Below, in pieces: positions 1 through 64,000 of a stretch of DNA of 64,000 bases. The notes below the pieces were generated by a model that saw only the letters and a list, made by a program, of their open reading frames with translations, was not told the origin of the DNA and searched no databases. This stretch comes from Candidatus Parcubacteria bacterium. Its GTDB lineage: Bacteria > Patescibacteriota > Patescibacteriia > UBA1558 > GWA2-36-10. How positions within the stretch are numbered: position 1 is the first letter of the stretch; each line of letters opens with the position of its first letter. Made by a program: the position numbers and the translations under genes. The stretch is from positions 24,394 to 88,393 of the forward strand of contig JABHSK010000001.1 in the NCBI GenBank assembly GCA_018669975.1, written 5' to 3'.

Positions 1-1292
1 GGTGCTTCAGATTTCTTTGATTCTGTACGCTGCAACATTGGTGTTTTAATGTATTTACTAGGGAAGTGCCAAAGACTAGCTAATTCTTCAATGTTTAAAA
101 CAAACCAATTGTGTCCAGCAATACCACTGCGATTTTTATAACCCCTCATCAAACGCTCGCGTCTTAATCTTTCACGATATTTGATAAACAGGTAATTAAT
201 TTTAGTCTTAGTACCTGGATCCGGCTTAAGAGCATTAAGATCTAGAGTATTAAACTGTTTAATAGAGCCAAATACAGAAGAAACAACTCTTGCTGCATTA
301 TATTGTTCTATTGGGGATATATAAATTAAACGAATTTTGACATCAAAACCAATTTTACCAGCTTTTTCTTCAATGGCTTCAATCATAGATTTTTCACCTG
401 GAGTTAGATGTAACATCATGCTAGGCATGTCATCTTTTTTATTACTAGAAGCTGACCCAGTGGCGTCTGAAAAATAAAACATGCTTTCACCTGAAGATAA
501 GAAAAGTAAATCAGTAACCGGTTTAGTAATTTTAGAAAAAAAACTTGATTTAGTAGCTACTTTTTTACCAGCAATCTTATAGGCTTCTGCCATAGATTTT
601 TTAACCCACTCAAAACCAGTTGGTTTTACCAAGAATTGTAGCCAAACTTGCTCACCTTGCTGTACTTTACTCATAGTTTCAAGCAATGATGCTAGAGGGT
701 CTTTGAACTTCTCCTCAGCAGACATATCTTCAAAGTGTCTATAAGTCTTAATTGGTAGCGCTTCCTTCATCACAGGGATGATCTCACTACCCCAAATTTT
801 ATGTGTTTCGTTTGGATATTTATCAGGAGCTGTGTGTACATAATCTTCCACCTCAGTAATCTCAGCATCAGGATATTGAGAATAAATAGAACTTTCTACC
901 AGGTCTCTATAATGACTAGGTGTGCGTATTAAAAATTGCACATACCCATCCATGCTGACAATTTCAAAGGAAAACGACAATTGAAACATACCTTGTAGAT
1001 ATATCTCTTTGTTATTTAACATGGCATGAGCGCCGGATATGGTAGCAAATAATTGCTCGACTGCCTTTGGAGTCTGTTCGGTGTCTTTAGGAACATCAAT
1101 GGCCAACATAACGAATTTATTGGTCATAAACCATTTACCCTGTTGTCTCATTAACCAAACATCATAAATACCTCTAAGTATAATCCAAGCAAAAACAAGC
1201 CAACCGCCCTTGGAAAACAAATACCAAGCTAGGACAGGAGCTCCTTGTGAAGCAGCGATAGTTAATGGTGAAAAATCAAATATAATTTCCAT
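1..1292 (-). CDS. Partial CDS, 3'-truncated by the window edge. N-terminal TM helix plus a domain paralogous to the N-terminal half of the VirB4/TraC-like ATPase at 17765-20224.
   Basis: Manual minus-strand translation from the ATG at 1292 (MEIIFDFSPL...) stays open to position 1. It shares blocks such as FSFEIVSMDGYVQF and LPIKTYRHFE with the 819-aa ORF (FSMEIVSLNGLISF, LPIKTYRNFE). An in-frame stop lies upstream of the ATG. Confidence 0.5.
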   Translation of the reverse strand, partial: MEIIFDFSPLTIAASQGAPVLAWYLFSKGGWLVFAWIILRGIYDVWLMRQQGKWFMTNKFVMLAIDVPKDTEQTPKAVEQLFATISGAHAMLNNKEIYLQGMFQLSFSFEIVSMDGYVQFLIRTPSHYRDLVESSIYSQYPDAEITEVEDYVHTAPDKYPNETHKIWGSEIIPVMKEALPIKTYRHFEDMSAEEKFKDPLASLLETMSKVQQGEQVWLQFLVKPTGFEWVKKSMAEAYKIAGKKVATKSSFFSKITKPVTDLLFLSSGESMFYFSDATGSASSNKKDDMPSMMLHLTPGEKSMIEAIEEKAGKIGFDVKIRLIYISPIEQYNAARVVSSVFGSIKQFNTLDLNALKPDPGTKTKINYLFIKYRERLRRERLMRGYKNRSGIAGHNWFVLNIEELASLWHFPSKYIKTPMLQRTESKKSEA

Positions 1293-1429
1293 TACTTTTT
1301 GTAAACAGTAATTGAATATATTATACCTTTTTTTAGCATTTTTTTAAAGTCATGCATATTTATAAACTTAAACAAAAACAACTCACGTATATTAGTGGGT
1401 TGTTTTTGCTTTGTATATTTTATATTTTA

Positions 1430-2530
1430 TTACCCTACTAAGGAATATCTTCCTTTAGGGTCTTTTTGAAAACGGTCTTTGTTCATTAGGGCTAGACCAA
1501 TAGTAGTTTCTTTGATCATGCGCTTTTTTAGAACTTCCTCAATAATTTCTTTTTTAGATAATGCTCTGTCTCCAGCGTTCAGGATTTCTACAATAACATC
1601 ACTGACTACGCCTGGTTTATAACCCCATTCTTTTAGGGCATAAATGCCGCGACCGACTAAGACATATTTTTTATCTAGAATTAATTCATTGTGTATTGTA
1701 GCCGGGAAAGCTTTACGATGATCGAATTCCATCTTATTGATAGTATCAGCGATCTCAGTAAAATGCATTGGCTTATTTTCTTTCCTTAAGACCAAATAGA
1801 TTTTATCATTCATACGCTTTGGCGTAATATCTGACCATCCGACTAAGCCCCATTCATCATATGGGTTAGCTTCTAGCTTTTTGGTGATATAGATAAAGTT
1901 TACAATTACCTTATCAGTTAAATCTTCATTGCTAGTATAAAACTCAGCAGATTCGATTTTATCTAAAAGAGTATCTAAACCTAAGGGTTCACCATGATTA
2001 TCAATCAAGCTATGTAATTGTTCAATGACATCTTCAAAAGTATTTGTAGAAGCTTCTGGTGTTTTCCAAAAACCATAAGTATGTTTTGATTCCTTAACAA
2101 AATGAAAGCGCTCTTTCAATAGTTGATTTAAGATGAACTTAATAGCTGCACGATTATGTATACTGTCTCCAGGAATGATCAAGAGTTCCTTGGTCATATT
2201 TTCCTCAGACATCATACCACCGTGCTCTGAAAGCACACCATTAGAAATATCTTCTAATTGCTTCAAATATGTTTGATCAAAATTCTTAGTGATCTTCTTC
2301 AGAGAGCTATTTTCAATCTGTCTGACTCTTTCTCTAGTGACACTGTACTTTTTACCTATATCTTCAAGCGTACGTCTTTCATTGTCACCAAGACCGTGGC
2401 GCATACGAATAATTTCCTGCTCACGTTCTGATAGAGCCTCCAAAATACTTTCCAGTATCTGATGTGGATTGAAACTCTCCAAATTTGATTGGTGTTTGGA
2501 TGTGATTACTTGGTCTAAGATTGACTCCAT
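1430..2530 (-). CDS. Sigma-70 region-4 (HTH) domain fused to a C-terminal HARE-HTH-like winged-helix domain; probably RNAP-associated, function unknown.
   Basis: The N-terminus ([15 protein letters not shown]...[20 protein letters not shown]) matches the sigma-70 region 4.2 signature. The C-terminus ([11 protein letters not shown]...[14 protein letters not shown]) resembles the HARE-HTH fold of RpoE delta-subunit N-termini. Confidence 0.55.
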
Positions 2531-2651
2531 ATGTTTATCTTATTATATTAAACACCAATAGAATAACATATTTCTTAAAAATAGTCAAGTGCTTAGGGGT
2601 CTTTCTCGAAAAATAATACCCAAAATTACTTATTTTTAGGCTAATATTAGT

Positions 2652-2692
2652 TAAAACAGCAGGGTTTAGAGAACCCCGCTGCTTGACAATTT
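2652..2692 (-). terminator. Intrinsic terminator downstream of secF (hairpin cagcgggg..ccctgctg followed by T-run on the minus strand).
   Basis: Inverted repeat with a U-tract, read on the minus strand. Confidence 0.45.
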
Positions 2693-2714
2693 ATAGTGTT
2701 TTCTAGTCTGATAT

Positions 2715-3617
2715 TTACTTTTTCCTATTCCAGATAACAAGTAGTGGTGAGGCCACAAATATTGAAGAATAAGTACCAATTATAACACCCAAAATGAGGG
2801 CTAAGACAAAATTCTTGATACTCTCCCCCCCAAATATGTATATAGCTAGTAAAACAAACAAGGTAGTAATAGAGGTGTTCAATGATCTAACTATTGTTTG
2901 ATTTACACTGATATTTACTATTTCTTTAAAAGGTTTGTCTTGGTTTTTAAACAAGTTTTCACGTGTTCTGTCAAAGGTAACAATAGTATCATGAATAGAA
3001 AAACCTAAGATAGTCAACAAAGCGGTTACAAATAGACTGTCTACCTCCATTTTCATAAAGTATCCCAAAGCAGCAAAAATACCTGTAATAATTAAAATAT
3101 CATGCGTTAAGGCTATAATTGCTGAAATACCATACTTCCAAGAAGCAACTGGCTTAGATATTTTTCTAAAAGCATAGGCAATGTAGAAAACAATGAATAG
3201 GAGTACTATAATAATAGACTTAATAGCTTTAGATTTTAATTCACTACCAATAACTGGCCCAACAGATTCAAAGCGATTTTCAACTACCGTATTTTCTTCT
3301 AGACCCTCAATCTGTATTTCGCCTAATTTACTAACCACAGTCTGGTGAGTTGCTTCATCTATTTCTTCAAAACGAATGATATATTCTCTATCACCACTAG
3401 GTTGAACCTTTACAGTCTGTAAATCTACATCCGCCAAAGACTCCTCTATTTGTTGAATGCTTGGTCGTTGATTCTGGTATGAAACCTCCAATAAGCTACC
3501 ACCTGTAAAGTCTATACCTAGGCGTAAACCCCAGGTTAGTAAAGAAACGATAGCTGCTAGAACTAAAATGCCTGAAAAGGTAAACCAAACTTTTCTTTTT
3601 TCAATAATGTTATACAT
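2715..3617 (-). CDS. secF: Protein translocase subunit SecF.
   Basis: 300 aa with six TM segments and the SecD/SecF C-terminal pattern; lies directly downstream of secD. Confidence 0.85.
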   Translation of the reverse strand: MYNIIEKRKVWFTFSGILVLAAIVSLLTWGLRLGIDFTGGSLLEVSYQNQRPSIQQIEESLADVDLQTVKVQPSGDREYIIRFEEIDEATHQTVVSKLGEIQIEGLEENTVVENRFESVGPVIGSELKSKAIKSIIIVLLFIVFYIAYAFRKISKPVASWKYGISAIIALTHDILIITGIFAALGYFMKMEVDSLFVTALLTILGFSIHDTIVTFDRTRENLFKNQDKPFKEIVNISVNQTIVRSLNTSITTLFVLLAIYIFGGESIKNFVLALILGVIIGTYSSIFVASPLLVIWNRKK

Positions 3618-3621
3618 ATAT

Positions 3622-5310
3622 TTATTCTTTGTGTGTTTTATTTACTCCAAATAAGGCTAATTTGCCTTCTAATTTTTTACTAACGATCATTCTTAAGAAA
3701 GTTCTAGTAACAGTAATGGCTGAAAACATAGACATTAGAATACCGATAGCTAAGGTAATAGCAAAACCTTTAATGATGGATGTGCCAAACCAAGCCAATA
3801 TTATACAAGTAATAATAGAGGATATATTTGAGTCACGGATAGAAGGCCAAGCTCTAGTAAAACCATTTTCTATAGATGTATGTAAGCTCTTACCATTATA
3901 AAGTTCTTCTTTAGTCCTTTCAAATATCAATATATTAGCATCTACAGCCATACCAATGGATAATATGAATCCGGCTACACCGGCTAAAGTCATGGTTACA
4001 GGAATTAATTCAAAGATTGCTAAAGTTAAAATAGTGTAAATTGCTAAAGAAATCACTGATAGCAAGCCAGGTAAACGATAGAAAGCTAACATAAATAGAG
4101 CTGCTGCAATCAGTCCAATAATACCTGCTAATAAGCTTTTTTCAACAGAAGTCTCGCCTAAAGTAGCACCAACAGTCTGTTGACTGATCAATTCAATAGG
4201 CACTGGTAAAGCACCTAGATTAAGATCTTTCACTAATTGCTTAGCTTCAGTAATATTGAAGTTGCCAGAAATTTGAGCACTACCATCTTTGATTGGCTCC
4301 TGAACTACAGGACTAGACCTAAGTAGGCCATCTAAAAATATACCAATCGGCTCACCGACATGGTCAGCAGTTAATTGAGCAAATAGTTCTTTACCGTCAT
4401 CATTAAAACGCAGTAACACCAATGGTTCTTGAGTAGTATTATCAAAACTTAATTGGGCTTTTTTAATATCTTTACCACTTAAACCAGTATCATCCCAGGT
4501 TATATTCAATAAGTCAGCGTCTGGTCTTCTGAACAAGATATGAGCTGATCGTACCTCTATGACACCTGCTTCATTTATTCTTTCGTCTACTTTTTTAATA
4601 ACATGATAACCAAATTGTGACTCAATTAATTCGGATGATATTTCACCTTTAGTTAGGTTATCAAAAATAGCTTGATCAAATTCTGGTACAAATTTACCTC
4701 TTTCAGTCCAGTCTAAATCACCCCCATTAATAGCTGAAGTAGGATCCTCACTGTATTCTTGTGCTAAAGTAGTGAAATCTTCACCAGCTAAGGCTCTCTT
4801 TAGAATTTCTTGAGCAGCCTGCTCGATTTCATCTATTACTCCGAGTTCTTCAATTTCCTCAGTAATAGGCTCACCCTGCGTCCTAAAATCTAGCATTGGA
4901 GTACGATCTATCATTGCGATAGCCTCATTGGTATCTTGAACACCTGCTAACTCAACGATAATTCGGTAATTTTCACCACTATAGTTAGTCTGAATTACTG
5001 GTTCAGACACACCGTAGGCATTAACCCTTCTTTCAATAACATCTCTAAGAGCTTCAACACCATCTTTCTTTTCCTCTCCCTCTAGGGCAGACACATCAGC
5101 TTGGTAGACCAAATGGGTGCCACCTTGTAAATCCAAACCTAAATGAATGTAAAATTTACCAAACCAATCATTGGCTGCACCTAAAAAGTTTACCCTAGGT
5201 GAAACAATTAAGATGGCAAAGATGGTCAACAAAAAAATAGTGGCAAAACTGGTTCTAATTTTCCCAGCTGTGACACGTTCTTTGTTGCTTAATTTACTGT
5301 ATTTGTTCAT
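3622..5310 (-). CDS. secD: Protein translocase subunit SecD with a parvulin (PpiC)-like domain inserted in the periplasmic P1 head.
   Basis: Conserved SecD blocks are present (LGLDLQGG, MLDFRTQ, MAVDANILIFERTKEEL, KGFAITLAIGI). Residues about 158-262 align with the PpiC signature (GEDFTTLAQEYSED...GGDLDWTERGKFVPEFDQAIF...FGYHVIKK, then SAHILF). Confidence 0.85.
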   Translation of the reverse strand: MNKYSKLSNKERVTAGKIRTSFATIFLLTIFAILIVSPRVNFLGAANDWFGKFYIHLGLDLQGGTHLVYQADVSALEGEEKKDGVEALRDVIERRVNAYGVSEPVIQTNYSGENYRIIVELAGVQDTNEAIAMIDRTPMLDFRTQGEPITEEIEELGVIDEIEQAAQEILKRALAGEDFTTLAQEYSEDPTSAINGGDLDWTERGKFVPEFDQAIFDNLTKGEISSELIESQFGYHVIKKVDERINEAGVIEVRSAHILFRRPDADLLNITWDDTGLSGKDIKKAQLSFDNTTQEPLVLLRFNDDGKELFAQLTADHVGEPIGIFLDGLLRSSPVVQEPIKDGSAQISGNFNITEAKQLVKDLNLGALPVPIELISQQTVGATLGETSVEKSLLAGIIGLIAAALFMLAFYRLPGLLSVISLAIYTILTLAIFELIPVTMTLAGVAGFILSIGMAVDANILIFERTKEELYNGKSLHTSIENGFTRAWPSIRDSNISSIITCIILAWFGTSIIKGFAITLAIGILMSMFSAITVTRTFLRMIVSKKLEGKLALFGVNKTHKE

Positions 5311-5380
5311 AAGTTTTTATATATTAGGCAATGCCAGTATTTTAGCACATTAATGATATTTGGCAAGTGCTAACTGATAA

Positions 5381-5403
5381 TAAAAACCCCTTATTTCAGG
5401 GGC
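5381..5403 (-). terminator. Intrinsic terminator for ddl (hairpin cccct/agggg plus T-run on the minus strand), overlapping the stop codon.
   Basis: Inverted repeat with a U-tract. Confidence 0.4.
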
Positions 5404-6317
5404 TTTATAGATGATTTTATCCACTGATCCAAGATATCCGTAAAATCTAGTCCAGCTGCTCTAATAGCTTTGGGTAATAACGATTCCTTGGTCATGCCTG
5501 GTATAGTGTTTATTTCTAAAAAATACACCTTATTTTTAATCACGATAAAATCTGAACGACTCAAATGACGTACACCAAGTAATCTGTGCACCTGCAAAGC
5601 AAAACTTTGCAATTCTTTAGCTAAAGCTGACTTTATAGGTGCTGGACATATCTCTTCTACAAATTTAGGGTCATATTTACTCTTGTAGTCAAAAAACTTG
5701 CGCTTTGTCTTGATTTGAATCACCGGTAAGCTAGTAACTTGCTTATCGTGCTCTATAATAGGCACTGTATATTCTTCTCCTGACAAATAATCCTCTACTA
5801 AAACTTGTTTTGAGTATTTTAGTGCTTGTTTGATAAATTTATTGGCTTCTAGCTGACTCTTGGCAATATTTATACCAATGGAACTACCGCCGGCCACCGG
5901 TTTTATAACCACGGGTCTTTGGTAGTTAAATTTTTGGTCAATAGATAAAACTTTATCCTTTGCTGTCAGCAAGCCGGCGGCTTCTACTATTCGTTTAGTA
6001 AACTGTTTATTCATACCCAGGGCGTGTGCTTCTACATCTGAAAAAATAAACGGCACACCCAAAGTATTAAGAAGTCCCTGAACCTGTCCATCTTCTCCAC
6101 CAGCACCATGTAATATAGGAATAGCCAAGTGATATTCTTTATATTCTTTAAGGAAAGTATCTGTCCCCTTGGGAAAATCAAACACCTTGACGTTGTACCG
6201 CCTTCTTAGGGGGCCAATTATACCCTTGGTGGACTGAAGAGCAACAGATCTCTCGGAACTATCACCACCAGTCAATACGGCTATTTTAATATTTTTGTCA
6301 GAGCTTATTTTAGACAT
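5391..6317 (-). CDS. ddl: D-alanine--D-alanine ligase.
   Basis: 308 aa with ATP-grasp motifs and the Ddl-typical N-terminus (IAVLTGGDSSERSVAL) and C-terminus (FLEINTIPGMT). Confidence 0.85.
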   Translation of the reverse strand: MSKISSDKNIKIAVLTGGDSSERSVALQSTKGIIGPLRRRYNVKVFDFPKGTDTFLKEYKEYHLAIPILHGAGGEDGQVQGLLNTLGVPFIFSDVEAHALGMNKQFTKRIVEAAGLLTAKDKVLSIDQKFNYQRPVVIKPVAGGSSIGINIAKSQLEANKFIKQALKYSKQVLVEDYLSGEEYTVPIIEHDKQVTSLPVIQIKTKRKFFDYKSKYDPKFVEEICPAPIKSALAKELQSFALQVHRLLGVRHLSRSDFIVIKNKVYFLEINTIPGMTKESLLPKAIRAAGLDFTDILDQWIKSSIKPLK

Positions 6318-6377
6318 AGTTAAATTTAGCTAGCTTGGAGTGTCAGCCTGATTTATTTTTAGTTGTTCGAGTATATT

Positions 6378-8447
6378 TTAATTCTCTAGTTCAAAATCAT
6401 TGACTTCTTCCCAGTCATTTTCGTTTAAGACTACAATACCCTCATAAGAAATTACGTATAAGTAATCATTAAGGTAAAGGGCTCTTTCTACATTATATTT
6501 ATCTATAGCCTTAACCATTTTAATCTTGTCATCTTCATATGAGAAGACATAACCACCTTTACCGCCAGGCATAAAGAAAATTTCATGCTTAGTGTCTAAT
6601 AAAAATGCATGATGATCATATAAAACGTCTGAACTATAGTCACTGAGTGTATATTTATCTATTTCTTTGGGGTCACTTGGGTCAGATACATCAAAATAGG
6701 AAATTTTTACATTGCCACCCTCTTTGCCGATACCCAAAATTTTATCTTTAGTTATTGGATGTAAATATGAAGAATATCCAGGGATTTTAAGTTCGCCTGT
6801 TTTCTTTGGATTTTTTGGATCGGACAAATCTAAAACATAAAAAGGATCTGTACGCCTGAAAGTAACTAAATACCCTTTATCTTGAACAAAGCGGGCAGAA
6901 TAGATTTTTTCAGTTAATCCCATATCAATCACTTCACCAGTAATTTTCATATCTTTATTGAGAACATAGACATCGTTAGCGTTTTCCTGACTAGAAAATC
7001 CCCCAGTATCTCCGACGGTAGTGGCAATTCTTAAATGCCCCTCATACTCATCTAGAGAAAACTGATTAAGTGGGTGTCCTGGAACAAGCCCATTGGCTTT
7101 TATATCTAAATCATCTATGTCGATACGGACAATTTCAGTAGCAAAGAAATCTCTTTTGTGGTTATCAAAATAATCTGTCATACGATTTTCCATTTCATTT
7201 TCTATGCGTAGAGCTTCATCGTTATCAAGAGAACCCAACCACTCTTCTACCAAGATTCCCATTTCCATCATCTTACTTTCATTACTTATGTCATAAGAAG
7301 ATATTTTTTCTAGACGTTGATAAATACTAACGGGCATCAAATCTTTAGATCCCTCTCTGAAAAAACCCATTGCAATATCAAAATAGCTAGCGTCGTTTTG
7401 GTAGGTTATATATAAAGAGTCAGCTGACATGTATACAACTGATGCGTATGAAGAACCAATAAATGATATTGTGTCTTTAACTTCCCCAGAATCAACCTCT
7501 AGACTCATGCTAACAAAAGTAGAATCTACTGGTAATGGCTTGTGTGGATGATAAATATCTACACAACCTATATTGACGTCTGTTAATGGAGAAATTGGAC
7601 ATGGTGAGTATCTGTTTATTCTATTTCGTGTAACTAAATAGATTTTATCGTCATAAAGACGTGCTGTTACCAAATAAGTATCGTCCTCTAGTTTAGTGGA
7701 CCATTTTTTGTCTGGTGCACTTGGATCAGATACGTCATAGGCTACTATATTTTTCCCAGAAAAAATAACTAGAGTATCTTCATGCAAAAGCATGTTCCCA
7801 GTCTCATCTATAGTTGCTTCTAACTCTAAATCAGCTGGTGGCCAAGCGTTGATAATATTTGTTTTAGGCGCCATATAATTTGGACTTGGATCACCTGGCA
7901 TACCTCTAACCATTCCATCCACCTCAATAAATATTGGCGTATCCATTGGATAATAACCTCCTTGTCTAGAAAAATATATTTCTTCACCATCAGTCTTAAC
8001 TATATCTGGTTCATCTATACCTACTACCTGAACATTGGTCTCAGAATATCGATCAACTCCTCCTCCAAAACTAGTACTTTTTGCACCTAGATTCACGGCT
8101 TGCATGTCACTCACACCCCAGTCGTCAACTGATGGTGCAGCTTCCATCACTGCTCGGCTATTCATCATACCACTACCTAGCATCAAATCATCTGTTAAGG
8201 CTAAATAATTTTTAAACTCTTCCTCCGATTCAAAAGCTTTAATATCACTTGAATTTTGTTGGAAAACATTTTTGACAGGATTGAATATTTCTTTAATTGT
8301 GTTATTTCCACCTGGTTGATAACTATTTCTAATAATTAAAGACAGACTTACCGCAAAAACTATTATCAACAGGATAATTGATAGTGATGCGCTGCCGAAA
8401 TTACCAAAAAAATTTTTGTTTTTTTTCTTAGTAGTTTTCTTCTTCAT
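6378..8447 (-). CDS. Membrane-anchored secreted protein, probably a beta-propeller domain protein of unknown function.
   Basis: N-terminal TM helix followed by a long extracytoplasmic region rich in beta-strand-like repeats (YLVT.., YVLDLSDP, YFDVSDP). Confidence 0.3.
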   Translation of the reverse strand: MKKKTTKKKNKNFFGNFGSASLSIILLIIVFAVSLSLIIRNSYQPGGNNTIKEIFNPVKNVFQQNSSDIKAFESEEEFKNYLALTDDLMLGSGMMNSRAVMEAAPSVDDWGVSDMQAVNLGAKSTSFGGGVDRYSETNVQVVGIDEPDIVKTDGEEIYFSRQGGYYPMDTPIFIEVDGMVRGMPGDPSPNYMAPKTNIINAWPPADLELEATIDETGNMLLHEDTLVIFSGKNIVAYDVSDPSAPDKKWSTKLEDDTYLVTARLYDDKIYLVTRNRINRYSPCPISPLTDVNIGCVDIYHPHKPLPVDSTFVSMSLEVDSGEVKDTISFIGSSYASVVYMSADSLYITYQNDASYFDIAMGFFREGSKDLMPVSIYQRLEKISSYDISNESKMMEMGILVEEWLGSLDNDEALRIENEMENRMTDYFDNHKRDFFATEIVRIDIDDLDIKANGLVPGHPLNQFSLDEYEGHLRIATTVGDTGGFSSQENANDVYVLNKDMKITGEVIDMGLTEKIYSARFVQDKGYLVTFRRTDPFYVLDLSDPKNPKKTGELKIPGYSSYLHPITKDKILGIGKEGGNVKISYFDVSDPSDPKEIDKYTLSDYSSDVLYDHHAFLLDTKHEIFFMPGGKGGYVFSYEDDKIKMVKAIDKYNVERALYLNDYLYVISYEGIVVLNENDWEEVNDFELEN

Positions 8448-8513
8448 ATTTTTATTTTAGTTAAATTAACCTAATAATTATACCATAAAATAAAAAATAA
8501 CCCTATGGGTTAT

Positions 8514-9206
8514 TTAATTACCTCCGAAACGACGACTTCTATCATTAAACTCGTCTATGGCCTTGTCTAAGTCTTTCGTTCCAAATGATGGCCAGGTTGT
8601 TTTTGGAAAATACAGTTCACTATAAACAGATTGCCAAGTTAAAAACCCAGAAAGCCTCTGTTCACCAGAGGTACGTATAATTAATTCTGGATCTGGTAAA
8701 CCAGTTGTGTATAAATATCTTGAAAATAACTTTTCGTCCACCTTTTCTGCTTTTATATCATCCTTAATTATTTTTTTTACAGCAGTTAAAATTTCATCAC
8801 GACCACCATAACTAAGGCAAACATTTAACACACCCTTTTTCCCGTCTTTGGTTTTGTCTATAGCCCGTTGAATACCCGCTTGTAAATCTTTATCAAAATC
8901 CTCTATTCTACCTAAAATATTCAAACGGACACCTCGTTTAACTAAATCCTTAGCCTCTCTATCTACTAGCAATCTAAATAAATCCATCAAATAGGCCACT
9001 TCTTTTTTATCACGCTTCCAATTTTCTGTTGAAAAAGCATAGACTGTTAAAATCTTTATACCCCTATCAAAAGCATGCCCAGCTACTTTTTTAAGATTAT
9101 CAAAGCCCTTTTTATGTCCCTGGAAAGCAGGTAGGCCTCTTTTTTTAGCCCAACGACGATTACCATCTAATATAATACCAATATGTTGTAGTGTCTTTTC
9201 GGTCAT
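8514..9206 (-). CDS. uppS: Isoprenyl transferase (undecaprenyl diphosphate synthase).
   Basis: HIGIILDGNRRWAKKRGL, FSTENWKR and RTSGEQRLSGFL motifs. Confidence 0.9.
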   Translation of the reverse strand: MTEKTLQHIGIILDGNRRWAKKRGLPAFQGHKKGFDNLKKVAGHAFDRGIKILTVYAFSTENWKRDKKEVAYLMDLFRLLVDREAKDLVKRGVRLNILGRIEDFDKDLQAGIQRAIDKTKDGKKGVLNVCLSYGGRDEILTAVKKIIKDDIKAEKVDEKLFSRYLYTTGLPDPELIIRTSGEQRLSGFLTWQSVYSELYFPKTTWPSFGTKDLDKAIDEFNDRSRRFGGN

Positions 9207-9208
9207 CT

Positions 9209-9742
9209 TTATCTAAAGTCAGCTCTTAATTTAATATCACTTGGCTTGGCAGGAACTTCACCCTTGTCTTCCAAGCTAATTAAAACAATATGATATGCTA
9301 AAAATTGTTCATAAATCTCAGATTTTTCATAGATAAGTCCATAACCCAAATAACTCTGCTTTTTTAGCTTACCTAAATAGATATGGTTATCTGGATCAAT
9401 GCCGCCAGTTAACCAGGCCACATACACCTGATCTTCTGGTTGTGGTAAATCAGCAGCGATATTTAATTCATACATATCAATACCGTTGTGTTTAAGTCTC
9501 GCAGACCCAATAGTATTACTATTAATTCTACTATCTTCTACGTTAAATAGTGCTTCTTCAATAAATAATAAGTTATCAGGCACTTTTATTTTTTGATCCT
9601 CTAGTTTTGGTTGGCTATCTTCCTGATTTTTCACTATCTGGTTAGTATTATCAGTTTCTTCTGGAATATAGGTTTTCTGAAAAATAAAAAATACCCCAGC
9701 AATGGCCAAAACTATTAAAATAAGAGATAAAACATTACGCAT
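9209..9742 (-). CDS. Hypothetical membrane-anchored protein.
   Basis: N-terminal TM helix; no recognisable motif. Confidence 0.4.
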   Translation of the reverse strand: MRNVLSLILIVLAIAGVFFIFQKTYIPEETDNTNQIVKNQEDSQPKLEDQKIKVPDNLLFIEEALFNVEDSRINSNTIGSARLKHNGIDMYELNIAADLPQPEDQVYVAWLTGGIDPDNHIYLGKLKKQSYLGYGLIYEKSEIYEQFLAYHIVLISLEDKGEVPAKPSDIKLRADFR

Positions 9743-9831
9743 AATTTTGTATAAATTTTAATGTTGTTAGTATAGCAAGTTATGTATTGCTTGCCAATAA
9801 AAAAGCCCTAGTTGTGTACTAGGGCGTATAA

Positions 9832-10122
9832 TCAATCTGCAAGCCTCTCTATGCTAGCTACTCTACCAAATAATTCTCTGGTGAATAAGGCAACGGTGTT
9901 TGTTTGGAAAAAGTTTACACTCAAAGTGACGATAAACTCTTTATCTGTTAGTTTTTGCCAGTCAAGACAATCGAATATAGGTAAGAATAATAGTTTTTTT
10001 CCGTAGTAAGGTTTGTGTAAAGTCAATTTTAAGCGCGTACCAGCTTGAGTCCCAAAAAGAGTCGTAGAAATGTCATCTTCACTTTCTACCCATGTGGGTA
10101 TCAAAGTATCTCCAAACATCAC
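9832..10122 (-). CDS. Hypothetical small protein.
   Basis: ORF only; no motif recognised. Confidence 0.25.
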   Translation of the reverse strand: MMFGDTLIPTWVESEDDISTTLFGTQAGTRLKLTLHKPYYGKKLLFLPIFDCLDWQKLTDKEFIVTLSVNFFQTNTVALFTRELFGRVASIERLAD

Positions 10123-10157
10123 TCACCTCCTTGTTGGATGTGTCTATATGCAGAATA

Positions 10158-10673
10158 TTATTTTGATTTTTTAAGAAATTTTAAAAATCCGTAAGCTATC
10201 ACACCACCCATTAAAGCAGTAGCTAATTGCGGCCAACTCATCATATTTACCACATTGGTGGCTAATTCTTTTTTGAGTAGTAAATTCACAACAACAGAGC
10301 TAGTAGCCCATAAAAATGCGAATTTTAGAACACTACCAACGCCAATTCCTAACCAATAGTTCTTTTCCCTAAGCTTATCAAAGCCTAGAACTAGAATAAC
10401 ATTACTGATAATAATAAAAGGAATTACTGGAGCTAGTATTGCTGGTAATAACCCAACTGATAAAGCAATGGTACTTGGTAATAAACAAAGTAAAATAGCA
10501 TTTTGTACTCCTAATAATGCTACCGCCATTATAAACATCGCATTGACTATTGGTCCCGTGACCCATTGCTGATGAAATAAGGGTGCTATTGTAGCTACTC
10601 CAACTAAGGCTATAAATTGTATGGAGGCAATAGTGTTAGCCTTGGTCCAAGTTAAAGTTCTTGTTAAAGCCAT
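10158..10673 (-). CDS. Polytopic membrane protein, possibly an ECF-transporter S-component-like protein.
   Basis: Five or six hydrophobic helices in about 170 aa. The assignment is tentative. Confidence 0.35.
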   Translation of the reverse strand: MALTRTLTWTKANTIASIQFIALVGVATIAPLFHQQWVTGPIVNAMFIMAVALLGVQNAILLCLLPSTIALSVGLLPAILAPVIPFIIISNVILVLGFDKLREKNYWLGIGVGSVLKFAFLWATSSVVVNLLLKKELATNVVNMMSWPQLATALMGGVIAYGFLKFLKKSK

Positions 10674-10688
10674 ATTTATAGTAATTAA

Positions 10689-12425
10689 TTATTTATTTTT
10701 AGGATAAACCTCTTTATCTTTTTTACTAAAACTAGTATGACAGGTTAAGTGAACATTATCATGATCTTTTAGAAAATCCTTGTAAAGCGCTTTTACAAAA
10801 GCACTCTCTTCGGCCATACGAATTTTATTCCTACTATCCACATTATAAAGTCCCTCAGCTCGTTTTTTACGTATCTCATCATTAACTGGCATTGGTTGTC
10901 CACCACCACCAATACAACCACCAAAACAAGCCATCATTTCTACATAATCATAAGCCTTGGGGTCTTTTTTTAATTCCTCTAGTATTTTTTTAGCATTTGC
11001 AGCACCATTAACTACGCCGACTTTAAGTGGCTTACCGTCTATATCTATGGTAGCTTTTTTACAACCCTCGAGTCCCCTGACTTCTTCTAAATCTAAACGA
11101 GGTAATTTTTTGCCAGTAATCTTATTGTAGGCGGTTCTTAAAGCAGATTCCATTACCCCACCAGAGGCTCCGTAGATAACTCCAGCGCCGGTTGGTGCTC
11201 CTAAAAATGGATCTGGAGTAACTGCTTTAACATTTTTAAGATCGATTTTATGTTTTTTTAGTAACTGAGCAAATTCTCTAGTAGTTAATACATGATCCAC
11301 GGGTTTAATATCACCCATGAGCACTTCTGGACGCTCTATTTCATATTTTTTGGCGACACAAGGCATTATAGAGACTACTACTATGTCCTTGGGGTCGATT
11401 TTGTTCTCCTGTGCCCAGTAAGTCTTAATTAGACCACCCATTATAACTTGTGGTGATCTAACACTGGTTAAATGCGGTATAAATTCTGGATAATAAAATT
11501 CTAAATATTTAACCCAACCAGGACAACAAGAGGTAAACATTGGCATAGTTCCACCCTTCTCAATTCTTTCTATAAGTTCTTTAGCTTCCTCAACAGTTGT
11601 CACATCGGCTCCAACTGATACGTCAAAGACGTGTTTAATACCTAATTGCTTAATAGCTGCTGTTAGTCTACCGGTAACAATAGAGCCGTACGGCATATCA
11701 AATTCTTCCCCGATAGTACTTCTAATAGACGGTGCAAATTGAAAGACTACTGTTTTACCCTCTTCTTTTAGCTTGAGTGGATTGTCTATATCTTCAAACT
11801 CACCCACACCCTCAAAAGCACCCACTGGACAATGTGTGATACATTGTCCGCAATAAATACAATCCTTATATTTATCTTTGGAAGGCATAACTTCATGAAA
11901 TTTACCAACCTTTTCATACTCAAGGAAACAAGCGCCAACCTTTTCACAAATATCTACACAAATACCGCAATCAATGCATTTACTACTGTCAAAAATTAAT
12001 GCTGGACCAAATTCATGAACTGGCTTTCCTTTTTTACGATCCGGAAATTTAGTAATCTTAACATCGTATTTTTTAGCTAGGTCTTTGATATGACAACCAT
12101 AACGATAGACACAATCGCTGCACTCCTCACAGTGCTCAGTAAAAATAAGTTCCAGGTTAATTTTTTTAGCCCTGGAGATTGATTCTGAATGAGTAGTAAC
12201 CTCCATACCGTCAGATGCTTGTGTGCTACAGGACGTGAATAAACCCTTTTTATCTTTTATTTCCACCAAACATAAACGACAACTAGCCTGCACTTTGACA
12301 TCTGGATGATGACATAGGGTGGTAATACGAATTTTATTTTTTCGAGCCACATCTAAAATACTTTGCCCTTCTTTGGCTTTGTATAGTTTTCCGTCTATTT
12401 TAATGGATATATTTTTTTGTTTCAT
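10689..12425 (-). CDS. hydA: [FeFe]-hydrogenase catalytic subunit (HydA-type) with an N-terminal 2Fe-2S ferredoxin domain and 4Fe-4S domains.
   Basis: H-cluster motifs are present: TSCCPGW (L1), MPCVAKK (L2) and MACFGGCIGGGGQP (L3). N-terminal Cys clusters are also present. Confidence 0.85.
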   Translation of the reverse strand: MKQKNISIKIDGKLYKAKEGQSILDVARKNKIRITTLCHHPDVKVQASCRLCLVEIKDKKGLFTSCSTQASDGMEVTTHSESISRAKKINLELIFTEHCEECSDCVYRYGCHIKDLAKKYDVKITKFPDRKKGKPVHEFGPALIFDSSKCIDCGICVDICEKVGACFLEYEKVGKFHEVMPSKDKYKDCIYCGQCITHCPVGAFEGVGEFEDIDNPLKLKEEGKTVVFQFAPSIRSTIGEEFDMPYGSIVTGRLTAAIKQLGIKHVFDVSVGADVTTVEEAKELIERIEKGGTMPMFTSCCPGWVKYLEFYYPEFIPHLTSVRSPQVIMGGLIKTYWAQENKIDPKDIVVVSIMPCVAKKYEIERPEVLMGDIKPVDHVLTTREFAQLLKKHKIDLKNVKAVTPDPFLGAPTGAGVIYGASGGVMESALRTAYNKITGKKLPRLDLEEVRGLEGCKKATIDIDGKPLKVGVVNGAANAKKILEELKKDPKAYDYVEMMACFGGCIGGGGQPMPVNDEIRKKRAEGLYNVDSRNKIRMAEESAFVKALYKDFLKDHDNVHLTCHTSFSKKDKEVYPKNK

Positions 12426-13507
12426 TTTAGTTTTAATATTTTTTCACTTAATCCCTTAAAAGGTGGAACTACCATCTTACCTAGCGCACAAAAAGATGTG
12501 TTTTCCAAAACAAAAAGTAAATCATCCAAAACAACTTTATCAATTTGCTTATTTTTTATCATTTCATTAAGTCTATAGGTGCCCTCACGACATGGTGTAC
12601 ACTTGTCGCAATTTTCTTCCATAAAAAAATCAATCCATCGCTTCATCAAAACATAGGGATCTGTTTTTTTTAAATCATAAACAATAATAGCTCCTGAACC
12701 ACCTGCTGGTTGATCTAATTCGCTAGATAAAAAAATATCCCCGCTAGCACCCCCACCTACCTGCACAAAAAAGTCATCGGTTGGCATATTTTTACTCTTT
12801 TTGAGTACATCTTTGATGGTTAATACCAGTGGCAATTCGTAAACACCGGGATTCTTAACGTCTCCACTAACAGTAAACAAACGAGTATTCTTGTACTCAC
12901 CCTGGGCTATCTTAGCTGCATAATAAAAAGTTTCGATATTATTTATCAAAGTAGGGTAACCACAAATACCAGCTTGTCCTGGAAAAGGTGGTTTAAGGCG
13001 TGGCCTGTGCATCTTATTTTCTATTTCCTGACAGACAACTGTTTCTTCTCCAGATAAATAACCGCCTTTTTCTTTAAAAACTTTAATAGGTAGTTTACCA
13101 ATCATCTTTTCTAGAGTGGCCTTATATTTTTTATAATAATCTTTCCGCAAATAAATATAGGCTTCGCTATGGTCAATATAATCCAAAGCAAGTTTAATGC
13201 CATCAATTAAATCCTGAGGATAATTAGCAACAATATAGCCATCCTTATCTGTGGCTGGCTCACCTTCTGAACCATTGGCAACAATATACTTGGTATCTGC
13301 TTTGGCTTTTTTTACCATTTCCCACTTGAGATAAGCTGGAAAAGCTGCGCCACCTCTACCAAGTAAGTTAGCATCTTTTAATTTTGTGATAATATCTTTA
13401 ATCATATACTTTAATGCAGTATATATTTTAGCATATTTTACGTTTTTTTGGAAAATAAAAAAGGGACCATGATTGGTCCCCAAGATCTGTATTTGATTAG
13501 ATTTCAA
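12422..13507 (-). CDS. NuoF-like (51 kDa) flavoprotein subunit, the hydrogenase NAD(P)-binding partner (HydB/HndC-like).
   Basis: GRGGAAFP, SGEETVVCQ and a C-terminal 4Fe-4S motif CDKCTPCREGT. Confidence 0.75.
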   Translation of the reverse strand: MKSNQIQILGTNHGPFFIFQKNVKYAKIYTALKYMIKDIITKLKDANLLGRGGAAFPAYLKWEMVKKAKADTKYIVANGSEGEPATDKDGYIVANYPQDLIDGIKLALDYIDHSEAYIYLRKDYYKKYKATLEKMIGKLPIKVFKEKGGYLSGEETVVCQEIENKMHRPRLKPPFPGQAGICGYPTLINNIETFYYAAKIAQGEYKNTRLFTVSGDVKNPGVYELPLVLTIKDVLKKSKNMPTDDFFVQVGGGASGDIFLSSELDQPAGGSGAIIVYDLKKTDPYVLMKRWIDFFMEENCDKCTPCREGTYRLNEMIKNKQIDKVVLDDLLFVLENTSFCALGKMVVPPFKGLSEKILKLK

Positions 13508-13902
13508 ATAATCCGTTTTTGACCGGTGGTGTGATGCCCGAATTGGATAGCTAGAAGCATTTCAGCTTCAGCCAAAGGAATGTTAGGATCTTCAGCAACA
13601 TAGGTTGCAAAAATTTGTCGTAAGCCAATCATTCGCCTATCACACACTAAACAATTGATAAAAATAGAGCAAATACTGCCCCGAGAAAACATAAATTGTT
13701 CAGCTATTTCTTGTAGTTTCTGATGCTCATACTGAGAAAAAACCAGCCAGTGAACTTGCTGAAAATCAAGTCCCAGGCTAGCATGGAAATTAAGCACAAC
13801 CTCTAATAACGATTGGTCTTTTCTTAGATCATCTAAGCGAAGATGTTCTTTTTTAACCCACCTTACTTTTTCTCCATCTTGAGCTAATGTACAAATATCC
13901 AT
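13504..13902 (-). CDS. Small Cys-containing protein heading the hydrogenase operon. It could be a divergent HydC/NuoE-like subunit or a novel partner.
   Basis: It has its own promoter (TTGACA, 17-nt spacer, TAATTT) and a strong SD (AAAGGAGG). A C-x6-C-x2-C cluster is present, but the canonical NuoE motifs are not recognisable. Confidence 0.4.
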   Translation of the reverse strand: MDICTLAQDGEKVRWVKKEHLRLDDLRKDQSLLEVVLNFHASLGLDFQQVHWLVFSQYEHQKLQEIAEQFMFSRGSICSIFINCLVCDRRMIGLRQIFATYVAEDPNIPLAEAEMLLAIQFGHHTTGQKRII

Positions 13903-13982
13903 TATCTACCTCCTTTTGTGGAATGATCATTAAAACGACAAAATAAATTAACACGCGTAGGCCTTTCTGTCAATATTAAAAA

Positions 13983-14010
13983 GTAGCTCATTTCTGAGCT
14001 ACCGAATTTT
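13983..14010 (-). terminator. Intrinsic terminator of the M50 protease gene (perfect 8-bp hairpin gtagctca/tgagctac plus T-run).
   Basis: Perfect inverted repeat immediately after the stop codon. Confidence 0.55.
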
Positions 14011-14777
14011 CATTTGAGGAGATTGATAAAATCACTAGTAAATGCCAGAACTAAAATTGATAGTATAGTAACAATACTAATTCGCCTGAAAATATCACGA
14101 GCTTTTCTTTGTTTAAATAAAAGCTCAATAATTTTACCACCATCTAATGGATAGATAGGGATCATATTAAACAACCCAATCATTAAAGATATGTAACCAC
14201 CAAACAGAGCAGTGCTGGAAAGACTAACTGATTCCTTTTTGGCAATAGTAACAATGCCTATAGGTCCAGAAACGCTATCTAAAGGGTTTTGAGCAACCAA
14301 ATAGACAAGCACGCCAAACCATACTAGTCCTGCGAAGGGTAAAATATAACGCCAAAGAAAATGACGAAATAGTACCAGGGCAACACAAAGGCCAGCAATA
14401 CGAGCATAAGCCGGATAGTTTGCTCCGTTTCCTATGAAACAAGTGGCTACTATCAACCAAATTATACAAGCAAAAACGATATTGGCCCAAGGACCAGCCC
14501 CGTAAATGTCCGCCTTATTTTTATAAGGCAAGTTTTCCATAAATATCACACCCTCTGGGGTGGGCTCCACAAAGGCTCCTAGGGGTATTGGATAAATTAC
14601 AAAGGTGACATCAGGGAATTTTTGCCAGTGAAATTTAAAAATAGGCTTGCCAATAGGGAAACCTAAACCCATGCGTTTGATTTTGACACCATTTTGAGTC
14701 ATTACCCAAGCATGACCAAGCTCGTGTACAGTCAAAACTAGCGTGATAATTAGTAAGAAAAATAAGAGTCCCATCAA
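14010..14777 (-). CDS. M50-family (site-2 protease-like) membrane metalloprotease without a PDZ domain.
   Basis: HELGHAW zinc motif in a TM helix; polytopic. Confidence 0.7.
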   Translation of the reverse strand: MMGLLFFLLIITLVLTVHELGHAWVMTQNGVKIKRMGLGFPIGKPIFKFHWQKFPDVTFVIYPIPLGAFVEPTPEGVIFMENLPYKNKADIYGAGPWANIVFACIIWLIVATCFIGNGANYPAYARIAGLCVALVLFRHFLWRYILPFAGLVWFGVLVYLVAQNPLDSVSGPIGIVTIAKKESVSLSSTALFGGYISLMIGLFNMIPIYPLDGGKIIELLFKQRKARDIFRRISIVTILSILVLAFTSDFINLLK

Positions 14778-14915
14778 TTCCTCCTCGGTTGATTTTTAAA
14801 GGTTCAAAACGAATATTTATCGATAAACTAATTTAACAAAAAAGAATCTTTATGTCAATTAATACAAATAAAAAAACAGAGTTAAAATATCCCTGTTTTT
14901 TTGTACTATATAGAT

Positions 14916-15251
14916 TTAATATGTTGTCTCGTTCTGCAATGATGTCAGTACAAATCTAGATATTGCATAGGCAGCCAAAACAATTACCAAGCCAATGACA
15001 CCGGCAATCATACCATTTTGACCCTGACCCTTTTTGTCAGCATTACCTCCAGAAGTCATGTAAACAAACCCACCAGCAAGAATACCTAGTGTTGCTAATA
15101 TTCCTAGAAAACCAAGTACTATATTAACAATAGAAGATGCTGTATCACCTATTTCCCTAGTACCCAGGTTAGTCTCAGTCATTCTATTTACACCGTAAAG
15201 ATCAGCTTGCGCAGAAGCTAATGACGGCATAAGGAGTGCTGTTACTAACAT
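14916..15251 (-). CDS. Small secreted protein with VirB2/TrbC-like pilin topology (signal peptide plus two hydrophobic helices).
   Basis: Signal peptide ...SLASA|QA, two TM helices separated by a Gly/Lys-rich loop, about 110 aa. Confidence 0.35.
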   Translation of the reverse strand: MLVTALLMPSLASAQADLYGVNRMTETNLGTREIGDTASSIVNIVLGFLGILATLGILAGGFVYMTSGGNADKKGQGQNGMIAGVIGLVIVLAAYAISRFVLTSLQNETTY

Positions 15252-15362
15252 TATTTTTTTTGAATTTTTTTTATCATAAGCATAAATTAATGTTTTTATA
15301 ATAGCATAAAAATATAGAATTGGGCAACAAAAAATAAAGTATTTTTACTTTATCTTTTATTT

Positions 15363-15436
15363 TGGCTCGGGGACAGGGGCTCGAACCCCGATTGCCTGGA
15401 CCAGAACCAGGTGTCCTACCATTAGACGATCCCCGA
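15363..15436 (-). tRNA. tRNA-Gln (anticodon CUG).
   Basis: The reverse complement folds as a cloverleaf. Acceptor stem TCGGGGA/TCCCCGA, anticodon loop TTCTGGT, T-loop GGTTCGAGCCCC, encoded CCA. Confidence 0.85.
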
Positions 15437-15457
15437 ATAAATATTAATCTTAATACT

Positions 15458-16981
15458 TTATACTACTTCTCCACCAAAAATGTCAATAGCCTCCCCTACA
15501 TCCTTTTCCTGAATACCTTTAAAATTGTTATGGTTTTCTTTATGTTTATCGTCTAATTGAAAATTTATATCTAATTTACAACCTAAAACTTTATTAAAAA
15601 CTTCTACTAAGTGGCTTTTTATTTGTGGTTTATTCAATTGCTCCATGTGAAAACTATACTCCAGGCCAATGGTAATAGACTTGTCGTCTATATTAATTGG
15701 ATGGCTAGTTTGCAAAATAGCTGACAAAGAATGATTAAATGGCTTGGTTTCTTGAACAATTTTTGGCCATTCAGCCTGAAATTTAGAAAAATTAGCCTTA
15801 TTATTGCTCGTCAAGGGTTTTTTTTTAGGCTCTACAGTGTCGACTGTAGGAGCATTTACCTGGATCGTTGGTTTATTCTGCAAAATCTCATTTTCATCTA
15901 ACAAGAATTCAACACAGGCTAACTCTAAAGGTAATTGATCTATCATAGAGTCCTTGACGGATAATTTGCTTAAAAGAATATTTAAAAGTCTTGATAAATC
16001 TTTAAGCGGAAATTCTCTAGCATGTTGCTTGATAGCTTCTGTTAAATCTTCGGAAAAATCTAGAGAAAATTCAGGTCCGATGATTTGATACAACATTATC
16101 TGACGTAAAAAATCAATCAAATTACTAATAAAATCTTCTAAATCTATACCCTCGCTAACAAGCTTGTTGATTTGATTAAGAGCGGTAGACATATTTTTCA
16201 TACGTAAGGCCTCAACCAACGTGTCTACCTCATGCCAATTGCTACGTGGTAAAACCAAGGAGGCTAACTCATCCGTAACATTACCTTGACTGAGTGAAAT
16301 TATCTGCCCTAACAGTGACTCTGCGTCACGCAAACAACCCTCTGAACGACGAGCTATTTCAGCCAAAATATTTTCTGGAACAGTCACCTTTTCTTGGGTT
16401 ATTATCCAGGCCATTCTTTTTATAATATCTACCTGTGGTATTTTTTTGAAGTCAAATCTCTGACATCTAGAAATAATAGTTTCTGGAACTTTATGTATTT
16501 CTGTAGTAGCTAATATAAATATAACTTTCTTAGGCGGCTCTTCTAAGGTTTTAAGCAAGGCATTGAAAGCAGACTTGGATAACATGTGCACCTCGTCTAT
16601 CACAAAAACTTTAAAACCCTTGTTATTAAATGGAGGCACCTGAGCATTAGCAATAATGTTTTCACGCACATTATCTACGCCAGTATGAGAGGCAGCATCT
16701 ATCTCTATCACATCCATAGAGCGTCCATTGATGATCAAATTACAAATCTCACATTCATTACACGGTTCAGAAGAATCATCTTTACGATTAATGCAATTTA
16801 AAGACCTGGCAAATAATCTTGCCAGGGTAGTTTTGCCAGTACCGCGCGGTCCGACAAATAAATAAGCATGCGCTACATTACCAGAAACAGTCTCGTTTTG
16901 TAGAGTTATCTTGATAGGTTTTTGACCAACGACTTCCTGAAAAGTCATTGGCCTATATTTACGGTAAATTACTTCTGACAT
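15458..16981 (-). CDS. dnaX: DNA polymerase III subunit tau/gamma.
   Basis: Walker A GPRGTGKTT, zinc module CNECEIC, SRCQRF motif. Confidence 0.9.
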   Translation of the reverse strand: MSEVIYRKYRPMTFQEVVGQKPIKITLQNETVSGNVAHAYLFVGPRGTGKTTLARLFARSLNCINRKDDSSEPCNECEICNLIINGRSMDVIEIDAASHTGVDNVRENIIANAQVPPFNNKGFKVFVIDEVHMLSKSAFNALLKTLEEPPKKVIFILATTEIHKVPETIISRCQRFDFKKIPQVDIIKRMAWIITQEKVTVPENILAEIARRSEGCLRDAESLLGQIISLSQGNVTDELASLVLPRSNWHEVDTLVEALRMKNMSTALNQINKLVSEGIDLEDFISNLIDFLRQIMLYQIIGPEFSLDFSEDLTEAIKQHAREFPLKDLSRLLNILLSKLSVKDSMIDQLPLELACVEFLLDENEILQNKPTIQVNAPTVDTVEPKKKPLTSNNKANFSKFQAEWPKIVQETKPFNHSLSAILQTSHPINIDDKSITIGLEYSFHMEQLNKPQIKSHLVEVFNKVLGCKLDINFQLDDKHKENHNNFKGIQEKDVGEAIDIFGGEVV

Positions 16982-16989
16982 GTCAAAAT

Positions 16990-17601
16990 TTATAAAGTGA
17001 TCTCAAAATCCTCAGAACTTTTTTGAGTAGAGTAGGTGTTTTTAATAACATTTTCTACTGCTGCCCAAACACCATCGGCATCTTTTGGAACTAAGATAAC
17101 CACCTCATCCCCTTCAGAGCCTTTAAAATATGTGACGCTAGCCATCAAGACTTTATAAATTTTATCTCCAGCTAATACTACAAATTCGTCAGTATCCTTG
17201 TCCTTAACTAAGTGTCCAACTAAACGATTACGTTCTACTGGCGATATTTGTTTGAAAATAAATGATCCGTCTTTATCGATGGTCAACTTTAATATGTCAC
17301 CCTCTACCAATTTTGATTTAGAAGCATAGTTAGCAGGCACTGAATATTGCTTTCCGTCAGGTCCGATCATAATCTGACCATTAAAGACTCCTTCAACTAT
17401 TATGCCATCTTCACTAGCATCCTCTTTGCCTACTTCAGATGCTTTAAGTCCATGATCAGTAAGACGAGAATTTTTCTTGCCAGACAACTCGCCAAGTATA
17501 GACTTGGTTTTTTTAAGCTCTACTTCTAAATTGGATATTAAAGATTCTAATTGTTCTATTTTTTTGTTTTTTGACATTTTTGTTTTTTGTTCTGTAGACA
17601 C
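16990..17601 (-). CDS. Hypothetical protein with an N-terminal coiled coil.
   Basis: ORF; no motif recognised. Confidence 0.4.
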   Translation of the reverse strand: MSTEQKTKMSKNKKIEQLESLISNLEVELKKTKSILGELSGKKNSRLTDHGLKASEVGKEDASEDGIIVEGVFNGQIMIGPDGKQYSVPANYASKSKLVEGDILKLTIDKDGSFIFKQISPVERNRLVGHLVKDKDTDEFVVLAGDKIYKVLMASVTYFKGSEGDEVVILVPKDADGVWAAVENVIKNTYSTQKSSEDFEITL

Positions 17602-17716
17602 CCATAATCAAAGTGTCTTATTTTATTTTTAGGTCTTTGCACCTACTAATTTATCATAAAAAATGAGCTTTGTCGAGTTCAGTATTTCTATTAAAAATAC
17701 CGTAATTTAGCCTTTT

Positions 17717-17744
17717 AAAAAACCCTTGTTTTTAAGGGTTTTTT
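17717..17744 (-). terminator. Bidirectional intrinsic terminator (aaaaccctt gttttt aagggtttttt) downstream of the VirB4-like gene.
   Basis: Hairpin flanked by A- and T-runs. Confidence 0.5.
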
Positions 17745-17764
17745 GGTATAACAATTAATTGATT

Positions 17765-20224
17765 TTAAACTATAACTCGTTGGCTAATTTCATTCTCCAC
17801 AATGGATCGTTCACGACCATATTTTAACCTGGAAAGATCCTTAATAGCCTTGGCTAATTCAAAGTTACCTTTTTCTGGATAAATAGGTTGAAAGTTAAAT
17901 GCTGGCGGATTTTGATTATCGATCAAGAGCTTGATATAACAAGTATACTTTGGCATATTAACTAAATCATACTGAGAAACCACAGGTGCCATCTGCTTAG
18001 ATATCAACTCTGCGTCTTCTACGCCAATACGATAAGAAATTATTGTACCAACATTACCAAAAATAGCATCTTTAACGCTGGTGTCGCCACCCTTGGTTAA
18101 TTGAGCTATAAACTGATGTGCTAAAATAAGACTCAATTTATATTTTCTAGCTTCTGATAAAATAATAGAAATACTATCGGTAATAACATTTTGAAATTCA
18201 TCAATGTATAGATAAAAATCATTTCTTTCTTCCTCTGGAATATCGACTCTACTCATAGCAGCAAACAAAAGTTTACCTATTACTATCATACCTATTAGAT
18301 TGCTGTTCATCTCACCAATTTTACCTTTGGACAAGTTGACTAGAATAATCTTGTTGCTATCCATGGCCTCCCGAAAATTAAAAGCACTTTTCTGCTGAGC
18401 AATAATTGGTCTAATAGTATCATTTGATATAAAGGGTGTCAGTTTACTAGTAATGTAAGGGACCATGTTAGCTAGAGATGCTTCGCCGCCAGCCTTCTGT
18501 GCCTCTTTTTCCCAAAAATCTTTAGCGAACTTATTTTTAATTTTTGATAATTTATGTTTACGATACTCCTCATCAGCTAGTACTCTCGGAATTTCTAAAA
18601 GAGTAGCACCAGACTCTCTGTCATCCAATATCAACAACATGGCATTTCTCATGTACTGCTCAAACATAGGTCCACCAGTAGCCTTAAGATCATACAATTT
18701 ATCAAAAATAGCAATCATTTCATTAATAACAAAACCTTTCTCCTCATCGTTATTATACTCGAGCATATTCATGCCCATAGGTCGCTCTACGTCTGACGGA
18801 TCAAAAACTATAACGTCCTCTGCCCTTTCCTTTGGTACATGACTAAGGACTTTCTCTACCAAATCACCATGTGGATCAATTAAACAGACTCCTCTACCAG
18901 CTTCAATATCTTGAATTAGCAGACTTTCCAAGAAAACGGATTTACCAGTACCGGTCTGGCCAATTTCATATATATGACGACGTCTATCAGCTTGTGTAAT
19001 GCGTACCTTGGTGTCTTTGCCACGATAATTATTAATACCCAAAACAATACCTTCTGTAGGCATGTTAGCTGGCACTGGAGCCTTAACAGCCTCTAACCAG
19101 TCTATATTTGGTGTTTCAGTGGTTGCTAGCGGTAAATGGACTACACTAGTCATTTCTTCAGAGTTTAAAACAAGACGATTCTTTGGCAGATAATGTCTGT
19201 ATATAAAATGCCTAATAATCTCATCTGGCTTTTTGGGAATCAGGGCTCGAAAACTATTACCAAATTCATAAATATTATACTGACTATAACTATTCATGAT
19301 ATCAGATAAAATCAAATTGGATCGTTGAGCATCTTTAGTAGAGACTATTATTCTAATATTAACATCTAAGCCTGACTTGGAAGTCTTTTCTTCCATAACT
19401 TTGGCTTTTTCTTGTTCCATTGATGATAATTGATATTTCTCTGGTACCTGTGTTGCTGGGTCCTTTTCCTTGGCTCCTTGAGTATTAAAAAAACTAAACA
19501 CAAACCCAAAACCTTTGGCAGCCTTGGCGAAACCACCGACTCCACCCTCTTTATTTAGAGCGTCACCATAACTCATACCCTGGTGCATATTTCTAGCTAT
19601 CTTACGTCCCCTGTCGTGCCATTTCTTTGGTGCAGATCTAAATACGTATTGCACCACAGCCGATTCATCCTCTGTTAATTTACTCAGACTATTAGTAATA
19701 CTCTCCAGTGGATCTATTTCAAAATTACGATATGTCTTGATAGGTAAACTAAAATCATTAGCAAAGCGCAAAGCACCAGCAGCTACTTGACTATTAATAT
19801 TGAAAGGATTGTAATCATTAACCTCTTCAAAATACACCTTAGGATAAACAGCTTGAATCTGCTGAACAAAAAAATCTTTATATCGCCCTGGCAAAGCAAT
19901 ATAAAAACTTATCAAGCCATTGAGAGAAACTATCTCCATAGAAAATAAATCTGCCCGACCGCTGAAACCACCTTTTTCTGCCTTTAATCCAGATAGAGAA
20001 GCAAATAGGGTTTCTATTTTCCCTAAAGCATTTTGAATGTATTCTTTGGTTAGCTCCTCTTTTTCTTGTTTAGTATATTTAGGAATTTTAACTACTAGAA
20101 TAGTTAAATCTAACTCTTTGTTAACTCCGCCTTGTTTTTTAGATAACAAAAACCATACAGCTAATATAACAGCAATAATAATTAAAACTATTATCATAAT
20201 TATAACAAGGGCTGCTGGATCCAT
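17765..20224 (-). CDS. VirB4/TraC-like (HerA-FtsK-superfamily) P-loop ATPase with an N-terminal TM anchor.
   Basis: Walker A IGQTGTGKSV and Walker B FYLYIDEFQNV. N-terminal hydrophobic helix. The N-terminal domain is paralogous to the partial ORF at 1-1292. Confidence 0.55.
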   Translation of the reverse strand: MDPAALVIIMIIVLIIIAVILAVWFLLSKKQGGVNKELDLTILVVKIPKYTKQEKEELTKEYIQNALGKIETLFASLSGLKAEKGGFSGRADLFSMEIVSLNGLISFYIALPGRYKDFFVQQIQAVYPKVYFEEVNDYNPFNINSQVAAGALRFANDFSLPIKTYRNFEIDPLESITNSLSKLTEDESAVVQYVFRSAPKKWHDRGRKIARNMHQGMSYGDALNKEGGVGGFAKAAKGFGFVFSFFNTQGAKEKDPATQVPEKYQLSSMEQEKAKVMEEKTSKSGLDVNIRIIVSTKDAQRSNLILSDIMNSYSQYNIYEFGNSFRALIPKKPDEIIRHFIYRHYLPKNRLVLNSEEMTSVVHLPLATTETPNIDWLEAVKAPVPANMPTEGIVLGINNYRGKDTKVRITQADRRRHIYEIGQTGTGKSVFLESLLIQDIEAGRGVCLIDPHGDLVEKVLSHVPKERAEDVIVFDPSDVERPMGMNMLEYNNDEEKGFVINEMIAIFDKLYDLKATGGPMFEQYMRNAMLLILDDRESGATLLEIPRVLADEEYRKHKLSKIKNKFAKDFWEKEAQKAGGEASLANMVPYITSKLTPFISNDTIRPIIAQQKSAFNFREAMDSNKIILVNLSKGKIGEMNSNLIGMIVIGKLLFAAMSRVDIPEEERNDFYLYIDEFQNVITDSISIILSEARKYKLSLILAHQFIAQLTKGGDTSVKDAIFGNVGTIISYRIGVEDAELISKQMAPVVSQYDLVNMPKYTCYIKLLIDNQNPPAFNFQPIYPEKGNFELAKAIKDLSRLKYGRERSIVENEISQRVIV

Positions 20225-20232
20225 AATTTTTA

Positions 20233-20718
20233 TTATTTGTTTTTATATAAGTTTACTATCTTTTCAGCTTTAATCTTAGCCTCCCTTTCTAGATAGTGTG
20301 CATTTACTTGAGGAATAATTCGTAACCAATTTAATATCAAATCAAGCACCTGCCTTGTCTTTACTTTAGTCTGTTGCATTAAAGTAGAGATATTCATTAC
20401 AGTTTGCTCACCTTCTGCTTTAAATCTTGCCTGTGTAGCTACATCCATAGATAAAAAAGCCTTATCCATGTCCTCTGACAAAACTGCTTCTATTTTTTCA
20501 GGTGGCACCACACCCTGAACAATTGGCGCGGGAGCCTGAGTGGTACTTTCTGGCAAAACTACACTTGGTTGAGCAACCTCGGTTACCTGTTCAGTTATCT
20601 GCTCTGGGGCTTTTTCTGGCTTCTGCTCTTGAGCACCCTCTTGCTTAGGAGTTACTGGAGCTTGCTCGGGACTTGCCTGAGGAACTTCTATATTTGGTTG
20701 TGGGTTTATACCTTGCAT
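20233..20718 (-). CDS. Hypothetical protein with a Pro/Glu/Gln-rich low-complexity N-terminus.
   Basis: ORF, co-oriented and adjacent to the VirB4-like gene. Confidence 0.35.
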   Translation of the reverse strand: MQGINPQPNIEVPQASPEQAPVTPKQEGAQEQKPEKAPEQITEQVTEVAQPSVVLPESTTQAPAPIVQGVVPPEKIEAVLSEDMDKAFLSMDVATQARFKAEGEQTVMNISTLMQQTKVKTRQVLDLILNWLRIIPQVNAHYLEREAKIKAEKIVNLYKNK

Positions 20719-20755
20719 GGACTTATTATAACAGCTTTTAGTATTTTAGGTAAGT

Positions 20756-21220
20756 TTAAATATCACTAACAGCCTTTATTTTGTCAATTACTTGATCTCT
20801 ATTTTTAGTACCAGTTATATAAAATTTACGCTCGTTTACTAATAAACAAATATTATTAAGTCCGTGAGTAGAAATTTCTCTAATATTTTTTACTGAAACC
20901 GACCCTTCAGGTTTCCAATTTTGTTTATTTATAGCTTTTAAAAATAAAATTCGCCTATTGGTCAGTAAATAAACATTATTTTTTGATATTAGTTGTCTGG
21001 CTAATACAAAAATCAAAACTATTACCAAAGTCAGCCATAACCAAATGCCCTGCCGCCCAGCGTGCCACATAGGAAAAAGCATAAAAAAAGCCAGGATCAA
21101 GAGAATAAAAATAAAATAAACCTTGTATGCCTGGTTATTTATCCGAATGACATATTTTAGCTCTTCCTTATTATTCAAAAATTTGCTAAAATTATTCATG
21201 TTATGAAAAGAAAAACTCAA
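20756..21220 (-). CDS. Membrane protein with a bacterial PH (bPH_2/YdbS-like) domain.
   Basis: TM helices followed by the YLLTNRRILF motif typical of bPH_2. Confidence 0.45.
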   Translation of the reverse strand: MSFSFHNMNNFSKFLNNKEELKYVIRINNQAYKVYFIFILLILAFFMLFPMWHAGRQGIWLWLTLVIVLIFVLARQLISKNNVYLLTNRRILFLKAINKQNWKPEGSVSVKNIREISTHGLNNICLLVNERKFYITGTKNRDQVIDKIKAVSDI

Positions 21221-21299
21221 AAAATACTTTGGACCATAGTGTCCATATTCATCATACTGTCTATGATACTTTGGACAGTAGGTATTGCTTATAGTTAAT

Positions 21300-23066
21300 T
21301 TAACGTTTAAGAACTGCTAAATAAGCTTCCTGGGGAATTTCAACTTTTCCAGCTTTACCCATTCTTTTTTTACCTTTTTTCTGCTTTTCTAAAAGCTTTC
21401 TTTTTCTGGTTACGTCACCACCATATAACTTGGCAGTTACATCTTTACGTAAAGCAGGAATTCTTTCAGAGGCTACAATTTTTCCACCTATAGCTGCTTG
21501 TAATTTTATTACAAATTGACTTCGAGGTAGCACCTCTTTTAATTTTTTAACAATAGCCTTACCAACTCTATGTGCTTGATCTCTATAGACTAAACTAGTC
21601 AGAGCTTCTGTGGGGTGTTCAGCTACCAAAATATCCATTTTAACTAAGTCACACTTTCGATAATCAGCAAAATCATAATTAAGAGATGCGTATCCTGATG
21701 ATACGCTTTTTATTTTATCGTAAAAGTCTACTAAAATGCTAGCTAGGGGTATGCTATAGCGTAAAATAAGTCGGTTCTCGTCTATATATTCAGTGTCTTT
21801 GGAAATACCATTCTTCTCAACAATATAAGACATCAAACCGCCAACATATTCTTTTGGAGTAACTACTTCGATATCCATAAACGGCTCTTCAATGTAGTCA
21901 ATATGACTTTGATCTGGCATGTCTGCTGGTGAAGTTAATGCTTTTTGTTCTCCATTTTGTAAATACAATTTATAGGCAACCGTTGGTGTGGTTACTATTA
22001 ATTCTAAATTAAACTCGCGACTTAATCTTTCCTGAAAAATTTCTAAGTGTAATAAACCTAGAAAACCACAACGGTAACCAAAGCCTAGGGCCTGAGAGCT
22101 AGCTGGCTCAAAGACTAAACTAGAATCACTGAGCTTTAATTTTAAAATAGCTTCACGTAGTCTTTGGTAATCGTTACCTTCTTGAGGAAAAATACCAGCA
22201 TAGACCATGGGCTTAATAGCCTTGTAACCAGGCAAGGATGCTGTATCACTTCCTTTTTGCACAATAGTATCTCCGACTTGGGCTTTTTCTAAATTTTTAA
22301 TACCTGTCACTAAATAACCCGTTTCACCATTTTCTAATTTACCTGAACTAACCCAATGTGGTTTAAAAAAACCAACATCTAAAACTTCACTCTCTTCGCC
22401 TGTAGCTATAAACTTAATTTTATCTCCCTTGATAATAGAACCACCAAAAACACGAACATAAATTACTACACCTCGATACTCATCATAGGTAGAGTCAAAA
22501 ATCAAAGCTTGTAACTTTTCATTTTTACTCTTGGGTGCTGGCACTTTATCAATTATGGCTTGTAGAATATCTTCTACTCCCTGTCCAGTCTTGGCAGAGG
22601 TCATTAGTATGTCTTCTTTTTTACAACCTAGTAAATTTACTATTTCCTTACTGACTTTTCCTACATCAGCAGCTGGCAAATCTATTTTATTTATAACTGG
22701 AATAATTTCTAAATTTTGCTCCATAGCTAAATATAAATTAGCCAAAGTCTGCGCCTCTATGCCTTGCGTGGCGTCTATCAACAAAATAGCTCCTTCAACG
22801 GCAGCTAGAGATCTTGATACCTCGTAGGTAAAATCTACATGACCAGGAGTGTCAATTAAATTTAAAATAAAGCCATGCCATTCCATTCTGGCTGGCTGTA
22901 GTTTGATAGTTATACCACGCTCTCTCTCTAGTTCCATTTGATCTAACAACTGTTCTTTCATCTTGCGTTTCTCCACTGTTTTAGTCACCTCTAACATTCT
23001 ATCTGCTAGGGTAGACTTGCCGTGATCAATATGAGCAATGATACAGAAATTTCTTAGTTTATTCAT
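21300..23066 (-). CDS. lepA: Elongation factor 4 (LepA).
   Basis: NFCIIAHIDHGKSTLADR, DTPGHVDF, and the LepA-specific C-terminal domain. Confidence 0.9.
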   Translation of the reverse strand: MNKLRNFCIIAHIDHGKSTLADRMLEVTKTVEKRKMKEQLLDQMELERERGITIKLQPARMEWHGFILNLIDTPGHVDFTYEVSRSLAAVEGAILLIDATQGIEAQTLANLYLAMEQNLEIIPVINKIDLPAADVGKVSKEIVNLLGCKKEDILMTSAKTGQGVEDILQAIIDKVPAPKSKNEKLQALIFDSTYDEYRGVVIYVRVFGGSIIKGDKIKFIATGEESEVLDVGFFKPHWVSSGKLENGETGYLVTGIKNLEKAQVGDTIVQKGSDTASLPGYKAIKPMVYAGIFPQEGNDYQRLREAILKLKLSDSSLVFEPASSQALGFGYRCGFLGLLHLEIFQERLSREFNLELIVTTPTVAYKLYLQNGEQKALTSPADMPDQSHIDYIEEPFMDIEVVTPKEYVGGLMSYIVEKNGISKDTEYIDENRLILRYSIPLASILVDFYDKIKSVSSGYASLNYDFADYRKCDLVKMDILVAEHPTEALTSLVYRDQAHRVGKAIVKKLKEVLPRSQFVIKLQAAIGGKIVASERIPALRKDVTAKLYGGDVTRKRKLLEKQKKGKKRMGKAGKVEIPQEAYLAVLKR

Positions 23067-23070
23067 AACC

Positions 23071-24657
23071 TTAACTTTTGCCGTTCTTAAACAGCAATAA
23101 TGACTTTTTTAACATTCTTTTTACTATATCTATTTCTTCAAGTTTAAATACTATACCTAAAATAAGATAAGCTAGCAAGCCCGCTAGGCCTGCCCCAAAT
23201 CCCTGAATAAAAATACCCCAGCCAGTATACATATCAACAAATTTAGATAAGATATGTAGCACAGCATAGGCCACGTAGCCAGCTAATAAAGCATTAACTG
23301 CTATCTTGTTCAAGGAATTGAGTATCTTAGCATGATCGATGTTTTGAACACGAAAATGTAACACAATATATAACAAAAACATATTAATGATACTGGATAT
23401 TGAAAAAGCTAAACCTAGGCCGACAACACCCATGTTTTTAGATAATAACCAAGATAATATAATATTAATTAATATACTAAAAATACTAATGCTCATCGGT
23501 GTCTTAGTGTCTTCATGGGCATAAAAAGATCTAGCCAATAGTGGGATTAATCCTTGAGCAAATATAGACAGTGCAAAAAATCCCAAAGTTTGAGCCGTAT
23601 AATAGGTGTTGTTCCAATCAAATGCACCTGTGCCCAGAATAACCCTGACAATTTGTGCCCTTAATACAACGGTTAATATAGAAATTGGCACCAACAAAAA
23701 TAAAATTCTACGTAAACTAATAGAAAAATTTACTGCAAAAAGCTGTTCATTTTTTTCACTAACAGCTTGAGTGAAGGTTGGAAAAACAGCCACTGCCAAA
23801 GATACTGCAAATAAACTAATCGGTAGACTCTGAAGATTGTTAGCTAAATTAAACACGGCAATACTACCAACTGACAAAGTAGATGCAATCATAGTAATGG
23901 CTACTAAATTTATTTGCCCAGCAGCTAAACCAATGGTTCGGGGCAGCATTAATTTAAGTACTCGCCGAAGCTTTTTATCAAAACGTAAATTAAAATTATA
24001 ACGCCAACCATTTTTCATTACTTCCGGTAATTGTACCAACAAATGCATGACTGCTCCTATAAACACACCCCAGGCTAAACCAACTAGTCCAAATATAGGA
24101 TAGAAAAGTACAATACCAATGATAATACCAATATTATAAAAACTGGCGGCCATAGAAAAACTAAAAAACTTTTTCCAAGAATTAAGAATGCCACCAATAA
24201 GGTTTGAGGCAACGAAGAATATAATAGCCAACAACATAACCCTAGTTAGCGAGCCAGTTTGTTCTAATTGCCACTGACTAAAACCTGGGGTCAGATAAGG
24301 CATTATCTGTGGCGTAAAAATAAAAGCTACAACAACTAGAGCTCCAATAAATATTAAAAGGAAGTTTAAAACTGAGTTGGCTAATATTAAACCATCTTTT
24401 TTATCTTTCAGCCAGGCTTTTTGAAACACAGGAATAAAAGCTGAAGTTAAAGCGCCTAACACCAAAGTATTAAAAATTAAATCTGGCAAACGAAAAGAAG
24501 CATAATAAATATCTGATAATTCACTGGCACCAAAATTATGGGCAATCATCCTCTCTCTTAGCAAACCAAATAATTTGGACAAAAATGAAAAGAAGGCGAT
24601 TAAAAAAGCACCTCCTGTGACTGAATTATTTATTTTGAACCACAATTTATGCCACAT
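23071..24657 (-). CDS. murJ: Lipid II flippase MurJ (MviN family).
   Basis: About 14 TM segments and the MurJ N-terminal pattern (A..V...S.LSKLFGLLRE). Confidence 0.75.
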   Translation of the reverse strand: MWHKLWFKINNSVTGGAFLIAFFSFLSKLFGLLRERMIAHNFGASELSDIYYASFRLPDLIFNTLVLGALTSAFIPVFQKAWLKDKKDGLILANSVLNFLLIFIGALVVVAFIFTPQIMPYLTPGFSQWQLEQTGSLTRVMLLAIIFFVASNLIGGILNSWKKFFSFSMAASFYNIGIIIGIVLFYPIFGLVGLAWGVFIGAVMHLLVQLPEVMKNGWRYNFNLRFDKKLRRVLKLMLPRTIGLAAGQINLVAITMIASTLSVGSIAVFNLANNLQSLPISLFAVSLAVAVFPTFTQAVSEKNEQLFAVNFSISLRRILFLLVPISILTVVLRAQIVRVILGTGAFDWNNTYYTAQTLGFFALSIFAQGLIPLLARSFYAHEDTKTPMSISIFSILINIILSWLLSKNMGVVGLGLAFSISSIINMFLLYIVLHFRVQNIDHAKILNSLNKIAVNALLAGYVAYAVLHILSKFVDMYTGWGIFIQGFGAGLAGLLAYLILGIVFKLEEIDIVKRMLKKSLLLFKNGKS

Positions 24658-24663
24658 GGTATT

Positions 24664-27288
24664 TTATTTTGTTGCTACAATAAATCCAAAGTACTGATCA
24701 CGATTTAACTGTTCACTATAGGTAACTAAGTTTTCAGTGATGCCTACATTATCTTCATTGTAAGCGTTCTTCCAAACAACTTTTAAATTATCTGGCACTA
24801 GAATTGAAGAGTTAAAGACAGTATTTTTACTTCCAGATTGAGACTGCACCAATAAACTATAATTATCTAGCTGTAAGTCATACTGAAAAATATTTTGTAC
24901 CCAGTTGTTAACTAAAGGATCACTTAAATCTAACCTAAAAGGTAGTTTATACTTAACTAGAGCTGTCTGACTCTCACCTGGTTTGAGAGCTATCCAATTG
25001 GCAAAAACAGTTTTATCTAAACTTTGGTAAATTTCAGTGTTTGAATTCATATCCACCATCTTTTCTTCCTCTTTAGCAACATCAACATCCAATTGAGCAC
25101 CAGGCGCAGCAGTATTGAAATATGAATCTGGCAAACGATCAAAACCAATTGCTTCTATAAATTCGCTACCCAGAGGCACGTGTACACGAACATAGCTTAC
25201 GTTGCCGCCCTCTATGCCGGCAAAAGGATTTTCTAGTGGTCCCCTGTTGATTCTAGTGATCTTTACTGTATTAATGATTTCACCATTAACGTTTATTTCT
25301 GCTTGATGATCTATGGTTTGATAAATGTCATTGTCTGTCTTGCCGCCAGCAATATTGGTATTAATAACACTTAGGTAGTCCTTATCGCTAGTCATGATTT
25401 TTCCTGACCAACCAAAGTCATTAATCCTACTTTGAATTTCTTGATTAGTAGAATACAACTGAATATCTTTACTGGCTAACATGCCAGCAAATACAGCAAT
25501 GATATCTTTTTGTTTTTCTTGATTAGTCAACAATTTTTCTAAAACCTTAGGAACTAAATCAGAAATAATTGCCTTGGGTTTATTTTCTTCTTGATCATAA
25601 TTAAGCTCAACTTCATCCTGCAAAACAGCGTACAAATTATCAGCGCTGATAGTAACACCATACTCTTCCATGGTGATTGGTCCTATCACTAACAATAATT
25701 CTCTTAACACCTCGGCATTAATAGCAATTACACCATTGATGGAAGTGCCACTGGCATTTTCATACATGTTACCAATTTTCTCAGCAGAACTAGGAAAATC
25801 TGCCCACCAATTTGCATCCCAAATATTAAAATATGGATTAATTAAAGATAAAGCCTGCGGTGCTTTGTATTTTATAACTTGACCAGCGTCAAGATCATAG
25901 GAGCCTCCTTTGGGTGTTTCTATATTATTTATATTACCCTGATAAACATCAAACATTGAAATGCTACCAATAAACCCCCCGGTAGCTCTTAATTCGTTAT
26001 TGTTTTGGAAAAGTACTAGATATCTTTTTTCGGTATCATGCCCTAGCATATCTAATAGCAAAGTAAAAATATTATTTAAACTATGTAGATTTTCAACTGT
26101 GGCTGGCAAATAAGTTTTTAGATCTTCAAACTGTGGCCTTAAATTACTAGGTAAAGAATTAGTAGAAATACTAAATAAATCTTCTTCAGCTTTTTCTAAA
26201 TAAGGCAGCACATCCTCTATCTGCTGATTTATAAAAACAATATACTCTGTTAAGTTTTCTTCTGATTGTATCTTTTGGTTCAAAATAGTAGCCGCCTGTG
26301 AAATATTAGTTGCTACTGTCAACATATTTCTGCTCAATGACAATGGTTTACCAACTACTGGTAATATAGATGCCACATTCAAAGACCACTCTTGATGCTG
26401 ATTAAGCACGGCCTGAGCCTGGCTAAAATCATCCAAAGCTTTTGTAAAGTCTTCTTGTGCTACTTGGTATGAATTTTCTGAAGCTGAAATAACACCAGCT
26501 TGTAAGTTGATTAAACCACTTTGGCCAAAATTCCACACCTTGTCTTTGTCATCTTGAATTTTACCAAATAATACTAGGCCCCTAATAGGTAATAATATTA
26601 CTGCTAAAATTAAACCAAACACCAGAGCCTTGTTAGCAGCTGGAACCAAGCCTAAAGGTTGCCATTTAAACCCTTTGGGTAAACTTATATTTAAACGCGG
26701 TGTATGTTTAGGAAAATATAATTTTTCTTCACTATCGATCACCTCTTCATGCTTTATAACTGCTGGCACTATTGGCTGATTGGCTGGCTGGCTGATTTTG
26801 GTTGGTTGTTTTTTTACTTGAACTTGAGATAGTCTATTTTTCAAACCCAACTTAAACCGTGATGTCTTACTTGGTTGCTGAGCATAAGTCCTTTTGACCT
26901 TACTAAGATCTAAAACATGACTTGATTTAAAAATTTCTTTATCTGATATTTCCTTAGCAAGAGCTTTCTTAACGACATGTTTTTTCTTGAGCTTAACTGT
27001 TTTCTTAATAACAGTTTTTGATTTAAGTGTAGGTTTGGTTTTAGCAACCAATTTGGCTGGTGTAGCTACTTTTTCTTTTACAACCTCTTTTTTTATACTG
27101 GTTAATATTTTATTGTATGACAAATCCTGCCTTATCAATTTATCTAGTTCGCCCAGAGCCTTAACTTTTTCTTTTTGCCTCTCTACAGGAGACTCTTCAC
27201 TATCCAAAAGAAATTGATCAAGGTCATCAATCAAATCTTTTTTGAGCTCCTTTAGGTTGGATTTTTTTATTTTTCGAGTCTTTGACAT
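24664..27288 (-). CDS. Large membrane-anchored extracytoplasmic protein, DUF4012-like; co-located with the envelope-glycan gene cluster.
   Basis: Lys-rich N-terminus, one TM helix, and a motif NNNELRATGGFIGS reminiscent of DUF4012. Confidence 0.4.
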   Translation of the reverse strand: MSKTRKIKKSNLKELKKDLIDDLDQFLLDSEESPVERQKEKVKALGELDKLIRQDLSYNKILTSIKKEVVKEKVATPAKLVAKTKPTLKSKTVIKKTVKLKKKHVVKKALAKEISDKEIFKSSHVLDLSKVKRTYAQQPSKTSRFKLGLKNRLSQVQVKKQPTKISQPANQPIVPAVIKHEEVIDSEEKLYFPKHTPRLNISLPKGFKWQPLGLVPAANKALVFGLILAVILLPIRGLVLFGKIQDDKDKVWNFGQSGLINLQAGVISASENSYQVAQEDFTKALDDFSQAQAVLNQHQEWSLNVASILPVVGKPLSLSRNMLTVATNISQAATILNQKIQSEENLTEYIVFINQQIEDVLPYLEKAEEDLFSISTNSLPSNLRPQFEDLKTYLPATVENLHSLNNIFTLLLDMLGHDTEKRYLVLFQNNNELRATGGFIGSISMFDVYQGNINNIETPKGGSYDLDAGQVIKYKAPQALSLINPYFNIWDANWWADFPSSAEKIGNMYENASGTSINGVIAINAEVLRELLLVIGPITMEEYGVTISADNLYAVLQDEVELNYDQEENKPKAIISDLVPKVLEKLLTNQEKQKDIIAVFAGMLASKDIQLYSTNQEIQSRINDFGWSGKIMTSDKDYLSVINTNIAGGKTDNDIYQTIDHQAEINVNGEIINTVKITRINRGPLENPFAGIEGGNVSYVRVHVPLGSEFIEAIGFDRLPDSYFNTAAPGAQLDVDVAKEEEKMVDMNSNTEIYQSLDKTVFANWIALKPGESQTALVKYKLPFRLDLSDPLVNNWVQNIFQYDLQLDNYSLLVQSQSGSKNTVFNSSILVPDNLKVVWKNAYNEDNVGITENLVTYSEQLNRDQYFGFIVATK

Positions 27289-27362
27289 TGACTATATTAT
27301 AACAGGTTTTGTTTTAAAAACAAAATAAAAACCACTGTTAAACTTGCACTCATAACAATGGC

Positions 27363-28454
27363 TTATTGTTTATTATAAATTTCTAATATTTCTCGTGCCA
27401 TCTTGCTCCAAGAATACTTTTTTATCTGCTCTTGTCCAGCCTGGATTAAACTATCTCTTAATTTTTCATCCTCTATAATTTCTGACATTAGACACAACAA
27501 CTTCTCTCTATCGTCTGGATTAAAATATTTAGCAGCTTTTCCCAATACTTCTGGCATAGGACCAGAGTTACTAGATAAAACTGGTAGTTTGTGTACCATA
27601 GCCTCTAGTGGTGGTAAACCAAAGCCTTCATATTTTGAAGGAAATATATATGCCTTGGCAGATTTATAATAGCTGGCTAAATCTTTATCTGATACAAAGC
27701 CAGGAAAAATTAAATTTGGGATGCTGGCAAATTTTTTAACTAGACGATTATAAAAATAATCCTTTTTGCCAACCAATATCAAATGATAACTGGGATGTTT
27801 TTCAAGAAACAATTTAAAAACTTCTATCAACCACTCTAAGTTCTTATGCGGATAAGCATTGCCCACATAAATAAAAAACTTGTTAGGAAGTTTAATGTCG
27901 GGGTTAGCTTGACCATTACTAACAGTCACCCCTTCATAGACTACCTTTATTTTGTTGGCCTGGGTTTCGTTTAGCTTAAAGTATTTTTTAATATCCTGAG
28001 CTGTAAAATCAGATACCGCAATTACACGCTGAGCTCTTTTGATAGCATGCTTAATGACTTTTTCATACATTCCATATTTAAACTTGAAACCAAATTTACT
28101 CAAAGTACTAGCTCGACGACTAGGAAATTTAGTCATAATCAAATCATGGATAGTAACAACAAATTTGCCTCTATATAAAATTGGCACATTAAAATGTGGG
28201 AAGTGCACTAAGTCTGGATTAATCTCACGTAGAATCGCTGGTAAAACTATTTGTTCTTTGAGGCCATACCAATGACAGTCAACGATTTGTATTTTAAAAT
28301 TATTAGGTAAATTTAGATTCTCAGGTGCTTCCTTAAATAACAAAACGTATTGATTGTCTTGATCAATCTTAACTAGCTCCTCTAACAATTTTTGATTGTA
28401 GCGACCTATACCAAAACTTGGGCCGTACATTCTTAAATCAATAACTATTTTCAT
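27363..28454 (-). CDS. Glycosyltransferase family 4 (GT-B).
   Basis: C-terminal GT4 pattern (SKYEGFGLPPLEAM). Confidence 0.7.
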   Translation of the reverse strand: MKIVIDLRMYGPSFGIGRYNQKLLEELVKIDQDNQYVLLFKEAPENLNLPNNFKIQIVDCHWYGLKEQIVLPAILREINPDLVHFPHFNVPILYRGKFVVTIHDLIMTKFPSRRASTLSKFGFKFKYGMYEKVIKHAIKRAQRVIAVSDFTAQDIKKYFKLNETQANKIKVVYEGVTVSNGQANPDIKLPNKFFIYVGNAYPHKNLEWLIEVFKLFLEKHPSYHLILVGKKDYFYNRLVKKFASIPNLIFPGFVSDKDLASYYKSAKAYIFPSKYEGFGLPPLEAMVHKLPVLSSNSGPMPEVLGKAAKYFNPDDREKLLCLMSEIIEDEKLRDSLIQAGQEQIKKYSWSKMAREILEIYNKQ

Positions 28455-28456
28455 GA

Positions 28457-29578
28457 CTATTGTTTAAAACTACTGAATAATTTTATCATCTTAGCGGCTT
28501 GTTTGTCCCACTTAGGTACTTTAAATTTTTTAGCAGAATTTTGCAAATCCTTAACTAGCTGCTCATCCTTAGTTAAAGCCTTTAAAGTTTGATAAATGTC
28601 CGAAATGTTATATGGATCCACATACAAAGCCTGCTGTTGCATAATCTCCGGTAATGACGTCTTGTAACTCACTATCACTGGTTTTTTATGCCAAGTAGCT
28701 TCCATGGGTGGAAAACCAAAACCTTCATAAAATGAAGGCCAAATTAAGCCTTGACTAAGATGATAAAGAGCGTCTTTAGTCGGACTTAGCACATAACCTA
28801 AATAACGCACATATTTACGACGACCAATATCACGTAAAATATTTCTATAAACCCAGCCCTTGCTACCAACTATTACTAATTCTGTTTCTGGATAATCATG
28901 ATGATATCTATCAAAAGCCTTAATAACGCTGCTAATGTTTTTACGTGGTTCTAAAGTACCTACATAAATAAAATATTTTTTGTTTAGTTTAAATTTAGCA
29001 GTCAACAATTTAGCATGATCATCATCCATGGCCACAGTAGTAACTCCTGGATTGATCACTTCTATTTTTTCCTCTGGTACTGTAAAAAATCTAACAATAT
29101 CGCGCTTAGTATTACCGGAAACTGCAATTATTTTAGAAGATTGATTGATTAATTTACCGACATTTACTAACTTGTGCCAATATCTTCTTTTAAGAGAATA
29201 AAATTCACGGCTATGCAAAAAAGATAAATCATGCACCGTCAAAATAGTAGGTGTGTTTTTATTAAAACGAAAAAAATTAATATTTGGCAACCAAAATAAA
29301 TCTAGTTTAACTGGAATCTTTTTTATTAAATCAGGACCAAAGCCAGAAGCCAAACTACTATTTAATAGTTTATTTGAAAAACGCCAATGAACATGTTTAA
29401 CATTAGGAGCGTTTAAACTGTCTAAAACATCTATACCACTCTTTAAGCCTGAGCTAAGAAGATAGTAAGTGTTTTCTTTATCTTGTTTAATTATATTATC
29501 AACAGCATTAACAATGTAATTGCCAATTCCAGTCAGGCTTTTAGCTGATAATGCTCGAATGTCAATTCCTATGTTCAT
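28457..29578 (-). CDS. Glycosyltransferase family 4.
   Basis: SFYEGFGFPPMEA motif. Confidence 0.7.
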   Translation of the reverse strand: MNIGIDIRALSAKSLTGIGNYIVNAVDNIIKQDKENTYYLLSSGLKSGIDVLDSLNAPNVKHVHWRFSNKLLNSSLASGFGPDLIKKIPVKLDLFWLPNINFFRFNKNTPTILTVHDLSFLHSREFYSLKRRYWHKLVNVGKLINQSSKIIAVSGNTKRDIVRFFTVPEEKIEVINPGVTTVAMDDDHAKLLTAKFKLNKKYFIYVGTLEPRKNISSVIKAFDRYHHDYPETELVIVGSKGWVYRNILRDIGRRKYVRYLGYVLSPTKDALYHLSQGLIWPSFYEGFGFPPMEATWHKKPVIVSYKTSLPEIMQQQALYVDPYNISDIYQTLKALTKDEQLVKDLQNSAKKFKVPKWDKQAAKMIKLFSSFKQ

Positions 29579-30657
29579 ATTGTATTAATAAAATCTAGTA
29601 ATTTTTGCTTAAAAATACTTTCATCAAATTTTTTAGCATGCTGACGTATAACACCTGAATCAAAATTTTGTTCTTCAAAACGTAAAACTTTATGTGCCAA
29701 TGACTCCCAGGTCTGCTCATCAAAAAATACACCTGTAACACCATCAACTACAGTCTCTAGGGCACCACCCTGGGCAAAAGCAATCACTGGCCTACCTGAT
29801 GACATGGCTTCCAAAGCAGTAATACCAAAATCTTCTATCTGCGGATAAATGAAAGCTTTGCAACGAGATAAATATTTATTCCTGGCTTCGTCTGGTAATT
29901 CACCTAAAAACTCTATATTGGAATGTGCCATTCTTTTTAAGCGTCGTAATTCTGAGCCACCGCCAATAATTTTAAGTGGTAATTTAAGGTTATTAAACGC
30001 CTTAACAGCCAAGTCTACCTTTTTATATGGCCTCAGACGACTAACAATTAAATAATAATCCTCTATCTCTTCGCTAACCTGAAAATTATTTACTTTTACT
30101 GGTGGGTGTATAACAGTGGATGCACGCCGGTAATGCTTACTAATTTTATCAGCGATGAACTTAGAGTTAGCTATAAAATGATCTACTTGCTGAGATTTGT
30201 CATAATCCCAAACCTGTAAACGATCTAATAATCTAGGTAAAAATAATTTTAAAAATCGACCCTCTGGTAGATTACCGATGTATTCCTCCTTATCATCCCA
30301 TAAATATCTAGTTGGCGCATGACAATAGCATACATGAACAGTATCTTTGCTAATGTTAACACCTTTAACAAAAGCAGATGATGAGCTAAGCACCAAATCA
30401 TAATCACTCAGGTCTGTTTTTTCCCACAACTTGGGCATCACTGCCAAAAAATATTTAAATAATTGTGAAATAGCAGGAAATTTTTGTAGTGGTGAAGTAA
30501 CTATTCTACTTTGATCTAAAATATCTTTACTAATTTTAGAATCATTTATCAAAGTAAAAATCGGCGCCTCTTTATTAAGATCTGATAATATTACCAAAAC
30601 TCTTTCCGCGCCGCCTATCTGGAATAAATGATCATGTGCCAAAGCAACTTTTTTCAT
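29575..30657 (-). CDS. Glycosyltransferase family 4.
   Basis: EDFGITALEAMSSGRPVI motif. Confidence 0.7.
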   Translation of the reverse strand: MKKVALAHDHLFQIGGAERVLVILSDLNKEAPIFTLINDSKISKDILDQSRIVTSPLQKFPAISQLFKYFLAVMPKLWEKTDLSDYDLVLSSSSAFVKGVNISKDTVHVCYCHAPTRYLWDDKEEYIGNLPEGRFLKLFLPRLLDRLQVWDYDKSQQVDHFIANSKFIADKISKHYRRASTVIHPPVKVNNFQVSEEIEDYYLIVSRLRPYKKVDLAVKAFNNLKLPLKIIGGGSELRRLKRMAHSNIEFLGELPDEARNKYLSRCKAFIYPQIEDFGITALEAMSSGRPVIAFAQGGALETVVDGVTGVFFDEQTWESLAHKVLRFEEQNFDSGVIRQHAKKFDESIFKQKLLDFINTI

Positions 30658-30660
30658 AAA

Positions 30661-32052
30661 TTAGCAAGCCTCGTCATTTCTAAATAAAGCTCTAGGTGTT
30701 TTTAAAAGAATAATTAGATCCAAGAGCATTGACCAATTTTCTATATAAAAAATATCAAGTTTAGCTTCTTCTGCAAAAGCTAAATTTGACCGTCCTGATA
30801 CTTGAGCCATACCTGTTATGCCTGGCTTTATAGTTAGTAGTTTTTTATAACCACGCTGATACTTAGATACCTCTTCTGGTTCATGAGGCCTAGGTCCAAC
30901 TAAACTCATCTGTCCTCGCAAAACATTAAATAATTGTGGCAGTTCATCAAGGCTAGTGCGTCGTAACCAGCGACCAAATTTTGTTACCCGTGGGTCATTC
31001 TTCATTTTAAATAATGGACCATCATGCCTCTCATTATTCTCCATTATTTCTTGTTTCATTTTATGAGCGTCTTTAACCATGGAACGGAATTTGTACATTT
31101 TAAAAACCTTTCCCTTTATACCGACACGTGACAGGCTGACAAAAATTTGTCCCTTAGAAGTACTTTTAACCAAAATACCTAGCACTAAAAATAAAGGTGA
31201 TAAAATAATTACCAATAATACTGATCCGACAATATCAAAAAAACCTTTGGCTACCCGTCTCCAACCATCTAAAGGCGTACCCTGTATCTCAATAATTGGT
31301 AAGCCAGCTACACTACTAAAATTTAAATTTAAACTATGTGCTTGAAAAAGACTAGCTGCGTACTGAAGTGACAATTGATTTTCTTGACAAAAAGTGAGTA
31401 GGTTTAAAGCATTCTCTTTAGAGATTGAGGAATCAGTTTGAATAATGTTATCAATTTTCCGTTTGTTTATTTTTTCTAAAATATCTCCATTATTTTTTAG
31501 CTCTTCAAGGTCGTCGAATTGAGCAAATACTTTAAATCCAAATTGTGGATTATTTTTATATTCGTCAATAACTAGTTGTCGGTTGCTATCCCTACCCAAA
31601 ACTACAATATTAGCTAAACCGTGCCCACTTTTAAAAAAATAATTTCTAATTATTACAATAATAATTCGACTGATAAATAAATATGCAATTGCTAAAACCC
31701 ACGCCAAGATAATAACAAAACGTGAAGAAAACAATTCTCTTTGCATGAAAATAGCCAGAATTAAAATAACAAAAACTGTAGAAACTCCACTGATTATTCT
31801 TGGTAATTCTCTGGCCAATTTTTTGTTGTCCATTCTATAAAAACCGCTCACAGCAAATACCAAAATAGCAAAAACAGCCACTCTAACAACTAGCGTTAAA
31901 TAATCGCTAAAAAGCATCTCATAAAAAACAGGCCTGATCTCAACTATACTGCTAGAAAACCTTAAATAATAAGCAGAAATTCCTGCTAATGTTAGCAGAA
32001 CAAAATCTATAGGAACCAAAACGATATTTGTAATAAAATCGGCTTTTTTCAT
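30661..32052 (-). CDS. Undecaprenyl-phosphate sugar phosphotransferase (WbaP/CpsE-like bacterial sugar transferase).
   Basis: Multiple N-terminal TM helices. The C-terminus carries KMYKFRSM...[21 protein letters not shown]. Confidence 0.8.
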
Positions 32053-32100
32053 AGTACCATTATCATATCACTTCGTATTTATTTAGTAAATATCACATTC

Positions 32101-32129
32101 TTGACAAAAACACCAAAATATTGTATATT
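32101..32129 (+). promoter_or_regulatory. Sigma-70-type promoter for RNase P RNA (TTGACA, 17-nt spacer, TATATT).
   Basis: Consensus -35 and near-consensus -10 with ideal spacing, about 15 nt upstream of the rnpB P1. Confidence 0.6.
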
Positions 32130-32144
32130 CATGCTGAAAGGTCT

Positions 32145-32477
32145 AAATTGACTAAGATGATCGCCTCACCTTTGGTGAGGAGGAAAGTCCGAACACCATA
32201 AAAAGGGTAGTTGGTAACGCCAACCGTCCTGAGAGAAATCGAAGGATAGGACAAGTGCAACAGAAAGTATACCGCCTGCAAAGGTAAGGGTGAAAATGTG
32301 GGGTAAGAGCCCACACGTTTATGTGGTGACACATAGAATGAGGTAAACTTCTACCTGGTGAAAGACTAAGTAGGTTTCGTAATGCTACGAAACGGGTAAG
32401 TCGCTTGAGCTTATAAGCAATTGTAAGCCTAGATAGATGATCATCCTTAGACAGAATTCGGCTTATGAGGTCAATTT
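32145..32477 (+). ncRNA. rnpB: RNase P RNA, bacterial type A.
   Basis: Universal motifs GGAGGAAAGUCCG, GGUAACGCC, AGUGCAACAGAAAG, GGUAAGGGUGAAA.GUGGGGUAAGAGCCCAC, GCUUGAGC, CCUAGAUAGAUGA and ACAGAAUUCGGCUUAU. A P1 helix forms between aaattgac and gtcaattt. Confidence 0.9.
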
Positions 32478-32571
32478 AGACCTTTTTAGATACCCAAAAA
32501 TCTGTTTGACATCAATAAATATCTATGACAATATATTTAAAAGTTATTGTACACTAAAAAAGGAGAAATAA

Positions 32572-32895
32572 ATGAAGCCAAGTTTCCCTGCTCCCTGTAG
32601 CATAATCACAATCGAGAATAACAAAGTTATTCAGATCGAAAGATGGTGCAAAATAGGAGAAGAGTCTGTTCGTTTTTTAATCCTCTATCAGGACAAACAA
32701 GGCTATGTCTGTTCTAGTGGTAGAGATAAACATCAAATCACTCGAATGAGTAAAGAATTAAAAACAGCCGTATCTGCTTTGGCTGAATTCTTACAAAATT
32801 GCTTTATTGAAGCTTTCAAACTTGATGATCCTGATCAGGAAAAAATAGACGAAATCTTCACCTTTCCTAAATATCAAATAATTTACAAAGAGTAA
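32572..32895 (+). CDS. Hypothetical 107-aa protein, a standalone plus-strand gene with its own promoter and terminator.
   Basis: Upstream TTGACA promoter-like sequence and SD GGAGAAATAA; downstream hairpin plus T-run. Confidence 0.5.
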   Translation: MKPSFPAPCSIITIENNKVIQIERWCKIGEESVRFLILYQDKQGYVCSSGRDKHQITRMSKELKTAVSALAEFLQNCFIEAFKLDDPDQEKIDEIFTFPKYQIIYKE

Positions 32896-32925
32896 CCCCA
32901 CTTGAGCACACTCAATTCGGGGTTT

Positions 32926-34023
32926 TTATTTTATGATAAAATCAAGGGTTTCTCTTGCTGTTTTTTCCCAAGAAAATTTTTGACACTGCTGGTGTCCCTT
33001 ATTTATCAAATCTTTTCTAAGATCACTACTCTTGATTATTTTCTCTATTTTATTTTTGATATCATCTACATTATCAGGATTAAAATATACAGCCGCATCC
33101 CCTGCCACTTCCCGCAAAACCGATAAATCTGAGCAAGCTACTGGTATACCCACACCCATAGCCTCTAAAACAGGGATGCCAAAGCCCTCAAACTTTGATG
33201 GAAAAGCAAATAAACTAGCCGCTCCTAAAAGTTTGGTATAATTCTGCTGACTAATATAACCCAAAATAATAACATCGTTTTTCAAATCATCTGTACCAGC
33301 TAATTCTTCTATTTGTTTATATCCAAAATTACCAGCTCTACCTGCTAACACCAATGGCCAGCTACGATCAGTTTTTTGGTAGGCACGAATTAAATTAACA
33401 ATATTTTTTTTAGCCTCCAGACGACCAATATATAAAATAAACTTATCTGGCAAATTATAATGATCCCTTATCTTTTCTTGATCACTTAATTCTACTGGCT
33501 TAAAATCTTTTTTATCCCAACCATGATAAATAACTTTTATTTTTGATTCGGCATCAGGATAAAACTTAATTATATCTTTTTTAGTAGCTTCTGAAGGAGC
33601 AATAATCTTATCTGCTTTTTTAATAGTTAATCGATGAGAAACTTTTTGATAAACCCTTTCAATTGGATGATACAATTCTGGATTATTTAAAAATCCTAAG
33701 TCATGGATAGTGGCTGTTACTTCACCACTAGTAAATAATGGTGCTGCATTGCTAGCAAAAAATTTATCTACTGGATATTTTGACAATTCAAAACCAAGGC
33801 GAATATGTGTCCAAAACTTACCAAAAGGCCACTTTAATCTTTTTAATAAAAAATTAGCCGGAACCTCTTGTAGGTCATCGGCTAAAAAATCATTATAATA
33901 AACAACAAACTTGTTGTTGGGATCTATCTTTTTAAATTGTTGAAGCATATGCCACGCATACCATTCAGTGCCTGTTTTTTTAACCTTATTAGCACGACTT
34001 GCTTCTAAGCCTATAGTAAACAT
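32926..34023 (-). CDS. Glycosyltransferase family 4.
   Basis: SKFEGFGIPVLEAMGVGIPV motif. Confidence 0.7.
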   Translation of the reverse strand: MFTIGLEASRANKVKKTGTEWYAWHMLQQFKKIDPNNKFVVYYNDFLADDLQEVPANFLLKRLKWPFGKFWTHIRLGFELSKYPVDKFFASNAAPLFTSGEVTATIHDLGFLNNPELYHPIERVYQKVSHRLTIKKADKIIAPSEATKKDIIKFYPDAESKIKVIYHGWDKKDFKPVELSDQEKIRDHYNLPDKFILYIGRLEAKKNIVNLIRAYQKTDRSWPLVLAGRAGNFGYKQIEELAGTDDLKNDVIILGYISQQNYTKLLGAASLFAFPSKFEGFGIPVLEAMGVGIPVACSDLSVLREVAGDAAVYFNPDNVDDIKNKIEKIIKSSDLRKDLINKGHQQCQKFSWEKTARETLDFIIK

Positions 34024-35036
34024 TATTTTGCAGATAAAATACTTCTTTTGTACGACTCCAGATTTTCCAAAGCAATACCAGTACCTCTAGCCACACATAA
34101 AAGTGAATCATCTGCAACGTAAGCAGGAACTCCAGTTGCCTGTGATAAAAGCTTATCCATATTACGAAGCAAAGATGTGCCACCTGACAATACCATACCC
34201 TTATCCATAATATCAGCGGATAATTCAGGCGGTGTTTGATACAAGACAGACTTTACTGCTGAAATCAAACCCTGCAATTCATTTTGCAAAGCTTCGGTGA
34301 CATCATCAGAGTTTACTTTGACAGTACGTGGTAAACCAGTAATCATGTCACGTCCTTTAATATCCATTTCAAGCTTTTCTCCTTTTGGTAAATACTGAGC
34401 AGAGCCAATTTTTATCTTTACTTCCTCAGCAGTTCTCTCTCCAATAGCCAAATTATATTTCTTTTTAATAAACTCTCCAATAGCAACATCATATTTATTA
34501 CCACCGATTCTAACTGAAGTGTTAGCTACTACTCCACCTAAGGATATAACCGCTATCTCACTAGTACCACCACCCATATCTACTATCATATGTCCTGAAG
34601 CACTACCAATGGGTATATCTGCACCAATCGCGGCTGCGATGGGCTCTTTAATAATATAGGCAGCTTTAGCACCAGCATTCAGAGTAGCATCGATAACAGC
34701 TCTTCTTTCCGTAGAGGTAATACCTGCTGGTACAGCAATCATAACTTCTGGACGAAATATTTTCATACCACCAACAGCCTTGTTAATAAAATATTTCAAC
34801 ATGCTTTCAGTTGTTTTATAATCTGCAATTACACCATTTTTTAATGGACGAGATGCAACAATAGAGTCTGGAGTGCGCCCAATCATTTCTTTGGCTTCAT
34901 CACCGACGGATAAAACTTTTTTATCAAATACAGAAATAGCCACTACAGATGGCTCATTAATTACTATACCGCGCTTGGGAATATACACTAATGTATAGGT
35001 GGTGCCCAAATCAATTCCTATTTTTTTGATAAACAT
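34023..35036 (-). CDS. mreB: MreB-like actin homolog (first of two MreB paralogs).
   Basis: IGIDLGTTYTLVYI, DMGGGTSEIAVIS and the actin-fold phosphate motifs. Confidence 0.8.
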   Translation of the reverse strand: MFIKKIGIDLGTTYTLVYIPKRGIVINEPSVVAISVFDKKVLSVGDEAKEMIGRTPDSIVASRPLKNGVIADYKTTESMLKYFINKAVGGMKIFRPEVMIAVPAGITSTERRAVIDATLNAGAKAAYIIKEPIAAAIGADIPIGSASGHMIVDMGGGTSEIAVISLGGVVANTSVRIGGNKYDVAIGEFIKKKYNLAIGERTAEEVKIKIGSAQYLPKGEKLEMDIKGRDMITGLPRTVKVNSDDVTEALQNELQGLISAVKSVLYQTPPELSADIMDKGMVLSGGTSLLRNMDKLLSQATGVPAYVADDSLLCVARGTGIALENLESYKRSILSAK

Positions 35037-35495
35037 TTATTTTATATCCAATATTTTATAAGTTACTTCGCCGGCTGGTAATTTAATTTCTACTGCATCA
35101 CCAACTGCTTTACCCAGCAGGGCATCTCCTATTGGTGACTCCAACGAAATCTTACTGTTAACTGGATCAGCTTCTGTGCTGCCCACAATAAAAAAACGTT
35201 GCTCCTGTCCATTTTTATCAACGGTCACCTCACAACCAACAGAAACTATGCCTGCTTGGGGATTTTTTTCAGCAAGTACGCAAGTTTTAATTAAGTATTC
35301 CAATTCTAAAATCCTACCTTCTACAAAAGCTTGTTCTTCTTTTGCGTCTTGGTATTCAGCATTCTCTGACAAGTCACCAAACTCTTTGGCTAACTTGATA
35401 CGATCAGCTACCTCGTGTTTCTTTGTGTTTTTTAAGTAGTCCAGTTCTTCCTGGGCTTTACTTAGACCTTCTTTGGTCAATACTTTACTTTCCAT
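35037..35495 (-). CDS. greA: Transcription elongation factor GreA.
   Basis: LTKEGLSKAQEELDYLK, coiled coil plus FKBP-like C-terminus. Confidence 0.85.
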   Translation of the reverse strand: MESKVLTKEGLSKAQEELDYLKNTKKHEVADRIKLAKEFGDLSENAEYQDAKEEQAFVEGRILELEYLIKTCVLAEKNPQAGIVSVGCEVTVDKNGQEQRFFIVGSTEADPVNSKISLESPIGDALLGKAVGDAVEIKLPAGEVTYKILDIK

Positions 35496-35542
35496 AGTTT
35501 ATTTATTTTTTGTTTTATAAATACAAATTATATCATAACAAA

Positions 35543-37447
35543 TTATTTAGAAAAATACCACTCCATAAACTCCCTAACAATAGTGACTGCCAAGCCTCTG
35601 TCTCCACCTTCTTCAACTAAGGCTACTACCACAATTTTGGCATCGTCATAGGGAGCAAATGCGGCAAACCAAGAATGAGGTGTTTTGTTGCGGTTAAACT
35701 GGGCCGTACCTGTTTTTCCAGCAACTTTTACCGGTACAGACTGTAAACTTTGAGCAGTACCATCGGTAACAGCCATCCTCAAACCCCTTCTTATAGTATT
35801 TAAGTTATCAGATGAAATAATATTCGTCAAAGCTATCTGAGGCTCAATAACGGTAATATTCTGATTTTCTGTAGTTTCCTTAACAAAATGGGGCTGATAG
35901 GCTGTGCCATCATTGGCAAAATAGGACATTAACACTCCTGCTTGTAGTGGTGTAGATAGCATGTAACCCTGACCAATAGACAGATTATAGGTATCACCTA
36001 AATACCATCTTTCTCCAAAGGTTTCTTGTTTCCAGTCTTTACTCGGTAAAAAACCATCCACCTCACCAGTCAAATCAATGTTTGTCACCGTGCCTAATCC
36101 AAATTTTTGAGCATAGGCAACTATTTTGTCAGCTCCCAAACCTAAACTGAGCCATTGATTATTACCACCGCCAATTGAGTAAAAGAAAGTGTTAACTGAA
36201 TCTGCTAAGGCCCAATAAATATCAGTTAGCCCATGACCACTTAATCGCCAGTCTGGAAAAAAACTATTACCAACCTCTATACCCCCTGTACTACGCACTG
36301 TAAAATTTCTATCAATTACTCCCTCTTCTAGAGCAGCGGAAGCAACGATGGTTTTAAAAATCGAGCCCATGGGATAAGCACCGCCTATAACTCTATTTAA
36401 TAAGGGTTTATTTTCATCATTAATAATTTTGTTATAATCTTCCTTATTTAAAATAGTTGTAAAAATATTACTATCAAAAGTCGGCAAACTACCCATGGCT
36501 AACACTCCTCCATCCTCTACATCAAGAACCACTGCTGCCATCTTGGGTAAATCATAACGAGCAGCATTATCAAGCATAATCTGATGCAATTTTTCTTGAG
36601 CTTTAGAATCTATTGTTAAAACTAGTTCTCCGCCATCCTCTGGATCACTCATAGACAAAATACTCTTTTCTCTAAATAAAGCGTCTACTTCTATTTCTCT
36701 GATCCCATCCCTTCCTTTGAGAGTAGTCTCATACATGTACTCTAGACCAGTTTTACCAATACGATCGTTAAAACCATAGCGACGGTCTTTAATATCCTCA
36801 TCGGTAACAGCGCCTAAGAAACCAATCATGTGTGACATGCCCAAATTTTCTAAATATTGACGCCTCGGCTCATGTCGAACATTAAGACTAGGTTGCTCTT
36901 CTGATAAAATCATCAATCTAATGGCCGCCTCATATGAAACATTTTCATAAACCAAAACTTTGTCTGCCTCAACGTTGCCCTCCTCTATTCTAATCTCTAT
37001 TTCACCTTCCTCTAACTCTAAAATTTTACTAACCTCATTAAACATCTTTTGTTTAGCTAGTTCATCCTCTGGTATGGCAGCTGGTACTATATATAAGAAA
37101 AAATAAGATATATTTTTTACCATTAAATTACCAAAACGATCATAAATAAGCCCTCGATTGGCCTTAATAACATCTGAACGAATACGATTGCCTTCTGCTA
37201 CATCACGATAATAGGACCCCCTAATCATTTGCAAATATACTGCCCTAGTAAATAAAACAAATAACAACACACTAAAAAGTAAGAATAAAATTCTAATTCT
37301 TTCATTAGAAAAAAATCTTCCCAGTTGTTGAGATTTTCCTACATCATCAACATTTAGATAGTCACCACTATTCCTATCATTAAGAAAATTATTTATACTA
37401 GAGTCGCGTACAGAACCCTCTTGAATTTTAAAAGGATTGTCTTTCAT
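35543..37447 (-). CDS. mrdA: Penicillin-binding protein 2 (elongasome transpeptidase).
   Basis: SxxK (SIFK), SxN and KTG (KTGTAQ) motifs; N-terminal TM helix. Confidence 0.85.
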   Translation of the reverse strand: MKDNPFKIQEGSVRDSSINNFLNDRNSGDYLNVDDVGKSQQLGRFFSNERIRILFLLFSVLLFVLFTRAVYLQMIRGSYYRDVAEGNRIRSDVIKANRGLIYDRFGNLMVKNISYFFLYIVPAAIPEDELAKQKMFNEVSKILELEEGEIEIRIEEGNVEADKVLVYENVSYEAAIRLMILSEEQPSLNVRHEPRRQYLENLGMSHMIGFLGAVTDEDIKDRRYGFNDRIGKTGLEYMYETTLKGRDGIREIEVDALFREKSILSMSDPEDGGELVLTIDSKAQEKLHQIMLDNAARYDLPKMAAVVLDVEDGGVLAMGSLPTFDSNIFTTILNKEDYNKIINDENKPLLNRVIGGAYPMGSIFKTIVASAALEEGVIDRNFTVRSTGGIEVGNSFFPDWRLSGHGLTDIYWALADSVNTFFYSIGGGNNQWLSLGLGADKIVAYAQKFGLGTVTNIDLTGEVDGFLPSKDWKQETFGERWYLGDTYNLSIGQGYMLSTPLQAGVLMSYFANDGTAYQPHFVKETTENQNITVIEPQIALTNIISSDNLNTIRRGLRMAVTDGTAQSLQSVPVKVAGKTGTAQFNRNKTPHSWFAAFAPYDDAKIVVVALVEEGGDRGLAVTIVREFMEWYFSK

Positions 37448-37928
37448 GTTTCTTTGTGTGTAAATTGAAATACAATAAATGCAAAAAAATAACCACCCCT
37501 ATGTTTACTAGAAACATCTTCAACATAGGCATAAACATTTGTTTTTGAAATGTATACAGTTCCCAGCTAAACATAAAATTGGCTAAATAAAATAATAACC
37601 AAAAAATAACAAAAGCTAGAATAGTCAACAAAATAATTGTTAAAATATTTTTTGAGGTTAGAATGGTTAATTGTAAACTACGCAATATAAAAATTATGAT
37701 TAAAAAAATAATAGTATGTAAACCAAATACTCCTGTAAATGAGTCGACAAATAAACCAGCTAGAAAAGCAAAACCATAATAAACCCAGCGTTCTTCCGTA
37801 TTATAATAAGCCAACAAGGTGACTATCAAAAATGGCTGCACGTATTGCCAACCATTATCATAAAAATTTAGTACGGTAAAAAAATAAACCGCCACCAAAA
37901 ATATTAACATTAAAAGTAAATACCTCAT
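37428..37928 (-). CDS. mreD: Rod shape-determining protein MreD.
   Basis: Small polytopic membrane protein between mreC and mrdA. Confidence 0.6.
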   Translation of the reverse strand: MRYLLLMLIFLVAVYFFTVLNFYDNGWQYVQPFLIVTLLAYYNTEERWVYYGFAFLAGLFVDSFTGVFGLHTIIFLIIIFILRSLQLTILTSKNILTIILLTILAFVIFWLLFYLANFMFSWELYTFQKQMFMPMLKMFLVNIGVVIFLHLLYFNLHTKKHERQSF

Positions 37929-38665
37929 AATGAGTCTATCACTGCTACTATAGATAAAGTATTATAATCAACTATTGGTGATATAGACGCCTCCTTAAAT
38001 AATTCTTCCTGTGAAAAGTTAACCTCCTCAACCACACCAACAACCAATCCTGGCGGAATATTAACATCTAAATCGGCTGTAACTACTAAATCGTTCTTTT
38101 TAATTTCGTGATCCTGGGGAACATAATTCAGGTTCATAGTTAAACCCAAAGAACCAGTCAACAAACCAGAGACTTTTAAACCCTTACCTGTTTTGATTGC
38201 TAATTTACTAAAATTATCAGCTAACAACCTAACCTTGGAAGAATCTATACCAACATCAATAACTTTACCAACGATTATACCATTGTTGATTACTACGGCC
38301 TGGCCAAGCTCTATATTTTGTCCTCTGCCAGCATCTATAATCAAAATATTACGATTAGCTGGATCACGACTCAATATATTAGCTACCACCAAGCTGTATT
38401 CTTTTTCTTTTTTAAAAGATAATAATTCTTTAAGTTGTTGATTCTCCTCAGCTAGTGTTTTTAATCGGTTGTTCTCTGCTAAAAGGTTTTTATATTCTTC
38501 TTCTAAATTGTCTGGTTTAGTCAACAAACTATTGATAGCGCTCTGCGGAGCCAACCAAGATCTAAAAACTACCCCTAAATCAAAAATTTGCCCATTTTTA
38601 AATAAAATAAGTAGGGCAATTATTACCAAAAACAGTAAAAAAATTTTTAGGTTTTGTCTAAGCAT
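37925..38665 (-). CDS. mreC: Rod shape-determining protein MreC.
   Basis: N-terminal TM helix, coiled coil (ENNRLKTLAEENQQLKEL), beta-rich C-terminus. Confidence 0.75.
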   Translation of the reverse strand: MLRQNLKIFLLFLVIIALLILFKNGQIFDLGVVFRSWLAPQSAINSLLTKPDNLEEEYKNLLAENNRLKTLAEENQQLKELLSFKKEKEYSLVVANILSRDPANRNILIIDAGRGQNIELGQAVVINNGIIVGKVIDVGIDSSKVRLLADNFSKLAIKTGKGLKVSGLLTGSLGLTMNLNYVPQDHEIKKNDLVVTADLDVNIPPGLVVGVVEEVNFSQEELFKEASISPIVDYNTLSIVAVIDSL

Positions 38666-38674
38666 AGTCTAAGT

Positions 38675-39727
38675 TTAGCTTAAACCTGAATCTTTTGTTG
38701 AAGGCAAAATGATATCTTTCAAATTATTAAGATCATCCAGTACTTTACCAGTACCACGTACTACTGCTGTCAACGGCTCATCAGTAATATGTACTGGCAT
38801 TTTTGTCTCTTGAGATATCAAAGTATCCAAACCTCTAAGTAAGGCTCCACCACCGGTAAGAACCATGCCTTTTTCATATAAATCCGCTACTAATTCTGGA
38901 GGTGTGTTCTCAATAGTAGCTTTGATGTTATCCACTATTAATTTAATTGGTTTAGTAATTGCCTCCCGTATATTAGAATCTGTTATTTTTATTTCTTTTG
39001 GTAAACCAGTAAGTAAATCACGACCTCTCATAATAGTCTCTATGGGTTCATTTAAAGGCAAGACAGATGCGGTTTGAATCTTTATTTTTTCTGCGGTACG
39101 TTCTCCTAATAAAATATTAAATTTATCACGAGCATATTGAATAATTGCTTCATTAAGTTTATCGCCAGCCAGCTTAAGTGCTTTCCAGGAAACAACCCCA
39201 CCTAAAGAAATAACAGCTATTTCAGTAGTACCACCACCAATATCTACTATCATACTACCAGTGGCCTCCTGAATCGGTAAGCCAGCCCCAATAGCAGAAG
39301 CCATTGGCTCCTCAATCAACAGAACTTGAGAGGCACCAGCACCCATGACAGCGTCTTCAACAGCCTTTCTCTCTACTTCTGTCACATCCAATGGAATAGC
39401 AATTACCACCCTTGGTCGAGGCATAAGAGTAAAAGACTCACGATGTACTTTTTCAATAAAGTGCTTAATCATTTTTTCTGAAACTTCAAAATCAGAAATA
39501 ACACCATCAATCAAAGGACGAGTAACCGAAATATGCGTTGGTGTTTTTCCAAGCATAATTTTGGCATCTTCACCAACAGCCAAAATCTTTTCGTTCCTAT
39601 TATTAATAGCAACCACTGAAGGCTCATTGATCACAATGCCCTGCTCTCGGACATAAACCAAAGTATTGGCCGTTCCTAGGTCAATACCCATATCTTTAGA
39701 AAAGTTTTTAAAAAATTTCTTTATCAT
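38675..39727 (-). CDS. mreB: Rod shape-determining protein MreB.
   Basis: MGIDLGTANTLVYV, DIGGGTTEIAVIS; heads the mreBCD operon. Confidence 0.9.
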   Translation of the reverse strand: MIKKFFKNFSKDMGIDLGTANTLVYVREQGIVINEPSVVAINNRNEKILAVGEDAKIMLGKTPTHISVTRPLIDGVISDFEVSEKMIKHFIEKVHRESFTLMPRPRVVIAIPLDVTEVERKAVEDAVMGAGASQVLLIEEPMASAIGAGLPIQEATGSMIVDIGGGTTEIAVISLGGVVSWKALKLAGDKLNEAIIQYARDKFNILLGERTAEKIKIQTASVLPLNEPIETIMRGRDLLTGLPKEIKITDSNIREAITKPIKLIVDNIKATIENTPPELVADLYEKGMVLTGGGALLRGLDTLISQETKMPVHITDEPLTAVVRGTGKVLDDLNNLKDIILPSTKDSGLS

Positions 39728-40965
39728 TATTTATAAAACTCATTTAACTTCTTAACTGCTACTGTAAGAGACATTAGTTCTGTTTTATGATCAGCTCGAT
39801 AAATCAACTCTAAATCATCCTGTTTATCACTAACTATCAACTGCCAACATACTCCTATCAAATCTGCGTCTTTTAGCTTCTTGCCAAAGGAGGTGTCCCT
39901 GTCATCATATAATACCTCAAATCCCTTTTTCTGCAAATCTTGATAGACCTTATCTGCCTTTTTACTGTCTTTTTTGGCTAAGTTTAGCAAATGTACATCA
40001 AAAGGAGTTGTGTTCTTAGTCCAAATAATTCCATCCTTGTCATGATTGGCTTCAACTATCGTTCCCATAGCCCTACCTAAACCAATACCATAACAACCCA
40101 TCACAACATCTTTTTGCTGCCCATCTTTATCAGTAAACTTCAAGGACATTTTATTGGAATATTCATTGCCTAAATTAAATATATTACCAGCTTCAACTGT
40201 TTTTTCTTCACTTAACTTTGCACCACATTTAGGACATTTATCACCAGCCTTTTGTTTGGCTATTTCTTTATTCTGAGCCCAAGCACATTTTTCACACAAA
40301 ATTGTTAAATCTTCACCAGCTTCATTTTTTACCATGAACTCATGAGAGAATTTTTTACTGATAGCACCGCCTGATGCCTCAACTGAAAAAGATTCCAAAC
40401 CCATCCGTTGAAAAATTTTTAAATACGCATCATGAGCTCTTTGATAATACTCATCTAGATCTGATTCATCTGTATGAAAACTATATAAATCTTTCATGCC
40501 AAATTCTCTACCACGAAGCAAGCCGGACTTAGCTCTTTTTTCATCCCTAAATTTAGTTTGCATTTGATACAAATAAATTGGCAGGTCTTTATAAGATGTT
40601 AGGTGTTTTTTAACAATATCAACCACCACCTCTTCGTGAGTGGTTCCTAAACCGACAGCTGAACCATGATGATCTTTGAATTGATACATAATTGGCTCCA
40701 TTTCTTCCCAACGCCCTGTTTGTTGCCATAATTCCTTGGCTTGTAAAACAGGCATCAGTATTTCTTGGCCATCAATTGCATTTATTTCTTCACGAATAAT
40801 ATTTTCAATTTTTCTATAAGTCCTAAGACCTAAAGGTAAATAATTATAGACTCCAGCCATCTGTTTTTCTATAAAACCAGCCTTGGTTAATAATTCGGCG
40901 TTAATACTTTTTTCATCCTGACTAATATCACGCCTAGTTTTACCAAATAATTTTGATTGTTTCAT
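39727..40965 (-). CDS. proS: Proline--tRNA ligase (short form lacking the large editing insertion).
   Basis: Class II aaRS motifs and a C-terminal anticodon-binding domain; 412 aa. Confidence 0.8.
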   Translation of the reverse strand: MKQSKLFGKTRRDISQDEKSINAELLTKAGFIEKQMAGVYNYLPLGLRTYRKIENIIREEINAIDGQEILMPVLQAKELWQQTGRWEEMEPIMYQFKDHHGSAVGLGTTHEEVVVDIVKKHLTSYKDLPIYLYQMQTKFRDEKRAKSGLLRGREFGMKDLYSFHTDESDLDEYYQRAHDAYLKIFQRMGLESFSVEASGGAISKKFSHEFMVKNEAGEDLTILCEKCAWAQNKEIAKQKAGDKCPKCGAKLSEEKTVEAGNIFNLGNEYSNKMSLKFTDKDGQQKDVVMGCYGIGLGRAMGTIVEANHDKDGIIWTKNTTPFDVHLLNLAKKDSKKADKVYQDLQKKGFEVLYDDRDTSFGKKLKDADLIGVCWQLIVSDKQDDLELIYRADHKTELMSLTVAVKKLNEFYK

Positions 40966-40968
40966 ATA

Positions 40969-41253
40969 TTATGTATTTATTAAACTAATAATCCGCTGCT
41001 TTTCTTGATCCAACACTTCGGTATCATAATCACCACTGTGTGCTGTATGACCTTCATAGCAGGCACCTTTTTGATCCAGGTGCAGTGAAAACTCCAAGCC
41101 ACTCGGCTTTTCTTTAAGGTAAACATGGAAACGCGGAAATTCATTACTGGACAAACGACGAGCAAAACTCTGATTGCGTTTATGTGGGTGATAACCCAGT
41201 CTACGCATCAGATTGAGATGATTTACCTTTATGTTTTCTAATACAAATTTCAT
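40969..41253 (-). CDS. Hypothetical 94-aa protein.
   Basis: ORF between proS and rseP; no motif recognised. Confidence 0.35.
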   Translation of the reverse strand: MKFVLENIKVNHLNLMRRLGYHPHKRNQSFARRLSSNEFPRFHVYLKEKPSGLEFSLHLDQKGACYEGHTAHSGDYDTEVLDQEKQRIISLINT

Positions 41254-41259
41254 TAGTTT

Positions 41260-42363
41260 TTAGAATAAATTTTTGATAGCAGTCCAAATACCACCACCAT
41301 AACGCATAAAGTCTCTGAAAGTTATAAAGATTATCAAGCCCATCAATAAAATAAAACCTGAATTATGCATCCAACCTTCTACTTTTTCATTTAGTTTGTG
41401 GCCACGAATTTTTTCTATACCCACAAATAACAGTCTACCACCATCTAAAGCTGGAAATGGTAAAATATTAATAACAGCTAAATTAATAGACAAAATAGCC
41501 ATAAATTGCAAGATATAGATCCAGCCCATTTTAACAAATTTACCAGTTAAAACAGCTACACCAACGGGTCCTGAAACTTCAGCTGATAAACGACCCTCGC
41601 TAAATAATGTGCCAATTAAATTGCCAAAAGCTTGAACAATTCTAACTGCCATGATTCCTGTGGCTTTAAGTCCTTGTCCGATGCTCTCAAAAAAACCATA
41701 ACTAACAACTCCTGTATCCAACATGCCAATTCCTACAACTGGCTTTTCATAACCCTCTAAATTGCCTGGTGTTAAATTAATAGTCTTTTCTTCACCAGCT
41801 CTAGCTATCAAAAACTCCATTTCATCATAACGATGCTCATCAATGGCTTCATAAACCATATCTGAGTTTTCCATACTCACGCCATTGACTGTTAAAATCT
41901 CGTCAGTAACCTGTAAATCATTCTCTGCGGCTACACTATTAGAGCTAACCTCAACAATCATAATACTTCTCTGACTGATTTGAACATCCCCCATGTTATC
42001 ACTAAGTGCTTGTGGTAATCCAAAATAAAAACCAACTGACAAAGCAATTATGGCCAACACAAAATTCATACCTACACCAGCTGACAAAATAGCTGCACGT
42101 TTCCAAGCTGCCTGGTTAGCAAAACTGTGTGGATCATCAGCATGATCACCCGATTCACCTTTTATTTTTACAAAACCACCCACCGGAATCAAATTGATAG
42201 AATAAACAATGCCTTTTCTTTTTATAGAAAATAACTTAGGTGGAAAACCAATCGCAAATTCTTCTACGTCTACACCCAATTTTCTAGCAGTAAGAAAATG
42301 ACCTAGTTCATGAACCAGTACTAAAACTCCTAATATTAATACAAACGAAATAAGTGTTATCAT
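41260..42363 (-). CDS. rseP: RIP metalloprotease RseP (site-2 protease with PDZ domain).
   Basis: HELGHF motif, central PDZ-like region, C-terminal TM helices. Confidence 0.8.
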   Translation of the reverse strand: MITLISFVLILGVLVLVHELGHFLTARKLGVDVEEFAIGFPPKLFSIKRKGIVYSINLIPVGGFVKIKGESGDHADDPHSFANQAAWKRAAILSAGVGMNFVLAIIALSVGFYFGLPQALSDNMGDVQISQRSIMIVEVSSNSVAAENDLQVTDEILTVNGVSMENSDMVYEAIDEHRYDEMEFLIARAGEEKTINLTPGNLEGYEKPVVGIGMLDTGVVSYGFFESIGQGLKATGIMAVRIVQAFGNLIGTLFSEGRLSAEVSGPVGVAVLTGKFVKMGWIYILQFMAILSINLAVINILPFPALDGGRLLFVGIEKIRGHKLNEKVEGWMHNSGFILLMGLIIFITFRDFMRYGGGIWTAIKNLF

Positions 42364-42366
42364 AAT

Positions 42367-42921
42367 TTAAATAGTCATTATCTCCTTTTCTTTAGAGTCA
42401 CCAAGTTCTTTGATTTTTTCATTATATTCCTTGGTCATATCATCTAGTTCCTTAAGTGCCTGAAACTTTTCATCCTCTGATATCTCTTTTGATTTTTCTA
42501 ATGAAATAACATCTTCTTTTATCTTCTCACGTTGAGAACGTAAAGCAATTCTAGCTTCTTCTAATTTTTTAGATAAAATTTTCACCAACTCTTTACGGCT
42601 CTCCTCTGTTAGGGATGGAAAATTCAAACGAACAATATCTCCATCAACAATTGGATTAACGTTTAAATCAGACTTTGCTAGAGCCCTTTCTATGTCTTTA
42701 AGTATATTCTTGTCCCAAGGTTTAATACTAATAGTTCGTGGCTCGGGTGTACTGATTGCTGCCAATTGCATCAAATCTGAAGTAGTACCATAGGACTCCA
42801 CTTGTATGGCTTCAACCAAGTTTGGTGCCACCCTACCTGTCCGTAAAGATGAAATATCACCTTGCAAGAATTCCAAAGTCTTTTCGTATTGATCTTTGTT
42901 ATTCTGAACTATGCTATTCAT
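42367..42921 (-). CDS. frr: Ribosome recycling factor.
   Basis: 184 aa with the conserved Frr pattern. Confidence 0.85.
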   Translation of the reverse strand: MNSIVQNNKDQYEKTLEFLQGDISSLRTGRVAPNLVEAIQVESYGTTSDLMQLAAISTPEPRTISIKPWDKNILKDIERALAKSDLNVNPIVDGDIVRLNFPSLTEESRKELVKILSKKLEEARIALRSQREKIKEDVISLEKSKEISEDEKFQALKELDDMTKEYNEKIKELGDSKEKEIMTI

Positions 42922-42940
42922 AAAATTTGTTTAATAATTA

Positions 42941-44080
42941 TTATTGTCTAATAAAAAATGTTCCTAGATACATAAATTTATTATCTTGAGAAAATTTGAA
43001 AAACCTAGCTGAATTTGGTGTTGGCAATGGATTGACATCCCAATTCTTACCACCATCTATAGAATGATAAATAGCTACCGTAGTACCATAAAATATTTCA
43101 TTGGTATTTTGCGGATTAACCTCAAAGGCATATATAACATCACCTCTGTTTGGTGATAATAGCTCTACTTGTTGCCAAGTTTGACTATCCTTTAACCTAA
43201 ATAAACCAGTATTATTCACAAAAAGAATACCATCTGGAACACTTTTGTCTATGCCAATATATAAAGCATTAATATATCCTGTACTTTTTAAACTAGCAGC
43301 GTCTTCGATACCCGGATCATCTGGCTCAATAATCGGCAATTCCATTAAGTCTTGAAAATTAGCAGCTCCATCGACACTCTTAAATAAACCTTTATTGGCT
43401 ACATTCACATACACAATATTTCCATCAATGTGATTTTGAGCAACTAGGAAAGTTATTTTCTGATCAAATCTATGAATAGTATCCCAAGAACGACCGTAGT
43501 CATGACTCTTTAAAAACTTACCGTCAGAAGTTCCTGCATAAATCACACGATTATCACTACCATTAACTGCTACTGTAGTCATAAATTGACCAGGCTTAGT
43601 TTCAAAGTAAACCCTATCCCAACTTCGTGAACAATCTGTTGATTTGTACAAACTATTATGAACAGCTACATAAACGGTACATTTATTTCTAGGATCTACA
43701 GCTATAGAATTGACAGTCCCCAAATCTCTTAAAGTGTTAAACCAGCCATTGCCATAATTATATGAATAATACACACCATTAACTTGAGTACCTAAATAAA
43801 TAGTTGCTGGATCAGACGGATCTTCAGCATAAACAGTCAAGTTGGTTGCATTGAAATTAACTTGTTGACCACCAATAGTATATAGATTGGTAACGTGGTC
43901 CCAGGTTTTTCCTAAATTGGCGGTTCTAAATAAACCACCGTAAGCTAAATTACCTGCCGCGCTATCTTTCTTTTTGATATTAATACCTAAACATCCAGAA
44001 AGTACTAACGGCAAGATTAAAACTAGCAGCCAAAATTTATTAAATGATAATTTTTGTTTTTTCATGTATTTATTTAACAC
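42941..44080 (-). CDS. Secreted or lipoprotein with BNR/Asp-box repeats (Ycf48/sialidase-like beta-propeller).
   Basis: Signal peptide with lipobox (LSGC). At least five S-x-D-x-G-x-x-W repeats (TANLGKTW, SYNYGNGW, STDCSRSW, SHDYGRSW, SIDGGKNW). Confidence 0.6.
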   Translation of the reverse strand: MLNKYMKKQKLSFNKFWLLVLILPLVLSGCLGINIKKKDSAAGNLAYGGLFRTANLGKTWDHVTNLYTIGGQQVNFNATNLTVYAEDPSDPATIYLGTQVNGVYYSYNYGNGWFNTLRDLGTVNSIAVDPRNKCTVYVAVHNSLYKSTDCSRSWDRVYFETKPGQFMTTVAVNGSDNRVIYAGTSDGKFLKSHDYGRSWDTIHRFDQKITFLVAQNHIDGNIVYVNVANKGLFKSVDGAANFQDLMELPIIEPDDPGIEDAASLKSTGYINALYIGIDKSVPDGILFVNNTGLFRLKDSQTWQQVELLSPNRGDVIYAFEVNPQNTNEIFYGTTVAIYHSIDGGKNWDVNPLPTPNSARFFKFSQDNKFMYLGTFFIRQ

Positions 44081-45107
44081 TTAAAAGTAAGTTTTCCCAC
44101 AGCAACTGTGGTGAAACATTATATTTTAATTTAGTTTTTATTTTGCTTAAAGATATTAAATTCTGAAAAAGTTTTTTGGCTGTAAACTGATTAGCCAAAT
44201 CCTGTAATTCTTTATGGTACACTTCGTTAACTACTGGACGATCTAGTTTTATCCATAACAGATCTCGTAAAAATACTTCAAATAAATTCAAATATTGCTC
44301 TGTTAAATTCCCTAACTCATACATTTTGAATCCTGGGTGTTCCTTTTTTAAAATTTCAAACCATTTATCAATAGTGTTCATGTATACGAAAGTATTACTG
44401 GATAACAATTTAATAACAAAATTACAGCTTTTCTTGAAGCTCTCGAGATTATCATTCATTAAATCTAAAGCAATACCGGGCTTACCAAAAGATAAGTTCA
44501 TAATGGTCTTTTTTTCATCTTGACCAAAATCATAATTATCTAACCATTTTTCCATATCATCACGAGATAAAGATTGAAATTTTATCAATTGACATCGTGA
44601 AATAACAGTAGCTGGAAGATTGCTAATAGAATCAGCTATCAAAATAATAGTAGTATTGCGCGGTGGTTCTTCAAGTGTTTTTAATAAGGCATTGGCACCA
44701 AATAAATTTACGTTTTCTGCTCCATAAATTATAGCTAACTTTTTATCAGCACTAACATTAGATAAAGATAATTTGTGCAAGAACTCCCTAATATTTTCTA
44801 CTGACAAGTCTTCGTTGCGGCCAAGTTTGTGTAAATCTAAAAAAGTATTCTTCTTAATTAAACGACAATGATAACATTTCTGACATGGTCTAGTCTCCTG
44901 ATCCTGACACAATAATGATTGCACGAAGTAGTCTACTACCATTTTTTTACCTAATCCCCTAGGCCCATAAAACAAATACGTATTAGCCAGCTTGTTTTGA
45001 CTAACCGTTTCCTGCAAATACTTTAACTGATTTTGGTGACCATAAATCGGCCATGTAAACTTATATGACATTGACTTTAAAATACCATTTTTGGCAGGAA
45101 AAATCAA
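44070..45107 (-). CDS. holB: DNA polymerase III delta-prime subunit-like AAA protein.
   Basis: Walker-like YGPRGLGKK and the clamp-loader SRCQ motif. Confidence 0.65.
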   Translation of the reverse strand: MIFPAKNGILKSMSYKFTWPIYGHQNQLKYLQETVSQNKLANTYLFYGPRGLGKKMVVDYFVQSLLCQDQETRPCQKCYHCRLIKKNTFLDLHKLGRNEDLSVENIREFLHKLSLSNVSADKKLAIIYGAENVNLFGANALLKTLEEPPRNTTIILIADSISNLPATVISRCQLIKFQSLSRDDMEKWLDNYDFGQDEKKTIMNLSFGKPGIALDLMNDNLESFKKSCNFVIKLLSSNTFVYMNTIDKWFEILKKEHPGFKMYELGNLTEQYLNLFEVFLRDLLWIKLDRPVVNEVYHKELQDLANQFTAKKLFQNLISLSKIKTKLKYNVSPQLLWENLLLSVK

Positions 45108-45118
45108 TGTTTATAACC

Positions 45119-45150
45119 TTGACAATAAATAGCCTCTATGGTTTTATAAT
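45119..45150 (+). promoter_or_regulatory. Promoter for the GC-rich membrane-protein gene (TTGACA ... TATAAT region).
   Basis: Consensus -35 and a perfect TATAAT with somewhat long spacing. SD AAAAGGAG lies 5 nt before the ATG at 45196. Confidence 0.4.
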
Positions 45151-45195
45151 GACAATCTTCCTAGAACATTTCAAACACTCTCAAAAGGAGAAAAA

Positions 45196-45576
45196 ATGGA
45201 ACGCTTAAAGTCAATCTTTAGTAGAATTTCCTTTATCTTTTGGATTCTCGTCTACGCCATAGTCTTCAATGGCCTCTATGACATCGGGTTGGATATCGCA
45301 CCTGGTGCCAAGTCTGCCATCATCTGCGGCCTCTTGGCTGGCACTTTCCTGGTCTATACAGTCCATAGATACAAAAATCATATTTGCACCACCCTCCGCT
45401 GCCGCATGTACAACGGCGCTGCTGTCTTCATTTTTATCTCTCTCTTGGATATCAAAAAGTACGCCACCAACGATCTGGCGATTCGCACTGTCTCTGCTAT
45501 GATGGTATATACCATCATCACACTGTTCGCTCTCTGGTTGGCTCGCCGCAGAAATGCCACCACGGCTACTCCTTGA
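45196..45576 (+). CDS. Small polytopic membrane protein (126 aa) with markedly higher GC than its neighbours, probably horizontally acquired. Function unknown.
   Basis: Own promoter, SD and perfect terminator. About 50% GC, which is why several overlapping alternative-frame ORFs are reported here. Confidence 0.55.
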   Translation: MERLKSIFSRISFIFWILVYAIVFNGLYDIGLDIAPGAKSAIICGLLAGTFLVYTVHRYKNHICTTLRCRMYNGAAVFIFISLLDIKKYATNDLAIRTVSAMMVYTIITLFALWLARRRNATTATP

Positions 45577-45583
45577 TTATCTC

Positions 45584-45607
45584 GTCCTACTTCGGTAGGA
45601 CTTTTTT
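45584..45607 (+). terminator. Intrinsic terminator (gtcctac ttcg gtaggac plus T6).
   Basis: Perfect 7-bp stem with tetraloop and U-tract. Confidence 0.7.
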
Positions 45608-45611
45608 ATTT

Positions 45612-45641
45612 AAAAATAAAAAACCCTGCCCTAGGCAGGAT
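45612..45641 (-). terminator. Intrinsic terminator for rnhA (cctgcc tagg gcagg plus T-run on the minus strand).
   Basis: Inverted repeat with a U-tract. Confidence 0.5.
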
Positions 45642-45647
45642 TTAATT

Positions 45648-46046
45648 TTATGATAATTCTTCGTCTAGCGCTTTATTGACTAAAGCATCTGCTGCTTTAT
45701 TCTGCTCACGCCGAACGTGTGTAAAAGTTATATTTTTAAATTTCATTGTCATATTCCAAACTTTTACAAAAAGCTTGGCCAATTCCTTATCTTTTACTTT
45801 GTATCTTTTATTTAGTTGTTCAACAATCAATTCACTATCCAAAAAACAATCAACTTCCGAAATATTTTTTTCCAGGGCTAACTCTACGCCACGGATAATT
45901 GCCTTATACTCAGCTTGATTATTGGTACCTTCGCCTATATATTCTGAAAAATTACCTACTTCTTTATCCTCTTCATAAAGAACACCACCAATAGCTGATG
46001 GTCCAGGATTACCTCTAGCTCCTCCGTCAGTAAAAAGCTTATGCAT
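45648..46046 (-). CDS. rnhA: Ribonuclease HI.
   Basis: DGGARGNPGPSAIG, TNNQAEYKA and HVRREQNKAAD catalytic motifs. Confidence 0.85.
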   Translation of the reverse strand: MHKLFTDGGARGNPGPSAIGGVLYEEDKEVGNFSEYIGEGTNNQAEYKAIIRGVELALEKNISEVDCFLDSELIVEQLNKRYKVKDKELAKLFVKVWNMTMKFKNITFTHVRREQNKAADALVNKALDEELS

Positions 46047-47739
46047 CTTTCTTGATATCTTTAATTATTAATTGTATCTCTCTATTACCATTCCACTGGT
46101 TGATACTTAAATTATATACCACATCAATCTTGTCTCCAATCTCTAAATCTACATTTCCTAAACCAAAAGCAATGGCATCGCGCTTTTTATTGTCTTTTAC
46201 TAGTTCTAATTTCCAATGCTTGGCATCATTACCTACTTTTCTAGCAGCTGTTACCAATAAATCTGTAGACATAAATAGAGGTTCTGCATTACCTTGTCCA
46301 AAAGGTTTAAATTTATCCAACAAATCAACTATCTCCCAAGATATATCTTTAAAATTAATAACTATCTCTATTTCTAATTTAGTTAAAAATTCAACACCGT
46401 GCAACTGCTCGTTTGCTCGCTTCTGCATGTTGCTAATAAATTTGTCCTTATTATCTTTACTTATAGAAAAACCACAGGCCTGGGGATGACCACCAAAACG
46501 AAGTAATAGGTCAGCATTGGCTTGTAAAGATTCTACAATATTAAATGCGGGAATACTTCGACCAGAACCAACAACATCACCACTTTCACTATCAGTCATA
46601 ACTATACAAGGTCTAGCGTGTTTACGAACTAGCCTAGAGGCTACCAAGCCAGTTAAACCAGCCGCCCAATCTGATTGATAAAAAAATAATAGACTTTCCT
46701 TATCACTAACCTCTTGAGCATCTGCCTGACGCACAATTTTCTCAGTCACTTTCTGACGATCTATATTTGATTGATTGAGCTCAACAGCTAATTCTTGTGC
46801 CTTATCAGCATCTGGCTCAGTTAATAAATAAAAGGCTAAATTGGCATGATCCATACGACCAGCGGCATTAATCCTTGGCGCTATAGAAAAACCTATACTG
46901 CGAGTATCTACTTTGTCTGCGCTCAAATTAGCTACTTCCATTAATTTCTGCAAACCAATACGTTGGGTTTTTTTAAGTACTATCAAACCATATTTAAGTA
47001 AAGTACGATTTTCTCCTATTAGGGGCACCATATCAGCTACTAAGGAAATAGCCACTAAATCCAATAACCATTTCTCATGACTTTCTTTATCCTTATCTGA
47101 CAAAGCGCTACTTTTGTGTTTAATCAAACCTTGCACCAATTTGAAAGCCACTGCTCCCCCAGCTAAAAACTTAAAAGGATAACTATCATAAACTTGCGGA
47201 TGAATAATAGCCATAGCTTTTGGTAGATTGTCTGGCACAGTATGATGATCTGTAATAATTACATCTAAGCCTTTTTCATTGGCTAAATCAACCTCTTCTG
47301 TGTTACTAATTCCGCAATCACAGGTAATAATTAATTTAGTTTTGTTGCTAGCTAGTTTTTCAACTGCTTTTTTGTTGAGTCCATAACCCTCTTTTTCTCT
47401 GTGTGGTAAATAGGCTTCTACTTTAGCTCCTAGATTCTCCAAGCCAGTTTTAAGAATAACTGCCGCGCTAACACCATCAGCGTCATAGTCTCCATAAACC
47501 GTAATCAACTCTTTTTTATCAATAGCTTGATAAATACGTTCACAAGCCTTGGTCATGTCCTTAAATAAAAAAGGATCATGGATATCCTGACTATAATCGG
47601 GCATCAAAAACTCATCTATCTTTTCTTGTGTATCAATACCACGATTATAAAGCAACTGAGCTACAGTTGGGTGTAATTCAGGATACTTTTCTATTATTTT
47701 ATTGTCTACAGGTTTTGGCTGTTGCCAAATATGTGACAT
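46039..47739 (-). CDS. recJ: Single-stranded-DNA-specific exonuclease RecJ.
   Basis: DHH motifs (YGDYDADGVS, ITCDCG, DHH) and a DHHA1 domain (GGHPQACG). Confidence 0.85.
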   Translation of the reverse strand: MSHIWQQPKPVDNKIIEKYPELHPTVAQLLYNRGIDTQEKIDEFLMPDYSQDIHDPFLFKDMTKACERIYQAIDKKELITVYGDYDADGVSAAVILKTGLENLGAKVEAYLPHREKEGYGLNKKAVEKLASNKTKLIITCDCGISNTEEVDLANEKGLDVIITDHHTVPDNLPKAMAIIHPQVYDSYPFKFLAGGAVAFKLVQGLIKHKSSALSDKDKESHEKWLLDLVAISLVADMVPLIGENRTLLKYGLIVLKKTQRIGLQKLMEVANLSADKVDTRSIGFSIAPRINAAGRMDHANLAFYLLTEPDADKAQELAVELNQSNIDRQKVTEKIVRQADAQEVSDKESLLFFYQSDWAAGLTGLVASRLVRKHARPCIVMTDSESGDVVGSGRSIPAFNIVESLQANADLLLRFGGHPQACGFSISKDNKDKFISNMQKRANEQLHGVEFLTKLEIEIVINFKDISWEIVDLLDKFKPFGQGNAEPLFMSTDLLVTAARKVGNDAKHWKLELVKDNKKRDAIAFGLGNVDLEIGDKIDVVYNLSINQWNGNREIQLIIKDIKKDA

Positions 47740-47841
47740 ATGTTGATAATTAATGACTTGCTACATTGTAGCAATAATTTTATCTTTTTACCAATAAATA
47801 AACCCCTGACTATATTAAGGGGCTTATTTAGATATAATACA

Positions 47842-48291
47842 CTATTTTACTTTAATAACTTTAACTTTAATTGGTTTCTTTTTGACTGGTTTTGGTTCTT
47901 CTTTCTTTTTTTCAACCCTATCTTCTTTGACTGCTATTACTGGTTTTGGTTCTTCTTTCTTTTTTTCAATCTTCTTCTCTTTTACTTGTTTGACTGGTTT
48001 TGGTTCTTTTATTCTAATTTTCTTTGGTTGATTTTTTTTAAGCTCCATTAATAAAAATAATAGGCCAACCGCTAACAGCAGTAATCCTCCTAAAATAAAC
48101 CAAAAATAAACATTATCCATATTAAAAAATGAATAATAAACAGGTTCAACATTACCTTGAGTGTATTCTGTGGTTAGTTGTTGTAATTCCTGATTTAGTT
48201 CATTTAGTTTAGCATCTGACTCGGCTAAGTTCTCCAAGACCTGACTTGTTTCTTGAGCTAAAGCTTTAGGAATTATTTTTTCAATAAACAT
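47842..48291 (-). CDS. Membrane protein with a Lys/Glu/Pro-rich tandem-repeat C-terminus.
   Basis: One TM helix. Repeats KKKEEPKPV are encoded by a tandem DNA repeat with a period of about 57 nt. Confidence 0.5.
   Translation of the reverse strand: MFIEKIIPKALAQETSQVLENLAESDAKLNELNQELQQLTTEYTQGNVEPVYYSFFNMDNVYFWFILGGLLLLAVGLLFLLMELKKNQPKKIRIKEPKPVKQVKEKKIEKKKEEPKPVIAVKEDRVEKKKEEPKPVKKKPIKVKVIKVK
47876..48030. repeat. Tandem direct repeat of about 57 nt (roughly 2.5 copies) encoding KEP-rich repeats.
   Basis: The string ttttggttcttctttcttttttt caa... recurs in register. Confidence 0.5.
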
Positions 48292-49418
48292 TTGTATGTT
48301 TTTTCTGCTAAATTATTTATTTCACCTTCGGGTGCTATTAATATTCGGCAACCTTTAGGCTTTACTATATTACGCATTACCATGCGCCTAATGATGGGAC
48401 TATTGATGCCTACTGCCCCAGTAAATACTATGGCATCTAATTTCTTACTCATGCCTACATATGAAGCTAAATAACGACGAATATCATAGACATAAACTCC
48501 CAGTGCCAATTTTGCCTGCTGTCTATCTATTTTGCTAAATTTACGCTTATTCTTATACCCAGGTACTCGATATCCAGCTGCTAACAATATATCCCTAAGG
48601 TCTGCCATATTGGCTAAGCCAAGTAATCCAGATTTATTATTTAATAGCTGCTTAATTTTTATCAGCGGCATCTTGAGCTCATCGGCTAAGAAAAATACTA
48701 TACTAGCTGGAATATCACCGCTACGGGTAGACATAGTCAGACCTTCGTTTGGTGAAAAGCCCATAGTAGTGTCTTTAACCTTGCCGTCTATATACCAAGT
48801 CAAACTAGAACCAGAACCTAAATGACAAGTAACCGCCTTAAACTTATTTATTTTTTTATGTAAAGATTTAGCAGCGTACTTAGTAGCCATTTCATGGCTC
48901 AAACCATGAAAACCATACTTTCTGATTTTATCTTGTTTATAAAATTTACTAGGCAATGAATATAGATATACCTCTGGTTTGAGATCTTGGTACCAAGCAG
49001 TATCAAAGCTAGCTGACATTTTTATTCTTGGCCAAGTATCTTTAACTAAGCTCATTAATTCCAGACTAACTGGATTGTGCAAAGGAGCTAATTTATTATA
49101 CTTTTTTATCTTATTAAAAAATTGTTTATTGATCTTGACTGTATTTGTAAATTCTTCGCCGCCATGCACCATCCGGAAGCCTACATAACGAATATCATAG
49201 TTTGCTAAAATTTCCTCTAAATAATTCCACCAAGTTTTAAGATTGTAGGCAGTGGCAATATTTATCTTGGTTTTTTTGTAAGTCAAAACACTCTTTCCAG
49301 CCAATAAAGAAATTCCACCCGATAAAATTTCCTTGCCCAGACTCTTATCAACTTCGAAAATAGCAAATTTTAAACTACTACTTCCAGTATTTAAAACTAA
49401 TAGGTGTTTTTTTATCAT
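48273..49418 (-). CDS. ackA: Acetate kinase.
   Basis: LVLNTGSSSLKFAIFE N-terminus; ASKHA fold motifs. Confidence 0.85.
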   Translation of the reverse strand: MIKKHLLVLNTGSSSLKFAIFEVDKSLGKEILSGGISLLAGKSVLTYKKTKINIATAYNLKTWWNYLEEILANYDIRYVGFRMVHGGEEFTNTVKINKQFFNKIKKYNKLAPLHNPVSLELMSLVKDTWPRIKMSASFDTAWYQDLKPEVYLYSLPSKFYKQDKIRKYGFHGLSHEMATKYAAKSLHKKINKFKAVTCHLGSGSSLTWYIDGKVKDTTMGFSPNEGLTMSTRSGDIPASIVFFLADELKMPLIKIKQLLNNKSGLLGLANMADLRDILLAAGYRVPGYKNKRKFSKIDRQQAKLALGVYVYDIRRYLASYVGMSKKLDAIVFTGAVGINSPIIRRMVMRNIVKPKGCRILIAPEGEINNLAEKTYKCLLKK

Positions 49419-49981
49419 ATATCTAAATCTATCACAGTACAGGTGAGTAAACCTGCTGCATTAGCCTCATCGGTATCTAAATGAATCCTGGTAGCAAAAT
49501 TACCGACTCTGGCTACAATTTCTCCAATCTCCATAGCTCTTGAGCCTTTAATCACTGCCTTTACTTTTTGACCATTTTTAATCTTCCATTTTTTAGCATC
49601 TTCCTTAGATATGTGCAGATGTCGCTTAGCTATTATAAGACCCGCGGTTAATTTTAAACTACCTTTCGGCCCTTTTAACGTTACTCCTCCAGGTGTACCT
49701 TTAAGGTCTCCAGAAACACGAAACTCTGGCCTAACCCCTAAAAGCCTACCATCACTGTAAGCTAATTCTATCTGCGTTTTAGGTCTGATAGGACCTACTA
49801 TACGCATCATAAATTTTCCTTTGGGTCCCTTAACTTCTACTTTTTCTTTAGCTGCAAATTCACCAGGTTGAGACAATTCTTCAGCTACATGCAATTCATA
49901 ATCCTTACCAAAAAGTTTGTTCAAATGGGCTCTGGAAATATGTAAGTGTCTAGCTGAAATTTCTGCTTTGACTTTTTTCAT
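49415..49981 (-). CDS. pduL: PduL-type phosphate acyltransferase (phosphotransacetylase function).
   Basis: Duplicated ARHLHIS / KRHLHIS motifs; translationally coupled to ackA. Confidence 0.75.
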   Translation of the reverse strand: MKKVKAEISARHLHISRAHLNKLFGKDYELHVAEELSQPGEFAAKEKVEVKGPKGKFMMRIVGPIRPKTQIELAYSDGRLLGVRPEFRVSGDLKGTPGGVTLKGPKGSLKLTAGLIIAKRHLHISKEDAKKWKIKNGQKVKAVIKGSRAMEIGEIVARVGNFATRIHLDTDEANAAGLLTCTVIDLDI

Positions 49982-49983
49982 AA

Positions 49984-50973
49984 TTATAACTTGTACTTTT
50001 TTAAATCTTTAGCTGTTAACAGACCTTCTTGAGCACCAATCTTCATGATTACAGAATTGCTATTTAATATAGCTAACTTTAAGGACTTATCTAAGTTCCA
50101 CTTATATTTGATCAAACCAGCCACTAAGCTAGAACCAAAGGAGTCCCCGGCTCCAGTAGTGTTAATACCGGCTCGTTTTTTTGCTGCCTTAAAATAAACC
50201 TTCTCACCGTCATAAAGATAAGCACCTCGATGTCCATCTGTAACCACGGTTAATTTTTGACCATATTTATGTAAACTCTTTAAAATATAGTTAATATTGT
50301 TGGTTACTTTCCCATCTTCGAGACTAACCAACAATTCTAAGGCCTCATCCCGATTAACATCAAAAACTGCGGTTTGTTTCATATACTTGGCTAATTTTTT
50401 CAAACCAAGTTTGAGTTGATTACTACCTGGATTCCAGGCAATCTGAATTTTCTTATTTGCACAATGACTAAAAAGATTGTTTAATTTGCCAGTAAAATTT
50501 CCAGATAAAGAGGTCAAATAGACCCAAGATGTATTTATTCTTTTAACCCTCTCTGGGCTGAGGTTAATCTTATTATTAGCACCACGATAAGCAAAAATAA
50601 CATGCTCATTATACTTACCAACATTAACTATAGCTGAGGTGCCTGTGCGAATTTTTTTATGCTCCTGAACAAACTTGGTATTAACCTTTTTGCTTTTTAG
50701 ATAACGAAAAATTTCTGTACCGACTAAATCGTCACCAACAGATAAAACAGTTTGGGTTTTTATGCCTAAACCAGCAAAATTGACTGCCGTATTCATACCA
50801 CCGCCACCATAGGTAAAATATACATCTTTACTGTAAATTTTAGCTCCATATTCAAAGGCAATTAGTTTTTGACGCAACAAATCCTGCTTATTATCGAGCA
50901 GTAACATATCATCAGTATAAAACATGATGTCGCGAGTAGCGCCGCCGATAGTTGTAACTGTATTTTTAATCAT
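49984..50973 (-). CDS. PfkB-family carbohydrate or nucleoside kinase.
   Basis: N-terminal GGGGMNTAVNFAGLG and C-terminal TTGAGDSFGSSLVAG motifs. Confidence 0.75.
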   Translation of the reverse strand: MIKNTVTTIGGATRDIMFYTDDMLLLDNKQDLLRQKLIAFEYGAKIYSKDVYFTYGGGGMNTAVNFAGLGIKTQTVLSVGDDLVGTEIFRYLKSKKVNTKFVQEHKKIRTGTSAIVNVGKYNEHVIFAYRGANNKINLSPERVKRINTSWVYLTSLSGNFTGKLNNLFSHCANKKIQIAWNPGSNQLKLGLKKLAKYMKQTAVFDVNRDEALELLVSLEDGKVTNNINYILKSLHKYGQKLTVVTDGHRGAYLYDGEKVYFKAAKKRAGINTTGAGDSFGSSLVAGLIKYKWNLDKSLKLAILNSNSVIMKIGAQEGLLTAKDLKKYKL

Positions 50974-50994
50974 GACTTATTTTTTAAAAAAATA

Positions 50995-51222
50995 CTAAAC
51001 GTAACGATGGTAATCTTTAATTTTATCAACAATCATCTTCATGATGTACAAAAAGATGGCAAACATGCCGCCAACAAAGAAAACCTGACCTCTCATGCCG
51101 ACTTCAAAGAATGACATTTGTTGTACCAAAGTGATGCCAACTAAAATTCCTAAAACTAAAGTGGACAAGAACAGTAACATTACTAAAGTAAAAATTAACT
51201 CTACAATTTTATGCAAAGACAT
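50995..51222 (-). CDS. Small membrane protein (75 aa).
   Basis: Two hydrophobic helices. Confidence 0.35.
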   Translation of the reverse strand: MSLHKIVELIFTLVMLLFLSTLVLGILVGITLVQQMSFFEVGMRGQVFFVGGMFAIFLYIMKMIVDKIKDYHRYV

Positions 51223-51296
51223 ACTTTTATATATTTATGAATTATTAATATCAACTTTATATATTATACCACAAAAACAAAAAAGCAGAAAAATAT

Positions 51297-51770
51297 TTAC
51301 TGCTTTCGAAATTTTATAATATTATAGCCAGCTACAGCCATGGCCACTCCGACATTAAGCGATTCTTTAATACCGTTCATGGGTAATGATATAGTAGTGT
51401 CAACTTTTTTCATCAAGGCTGATGATAAGCCACTGACTTCATTACCAACAATCAAGGCTAAGGGAAACTGAGGTTTAAATTCCAGATAATCAATTGACTC
51501 ACTACCAGTTTCTAAAGCCACTGTCTTAACACCCTCTCTGCGTAATTTATCTATCAAATAAGAAATATTTTTATAGTGTTGCCATGGAACTGAATCCTCT
51601 GCTCCCAGCGCTACTTTTGAGATTTCCTTACGCGGTGGTTGCCCAGAATAACCAGTTAAAAACAGCTGGTCTACTCCCATAGCATCAGCTGTACGAAACA
51701 TTGTTCCAATATTATAAAGACTGCGAATATTGTGAACAATTATATAAAAATCATTTTTATTTGTTGTCAT
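51297..51770 (-). CDS. SpoU/TrmH-family tRNA 2'-O-methyltransferase (TrmL-like size).
   Basis: 157 aa; SPOUT motifs (LIVGNEVSGLS, LNVGVAMAV). Confidence 0.7.
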   Translation of the reverse strand: MTTNKNDFYIIVHNIRSLYNIGTMFRTADAMGVDQLFLTGYSGQPPRKEISKVALGAEDSVPWQHYKNISYLIDKLRREGVKTVALETGSESIDYLEFKPQFPLALIVGNEVSGLSSALMKKVDTTISLPMNGIKESLNVGVAMAVAGYNIIKFRKQ

Positions 51771-53361
51771 GATAGACCTCTTCTTTCTTTTCTTTCATAA
51801 AACCAAGCCAATCTTCAAAAGCAGACACAAATAACTTAAACGGTGCTTCAATAATAAAATCCATCACAAAAGCAAAGACGTTTATCTTCTTAAACTTAGT
51901 AGACATCCAACGACCAGAAGCAACTATAGGTAGGGAAAAGAAATTTATTAAAAATGATACTACTCCTTCACGCTTTTGTAGAACCAAAAATTCTTTGGCA
52001 GTAGCACGAATTTTGATAGCAAAAAAGCTAACCGCTGTTAAGAAGAATAGAAATATAGCACCACTAAATAGATTGAACTCTAGGCGGCGTAATAAATAAA
52101 TAAAAGCTCCAAATACTACTACATAAAGTATTGTATACATAAAATAGTAAAAGATTTGAAAACCAGTATTTTTTCGATATTTAGTTTTAAGTTTACAGAG
52201 AATAGATTTTTCTGGACGATTATAAATCAAGTTGCTAAGATTTTGTAAAATTTTCTCTGTATTTTTCTTGCTAGGTGGTCTAACTGTCATAGTCACCAAG
52301 AACATCAATAATGGTGGGAAAACAACATTAATACCTAAGTTAATATAATTCACCTCTTTAATAATATATAACTCATATGGAAGCTCGAGGGCAACAGCCA
52401 TTAAAGCTTTGGTGATAAATATATATATAATAGCTCTAACCGATGCCTTTCTAATACGCCTACGAATAATCTTATATTTTTGATTAATTAAAATCTTAGC
52501 TTCCGATTCCAATTCAGCTGGCTCAATCAATAAATCCTTAACATCTCTTCCTTTATCTAGAATCAAACCATACAAAATTTGAAAAGTAACCACTGGCTCC
52601 TTAATTGCCTGCAATATCTTTCTTTGATAGGGATGATGCAAGTTATTCTGAATAGTATTGTAGATAGCTGGCAACTTAGTAGCAAAAAGTTTAATTAATT
52701 TATCATCTGCCTGTATCCACTGATCAAAATATAAATTCAATAAATGAAAAGAGATTATAGTGTCATCAGACTTAACTAATGACTTATGAATTGATATATA
52801 TAGTTGAATATTTTTTTCCTGAATACTAACATTTTCACCTTTAAGCTTAACACGTGATTTAGTCACTTGATACATGGCTTCAATCAATGCATCCTCCACA
52901 TCCTCTGGAGTTAATAGCATATCTATCTCACAAGCCTCTACACCAATCAACCAATTAAAATAATCATTAATTTCATCGCCGTGGTACAAATCATTCATCA
53001 ATAAATAAAGCTTGTTATATTTTTCTATAACTTTCTCTACTTCTTTAACTTTAGTTTCTGGAATACTATTGTTGGGTAGATAACGAGCTCTGATCATCTC
53101 CTCTACTAGACTCTGTGCAATGTTGGGCTTCAACATCTCCATAATAAAACGCCGTTTCAGATTTCTTTCAATCGAAAAACGACGTAATAGATGCACTTCT
53201 TTAAAATCAATACTATTTCTCAACTTTTCATACAAAGAAGCAAAATGACTAGCAATCTCCTCGACTTCTATTTTATCCTCTTCTTTACTAACCTTTTCTC
53301 GACCCTTATAAATGGCCTCTAACTTTTTGTATAAAAATATTATTTCTTGCGAAATTTTCAT
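51757..53361 (-). CDS. Hypothetical polytopic membrane protein (534 aa).
   Basis: Soluble N-terminal half and a C-terminal half with at least six TM helices; no motif recognised. Confidence 0.45.
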   Translation of the reverse strand: MKISQEIIFLYKKLEAIYKGREKVSKEEDKIEVEEIASHFASLYEKLRNSIDFKEVHLLRRFSIERNLKRRFIMEMLKPNIAQSLVEEMIRARYLPNNSIPETKVKEVEKVIEKYNKLYLLMNDLYHGDEINDYFNWLIGVEACEIDMLLTPEDVEDALIEAMYQVTKSRVKLKGENVSIQEKNIQLYISIHKSLVKSDDTIISFHLLNLYFDQWIQADDKLIKLFATKLPAIYNTIQNNLHHPYQRKILQAIKEPVVTFQILYGLILDKGRDVKDLLIEPAELESEAKILINQKYKIIRRRIRKASVRAIIYIFITKALMAVALELPYELYIIKEVNYINLGINVVFPPLLMFLVTMTVRPPSKKNTEKILQNLSNLIYNRPEKSILCKLKTKYRKNTGFQIFYYFMYTILYVVVFGAFIYLLRRLEFNLFSGAIFLFFLTAVSFFAIKIRATAKEFLVLQKREGVVSFLINFFSLPIVASGRWMSTKFKKINVFAFVMDFIIEAPFKLFVSAFEDWLGFMKEKKEEVYHDNK

Positions 53362-53501
53362 AGCTTTAAAATACCATAAATCAGCTTTTTTTTCAATCTA
53401 TGCCTAGTATTTTAAACAAATAAAAAAAGGGGCGAGATTTCTCTCGTCCCCCTGTTGATTTGAGCTTGTTTCACCTAATGGTGATTCAAACTACTGGGCA
53501 G

Positions 53502-54497
53502 CTACTTGCCACCCTTGCCGTTGAGGTTCATGAGCCAACCGGACCCGTCGGGCATGATATTGGCCGGCAAGGAGCCGTTCCACTTCTCAGCCGCGATCTT
53601 CTGGGCCTCGGCCTGGATCTTCTGGATATCCAGCTCACGGACCATGATGGCCGCGTCCTGTGCCCGAGCAAACTCCTCGGCCGCTTTACGTGAAGCAGTA
53701 GCCGTGGCTACGGTCTGCTTGTTGAGCTCATCCTGTGCCAGCTTATTCTGAGCTGCAGTCTGGACGCTGAGTTCAGCCAGGAACCGGTTGTTGATACCGG
53801 TCTGGATCTCCTCGTCCTCGTAGATCAGCCCCTCGGCGTAACCAAGGTTGTCGATAGTAATACCGGTCTCCTTGAAATGCTCACGAGTAGCGGCGTAGAC
53901 GCGATCAAAGATCTCGGCTTTGGCACCGCGACCGTCAACCAACTCCAGGGAGCCGAACTCCCGAGAGAGAATCGAGGTGACGTAACCACGCACGTTCTCA
54001 TCGACCACAGCCGACAAAGGCTTACCGGCGTACCAGTACAAGAAAGTCGCCGCGTCGTCCTCACGAACGAAGGAGGTGATATTGACGCCGATGGCGAAAC
54101 CGATGGACTCCTTGGACTCGACATGGATGGCTTCGTTGGCATTCGAGGTGCCGCTGGCGCTATCCTGCGTCCATTCACGAGTAACGGGTTTGCGATCAAC
54201 CTTGATCACGCGCACCGTCGGAATCCATTCAAAATTCCAACTGCGACGACCATTCTTCCTCTTACGCAGAGGAATAGTGACTCGCTTGGCCGCGACCTTG
54301 GCGTCCTCCAGGAAATCCACGGACATGAACTTGCCCTGGGTATCCATGTTGGCGCCTTCCATCGGCACCACGAAAGCAGTTTCGTTGGTGTCGATCTCTT
54401 CGACCACTTCGACTTCGGCCGGACCCCTGCAGCCAGTAAAGGCAAACATGGCGATCAGGCCAACGACGATCAGAGACAGGTACTTGAAATTCTTCAT
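53502..54497 (-). CDS. SPFH/band-7 (stomatin/flotillin-like) domain lipoprotein; high-GC gene.
   Basis: Lipobox AFTGC. The SPFH core (GFAIGVNITSFVRED...VRGYVTSILSREFG...ETGITIDNLGY) is followed by an Ala/Gln-rich coiled coil. SD GAGGAGG. About 57% GC. Confidence 0.6.
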   Translation of the reverse strand: MKNFKYLSLIVVGLIAMFAFTGCRGPAEVEVVEEIDTNETAFVVPMEGANMDTQGKFMSVDFLEDAKVAAKRVTIPLRKRKNGRRSWNFEWIPTVRVIKVDRKPVTREWTQDSASGTSNANEAIHVESKESIGFAIGVNITSFVREDDAATFLYWYAGKPLSAVVDENVRGYVTSILSREFGSLELVDGRGAKAEIFDRVYAATREHFKETGITIDNLGYAEGLIYEDEEIQTGINNRFLAELSVQTAAQNKLAQDELNKQTVATATASRKAAEEFARAQDAAIMVRELDIQKIQAEAQKIAAEKWNGSLPANIMPDGSGWLMNLNGKGGK

Positions 54498-54587
54498 TCT
54501 GTTTCCTCCTCAAGAGGTTCTGAAAGGTTTGAAACGGTTTTGAAACACGATATTCGTGAACAAATATACTAGCAGAGAAAAATAGAA

Positions 54588-54887
54588 CTACTCGTTACTA
54601 TCCGGGGCACTGTTGTACCTACCCAACTTGACCACATACGGAATCCAGGTCAAACCCAGCAGAATAAATCCTGCCCAGTTGATCATGCGTGGGATGGCAT
54701 GCAGTGCGACAGCGCGGCCGGCGACATAGTCGACATCACTGTTGTTGAGCTGCTTGACCGCAACTCCGGCCTCGATGGGACCCTGCGAAGCATTGTAGAC
54801 CTGAATGGTCACAATCCACAGAATCACAAAGATAATTGTGAAAATCATCCTGGCCTTGAAATTGGGCCTACCGATCATCTTACTCAT
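54588..54887 (-). CDS. Small two-TM membrane protein co-transcribed upstream of the SPFH gene (NfeD-position partner).
   Basis: The start is placed at the internal ATG (MSKMIGRP...) because SD AAGGAGG lies 6 nt upstream. Two hydrophobic helices. Confidence 0.5.
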   Translation of the reverse strand: MSKMIGRPNFKARMIFTIIFVILWIVTIQVYNASQGPIEAGVAVKQLNNSDVDYVAGRAVALHAIPRMINWAGFILLGLTWIPYVVKLGRYNSAPDSNE

Positions 54888-55102
54888 GTTTTGCCTCCTT
54901 AATGGCAAATGGTGATTGATTGGGAAACAACGATTTTACCGAATCTATTTTAAATCCTTGCGTTCAAGGCAGTAAAAAAATATACACGATAATAACAGAC
55001 TACATTAGCATAATACCTTGATTTTGTCAAGTATTAAGCTAAAAACCTTAAAAAAATAGGTAAATAAAAAGGACTCCAATTTGGAGCCCCTAATCTGATA
55101 GT

Positions 55103-55741
55103 TTAGCTATCAAGACTAAAGCTTTTCTCTGGCATACCAGGACAAGTGCCTCGCGGACCGAGAGTAGCCATAAAAACAAGGTTGCTCTGCCAGCTAATAT
55201 CACCCAATTCGGAAGCTATTTCCATAGCCATGGGAAGCAAATCAGCCTCTGGCAACACTGACAAAGTGATATGTGGTACAAACGTATCCATGGTCAATGG
55301 ATTACCCCATTTGGCCAAGTTTTTACGCCGAGCAGCACCTATATCAACTTCGCCTGTTAGACAGCCGGAATGTAAGCCAGTGATAAAATCCTGACGAAGT
55401 TCATTGATATCTTTGACCAGTTGGCGATGAATTCCCAACAACGCATCAGTCATATTTACATTCCAAAAAATAGCATTACCAGGATACTCACTGACACCAC
55501 TAAGGGTTAATTCGAGAGGCTTTTTACCCCAAAATGTTCTTTCCATGACAGAATCAACCGCAACTATATTTTCTACTGGAAAAGCAAATTGATGAATAGT
55601 AATGTGCGGAATAGCACTTTCCTCACTGAGGACTAAATCACTACCATGGGCAGCAATTTTTCTACTAACATCAATGGCTATTTGCCTGATTTCTTCAGGC
55701 GGAATAATCACTATGTTGCAGCTTAAAACTCTGGGAAACAT
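55103..55741 (-). CDS. 2H-phosphoesterase superfamily protein (LigT / 2'-5' RNA ligase / cyclic-phosphodiesterase-like).
   Basis: Two H-x-T/S-x motifs (HITIHQ and HITLSV) spaced as in LigT; SD GAGGTG. Confidence 0.6.
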   Translation of the reverse strand: MFPRVLSCNIVIIPPEEIRQIAIDVSRKIAAHGSDLVLSEESAIPHITIHQFAFPVENIVAVDSVMERTFWGKKPLELTLSGVSEYPGNAIFWNVNMTDALLGIHRQLVKDINELRQDFITGLHSGCLTGEVDIGAARRKNLAKWGNPLTMDTFVPHITLSVLPEADLLPMAMEIASELGDISWQSNLVFMATLGPRGTCPGMPEKSFSLDS

Positions 55742-55895
55742 GAGCCACCTCTTTCTTGTAGGGTTTAAGGTTCAGAAAAAATACATATTAAATTAACATA
55801 AAATACTTATTTATGTCAATGAGCATTGACAAATCATGAAACATGTGTTAGTTTCAAAATGTTTACAATTGAATATCTAACAATGAAGCAATGAA

Positions 55896-56007
55896 CGACT
55901 GTCTATATTTGGACGCTTGGATAGTCGGGAGCTAGTAGCGTAACCGGCATTGGCAATAAATTTAATTTGCTTATTTTGTCGGAGACGCCTACCTTAGGTG
56001 TTTTTTT
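55896..56007 (+). ncRNA. Structured RNA element, copy 1: conserved 51-nt core flanked by a covarying 5-bp helix, then an intrinsic terminator. Candidate riboswitch or sRNA.
   Basis: The core at 55901-55951 is identical to copy 2 except for a 5-nt block. Helix cgact(55896-900)/agtcg(55923-27). Terminator hairpin 55984-56002 plus T7. Confidence 0.5.
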
Positions 56008-56051
56008 AGTATAAGTACCTTATAAAATAAGTAAAATGATGAGGTGTTGAA

Positions 56052-56160
56052 CCATAGTCTATATTTGGACGCTTGGATTATGGGGAGCTAGTAGCGTAAC
56101 CGGCATTAAGCTGGTTTTAGGTACAAACAAAACACCTCATTTTTCGAAGGTGTTTTTTGA
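56052..56160 (+). ncRNA. Structured RNA element, copy 2: same core plus a P1/terminator switching platform.
   Basis: Core 56057-56107. Helix ccata(56052-56)/tatgg(56079-83). The stretch gaggtgtt (56041-48) is complementary to aacacctc (56131-38). That same stretch also pairs with aggtgtt (56148-54), which is followed by a T-run. Confidence 0.5.
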
Positions 56161-56184
56161 TAGTCACATCATGGAGGTGCAACA

Positions 56185-56625
56185 TTGGCTAGAATCGCTG
56201 TTTTTGATACGACCTATACTTCTATACGAACCATCTATTATGCCCTAGAGGGTGAAGGACATCAAGTAGTAACTAATGTTTTCCCAGAAAAAGTTTATGG
56301 GAAATTAGTTATGAAAATGGTAACTGACCCCCTTAGTTTGGTGACTAAAATTTTGACCCCCAGACTGGTTGATGGACAAGTCGTAAGACCTATCCCTGAT
56401 GTTTTCATCATAGATTTTCTTAATCTAGATGGTGAAAAAATAGCCAGCATACTCAAGCAAATACATAGTACTAGATCTGTACCAGTAATTGCCTTGAGTC
56501 ATAAAGGGAAAAATATAGATCGTCAAAAGTTACTTCAACTCTACGGCACTCACTATATTCCTAAACCATTTAATGTGTGGAATGTGGTTGATCACGTGGA
56601 AACTTTCCTAGGTGTCACTTGCTAG
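56185..56625 (+). CDS. Standalone receiver (REC/CheY-like) domain protein.
   Basis: TTG start with SD GGAGGTG. Beta3 acceptor Asp (VFIIDF), beta4 Ser (IALSH), beta5 Lys (IPKPF). Confidence 0.5.
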   Translation: MARIAVFDTTYTSIRTIYYALEGEGHQVVTNVFPEKVYGKLVMKMVTDPLSLVTKILTPRLVDGQVVRPIPDVFIIDFLNLDGEKIASILKQIHSTRSVPVIALSHKGKNIDRQKLLQLYGTHYIPKPFNVWNVVDHVETFLGVTC

Positions 56626-56667
56626 TGGCTGGGGGGGGGAACTAAAACCTAGGAAAGGAGGCACATA

Positions 56668-56733
56668 ATGGAAATTATGACGATCGTCATGGGTCTGTCC
56701 CTGATCGATCTCTTTTGGTGGCTGAGGAAATAA
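56668..56733 (+). CDS. 21-aa hydrophobic peptide MEIMTIVMGLSLIDLFWWLRK (type I toxin-like or small membrane peptide).
   Basis: Strong SD AAGGAGG 7 nt upstream. Single TM-length hydrophobic stretch with a basic C-terminus. A paralog lies at 56934-56999. Confidence 0.45.
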   Translation: MEIMTIVMGLSLIDLFWWLRK

Positions 56734-56835
56734 TCTCAGCAAATCGTTAATGATGTCTAGAATAGAAGTTGAAACTATCAATATCTGAGTAGCATCATTC
56801 GGATGCTACCAATCGCCTGTCTATCGACAGGCCGA

Positions 56836-56878
56836 GGGACTCGTCACTGCATAATTCCCCCCAGTGCATACGAGTCCC
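56836..56878 (+). other. Conserved compound hairpin downstream of peptide 1 (copy A).
   Basis: gggactcgtcactgc...cagtgcatacgagtccc. A 13-nt block GACTCGTCACTGC is shared with copy B. Confidence 0.5.
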
Positions 56879-56933
56879 TTTCGATATTTACTGGAGGATG
56901 CTAATCGCTTATATTGAAAGTGAGGTGAAAACT

Positions 56934-56999
56934 ATGGCTTTCGAGGTTATTCTCATCGCTATTGGCGTTGCGGATATCTTCTGGTGGCTGCGTAAGTAG
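56934..56999 (+). CDS. 21-aa hydrophobic peptide MAFEVILIAIGVADIFWWLRK (paralog).
   Basis: SD GAGGTGA. Shares the C-terminal D[LI]FWWLRK with the first peptide. Followed by a conserved hairpin plus T7 terminator. Confidence 0.45.
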   Translation: MAFEVILIAIGVADIFWWLRK

Positions 57000-57068
57000 C
57001 TACCAAGATAGCAACTAGTATCTTCAATTAATATTTATACAGATAGTGCCGCCCGGGTACTATTGTCA

Positions 57069-57117
57069 GAGACTCGTCACTGCCCATTTCCTCCAGTGCA
57101 TACGGGTCTCTTTTTTT
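57069..57117 (+). terminator. Conserved compound hairpin (copy B) plus T7: intrinsic terminator after peptide 2.
   Basis: gagactcgtcactgc...cagtgcatacgggtctc followed by ttttttt. Confidence 0.6.
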
Positions 57118-57156
57118 AAAACAAAAAATCGGATATTACTACCCGATTTTTATAAA

Positions 57157-57921
57157 TTATTTTTCAATCACTGAACCCGAACCAGATATCTTTTGAATAA
57201 CTGTGGCCTTACCACTGTATTCCACATCACCACTACCTTCTATATTTACATCCAAATCCATTTCTGCGACTACCTTAACACTTCCTGAGCCTTCGATATT
57301 TACAGACGTACTATCTGTAGCTAGAGCAGCAGCCTTGATATCACCTGAACCTTCGATATTAGTAGAATGCCTAATAGTTGAACCCTTGAGATTCATCTCT
57401 CCAGAACCAGCGATTGTTGAATCCAATTCTTTTACATCTAGATCTAGCTCAACATAACCTGAACCGTTAATACGTAAATCTAAATTCTCGGTAGTCAGTG
57501 GAGTTTCACCAATTATACTACCAGAACCATTGATAGTTAAATTATCTATATCTGGAATCGTTACATAAACATTAACTGACACAAAACTAATTGTTAGAGG
57601 TTTAAGAGAAACTCTCAGGGTACCATCCCTGACCTCAACTATTAATTTCTCCATAATCTTTTCGTCAGCATCCACCTTTACTAACTGCTCTTCTCCTTGA
57701 GATATGTATAGATTACCAGCTACATCAAAATCAACTCTAGAAAATTCTTCTAATTCAAATTCTTCTGATATTATCTTACCGGTGCCAAAGAAATTCTCCT
57801 TAGAAAATATATCCTTAACTTCATCTTCTAGGCCATTTCTACCAATATACAAACCAACAAAAAATACAGCCACTACCACTATCAACCATAGTAAACCGCT
57901 TCCTTTTTGATTTTTTAGCAT
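57157..57921 (-). CDS. Membrane-anchored GIN-domain (DUF2807, putative adhesin head) repeat protein.
   Basis: N-terminal TM helix. The motif I-x-GSG-x-V/I repeats about eight times (INGSGSI, INGSGYV, IAGSGEM, IEGSGDI, IEGSGSV, IEGSGDV, ISGSGSV). Confidence 0.55.
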   Translation of the reverse strand: MLKNQKGSGLLWLIVVVAVFFVGLYIGRNGLEDEVKDIFSKENFFGTGKIISEEFELEEFSRVDFDVAGNLYISQGEEQLVKVDADEKIMEKLIVEVRDGTLRVSLKPLTISFVSVNVYVTIPDIDNLTINGSGSIIGETPLTTENLDLRINGSGYVELDLDVKELDSTIAGSGEMNLKGSTIRHSTNIEGSGDIKAAALATDSTSVNIEGSGSVKVVAEMDLDVNIEGSGDVEYSGKATVIQKISGSGSVIEK

Positions 57922-58065
57922 AGTTTAAAACATTAATTTATTAATACATGTATTTTAACATTTTTTTGACATAAATTAAAATACTTAGATAATATTGACT
58001 AAATTAATAAATCATACTAATATGCATGGTCGTATTTGGAACCTTAAAACTCAAGGAGGAAAAAG

Positions 58066-58704
58066 ATGAGTCCTGAGAGGATATCAGTAATAATTCAACA
58101 AAAGATTGAAGCCTATGATCCCAGTGGAAATCTTGACCACACTGCTCGCTTGATTCTTGCCCTAATGTCTCTTAGACACTCCCGAACTAAATTACATGTC
58201 GAACGTGTAGCCCTGATGGCTGAAGAAGTGGCCTCTGATATGGGTAAAGATGCTCGGCAAGCTTTTTTTAGCGGACTACTGCATGACATCGGCAAGCTAG
58301 TCTTGCCCTACCACCTATTTGCTGATCAATCAATCACTGATGATGAATTTTCTGAAATTACCAGCCACGCTGCAGCCGGACACAAAGTCCTAGAACCATT
58401 CCATCTCTATACCGCGCTAGTAGCTGGCATTCATCATCGTGCTCAAGACCGTGGCTACGGTCTAACACTAACAGACTTCCCAGAAGACATGCCTTTGTCG
58501 CAGGTCAAGAAAGTTCTCAATATTGCCGTCATAGTCGGCGTCTGTGATTTTATTGATGCCTGGCAAAACCGTGGTGACACCCTCCGTGATGGACGTAAAA
58601 AAACAGACCTTGATTTACGCAGTCTGCTTCTGGAAAAATATCCCGATGATAGCCAAGTTGTTGACTTGGCCCTAGTAGCTGCGGACAAAGTCCGTACCAT
58701 CTGA
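58066..58704 (+). CDS. HD-domain phosphohydrolase, HD-GYP-like (divergent: HDIGK ... HHRAQDRGYG).
   Basis: HD motif LLHDIGKLVLPYHL and a second metal-binding block GIHHRAQDRGYG, which resembles the HHExxDGxGYP block of c-di-GMP HD-GYP phosphodiesterases. SD AAGGAGG. About 50% GC. Confidence 0.5.
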   Translation: MSPERISVIIQQKIEAYDPSGNLDHTARLILALMSLRHSRTKLHVERVALMAEEVASDMGKDARQAFFSGLLHDIGKLVLPYHLFADQSITDDEFSEITSHAAAGHKVLEPFHLYTALVAGIHHRAQDRGYGLTLTDFPEDMPLSQVKKVLNIAVIVGVCDFIDAWQNRGDTLRDGRKKTDLDLRSLLLEKYPDDSQVVDLALVAADKVRTI

Positions 58705-58710
58705 TATATG

Positions 58711-58738
58711 GACCTACTCTCTGAGTGGGTCTTTTTTT
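58711..58738 (+). terminator. Intrinsic terminator of the HD-GYP-like gene (gacctactc tct gagtgggtc plus T7).
   Basis: 9-bp stem with one G·U pair and a U-tract. Confidence 0.65.
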
Positions 58739-58863
58739 ATAAAATAAAAAGGACTGACAAGGTCAGTCCCGTATAATCGCTAATCACCAAAAATTTTCAC
58801 ATAAGGTCTTATTGTCAATTAAATAAAAAATAAAAAACTGAGCTTTAGGCTCAGATTTTTTGA

Positions 58864-58873
58864 TGGCTCGGGG
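58864..58873 (-). other. Orphan 10-nt copy of the tRNA-Gln 3' end (…CCCCGAGCCA), a possible recombination or attachment-site remnant.
   Basis: tggctcgggg is identical to the 3'-terminal 10 nt of both tRNA-Gln genes. No complete cloverleaf can be drawn. Confidence 0.35.
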
Positions 58874-58975
58874 CGCTGGACTATTGTCCAGCATCTTAGG
58901 TCGCTCCTATCGGATCATTGTTTGTGGTTTTGAACCAAAAATAAAAACCCGAACAAAAGTTCAGATTCTTATTTT

Positions 58976-59049
58976 TGGCTCGGGGACAGGGGCTCGAACC
59001 CCGATTGCCTGGACCAAAACCAGGTGTCCTACCATTAGACGATCCCCGA
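58976..59049 (-). tRNA. tRNA-Gln (anticodon UUG). Identical to the copy at 15363-15436 except for anticodon position 34.
   Basis: Same 74-nt sequence with ccaGaacc changed to ccaAaacc on the plus strand, giving anticodon loop TTTTGGT. Confidence 0.85.
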
Positions 59050-59158
59050 ACAAGGAAAATACGCAACAATAATACTATATTTTACTACTTATGTCAACTA
59101 TATAAAATTAAATTTCCCCCGCTGGATTAGAACCACACGAGGGAAATATTTACGGAGC

Positions 59159-59434
59159 CTAGCCCCGAAGTTGGCGCCTTGCCCTCTCCAGATCAGCTGC
59201 CCGCTGCGCCCTTAATTCGTCCCTTCTAAGGTCGAATTGCTCCCTCGAAGGAAGGAGGTGCGTAGTGGGTAGCTCTGGAAGAGAACGACACGCTTCCGGA
59301 AGAATAGGCCTTGACCCTCTTGGGTCAGGAAGCACTCTACGCACTTCCGGGAGCCTAGGAGACTTTTCTGACAAGCCTCTAAGCTGCTGCCTAGCTTCCG
59401 AAAAACTAGCAATGAACCTTGACCACCAAGCCAT
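59159..59434 (-). CDS. Putative 91-aa Arg/Leu/Pro-rich ORF in a GC-rich spacer. A real protein and a non-coding transcript cannot be told apart.
   Basis: Upstream TTGACA, 17-nt spacer, TTATAT promoter. SD AAAGGAGG 4 nt before the ATG. Downstream hairpin (atttccc/gggaaat). The encoded sequence is low-complexity. Confidence 0.25.
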   Translation of the reverse strand: MAWWSRFIASFSEARQQLRGLSEKSPRLPEVRRVLPDPRGSRPILPEACRSLPELPTTHLLPSREQFDLRRDELRAQRAADLERARRQLRG

Positions 59435-59600
59435 GTTGCCTCCTTTAAATATTTATCAACTACTTGGGAATTTGATCAGCATCATATATAAACATATTGC
59501 CTAATCTTTGTCAATGGTTATTGCCTTTTAAAATTACTGTGTTAAGCTGTAAAATGTTAGTCCCCAACCGACAATGTACTTTAAAAGAAAGGATTAAGTT

Positions 59601-60947
59601 ATGTGGAAAAAAGGCGATGTATTAGTGGAGGGTAAAACCAAAAGAATCTTCGATGCAGAAGCTACTCACACCGATACCAAGCACTCGGGTCATCCTGTAA
59701 TAGTAGAAAGTAAGCCGGATATCACGGCTTTCGATGATCCCACAAAAACCAAACAAATTGAGGCCAAGGCAGCCTTTGCCACCTCTACAACCTGCCGAGT
59801 GTTTGAACTATTAAAAGCTGCTGGTATTCCAGTAGCTTACTATCAGCAAGTCTCCCCTACTGAATTTCTAGCTGAACAATGTACTATGATTCCGCTAGAA
59901 ATGGTGGCTAGGCGATATGCAGTAGGTAGTTATCTCAAACGTCATCCAGAACTAGTTTGTAAAGAAGACGAGCAACCGCATCGTTTTCACAAATTAGTTT
60001 GTGAATTTTTCCTGAAAACTACCCGCGGTGAATTGATTCTGCCAGATGGAACTCGCCTAGTCGAAGGTCTAAAACCAGAGGCTGGTGAAGAAGATCCTTT
60101 TATCGCCAATCCAATGGCTATGAACTGGAAACTTTCTCATCCTAAGTTACCCGCCTGGGTAGCAGAAGCCGATCTAAATATGAGCGTCAATCCCAATGCC
60201 ATTCTTCCTGGAACTCTAGGTAGCTCCAAAGAGCGCACCCACCAGATAGTAGATTACCTACAGCGTGTCTTCTTAGTTCTAGAAGGTGCCTGGACTACTC
60301 TGGGTCTACGATTGATCGATATGAAGATCGAATTCGGCATAGACTCTGCTGGTCAACTACGTGTAGCTGATGTCATTGACAATGACAGTTGGCGTCTACG
60401 CACCCATGACTGGGAAGAACTCAGTAAGCAGGCTTTCCGCGATGGCGAAAGCTTGGATGAGGTCGAGCTCAAATACGGAACAGTGGCTGGACTAGTTGAA
60501 AGATTCCGGATTCCTAACCAGGCACTTATCTGCTGGCGTGGATCACTCAGTGATGATATCAAGGGTCCATCAACATCTACCATTCCTGGTATCACTATCG
60601 ATTATGTAACCATGTCTGGACACAAGTCCACTCAAGCATGCCTAATCGAACTGGAAAGAATCATGGGTAAATACCCTGACGGTGGCGTCATAGTGGTCAA
60701 GGTCGGTCGAAGTAATGGTCTAGGACCAATCCTAGCCGCTCACACCACCTGGCCTGTCATCGCCGTCCCCGCTACTATGGATTCTTTTCCTGCTGACGCT
60801 TGGAGTAGCATCCGCATGCCCTCTCATGTTCCTTTAGCAACAGTTTGGCCAGAAAAAAATGCCATCGAATTGGCTCTCAATATTCTGGCACGAACAAACC
60901 CATTGGTATATGCATTGCGCCAACGGGAAATTGAAGATCTAGATTAA
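59601..60947 (+). CDS. Bifunctional PurC-PurE fusion (SAICAR synthetase N-terminal, AIR carboxylase-like C-terminal; PAICS-like architecture).
   Basis: N-terminus: GKTKRIFD, MIPLEMVARRYAVGSYLKR, LIDMKIEFGID (PurC). C-terminus: GSLSDD, SGHKST, GLGPILAAHTTWPVIAVP (PurE-like). About 50% GC. Confidence 0.7.
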   Translation: MWKKGDVLVEGKTKRIFDAEATHTDTKHSGHPVIVESKPDITAFDDPTKTKQIEAKAAFATSTTCRVFELLKAAGIPVAYYQQVSPTEFLAEQCTMIPLEMVARRYAVGSYLKRHPELVCKEDEQPHRFHKLVCEFFLKTTRGELILPDGTRLVEGLKPEAGEEDPFIANPMAMNWKLSHPKLPAWVAEADLNMSVNPNAILPGTLGSSKERTHQIVDYLQRVFLVLEGAWTTLGLRLIDMKIEFGIDSAGQLRVADVIDNDSWRLRTHDWEELSKQAFRDGESLDEVELKYGTVAGLVERFRIPNQALICWRGSLSDDIKGPSTSTIPGITIDYVTMSGHKSTQACLIELERIMGKYPDGGVIVVKVGRSNGLGPILAAHTTWPVIAVPATMDSFPADAWSSIRMPSHVPLATVWPEKNAIELALNILARTNPLVYALRQREIEDLD

Positions 60948-61106
60948 ATAGGTCATCAAGACCATCCCCTCGGGGATGGGTTTTTATTAATAAAAAACCC
61001 GCCAAGGAAAGGACCTGCTTTGAAAAGAGCCGAGTATCCGAACTAGTGTCCGGCGGTCTTTCATTAGCAATGATCACAGTCTCAGCGGGCAATCCCTATA
61101 AAGGAG

Positions 61107-62717
61107 CTAATTTTTTATACTAGCCTTAATAAAGCTTTTAAATAATGGATGTGGTCTCAGTGGCCTAGATTTGAATTCTGGATGGAATTGAGAAGCTACA
61201 AAATATGGATGATCTTTTAACTCAATAACCTCTACCAAACGTTTGTCTGGTGATAAACCAGCAAATCTCATACCACCTGCTTCCAGTTGCTCACGATATT
61301 CATTATTAAACTCATACCTGTGTCTATGACGCTCTGAAATCTTTGGAGTACCATACGCTTTATAACTTAGCGAATCCTTGGATAAAACGCAAGGATAGGC
61401 TCCCAACCTCAAAGTACCACCTTTATCTTCATCGGCAGTATGACCAGGTAATATATGAATGACTGGATTGGTAGTTTTACTATCAAATTCTGTAGAATTG
61501 GCGTCTTCGGTGCCTAAAATGTGTCGGGCAAACTCTATGGTCGCAACTTGCATACCCAAACAAAGACCTAGGTAAGGCAATTTGTGTTCTCGGCAGTATT
61601 TAGCAGCCATAATTTTACCCTCTACTCCTCGATAACCAAAACCACCGGGCACTACTATACCAGAAACTTTTTTGAATTTGTTTATTTCTTTACGATCTTT
61701 CTTTTCCAATTTACTAGCATGGATCCAAGTTAAGTCTAATTTAACTCCATTATGATAGCAGGCGGACTTGAGTGCCTCCACTACACTAATATAGGCATCA
61801 ATATTCTCATTGTATTTACCAACCAAGCCGATGGATAATTTCTTTTTGGTAGTTTTAATTCTTTTGACGTAGGCCTCCCACTTATCGAGCTTTGGCTTTC
61901 TCTTGGGTAACTTCATTTTGTCAAAAAGAATGTCAGAAATCTTGTACTTTTTTTCAAAATATAACGGCACCTCATAAATACTTTTAACAGTCAACGCTGG
62001 AATAACTGATCGTTCATCAAGATCGGCAAACATAGCGATCTTATGAAGATCCTCTTTTTTAACCGCCTTATCACTTCTTGCTAAAATTATATCTGGCTGA
62101 ATACCACGTCGATGCAATTCTCTAACTGACATCTGAGTTGGTTTAGTCTTTAGCTCCTGTGATGCTTTAAGAAATGGTAATAAAGTTAAATGAATAAATA
62201 ATACATTCTCATGTCCCATCTCATTGTGAAACTGACGTAAAGCTTCTAAAAATGGCTCACCTTCAATATCACCGACTGTACCCCCTATCTCTGCTAACAA
62301 AAAATCAGCCTTTGATTCATCAGCTGCTTTCCTAATATAATCTTTTATTTCGTTAGTAATATGAGGGACAATTTGAATAGTTTTCCCTAAATAAACTCCA
62401 CTTCTTTCACCTTGCAATACTTTTTCATAGACACGTCCAGTGGTCAGATTAGATAGTTTGGATAGGTTACTGTCAATAAATCTTTCGTAGTGACCTAAAT
62501 CTAGATCTGTTTCTGTACCATCATCGGTTACAAATACTTCACCATGTTGAAATGGGCTCATAGTACCAGGATCGATATTTAAATACGGATCTAGCTTTGC
62601 ACTAAAAACTGAGTATCCTGCTGAACGCAAAATAGCTCCGATCGATGCGGATGCTATACCCTTTCCCAAACCGGAGCAAACACCGCCGGTAATAAAAATG
62701 TATTTCGTTTTGGACAT
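61107..62717 (-). CDS. pyrG: CTP synthase.
   Basis: YIFITGGVCSGLGKG N-terminus and a glutamine amidotransferase C-terminus (GLCLGMQ). Confidence 0.9.
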   Translation of the reverse strand: MSKTKYIFITGGVCSGLGKGIASASIGAILRSAGYSVFSAKLDPYLNIDPGTMSPFQHGEVFVTDDGTETDLDLGHYERFIDSNLSKLSNLTTGRVYEKVLQGERSGVYLGKTIQIVPHITNEIKDYIRKAADESKADFLLAEIGGTVGDIEGEPFLEALRQFHNEMGHENVLFIHLTLLPFLKASQELKTKPTQMSVRELHRRGIQPDIILARSDKAVKKEDLHKIAMFADLDERSVIPALTVKSIYEVPLYFEKKYKISDILFDKMKLPKRKPKLDKWEAYVKRIKTTKKKLSIGLVGKYNENIDAYISVVEALKSACYHNGVKLDLTWIHASKLEKKDRKEINKFKKVSGIVVPGGFGYRGVEGKIMAAKYCREHKLPYLGLCLGMQVATIEFARHILGTEDANSTEFDSKTTNPVIHILPGHTADEDKGGTLRLGAYPCVLSKDSLSYKAYGTPKISERHRHRYEFNNEYREQLEAGGMRFAGLSPDKRLVEVIELKDHPYFVASQFHPEFKSRPLRPHPLFKSFIKASIKN

Positions 62718-62725
62718 ACTACTTT

Positions 62726-63172
62726 TTATTCTGCTTTAATGTTTATATAAAATGAAATTGTTTTACTATTAGGTAAGTTTAAAAATACCTCATGACGCCC
62801 CAGTGTTTTAATAACCGAAGAATTTTTAAACCACTTTGTATTAATATCTAAACTAAAATTATTTTTAATCTCTACAACAATATCTTTAATACTTACTCCT
62901 TTGAACAATGTTTCTTTATCTGAAACTTTACGGCTAAAGCCAATGGTCTGCTTACTTAAAGTCTTAACTACCTTTTGATATTCATCTGACTGCTCTTGAA
63001 CTTGTTGTTGAGCCTTGGCTTCTTTGGCTTGTATAGCGCCAACATTAACTGAAGTAGCCAAAGCAACTTTTTTCTGAGGAATTAAATAGTTAATAGCATA
63101 GCCATCAGACACCTCTTTAATATCCCCTTTTACTCCCAATGATTTAATTGTTTCTAATAAAACTACCTTCAT
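62726..63172 (-). CDS. rplI: 50S ribosomal protein L9.
   Basis: MKVVLLETIKSLGVKGDIKEVSDGYAINYLIP. Confidence 0.85.
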   Translation of the reverse strand: MKVVLLETIKSLGVKGDIKEVSDGYAINYLIPQKKVALATSVNVGAIQAKEAKAQQQVQEQSDEYQKVVKTLSKQTIGFSRKVSDKETLFKGVSIKDIVVEIKNNFSLDINTKWFKNSSVIKTLGRHEVFLNLPNSKTISFYINIKAE

Positions 63173-64000
63173 AATCCTAAAAATAATTCTTTAGCCTTAT
63201 CTAATTGTGGATCTAAATCGTTGTTATAATCATCAAAGGTCAAATCAACCTCTGTATCTGGCTCAATTCCTTCCATGTCGATAGTCCTACCATTTGGTGT
63301 TAACCATCTAGCCACAGTCAATTTAATTGAGGAATCATCCTTGAGTGAAATCAACTGCTGCACGGAACCCTTACCAAAAGTCTTCTTACCTACTAAAAAT
63401 GCCTTACCGTAATCCTGCAAAGCGCCAGCTACAATCTCTGCGGCTGAAGCTGAGCCCTCATTAACTAAAATTATAGTATCAAAATCTGCCAAACTTATCT
63501 TTTTTGATGCTTTATAATCTTTATCACTACGTTTATCACTAAAGGTCTCTCTAACAACTACTTGTTTTGGATCTAACCAATAACTAGTGATTTCTACAGC
63601 AATATGTAGTAAACCACCTGGATTATTTCTTAAATCTAAAATAATACCCTTAGGATTATCGTTAAGTACTTTTTGAGCTACTTTAGCAAAACGATCTTCT
63701 GTGTCATTGTTAAAATGAGTCAAATCAATAATAGCAATATCATCTTCTAGTCTATAAACTACGCTGGGTATATCGATTTTATCTCGGATAATTGATATTT
63801 CTTTAGTGTCGCCCTCATCTTTAGAATAAATAGTTAATACCACCTTGGTATCCTTTTCACCTCGAATCAAATTAACTGCTTCGGTAACTGAAATATTACC
63901 CGTATCAACACCGTCAACAGCTAAAATTTGATCTCCTGATTTAAGACCCGCTCTAGCTGCTGGCGTACCATCTAGGGGTGCAATAATTACCAGGGTACCG
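63169..64000 (-). CDS. C-terminal processing (tail-specific, S41) peptidase; 5' part beyond the window edge.
   Basis: S41 catalytic region (GGLLHIAVEITS, KKTFGKGSVQ). The frame stays open upstream of the annotated Met into a PDZ-like sequence (GLKSGDQILAVDG) up to position 64000. Confidence 0.75.
   Translation of the reverse strand, partial: GTLVIIAPLDGTPAARAGLKSGDQILAVDGVDTGNISVTEAVNLIRGEKDTKVVLTIYSKDEGDTKEISIIRDKIDIPSVVYRLEDDIAIIDLTHFNNDTEDRFAKVAQKVLNDNPKGIILDLRNNPGGLLHIAVEITSYWLDPKQVVVRETFSDKRSDKDYKASKKISLADFDTIILVNEGSASAAEIVAGALQDYGKAFLVGKKTFGKGSVQQLISLKDDSSIKLTVARWLTPNGRTIDMEGIEPDTEVDLTFDDYNNDLDPQLDKAKELFLGL

What the first reader, a model, noticed from the sequence alone, without database searches (positions are those of the whole stretch)
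56626..57120. Two paralogous 21-codon hydrophobic ORFs (…FWWLRK) with strong RBS, each followed by a conserved compound hairpin
The ORFs MEIMTIVMGLSLIDLFWWLRK and MAFEVILIAIGVADIFWWLRK have consensus SD sequences and would form single TM helices with a basic C-terminus. This is the architecture of type I toxins (Ibs, Ldr, Fst, TisB-like) and regulatory membrane micropeptides. They share the C-terminal D[LI]FWWLRK. Each is followed by a conserved imperfect hairpin sharing GACTCGTCACTGC…CAGTGCATACG. The second ends in T7 as a terminator. The first is preceded by two more perfect hairpins. The tandem duplication and conserved 3' RNA structure suggest a selected unit, such as a toxin/antitoxin-RNA pair or a small-protein regulator, rather than chance ORFs.
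Basis: seen in the sequence. Interest (0 to 1): 0.7.

Follow-up and report, generated by a model that had tools for sequence, protein, structure and literature searches.

The report
Riboswitch-controlled FWWLRK membrane micropeptide cassettes
Two 21-codon genes at the end of a c-di-GMP-riboswitch-controlled operon in a Parcubacteria genome belong to an undescribed, strongly conserved family of about 20-residue hydrophobic peptides, shared by candidate-phyla-radiation bacteria and many uncultured phages; here each gene sits in its own covarying RNA fold, and what the peptides do is still unknown.

Summary
ORF1 (56668-56733) and ORF2 (56934-56999) have strong Shine-Dalgarno sites and end in D[LI]FWWLRK. 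A degenerate DNA pattern for D-x-FWWLRK-stop recovered about 55 distinct peptides of 18-25 aa from CPR genomes, metagenomes and 15 viral contigs. All six Arg and all six Leu codons are used, so selection acts on the peptide.

The ORFs are the last cistrons of an operon that starts with two tandem c-di-GMP-II riboswitches (predicted OFF switches), followed by a stand-alone receiver-like gene. This synteny holds in at least 13 CPR loci.

The "compound hairpin" is a covarying terminator-like stem. Its apical loop (UCCCCCCAG / UCCUCCAGU) pairs with a G-rich pseudo-SD element upstream of each true SD (CUGGGGGGA / ACUGGAGGA). This closes each mini-cistron into a loop.

No antisense RNA gene, no independent promoter and no match to a known toxin family were found. 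Phage copies lack the RNA cassette and have no fixed neighbour.

Best reading: tightly gated membrane micropeptides that act autonomously. The architecture resembles type I toxins, but this is not a demonstrated type I toxin-antitoxin system. The peptide family and the RNA cassette both appear undescribed.

The parts
55875..55958 (+). c-di-GMP-II riboswitch aptamer 1
   Evidence: Rfam RF01786, 67.3 bits against a gathering score of 53.5.
55981..56007 (+). Intrinsic terminator after aptamer 1 (GGAGACGCCUA-CCU-UAGGUGUUUUUUU)
   Evidence: Fold. The same arrangement occurs in L007, L009 and L010.
56031..56114 (+). c-di-GMP-II riboswitch aptamer 2
   Evidence: Rfam RF01786, 62.4 bits.
56131..56158 (+). 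Intrinsic terminator after aptamer 2. Its 5' arm AACACCUCAU is complementary to aptamer nucleotides 56039-56048 (AUGAGGUGUU), which would act as an antiterminator, so an OFF switch is predicted.
   Evidence: The same 8-10 nt complementarity occurs at the gene-proximal aptamer of L007, L009, L010, L012, L015 and L025.
56185..56625 (+). Stand-alone receiver-like (CheY-like) protein, 146 aa, TTG start
   Evidence: PF00072 scores 24.9 bits, below its cut-off of 30.2. The family is narrow, about 25 clusters, and every cluster that carries an organism name is Patescibacteria. Alignment.
56628..56641 (+). Unit 1 5' pairing element (GCUGGGGGGGGGAA, a pseudo-SD). It pairs with the P2 loop of unit 1.
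56668..56733 (+). Micropeptide gene 1, MEIMTIVMGLSLIDLFWWLRK (SD at 56655-56661)
56722..56739 (+). Small hairpin enclosing the stop codon of ORF1 (CUGAG-GAAAUAAU-CUCAG)
   Evidence: Read directly from the sequence. Recurs in L007, L010 and the L009 remnant. No statistics were computed.
56789..56809 (+). Unit 1 hairpin P1 (GUAGCAUC-AUUCG-GAUGCUAC), followed by the CCAA linker
   Evidence: Compensatory variants are visible by eye across units (AGCACC/GGUGCU, AGUAUC/GAUACU, GUCACUC/GAGUGAC).
56815..56832 (+). Extra hairpin, lineage-specific insertion (GCCUGUC-UAUC-GACAGGC)
   Evidence: Absent in L007, L010 and L015. Different insertions sit at the same site in L012 and L078.
56836..56878 (+). Its apical loop at 56855-56865 (UUCCCCCCAGU) pairs with 56628-56638. 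The U-tract is weak, so it is probably a leaky terminator.
   Evidence: Stem covariation. Loop pairing.
56890..56898 (+). Unit 2 5' pairing element (ACUGGAGGA, a pseudo-SD)
56934..56999 (+). Micropeptide gene 2, MAFEVILIAIGVADIFWWLRK (SD at 56920-56927). The 33-aa in-frame extension from 56898 is not conserved: it is out of frame in L007.
56982..57005 (+). 10-bp hairpin enclosing the last codons and the stop codon of ORF2 (UGGUGGCUGC-GUAA-GUAGCUACCA)
   Evidence: MFE fold.
57043..57063 (+). Unit 2 hairpin P1
57068..57117 (+). Unit 2 hairpin P2 plus U7, the operon terminator. The loop at 57089-57097 (UCCUCCAGU) pairs with 56890-56898.
57124..57151 (.). Second, bidirectional terminator shared with the convergent DUF2807 gene (57157-57921, minus strand)

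Best explanation
The region is the 3' end of a c-di-GMP-controlled operon in a Candidatus Parcubacteria (CPR) genome. The order is: two complete c-di-GMP-II riboswitches in tandem, each an aptamer with its own terminator; a stand-alone receiver-like protein; then two paralogous micropeptide cassettes.

Shown:
- Both 21-codon ORFs belong to a widespread, unannotated family of 18-25-residue peptides. The N-terminal half is variable and hydrophobic. The C-terminus is nearly invariant: [small]-x-[small]-[LV]-[IAL]-D-[LI]-F-W-W-L-R-K.
- This family is under amino-acid-level purifying selection.
- In the CPR lineage each cistron lies in an RNA cassette: 5' G-rich pseudo-SD element, true SD, ORF, stop-codon hairpin, P1, CCAA linker, P2. 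The apical loop of P2 pairs with the 5' element, and the pairing covaries between units.

Inferred:
- c-di-GMP binding lets the terminators form, so the operon is expressed when c-di-GMP is low.
- The first P2 terminates leakily and the second fully, which would set the ratio of the two peptides.
- The 5'-3' closure stabilises and/or throttles each short cistron, as fold-back pairing does in hok/AapA1-type mRNAs and in icaR mRNA.
- The peptides insert into the membrane after translation as single helices, with the WW-LRK end at the cytoplasmic interface.
- They act there autonomously through the invariant C-terminal face, either by self-assembly that perturbs the membrane or by binding a universally conserved membrane component. 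They are not obligate partners of the receiver protein, because phages and non-CPR bacteria carry the peptide without it.

My confidence by step: architecture and translation about 0.9; membrane location about 0.7; OFF switch about 0.6; role of the RNA closure about 0.4; autonomous membrane action about 0.5.
For: Riboswitches and terminators:
- RF01786 hits lie above the gathering score in the window and upstream of the receiver gene in the other CPR loci that have upstream sequence.
- Each aptamer is followed by a terminator, and the gene-proximal aptamer has a conserved antiterminator complementarity.

Operon structure:
- ORF1 starts 43 nt after the receiver stop codon, and no terminator lies between them.
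- The receiver-peptide synteny holds in 13 loci and across receiver subfamilies that are only 24-36% identical.

Peptide family:
- About 55 distinct peptides were recovered.
- All six Arg and all six Leu codons are used in the motif.
- In the loci found through the receiver protein, differences in the last 8 codons fall 74/10/129 on codon positions 1/2/3, with 110 synonymous against 48 non-synonymous codon differences.
- The nine C-terminal residues stay identical while the neighbouring receiver protein drops to 62% identity.
- Positions -9 to -16, which the search pattern did not constrain, are almost purely hydrophobic or small.

RNA cassette:
- The P2 stem has compensatory changes at 12 of 13 pairs.
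- In the loop-to-5' helix the eight core pairs form in 11 of 11 units, and 8 of 13 pairs show double changes. The covariation score is 0.33, against 0.205 for shuffles (0 of 500 reach it) and at most 0.158 for slid registers.
- Different units use GGGGGG/CCCCCC, GGAGGA/UCCUCC, GGGAAC/GUUCCC, GGCUGGAGG/CCUCUGGCC and GGAGAG/CUCUCC.
- Per-unit shuffle p values are 0.000-0.006 when the 5' region is shuffled and 0.001-0.114 when the loop is shuffled.

Autonomy of the peptide:
- It occurs in 15 IMG/VR contigs, next to terminase, DNA polymerase, a DnaD-like loader or a repressor, with no fixed neighbour.
- It also follows PDZ-GAF-PP2C proteins in high-GC bacteria.
Against: - There is no transcript, ribosome-profiling or proteomic evidence. 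Translation is inferred from SD sites and substitution patterns only.
- No dedicated transmembrane predictor was run. A hydrophobic stretch of about 17 residues containing an Asp is short for a bilayer span.
- Two of four receiver loci sampled later without reference to the peptide (L100, L102) lack the peptide and keep only hairpin remnants. L009 has lost ORF1. So the peptide is dispensable for the receiver operon.
- The 5'-3' pairing is absent from 30 phage and other units. It is a lineage-specific regulatory layer, not a property of the peptide family.
- Membrane-perturbing peptides usually do not need an invariant 8-residue motif. That degree of conservation fits a specific partner better.
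- The invariance of the motif in pattern-derived loci is partly ascertainment. Variants exist: D to Y, F to W, L to I, K to R.
- The OFF-switch call rests on sequence complementarity. For aptamer 1 no antiterminator was identified.
Confidence: 0.5

Rival explanations
1. Classical type I toxin-antitoxin modules. Each peptide is a membrane-depolarising toxin, its mRNA is held inert by the 5'-3' fold-back, and an antisense or divergent small RNA neutralises it.
For: - The peptides are tiny, hydrophobic and end in a basic tail.
- From memory, the tail resembles E. coli LdrD (...SWWRNRK).
- Tandem paralogues are common: 2 here, up to 4 in L069.
- The family occurs on phages and is sporadically lost.
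- The covarying 5'-3' long-distance pairing is a hallmark of hok and AapA1 mRNAs (my knowledge of those systems).
- The operon is tightly gated by two terminators in series.
Against: - No antitoxin RNA was found. The minus-strand promoter-like hits fall on sequence that differs in L007, L010 and L015.
- The cistrons are not independent transcription units. They are the tail of a deeply conserved riboswitch-receiver operon.
- CPR genome contigs matched at one place each in the genome scan, which is unlike multi-copy type I loci.
- No Pfam toxin model matches, even at E up to 10.
- The SD sites are strong and well spaced, and no conserved SD-sequestering helix was found.
- Identity of the motif across phyla is atypical for type I toxins.
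Confidence: 0.17
2. Specific small-protein regulator. The peptide is non-toxic and binds a particular conserved membrane or signalling protein, tuning its activity as MgrB, AcrZ, KdpF or Prli42 do. In CPR bacteria it would be the membrane arm of the receiver pathway, and phages would carry it to hijack the same target.
For: - The C-terminal face is invariant across CPR bacteria, high-GC bacteria and phages.
- The peptide lies next to signalling proteins in two unrelated cellular contexts: a receiver domain and PDZ-GAF-PP2C proteins.
- The receiver-peptide synteny is deeply conserved.
Against: - Phage copies have no consistent partner gene.
- The receiver family is restricted to CPR bacteria, so it cannot be the general target.
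- The peptide has been lost from some receiver operons.
- No target could be proposed from the sequence data.
Confidence: 0.22
3. Regulatory nascent (arrest or leader) peptide. The conserved C-terminal ...DxFWWLRK-stop acts inside the ribosome exit tunnel, as TnaC or SpeFL do, and stalling at the stop codon remodels the downstream hairpins.
For: - Conservation is concentrated in the last 9 residues before the stop, and the N-terminal length varies.
- A hairpin encloses the stop codon in many CPR units.
- Some phage copies sit directly upstream of the small-terminase gene.
- The ribosome is a universal target, which would explain conservation across phyla.
Against: - In the window and in most CPR loci nothing lies downstream to regulate. 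The unit ends in a terminator and faces a convergent gene.
- The N-terminal half is always hydrophobic, which an arrest peptide does not need.
- Many phage copies are followed at once by a terminator-like hairpin.
Confidence: 0.06
4. Secreted short hydrophobic signalling peptide (SHP/XIP-like pheromone). The mature form would be the C-terminal 8 residues starting at the conserved Asp.
For: - From memory, the peptides resemble streptococcal ComS/XIP (..MGLDWWSL) and SHP peptides (mature DI[IL]IIVGG): 17-25 aa, hydrophobic, with an Asp followed by a C-terminal octapeptide.
- The gene lies next to regulatory genes.
Against: - No Rgg/ComR-type receptor lies nearby.
- The proposed mature peptide is identical across phyla and phages, the opposite of pheromone specificity.
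- A basic RK C-terminus is typical of membrane anchoring.
Confidence: 0.03
5. The ORFs are not translated, and the conserved element is purely RNA.
For: The region is highly structured and part of it covaries.
Against: - The motif is encoded by every synonymous Arg and Leu codon.
- Third-position and synonymous changes dominate.
- SD sites and start codons are conserved in about 55 genes with GC content from 33% to 70%.
- Phage copies keep the peptide but not the RNA cassette.
Confidence: 0.02

Closest known systems
Type I toxins and their fold-back mRNAs (Hok/Sok, Ldr/Rdl, Ibs/Sib, Fst, AapA1/IsoA1)
   Same: A hydrophobic peptide of 18-35 aa with a basic or aromatic tail. Tandem paralogues. 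Presence on phages and other mobile DNA. In the CPR cassettes, an mRNA closed by a 5'-3' long-distance pairing.
   Different: No antisense RNA gene was detected. The units are co-transcribed behind a riboswitch and a receiver gene. No sequence match to any toxin family. The C-terminal motif is conserved across phyla. The closing helix involves a pseudo-SD upstream of the real SD, not the real SD itself.
   Same: A C-rich motif in the 3' UTR pairs with a G-rich SD-like element at the 5' end of the same mRNA.
   Different: Here the C-rich motif is the apical loop of the terminator hairpin. Its target lies 25-40 nt upstream of the functional SD. The unit is a 21-codon cistron repeated in tandem.
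c-di-GMP-II riboswitch regulons (RF01786)
   Same: The operon leader holds two bona fide RF01786 aptamers, each with an intrinsic terminator.
   Different: The regulated genes, a stand-alone atypical receiver plus micropeptides in CPR bacteria, did not appear together with this riboswitch in the paper library (searches returned no paper). The design is tandem and predicted OFF.
Small membrane regulators (MgrB, AcrZ, KdpF, MgtS, Prli42, SpoVM)
   Same: Unannotated single-helix proteins under 50 aa encoded in or beside operons of signalling or transport genes.
   Different: At 18-25 aa these are shorter than the six examples named above. They have no sequence similarity to them, no identified partner, and are shared with phages.
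Streptococcal SHP and ComS/XIP pheromone precursors
   Same: Size, hydrophobicity, and a conserved Asp followed by a C-terminal octapeptide containing WW.
   Different: No Rgg/ComR receptor nearby. The C-terminus is invariant rather than system-specific, and it ends in Arg-Lys.

Membership tests
Type I toxin-antitoxin system | Small (<60 aa) hydrophobic toxin ORF | tested here: met
   Both ORFs are 21 aa. Positions -9 to -16 across the family are hydrophobic or small.
Type I toxin-antitoxin system | Overlapping or adjacent antisense RNA antitoxin with its own promoter | tested here: inconclusive
   Three weak minus-strand promoter-like matches (9 of 12 positions). Their hexamers fall on sequence that is not conserved in L007, L010 and L015. 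No transcript data are available.
Type I toxin-antitoxin system | Autonomous locus with its own promoter | tested here: not met
   ORF1 starts 43 nt after the receiver stop with no terminator between them. The riboswitch-receiver-peptide order is conserved in at least 13 loci.
Type I toxin-antitoxin system | Sequence membership in a described toxin family (Hok, Ldr, Fst, Ibs, TisB and others) | tested here: not met
   No Pfam, NCBIfam or PHROG hit for the peptides, even at permissive E-value limits (10 for Pfam and NCBIfam, 1 for PHROGs).
Type I toxin-antitoxin system | Toxicity on overexpression and rescue by the RNA | not testable with these tools
   This needs an experiment.
c-di-GMP-II riboswitch (RF01786) | Covariance-model score above Rfam's gathering threshold | tested here: met
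   67.3 and 62.4 bits against 53.5. Homologous loci score 59.7-76.2 bits.
c-di-GMP-II riboswitch (RF01786) | Expression platform coupled to the aptamer | tested here: met
   A terminator follows each aptamer. For aptamer 2 the aptamer and terminator share an antiterminator complementarity, conserved in 7 loci. Ligand response was not tested.
Response-regulator receiver domain (PF00072) | Pfam score above the gathering threshold | tested here: not met
   24.9 bits against 30.2, and only the C-terminal half aligns.
Response-regulator receiver domain (PF00072) | Acidic pocket, phospho-acceptor Asp, Ser/Thr and Lys-Pro | tested here: inconclusive
   The window protein keeps D8, the acceptor-position Asp (FIIDF), Ser and Lys-Pro. 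It has only one N-terminal acidic residue and an insertion of about 30 aa. Sister subfamilies have Glu at the acceptor position.
Rgg/ComR short hydrophobic peptide pheromones | Adjacent Rgg/ComR-type receptor gene, and a mature C-terminus that differs between systems | tested here: not met
   The neighbours are a receiver, a PP2C protein or phage genes. The C-terminus is invariant.
Ribosome-arrest or leader peptides (TnaC, SpeFL) | A downstream cistron on the same transcript whose expression the peptide controls | tested here: not met
   The unit ends in P2-U7 plus a second terminator and faces a convergent gene.
Any described structured RNA family (Rfam 15) | Match of the P1/P2 cassette to a curated model | tested here: not met
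   Nothing at the gathering score in the window. Nothing at E up to 1 in 55780-57200 other than the two riboswitches and one sub-threshold hit on the opposite strand.

The most novel reading that the evidence does not exclude
The FWWLRK peptides are a universal, self-sufficient membrane effector. One possibility is a minimal channel or viroporin-like oligomer: Asp(-8) and Trp(-4) lie one helical turn apart, as His and Trp do in the HxxxW gate of influenza M2 (comparison from memory). Another is an inhibitor of a membrane machine common to all bacteria. Phages would use the peptide to manipulate hosts. Episymbiotic CPR bacteria would have placed it under second-messenger control, with each cistron carrying a new kind of self-closing mRNA cassette. 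If so, this would be the first micropeptide output of c-di-GMP signalling and the first conserved small-protein family linking CPR bacteria and their phages.
Probability: 0.15. Interest if true: 0.85.

Novelty: new variant of a known kind. Interest (0 to 1): 0.68.

Why it matters
- Genes this short are skipped by gene callers. Among 1.84 billion representative proteins only four hits appeared, all short ORFs of 29-39 aa, and three of them clearly in-frame-extended gene calls. The family is therefore absent from annotation, although it is among the most strongly conserved coding sequences in these CPR loci and occurs in many uncultured phages.
- It gives c-di-GMP-II riboswitches in Patescibacteria a concrete and unexpected output: an atypical receiver protein plus membrane micropeptides.
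- It offers a compact, covariation-supported example of an mRNA whose terminator loop pairs with its own 5' end, which is easy to test by compensatory mutation.
- It provides one short, invariant peptide that can be synthesised or expressed to ask what conserved membrane function phages and CPR bacteria both act on.

Tried and rejected
- Trp-attenuator leader peptide (WW codons followed by a terminator): rejected. There is no downstream gene, and the whole peptide is conserved, not only the Trp codons.
- The 33-aa in-frame extension of ORF2 starting at 56898: rejected as the real start. A 4-nt deletion puts it out of frame in L007. Its 'SD-ATG' is in fact the 5' pairing element.
- The 57-aa antisense ORF at 56608-56781: not supported. 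It has a TTG start and no SD, and it stays partly open only because it mirrors the conserved sense frame.
- The hairpin as a dispersed REP-like repeat: rejected. There are only two copies in 64 kb.
- Known protein families: Pfam, NCBIfam and PHROGs gave nothing for the peptides.
- Cultured phages and plasmids: tblastn gave only chance-level hits.
- Literature: no paper contains 'FWWLRK', and none links the c-di-GMP-II riboswitch with Patescibacteria or CPR.
- The 5'-3' pairing as a general trait of the family: rejected. It is absent in 30 phage and other units.
- SD sequestration by the D-L-F codons, seen in the MFE fold of unit 1: not conserved in L007, so dropped.
- The MAFFT alignment of P1 was out of register between subfamilies. 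P1 covariation is therefore reported by eye only, and no covariance model was built.
Full report
**1. The observation**

The sequence and the mechanical ORF list show two small ORFs.
- ORF1 is 56668-56733, MEIMTIVMGLSLIDLFWWLRK, with AAGGAGG ending 6 nt before the ATG.
- ORF2 is 56934-56999, MAFEVILIAIGVADIFWWLRK, with GUGAGGUG ending 6 nt before the ATG.

GACTCGTCACTGC occurs only twice in the 64-kb window, once after each ORF. The two units align end to end at 73% mean column identity. The two perfect hairpins before the first compound hairpin are at 56789-56809 and 56815-56832. The T7 run after the second compound hairpin is at 57111-57117. Each unit folds much better than dinucleotide shuffles (z = -4.1 and -5.5).

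**2.

An Rfam scan of the window finds two c-di-GMP-II riboswitch aptamers, at 55875-55958 and 56031-56114 (67.3 and 62.4 bits; gathering score 53.5). Each is followed by an intrinsic terminator, at 55981-56007 and 56131-56158.

Next comes a 146-aa ORF at 56185-56625. It looks like a stand-alone receiver domain: PF00072 scores 24.9 bits, below its cut-off, and only the C-terminal half matches. ORF1 starts 43 nt after its stop codon, with no terminator between them. The two mini-ORFs are therefore the last cistrons of a riboswitch-led operon. The operon ends at P2-U7 and a second, bidirectional terminator (57124-57151), facing a convergent DUF2807 gene.

The exact protein cluster of the receiver-like gene contains MBT6690788.1 from a Candidatus Parcubacteria bacterium. 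The window is therefore from a CPR/Patescibacteria genome.

**3. Are the peptides real genes?**

The receiver-like protein has few relatives: 6 clusters by single-sequence search and 25 by profile search. Every cluster that carries an organism name is Patescibacteria.

I fetched contigs for the first six clusters without reference to the peptide. Every locus has one or two ...D[LI]FWWLRK ORFs with a GGAGG-type SD downstream of the receiver gene, although receiver identity falls to 62%.

I then scanned with a degenerate DNA pattern for D-x-F-W-W-L-R-K-stop. By my own estimate it carries about 41 bits, so roughly 0.5 chance matches are expected per 1e12 positions. It hit:
- 12 stretches in one-genome-per-species contigs, mostly Patescibacteria MAGs (Komeilibacteria, Roizmanbacteria, Parcubacteria) and one 'Fibrobacteraceae' MAG;
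- 57 metagenome stretches;
- 15 IMG/VR viral contigs.

A handful are chance hits with no start codon (L019, L033, L041, L066, L073), as expected. The remainder give about 55 distinct peptides of 18-25 aa, each with an SD and a hydrophobic N-terminal half.

In the loci found through the receiver protein, differences in the last eight codons fall 74/10/129 on codon positions 1/2/3. There are 110 synonymous against 48 non-synonymous codon differences.

Positions upstream of the motif, which the pattern did not constrain, are [LMI]-[GA]-[LIF]-[ASG]-[LV]-[IAL]. Selection therefore acts on a hydrophobic peptide, not on an RNA sequence.

Because the pattern demanded the motif, its invariance in pattern-derived loci is partly ascertainment. 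Paralogues and receiver-anchored loci show the real range: D to Y, F to W, L to I, K to R.

No Pfam, NCBIfam or PHROG model matches the peptides. No cultured phage or plasmid record carries them. No paper in the library contains FWWLRK. An exhaustive HMMER search of 1.84 billion representative proteins returned only four hits, all ORFs of 29-39 aa, three of them clearly in-frame-extended calls of such mini-ORFs. The motif is therefore not the tail of a larger protein family, and the family has escaped annotation because of its size.

**4. Three genomic contexts**

(A) CPR bacteria, 13 loci. A riboswitch or riboswitches are detected wherever enough upstream sequence is held. They are followed by the receiver-like gene and then one or two peptide cassettes. 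The receiver subfamilies involved are only 24-36% identical to the window protein, and several have Glu in place of the phospho-acceptor Asp. The association is therefore old.

(B) High-GC uncultured bacteria (L017/L032, L018, L022). The peptide follows an 866-969-aa PDZ-GAF-SpoIIE/PP2C phosphatase in L017/L032 and L022. A homologous protein lies upstream in L018.

(C) Phage contigs. The peptide lies beside an HTH protein (possibly the small terminase subunit) and the large terminase, a DNA polymerase, a DnaD-like loader or a repressor, with no constant neighbour. One phage has four tandem paralogues.

Four further receiver loci were sampled without reference to the peptide.
- Two carry peptides: L101, MHYEMSLALIYLFWWLRK; and L103, which has two.
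- Two (L100, L102) carry only hairpin remnants.
- The three of these four loci that include sequence upstream of the receiver gene (L100, L101, L102) still have c-di-GMP-II riboswitches there.

The riboswitch-receiver pair is therefore the core of the operon. The peptide cassette is an old but dispensable passenger that is duplicated and lost. L009 has lost ORF1 but keeps its hairpin.

**5. The RNA cassette**

In context A each cistron is followed by three elements:
- a small hairpin that encloses the stop codon;
- hairpin P1 and a CCAA(C) linker;

RNAalifold on 15 units supports the P2 stem, with compensatory changes at 12 of 13 pairs. P1 shows compensatory variants by eye, but MAFFT mis-registers it, so I give no statistics for it.

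The new finding is that the apical loop of P2 is complementary to a G-rich, SD-like element 25-40 nt upstream of the real SD of the same unit, and the two sites change together:
- CUGGGGGGA / UCCCCCCAG (window unit 1, L007, L010, L021, L024);
- ACUGGAGGA / UCCUCCAGU (window unit 2, L007, L009);
- ACUGGGGG / CCCCCAGU (L012, L015);
- CAACUGGGGGG / CCCCCCAGUUG (L078);
- AUAGCUGGGAAC / GUUCCCAGUUAU (L021 unit 2);
- AAGGCUGGAGG / CCUCUGGCCUU (L016);
- ACUGGAGAG / CUCUCCAGU (L103).

I tested this on an anchored, gap-free alignment of the two segments, a concatenation I built myself. The eight core pairs form in 11 of 11 distinct units. Eight of 13 pairs show changes on both sides. The covariation score is 0.33, against 0.205 for shuffles (0 of 500 reach it) and at most 0.158 for slid registers. 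Per-unit shuffle tests give p = 0.000-0.006 when the 5' region is shuffled and 0.001-0.114 when the loop is shuffled.

As a negative control, 30 phage and other units show only 3-8-nt matches. None has p below 0.02, and all but two have p at or above 0.1. The closure therefore belongs to the CPR cassette, not to the peptide family. Rfam has no model for it.

**6. How it most likely works**

Shown: the architecture, protein-level selection, P2 covariation and the loop-to-5' pairing.

Inferred:
- (a) At the gene-proximal aptamer, the 5' strand AUGAGGUGUU (56039-56048) can pair with the 5' arm of the terminator (56131-56140). The same 8-10-nt complementarity occurs in six other loci. Ligand binding should therefore free the terminator, giving an OFF switch, and the operon would be expressed at low c-di-GMP. 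For aptamer 1 I found a terminator but no clear antiterminator.
- (b) P2 of unit 1 has a poor U-tract and P2 of unit 2 has U7, so termination is probably partial and then complete.
- (c) The closure of each mini-cistron probably protects it or throttles it, by analogy with hok/AapA1 fold-back pairing and the icaR 5'-3' UTR pairing (analogies from my knowledge of those systems). Its target is a pseudo-SD, which could be a stand-by or decoy ribosome site.
- (d) The peptides probably insert as single helices with WW-LRK at the cytoplasmic interface. The peptide occurs without the receiver in phages and other bacteria, so it presumably acts autonomously. The invariant face argues for defined self-assembly or a universal partner.

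I cannot separate a pore or toxin-like action from a specific regulatory action with sequence data alone.

**7. Comparison with known systems**

The leader is a genuine member of RF01786. The peptides work like type I toxins or small membrane regulators in outline, but they fail three membership features of type I toxin-antitoxin systems:
- no antisense RNA gene was found;
- the units are not autonomous loci;
- there is no match to a known toxin family.

A pheromone reading lacks a receptor and lacks variability in the mature peptide. An arrest-peptide reading lacks a downstream target. The Trp-attenuator, dispersed-repeat, antisense-ORF and extended-ORF2 readings were rejected (see Tried and rejected).

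**8. Verdict**

This is a real, selected and apparently undescribed feature: a family of FWWLRK micropeptides, here in two self-closing RNA cassettes at the end of a c-di-GMP-II riboswitch operon. It is a new variant of known kinds (small membrane peptides and fold-back mRNAs). Its biochemical function is unknown. Interest 0.68.

Noticed in passing
window 55875-56158: Two complete c-di-GMP-II riboswitches in tandem, each an aptamer with its own terminator. The tandem design recurs in L007, L009, L010, L078 and L100. Aptamers of the same class also sit downstream of the receiver operon and control the next gene in L025, L078 and L102 (above the Rfam gathering score); L100 has a similar-looking sequence by eye that did not reach the threshold. 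c-di-GMP-II riboswitches therefore appear to be used repeatedly in these small CPR genomes.
   Followed up: partly
window 56185-56625 and alignment A4: The receiver-like family carries an insertion of about 30 aa between beta2 and beta3 and has only one N-terminal acidic residue. Several subfamilies (L016, L021, L024, L025, L027, L078) have Glu at the phospho-acceptor position, so they are probably phosphorylation-independent pseudo-receivers.
   Followed up: partly
window 57157-57921 (-) and 58066-58704 (+): The neighbours are a DUF2807 'adhesin head GIN domain' protein and an HD/HD_5 (HD-GYP-like) protein. Together with the riboswitches this looks like a local c-di-GMP signalling neighbourhood.
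   Followed up: no
window 56887-56915 (+): A weak promoter-like match (TTTACT-17-TATATT) overlaps the 5' pairing element of unit 2. It is conserved in L009, but a 4-nt deletion changes the spacing in L007. If it is active, unit 2 could also be transcribed without its 5' pairing element.
   Followed up: partly
L069 (same contig as L093), oriented positions about 4784-5250: A 23.8-kb phage contig carries four tandem paralogues ending in DIWWWLRK, DIFWWIRK, DIFWWLRK and DIFWWLRR.
   Followed up: partly
L028, L049, L071 (also L094 and L098), immediately 3' of the peptide gene: AT-rich phage contigs share a different 3' element with the repeated motif GAGCGGAGCGG inside a long hairpin (for example gagcggagcggggtc...gagcggagcggaa...gacccc). 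It may be another structured RNA or a repeat.
   Followed up: no
L026 and L037, about 45 nt downstream of the peptide stop: A second small hydrophobic ORF of about 35-40 aa follows the peptide gene (in L026: MLHVLESIGIVLLIALCIFAACFVLVGWLFGRKP). The L026 contig is listed both as a Parcubacteria-group MAG contig and as an IMG/VR viral contig.
   Followed up: no
L045 7929-8134 (-): A manA RNA (RF01745, 58.4 bits) lies about 1 kb upstream of the peptide gene on a phage-like contig that also carries a terminase.
   Followed up: no
L012 (same sequence as L023), immediately after the receiver stop codon and 3' of the cassette: Extra degenerate P2-like hairpins occur without an ORF. They are probably remnants of lost cassettes. 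L009, L100 and L102 show similar remnants.
   Followed up: partly
L025 oriented about 4905-4975: A second peptide copy, MHAQIAFAVVLAVIDLFWWLRK, ends in a TGA stop, so the search pattern missed it. It is followed by a different conserved 3' hairpin type (GGGCCUN..CUACAGAUAGCCACAC..GGCCC), also seen in L027 and L100. The census therefore undercounts the family.
   Followed up: partly
window 54001-56000 and 58001-62000: GC content rises to 43-44% against about 34-35% in the rest of the window. The cause was not examined.
   Followed up: no
window 32145-32481 (+); 15363-15436 (-); 58976-59049 (-): Bacterial RNase P RNA class A and two tRNA-Gln genes (anticodons CUG and UUG).
   Followed up: no
window 57115-57200 (-): A sub-threshold L20_leader match (21.9 bits against a gathering score of 58.7; E = 0.17), most likely chance.
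   Followed up: no

What the first reader, a model, noticed from the sequence alone, without database searches (positions are those of the whole stretch)
58860..59050. Second tRNA-Gln copy differing only at the anticodon wobble position (UUG versus CUG), plus an orphan tRNA 3'-end fragment
The 74-nt tRNA at 58976-59049 is identical to the tRNA-Gln(CUG) at 15363-15436 except for G to A at position 34, which gives a UUG anticodon. One hundred nt away (58864-58873) is an isolated 10-nt copy of the tRNA 3' end, also preceded by a T-run. This pattern suggests either isoacceptor birth by duplication and anticodon mutation, or site-specific integration and excision activity at tRNA-Gln at the edge of the GC-rich segment.
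Basis: seen in the sequence. Interest (0 to 1): 0.55.

Follow-up and report, generated by a model that had tools for sequence, protein, structure and literature searches.

The report
Mini mobile cassette behind tRNA-Gln
The "orphan" tRNA fragment is the tail of a 112-base structured cassette inserted directly after a glutamine tRNA gene; it belongs to an apparently undescribed family that collects behind tRNA genes in ultra-small (Patescibacteria) bacteria and is related to cassettes carrying a tiny GIY-YIG nuclease gene, whereas the two tRNA-Gln genes themselves are an ordinary isoacceptor pair.

Summary
ARAGORN and Rfam call two 74-nt tRNA-Gln genes, 15363-15436 (CUG) and 58976-59049 (UUG). 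They are 73/74 identical and differ only at the wobble base. The 10-mer at 58864-58873 is an exact third copy of their 3' end (about 0.01 expected per window). It is not an orphan. It is the last 10 nt of a 112-nt cassette that starts directly after the CCA of tRNA-Gln(UUG). In a related Parcubacteria genome the same 32-nt terminator abuts the tRNA directly, which is an empty site. The cassette belongs to a family found behind tRNA-Gln genes across Patescibacteria: 4 of 5 unbiased loci, and 21 of 23 motif hits. Units occur singly or in tandem arrays. Each ends in a covarying hairpin plus a copy of the tRNA's last ~10 nt. No Rfam family and no phage contig matches. One longer version carries an 86-aa GIY-YIG nuclease gene, and 9 of 9 homologues examined sit directly after the CCA of a tRNA or tmRNA gene. 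Best reading: an ORF-less derivative of a nuclease cassette that targets the CCA end and is co-transcribed with the tRNA. The insertion is shown; the enzyme and mechanism are inferred. The GC-rich segment is not bounded by these repeats.

The parts
15363..15436 (-). tRNA-Gln(CUG), CCA encoded. No cassette behind it in this genome; a terminator follows directly.
   Evidence: ARAGORN; Rfam RF00005 at 55.6 bits; sequence. The orthologous locus L025 in a relative carries a 93-nt type-A unit.
59069..59097 (-). Sigma-70-like promoter TTGACA-17-TATTAT (11/12), about 20 nt upstream of the tRNA-Gln(UUG) 5' end.
   Evidence: Consensus scan; a similar TTGACA box lies upstream of tRNA-Gln in the related loci.
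58976..59049 (-). tRNA-Gln(UUG), CCA encoded, with U1-A72 and G73. Identical to the CUG copy except at the wobble base (+ strand 59017).
   Evidence: ARAGORN; Rfam at 57.1 bits; comparison.
58976..58985 (-). Proximal copy of the 10-nt repeat CCCCGAGCCA (the true tRNA 3' end).
58864..58975 (-). 112-nt ORF-less cassette (type A, subtype A2): 102 nt of insert plus the 10-nt terminal repeat. It begins immediately after the tRNA's CCA.
   Evidence: Empty site in L048/L049, where the same 32-nt terminator flank abuts the tRNA. Family alignment. Covariance model R1 gives 71.7 bits at 58864-58941. Fold z-score is -3.8.
58932..58981 (-). Long sense-strand hairpin (about 23 bp) pairing the tRNA's terminal GAGCCA and the first 17 nt of the cassette with GUUCGGGUUUUUAUUUUUGGUUC. 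This is the alternative to P1.
   Evidence: -30.7 kcal/mol on the sense strand versus -12.2 on the antisense strand. The same hairpin, with compensating changes, is present in L030.
58932..58937 (-). P1 5' strand UGGUUC, complementary to the terminal GAGCCA.
   Evidence: RNAalifold and pair counts: GG(C/U)UC with GAGCC is paired in 14/14 sequences, with only U.G variants.
58905..58914 (-). P2 variable internal hairpin (UCC-GAUA-GGA here; longer in relatives).
58875..58892 (-). P3 hairpin GCUGGAC-AAUA-GUCCAGC. The flanks and loop are invariant and two stem positions covary.
   Evidence: GC/AU/UA/CG at one pair and GC/AU at the next; 0/500 shuffles reach the observed covariation.
58864..58873 (-). 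It is the right end of the cassette and serves as the insertion target for further units in other genomes.
   Evidence: Units are inserted after such copies in L022 versus L033. The copy tracks the tRNA acceptor variant in L016 and L032.
58838..58854 (.). Bidirectional intrinsic terminator that ends the tRNA-plus-cassette transcription unit (and the HD gene on the + strand).
   Evidence: An identical 32-nt sequence abuts the tRNA in L048/L049.

Best explanation
The two tRNA-Gln genes are a normal UUG/CUG isoacceptor pair. The 10-nt 'orphan' is the right-hand end of a 112-nt cassette (58864-58975, minus strand) inserted exactly at the CCA end of tRNA-Gln(UUG). It is an ORF-less, non-autonomous member of a family of orientation-specific cassettes that accumulate behind tRNA-Gln genes in Patescibacteria, singly or as tandem arrays. 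Each unit starts right after a ...GAGCCA end and carries an internal (U)GGCUC stretch complementary to that end. Each unit finishes with an invariant hairpin module followed by its own copy of the tRNA's last ~10 nt, which recreates the target for the next insertion. These points are shown: the insertion and empty-site polymorphism, the family, its structure, its restriction to tRNA-Gln 3' ends, and its presence inside the tRNA transcription unit. The following is inferred. The units derive from, and are or were mobilised by, cassettes encoding a small single-domain GIY-YIG nuclease that in CPR bacteria sit directly after the CCA of tRNA and tmRNA genes. Recognition probably works on one DNA strand through hairpins and base pairing with the tRNA 3' end, in the manner of Ssn/NTS or IS200/IS605-type elements. 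The window copy is a passenger that is co-transcribed with the tRNA.
For: Empty versus filled site: L048/L049 have the identical 32-nt terminator flank joined directly to the tRNA 3' end, whereas the window has it joined to the distal 10-mer. A second independent pair: a 50-nt unit is present in L022 and absent in orthologous L033, inserted exactly after a unit's CCCCGAGCCA. Presence is reciprocal between species: the relative has a unit at the CUG locus and none at UUG, and the window is the reverse. Family: 4 of 5 loci fetched only by the tRNA sequence have a downstream copy of the 3' end. Of 23 loci fetched by the hairpin motif, 21 have tRNA-Gln directly upstream; one is uninformative and one lies behind another unit-like end. 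Tandem arrays of different unit types occur. Model R1 finds no copy anywhere else in 250 kb. Structure: P1 and P3 are paired in 99.4% of cells, with 13 double-change cells and 0/500 shuffles reaching that. Wobble pairs occur only in the sense orientation, and the hairpin energy is strongly strand-asymmetric. The terminal copy follows the tRNA acceptor variant CUCCGAG in L016 and L032, and in L016 the internal complement changes too. Recent copying: the units in L021 (UUG) and L033 (CUG) are 94/94 identical while their tRNAs are 68/74 identical. Nuclease link: the L032 unit carries an 86-aa GIY-YIG ORF (PF01541, 68.6 bits) between the leader and a 35-nt type-A end that is 89-100% identical to ORF-less units. 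In 9 of 9 homologue loci with enough upstream sequence, the ORF lies 100-270 nt downstream of a tRNA (Gln, Asn x3, Met x2, Phe, Lys) or tmRNA on the same strand, and a conserved leader hairpin begins right after CCA. Leader motifs are shared with ORF-less units. ORF-less units ending in copies of tRNA-Met 3' ends exist in L045. Precedent: single-domain GIY-YIG Ssn nucleases cut ssDNA next to strand-specific hairpin repeats that flank their genes in an IS-like layout (PMC11893778).
Against: No GIY-YIG gene lies in the 64-kb window (tblastn), and I could not examine the rest of the genome. The link between type-A units and a GIY-YIG ORF rests on one locus (L032), plus shared leader motifs and the L051 cassette. 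The published Ssn-related motif regex matches none of these loci, and membership of the CPR proteins in cd10448 could not be tested. A GIY-YIG nuclease alone does not explain strand joining or the terminal repeat, whose length varies by unit type (8 to 23 nt). The strong conservation and covariation of P1 and P3 would equally fit a selected RNA function. No excision product, circle or cleavage has been observed.
Confidence: 0.6

Rival explanations
1. The cassette is primarily a functional small RNA made from the tRNA-Gln transcript. It would be a structured RNA whose 3' end copies the tRNA-Gln acceptor strand plus CCA. It might act as a decoy or regulator of tRNA-Gln 3' processing, CCA metabolism or the Glu-tRNAGln amidation route, or as a stabilising 3' end for the cassette transcript. 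Its spread among loci would be secondary.
For: It lies between the tRNA and the only terminator, behind a strong promoter. P1 and P3 covary, and the wobble pairs are sense-strand specific. The loop and flanks are invariant across lineages. The terminal 10 nt track the tRNA acceptor variant. Fold z-scores are -3.8 and -8.7.
Against: It is present or absent between close relatives and between the two tRNA-Gln loci of one genome. Unit types are heterogeneous and occur in tandem arrays of variable content. In P1 the terminal CCA is base-paired, leaving a 0-1 nt overhang, which is unlike an acceptor end. One unit carries a nuclease ORF. Strand-specific hairpins are also expected for elements acting on single-stranded DNA. 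No Rfam family matches.
Confidence: 0.2
2. The repeat pair is an attL/attR scar of a classical integrase-borne island or prophage that integrated into the 3' end of tRNA-Gln and was later almost completely deleted.
For: A direct repeat of the tRNA 3' end with an intact tRNA is the textbook signature of such integration. L014 shows a 23-nt repeat running from the T-loop to CCA, 184 nt downstream, with a substituted tRNA end that lacks CCA. Gene order around the tRNA differs between the window and its relative.
Against: The insert is 102 nt and has no ORF. The same ~80-110-nt units, with conserved ends and covarying structure, recur in many lineages and in tandem. No hit for the unit or the tRNA 3' end was found in 2.9 million viral contigs, apart from one chance match. 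Repeated independent decay to the same small size is implausible.
Confidence: 0.1
3. The element is a decayed tandem duplicate of tRNA-Gln (for example a former UUG-CUG tandem pair), retaining only the 5' and 3' ends.
For: A 9-nt match to the tRNA 5' end plus its upstream flank (TTGTTCGGG) lies about 85 nt before the 3'-end copy, in tRNA order.
Against: ARAGORN, even at relaxed thresholds, and Rfam do not call a tRNA there. The interior has its own conserved, covarying non-tRNA structure. The GUUCGGG stretch is accounted for by the leader hairpin. Related units lack it.
Confidence: 0.03

Closest known systems
Integrase-mediated genomic islands and prophages at tRNA/tmRNA 3' ends (attL/attR repeats of the tRNA 3' segment)
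   Same: The insert sits at the tRNA 3' end, the tRNA stays intact, the insert is bounded by a direct repeat of the tRNA's terminal nucleotides, tandem accretion occurs at one tRNA, and tmRNA is also a target of the related ORF-bearing cassettes.
   Different: The insert is only 50-200 nt and no integrase is associated with it. Units keep a conserved hairpin architecture and an internal complement of the target. No attP-bearing virus was found.
Ssn single-domain GIY-YIG ssDNA nucleases with NTS/SRM hairpin repeats (Chenal et al. 2025, PMC11893778)
   Same: A GIY-YIG-only protein of about 90 aa whose gene is flanked by strand-specific hairpin elements in an IS-like layout, with ORF-less hairpin elements outnumbering the genes.
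   Different: The published SRM pattern is not matched. The elements here are confined to the CCA end of tRNA/tmRNA genes instead of being dispersed in hundreds of copies. They end in a copy of the host tRNA's 3' end. cd10448 membership was not tested, and that paper does not mention tRNA or CPR.
IS200/IS605 elements and their ORF-less derivatives (PATEs; REP/RAYT)
   Same: There are no terminal inverted repeats. Subterminal hairpins are strand-specific. Insertion occurs in one orientation, immediately 3' of a specific target sequence. The right end resembles the target, so arrays can form. Small non-autonomous derivatives exist.
   Different: No Y1 HUH transposase was seen. The target and repeat are about 10 nt of a tRNA instead of 4-5 nt. 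The associated protein is a GIY-YIG nuclease.
Free-standing GIY-YIG homing endonuclease genes in tRNA clusters (phage T4 SegB, PMC2330249)
   Same: A GIY-YIG gene is placed among or next to tRNA genes and spreads by cutting near tRNA sequence.
   Different: Seg proteins have extra DNA-binding domains and leave no duplicated tRNA ends or ORF-less structured units. They are found in phages, not in a cellular genome.
Integron cassette arrays (attC hairpins)
   Same: A one-orientation array of heterogeneous short cassettes sits behind a fixed site and promoter. Each cassette ends in a strand-specific hairpin recombination site whose two ends pair.
   Different: No IntI integrase and no GTTRRRY/RYYYAAC core are present. 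The cassettes are mostly ORF-less and under 120 nt.

Membership tests
tRNA (Rfam RF00005), for 15363-15436 and 58976-59049 | Cloverleaf covariance-model score above gathering and a Gln anticodon | tested here: met
   55.6 and 57.1 bits against a gathering score of 29. ARAGORN calls Gln CTG and TTG.
tRNA or tRNA pseudogene, for the element 58864-58975 | Detectable cloverleaf or similarity to tRNA beyond the ends | tested here: not met
   No call by ARAGORN or by Rfam at E<=1. Only the last 10 nt and a 9-nt 5' motif match.
Integrase-borne island/prophage at a tRNA gene | Direct repeat of the tRNA 3' end flanking the insert, with an empty site in relatives | tested here: met
   The 10-nt repeat is exact. 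Empty site in L048/L049.
Integrase-borne island/prophage at a tRNA gene | Recombinase gene inside the insert | tested here: not met
   The insert is 102 nt with no ORF. Units in other loci are 50-200 nt.
Integrase-borne island/prophage at a tRNA gene | Free element (phage or plasmid) carrying the matching attP | tested here: not met
   IMG/VR scans for the P3 module and for the tRNA 3' end gave one chance hit and none, respectively.
Ssn / SRM system (GIY-YIG cd10448) | Single-domain ~90-aa GIY-YIG protein encoded next to the repeats | tested here: inconclusive
   Met in L032 and 9 further loci (PF01541 at 61-69 bits). No such ORF lies in the 64-kb window, and the rest of the genome was not available.
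Ssn / SRM system (GIY-YIG cd10448) | Repeats match the SRM pattern HGTCWYN(0-2)YYVSBRHN(0-5)WNVSBRGN(0-2)RNCYNB | tested here: not met
   0 matches in the window and in 10 GIY-YIG loci.
Ssn / SRM system (GIY-YIG cd10448) | Protein belongs to CDD cd10448; site-specific cleavage of ssDNA only | not testable with these tools
   No CDD library and no SsnA sequence were available. The nearest solved structures are UPF0213 proteins 1ywl and 1zg2, at E 2e-7 and 5e-6.
IS200/IS605-type elements and PATEs | Strand-specific subterminal hairpins, no terminal inverted repeats, insertion in one orientation 3' of a fixed target | tested here: met
   (structure and strand asymmetry). (insertion exactly after ...GAGCCA).
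IS200/IS605-type elements and PATEs | Y1 HUH transposase (TnpA) in autonomous copies | not tested
   The only ORF seen inside a unit is the GIY-YIG one. No systematic search for TnpA was run.
Integron cassettes | attC core sites RYYYAAC / GTTRRRY at cassette boundaries | tested here: not met
   The boundaries read ...CCCCGAGCCA|AACGAAC... or |AAAATAAG..., with no GTTRRRY core.
Any curated RNA family (Rfam 15) | Covariance-model match at E<=1 | tested here: not met
   Only spurious sub-threshold hits overlap the unit in the window. No unit is hit in seven related loci.

The most novel reading that the evidence does not exclude
Patescibacteria harbour a previously undescribed class of mobile cassettes that home to the CCA end of tRNA and tmRNA genes. 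Autonomous forms encode only a ~90-aa GIY-YIG nuclease behind a leader hairpin that base-pairs with the CCA end. Non-autonomous forms (such as window 58864-58975) carry a guide-like complement of the tRNA 3' end and terminate in a hairpin plus a copy of that end. In this way they regenerate their own target and build integron-like arrays that are transcribed from the tRNA promoter.
Probability: 0.4. Interest if true: 0.8.

Novelty: new variant of a known kind. Interest (0 to 1): 0.62.

Why it matters
tRNA 3' ends are the classic landing sites for integrase-borne islands. This locus shows a different occupant: tiny structured cassettes without an integrase that copy the tRNA's own terminus and stack up behind tRNA-Gln across a whole bacterial superphylum. 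They are linked to the smallest kind of GIY-YIG nuclease. If the link holds, three things follow. It would give the recently discovered ssDNA-specific Ssn-type nucleases a defined natural target, the CCA end of tRNA and tmRNA genes. It would explain many unannotated stretches next to tRNA genes in CPR genomes, and perhaps the short ORF-less and GIY-YIG insertions reported in CPR rRNA genes (PMC11270868). It would also offer a simple hairpin-guided targeting system to test. For annotation, the finding warns that a partial tRNA end near a tRNA is not necessarily an integrase att scar.

Tried and rejected
- **ARAGORN on 58700-59200.** Relaxed runs, including intron mode, gave only low-quality overlapping calls and no tRNA for the element.
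- **Rfam.** I ran gathering and E<=1 thresholds on the window, and E<=1 on seven related loci. Nothing but tRNAs was found.
- **Viral contig scans.** The P3 module gave one hit, which was a non-palindromic chance match inside a GC-rich ORF. The tRNA T-arm/3' end gave none.
- **SRM regex from the Ssn paper.** Zero hits.
- **Supplementary files of that paper.** None are held, so SsnA could not be compared.
- **NCBIfam and PHROGs on the GIY-YIG protein.** Only weak homing-endonuclease similarity, E 1e-5 to 3e-4.
- **Literature searches.** Searches combining GIY-YIG, tRNA, tmRNA, Patescibacteria/CPR, direct repeat and homing found no description of this arrangement in the held library. Two searches failed on term syntax.
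- **Strain comparison.** Nine contigs carrying the identical HD protein are 100% identical over 58700-59600 and gave no information.
- **One-mismatch copies of the 10-mer** (23934, 42739, 56626). These lie in coding or unrelated sequence.
- **Co-conversion of the tRNA T-loop with the insertion.** Filled loci carry several different T-loops, so there is no consistent link.
- **CUG locus as an indel.** It is orthologous to L025, but the sequence right after CCA is replaced, so it is not a clean indel.
- **MAFFT on the empty/filled pair.** It misplaced the gap, so I used an exact-flank comparison instead.
Full report
**1. Observation**

ARAGORN finds exactly two tRNA genes in the 64-kb window, both on the minus strand: tRNA-Gln(CUG) at 15363-15436 and tRNA-Gln(UUG) at 58976-59049. 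Rfam's tRNA model scores them 55.6 and 57.1 bits. The 74-nt sequences differ only at the first anticodon base, + strand 15404 G versus 59017 A. Outside the mature tRNA the two loci share nothing except promoter-like TTGACA boxes.

The 10-mer TGGCTCGGGG (the reverse complement of CCCCGAGCCA, the tRNA 3' end with encoded CCA) occurs three times in the window: once in each tRNA and once at 58864-58873, all in the same orientation. From the base composition I estimate about 0.014 exact matches per window, so the third copy, 102 nt from a tRNA-Gln, is not chance.

**2. Local anatomy**

On the minus strand the order is as follows:
- a strong sigma-70-like promoter, TTGACA-17-TATTAT, at 59097-59069;
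- the tRNA;
- 102 nt with no terminator;
- the 10-nt copy;
- a bidirectional intrinsic terminator at 58854-58838.

The stretch 58864-58957 folds into a closed multibranch structure with z = -3.8. An alternative hairpin of about 23 bp joins the tRNA's own GAGCCA and trailer to the first half of the insert. That hairpin is worth -30.7 kcal/mol on the sense strand but only -12.2 on the antisense strand, because it is rich in G.U pairs. The region is not a tRNA by ARAGORN or Rfam, and it matches no Rfam family at E<=1.

**3. Organism and close strains**

The flanking proteins are catalogued as Candidatus Parcubacteria bacterium (MBT6690790-92) on an 844.5-kb contig. Nine other contigs with the identical HD-domain protein are 100% identical across 58700-59600. 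The element is therefore fixed in this population.

**4. Empty site**

A related species was located through its CTP synthase, which clusters with the window's at >=90% identity (P0123; loci L048 and L049). It has tRNA-Gln(UUG) with the same terminator. The 32 nt AAAAAACTGAGCTTTAGGCTCAGATTTTTTGA abut the tRNA 3' end directly there. In the window the same 32 nt abut the distal 10-mer. The window thus carries a 112-nt insertion (102 nt plus one repeat copy) relative to that genome, with boundaries defined by the 10-nt repeat.

The reverse holds at the other locus. L025 is orthologous to the window's CUG locus, with flanking coding sequence about 85% identical. It has a 93-nt unit behind the tRNA, whereas the window has only a terminator there.

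**5. A family**

A scan of 185,579 species-representative genomes for the internal part of the tRNA returned five Patescibacteria loci. In four of them the tRNA is followed by a short insert that ends in a copy of the tRNA 3' end:
- L010 and L011 have the same kind of unit as the window.
- L012 (Komeilibacteria) has a different 67-nt unit ending GGGUCCCCGAGCCA.
- L014 has a 184-nt insert followed by a 23-nt copy.
- L013 (Nomurabacteria) has none.

A metagenome scan for the hairpin module AAGATGCTGNNCAATAGNNCAGCG returned 23 loci. Twenty have a complete tRNA-Gln (UUG or CUG) directly upstream and one has a truncated tRNA-Gln at the contig end. One contig starts inside the unit. One unit (L030) follows another ...GCGAGCCA end.

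Units always start at the nucleotide after CCA. Many loci carry two or three units in tandem, of at least four sequence types, each ending in (C/U)CCGAGCCA. A covariance model of the conserved module (R1) finds these sites and nothing convincing elsewhere in 250 kb of window plus loci. The window copy scores 71.7 bits; it was in the training set.

**6. Structure**

Sixteen distinct type-A units align. RNAalifold and explicit pair counting support the following helices:
- P1, in which GG(C/U)UC pairs with the GAGCC of the terminal copy (14/14 paired, with only U.G variants);
- variable internal hairpins;
- P3, GCUGNNC-AAUA-GNNCAGC, whose two variable pairs take GC, AU, UA, CG and GC, AU.

Overall 99.4% of cells are paired, there are 13 double-change cells, and 0 of 500 shuffles reach the observed covariation. 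Slid controls fall to 22-39% paired. The loop and flanks of P3 (UAAGAUG......CGC) are invariant. Wobble pairs are found in the sense orientation only.

Where the tRNA acceptor is UCGGAGA/UCUCCGA (L016, L032), the unit ends in CUCCGAGCCA. In L016 the internal complement reads GGUUCGGA. This is a single instance of three-way covariation, suggestive only.

**7. Evidence of movement**

- L022 and L033 are orthologous CUG loci. L022 has an extra 50-nt type-B unit inserted exactly after the CCCCGAGCCA of the type-A unit. This shows that the terminal copy itself serves as a target.
- L021 (UUG) and L033 (CUG) carry tRNAs that are 68/74 identical but units that are 94/94 identical. The unit was therefore copied between paralogous loci more recently than the tRNAs diverged.
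- L019 has a 20-nt perfect palindrome inserted inside the terminal copy, between CCCC and GAGCCA.

**8. Link to a nuclease**

In L032 (860-kb Komeilibacteria contig) the tRNA-Gln is followed by a 145-nt leader and an 86-aa ORF. The type-A end follows immediately, with the ORF's TAA stop being the UAA of UAAGAUG. The terminal copy CUCCGAGCCA and a terminator come last.

The ORF is a single GIY-YIG domain (PF01541, 68.6 bits). Its nearest solved structures are UPF0213 proteins, and it shows weak similarity to homing endonucleases. More than 440 homologues at E<=1e-10 were found; those that carry a source name are mostly candidate-phyla (CPR) lineages, with a few from other phyla.

I fetched ten homologue loci. 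Every one with enough upstream sequence (9 of 9, counting L032) has the ORF 100-270 nt downstream of, and co-oriented with, a tRNA or tmRNA gene: Gln, Asn x3, Met x2, Phe, Lys and tmRNA. With roughly 45 tRNA genes per ~900 genes (my estimate), chance adjacency would be about 5% per gene.

In 8 of the 9 the leader begins right after CCA, with T(G/A)NACC...GGTNCATGG. This hairpin includes the CCA and covaries (TGAACC/GGTTCA versus TGTACC/GGTACA). The exception is L041, whose tRNA-Asn lacks an encoded CCA and is followed by two 42-nt tandem repeats.

Leader motifs recur in ORF-less units: 17/17 nt between L016 and L043, and type-D units. L051's cassette is followed by a CGGAGCCA copy and a further unit. 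L045 has ORF-less units ending in 20-nt and 16-nt copies of two tRNA-Met 3' ends. The phenomenon is therefore not limited to tRNA-Gln.

**9. Interpretation**

Shown:
- a precise, polymorphic insertion at the CCA end;
- a conserved, strand-specific architecture;
- target regeneration and arrays;
- co-transcription signals;
- a longer relative with a GIY-YIG gene;
- systematic placement of that gene family at tRNA/tmRNA CCA ends.

Inferred:
- the ORF-less units are non-autonomous derivatives mobilised by such nucleases;
- recognition uses hairpins and base pairing with the tRNA 3' end on one DNA strand.

The closest precedent is the Ssn family. These are ~94-aa GIY-YIG proteins that bind and cut only single-stranded DNA next to strand-specific hairpin repeats flanking their genes. 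Their authors noted the IS200/IS605-like layout (PMC11893778). That paper does not mention tRNA or CPR. Its SRM pattern matches none of the loci here, and I could not test cd10448 membership. How strands are rejoined, and why the terminal copy varies from 8 to 23 nt between unit types, is not explained by a nuclease alone. This is the weakest part of the model.

The main rival is that the unit is kept for an RNA function. The covariation and its place in the tRNA operon would fit that reading. However, the presence/absence pattern, the arrays, the paired CCA and the nuclease-bearing form argue that mobility comes first. The two readings are not exclusive. A classical integrase scar and a decayed tRNA duplicate are unlikely, for the reasons given under the rival explanations.

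**10. The isoacceptor pair and the GC-rich segment**

Both tRNA-Gln loci exist in the related species in the same gene contexts. The exact UUG and CUG sequences occur in distant Patescibacteria. The pair is therefore old and ordinary. The relative's UUG copy differs from the window's at two T-loop positions, while the probable CUG copy of the same relative equals the window's. Gene conversion between the window's two copies is thus possible but unproven.

The GC-rich patches comprise ORFs at 53502-54497 (56.5% GC), 54588-54908, HD 58066-58704, purC-purE 59601-60947, and the non-coding 59111-59600 (46%), against 36% overall. They are not bounded by the repeat. Most are syntenic in the relative. 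Only the segment upstream of the tRNA differs: purC-purE in the window versus a 385-aa ORF in the relative, with the tRNA-bearing segment inverted.

**11. Novelty**

Nothing in Rfam 15 matches. IMG/VR gave no match to the unit. The held literature describes neither these units nor the tRNA/tmRNA placement of small GIY-YIG genes. A report of short ORF-less and GIY-YIG-bearing insertions in CPR rRNA genes (PMC11270868) may be related. I classify the element as a new variant of known kinds: tRNA-end-targeted mobile DNA, and hairpin-repeat elements associated with GIY-YIG.

Noticed in passing
window 55875-56114 (+), 56185-56625 (+): Two tandem c-di-GMP-II riboswitch aptamers (RF01786, 67.3 and 62.4 bits) sit directly upstream of a 146-aa receiver-like ORF. 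An HD-domain ORF with weak HDOD/HD_5 hits lies nearby at 58066-58704.
   Followed up: no
window ~56640-57120: Downstream of the receiver-like ORF, on the + strand, are two tiny hydrophobic ORFs (about 21-22 aa, both ending FWWLRK*) with GGAGG-type ribosome-binding sites. Each is followed by a ~44-nt long hairpin repeat (minus-strand copies at 57110-57068 and 56877-56835).
   Followed up: no
window 59111-59600: A 46% GC non-coding stretch lies between the tRNA-Gln promoter and the purC-purE fusion ORF. It folds with z = -3.8 on the + strand and has no Rfam match. JGI called a 91-aa ORF with no Pfam hit on the minus strand. The stretch is absent from the related genome L048.
   Followed up: partly
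window 53400-55800 and 58000-61000: ORFs much richer in GC (42-57%) than the 36% genome: 53502-54497, 54588-54908, LigT-like 55103-55741, HD 58066-58704, and the purC-purE fusion 59601-60947. Most are syntenic in a related species. purC-purE is replaced there by a 385-aa ORF, and the tRNA-bearing segment is inverted.
   Followed up: partly
window 32145-32481 (+): Bacterial RNase P RNA class A, 250.8 bits.
   Followed up: no
L011 204-770 (+); L030 168-515 (+): A reverse-transcriptase-like ORF (YADD motif) lies beside one tRNA-Gln unit array, and an ORF that looks by eye like a four-helix-bundle (Avd-like) protein lies beside another. Both arrays share the tail motif AATCGTGATAGnTTATTTACGCACGAGACGCGTA. 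This may indicate diversity-generating retroelements next to the arrays.
   Followed up: no
L019 ~7930-7960 (-): A perfect 20-nt palindrome, CCTGCCTGCCGGCAGGCAGG, is inserted inside the terminal tRNA-end copy of a unit, between CCCC and GAGCCA.
   Followed up: no
L041 1815-1900 (+): Behind a tRNA-Asn that lacks an encoded CCA are two tandem 42-nt repeats, each containing GCGGAGCCA (a copy of the tRNA 3' end with CCA added). They lie upstream of a GIY-YIG ORF.
   Followed up: no
L052 847-1767 (+): A GIY-YIG cassette with a multi-hairpin leader starts directly after the CCA of a tmRNA gene.
   Followed up: partly
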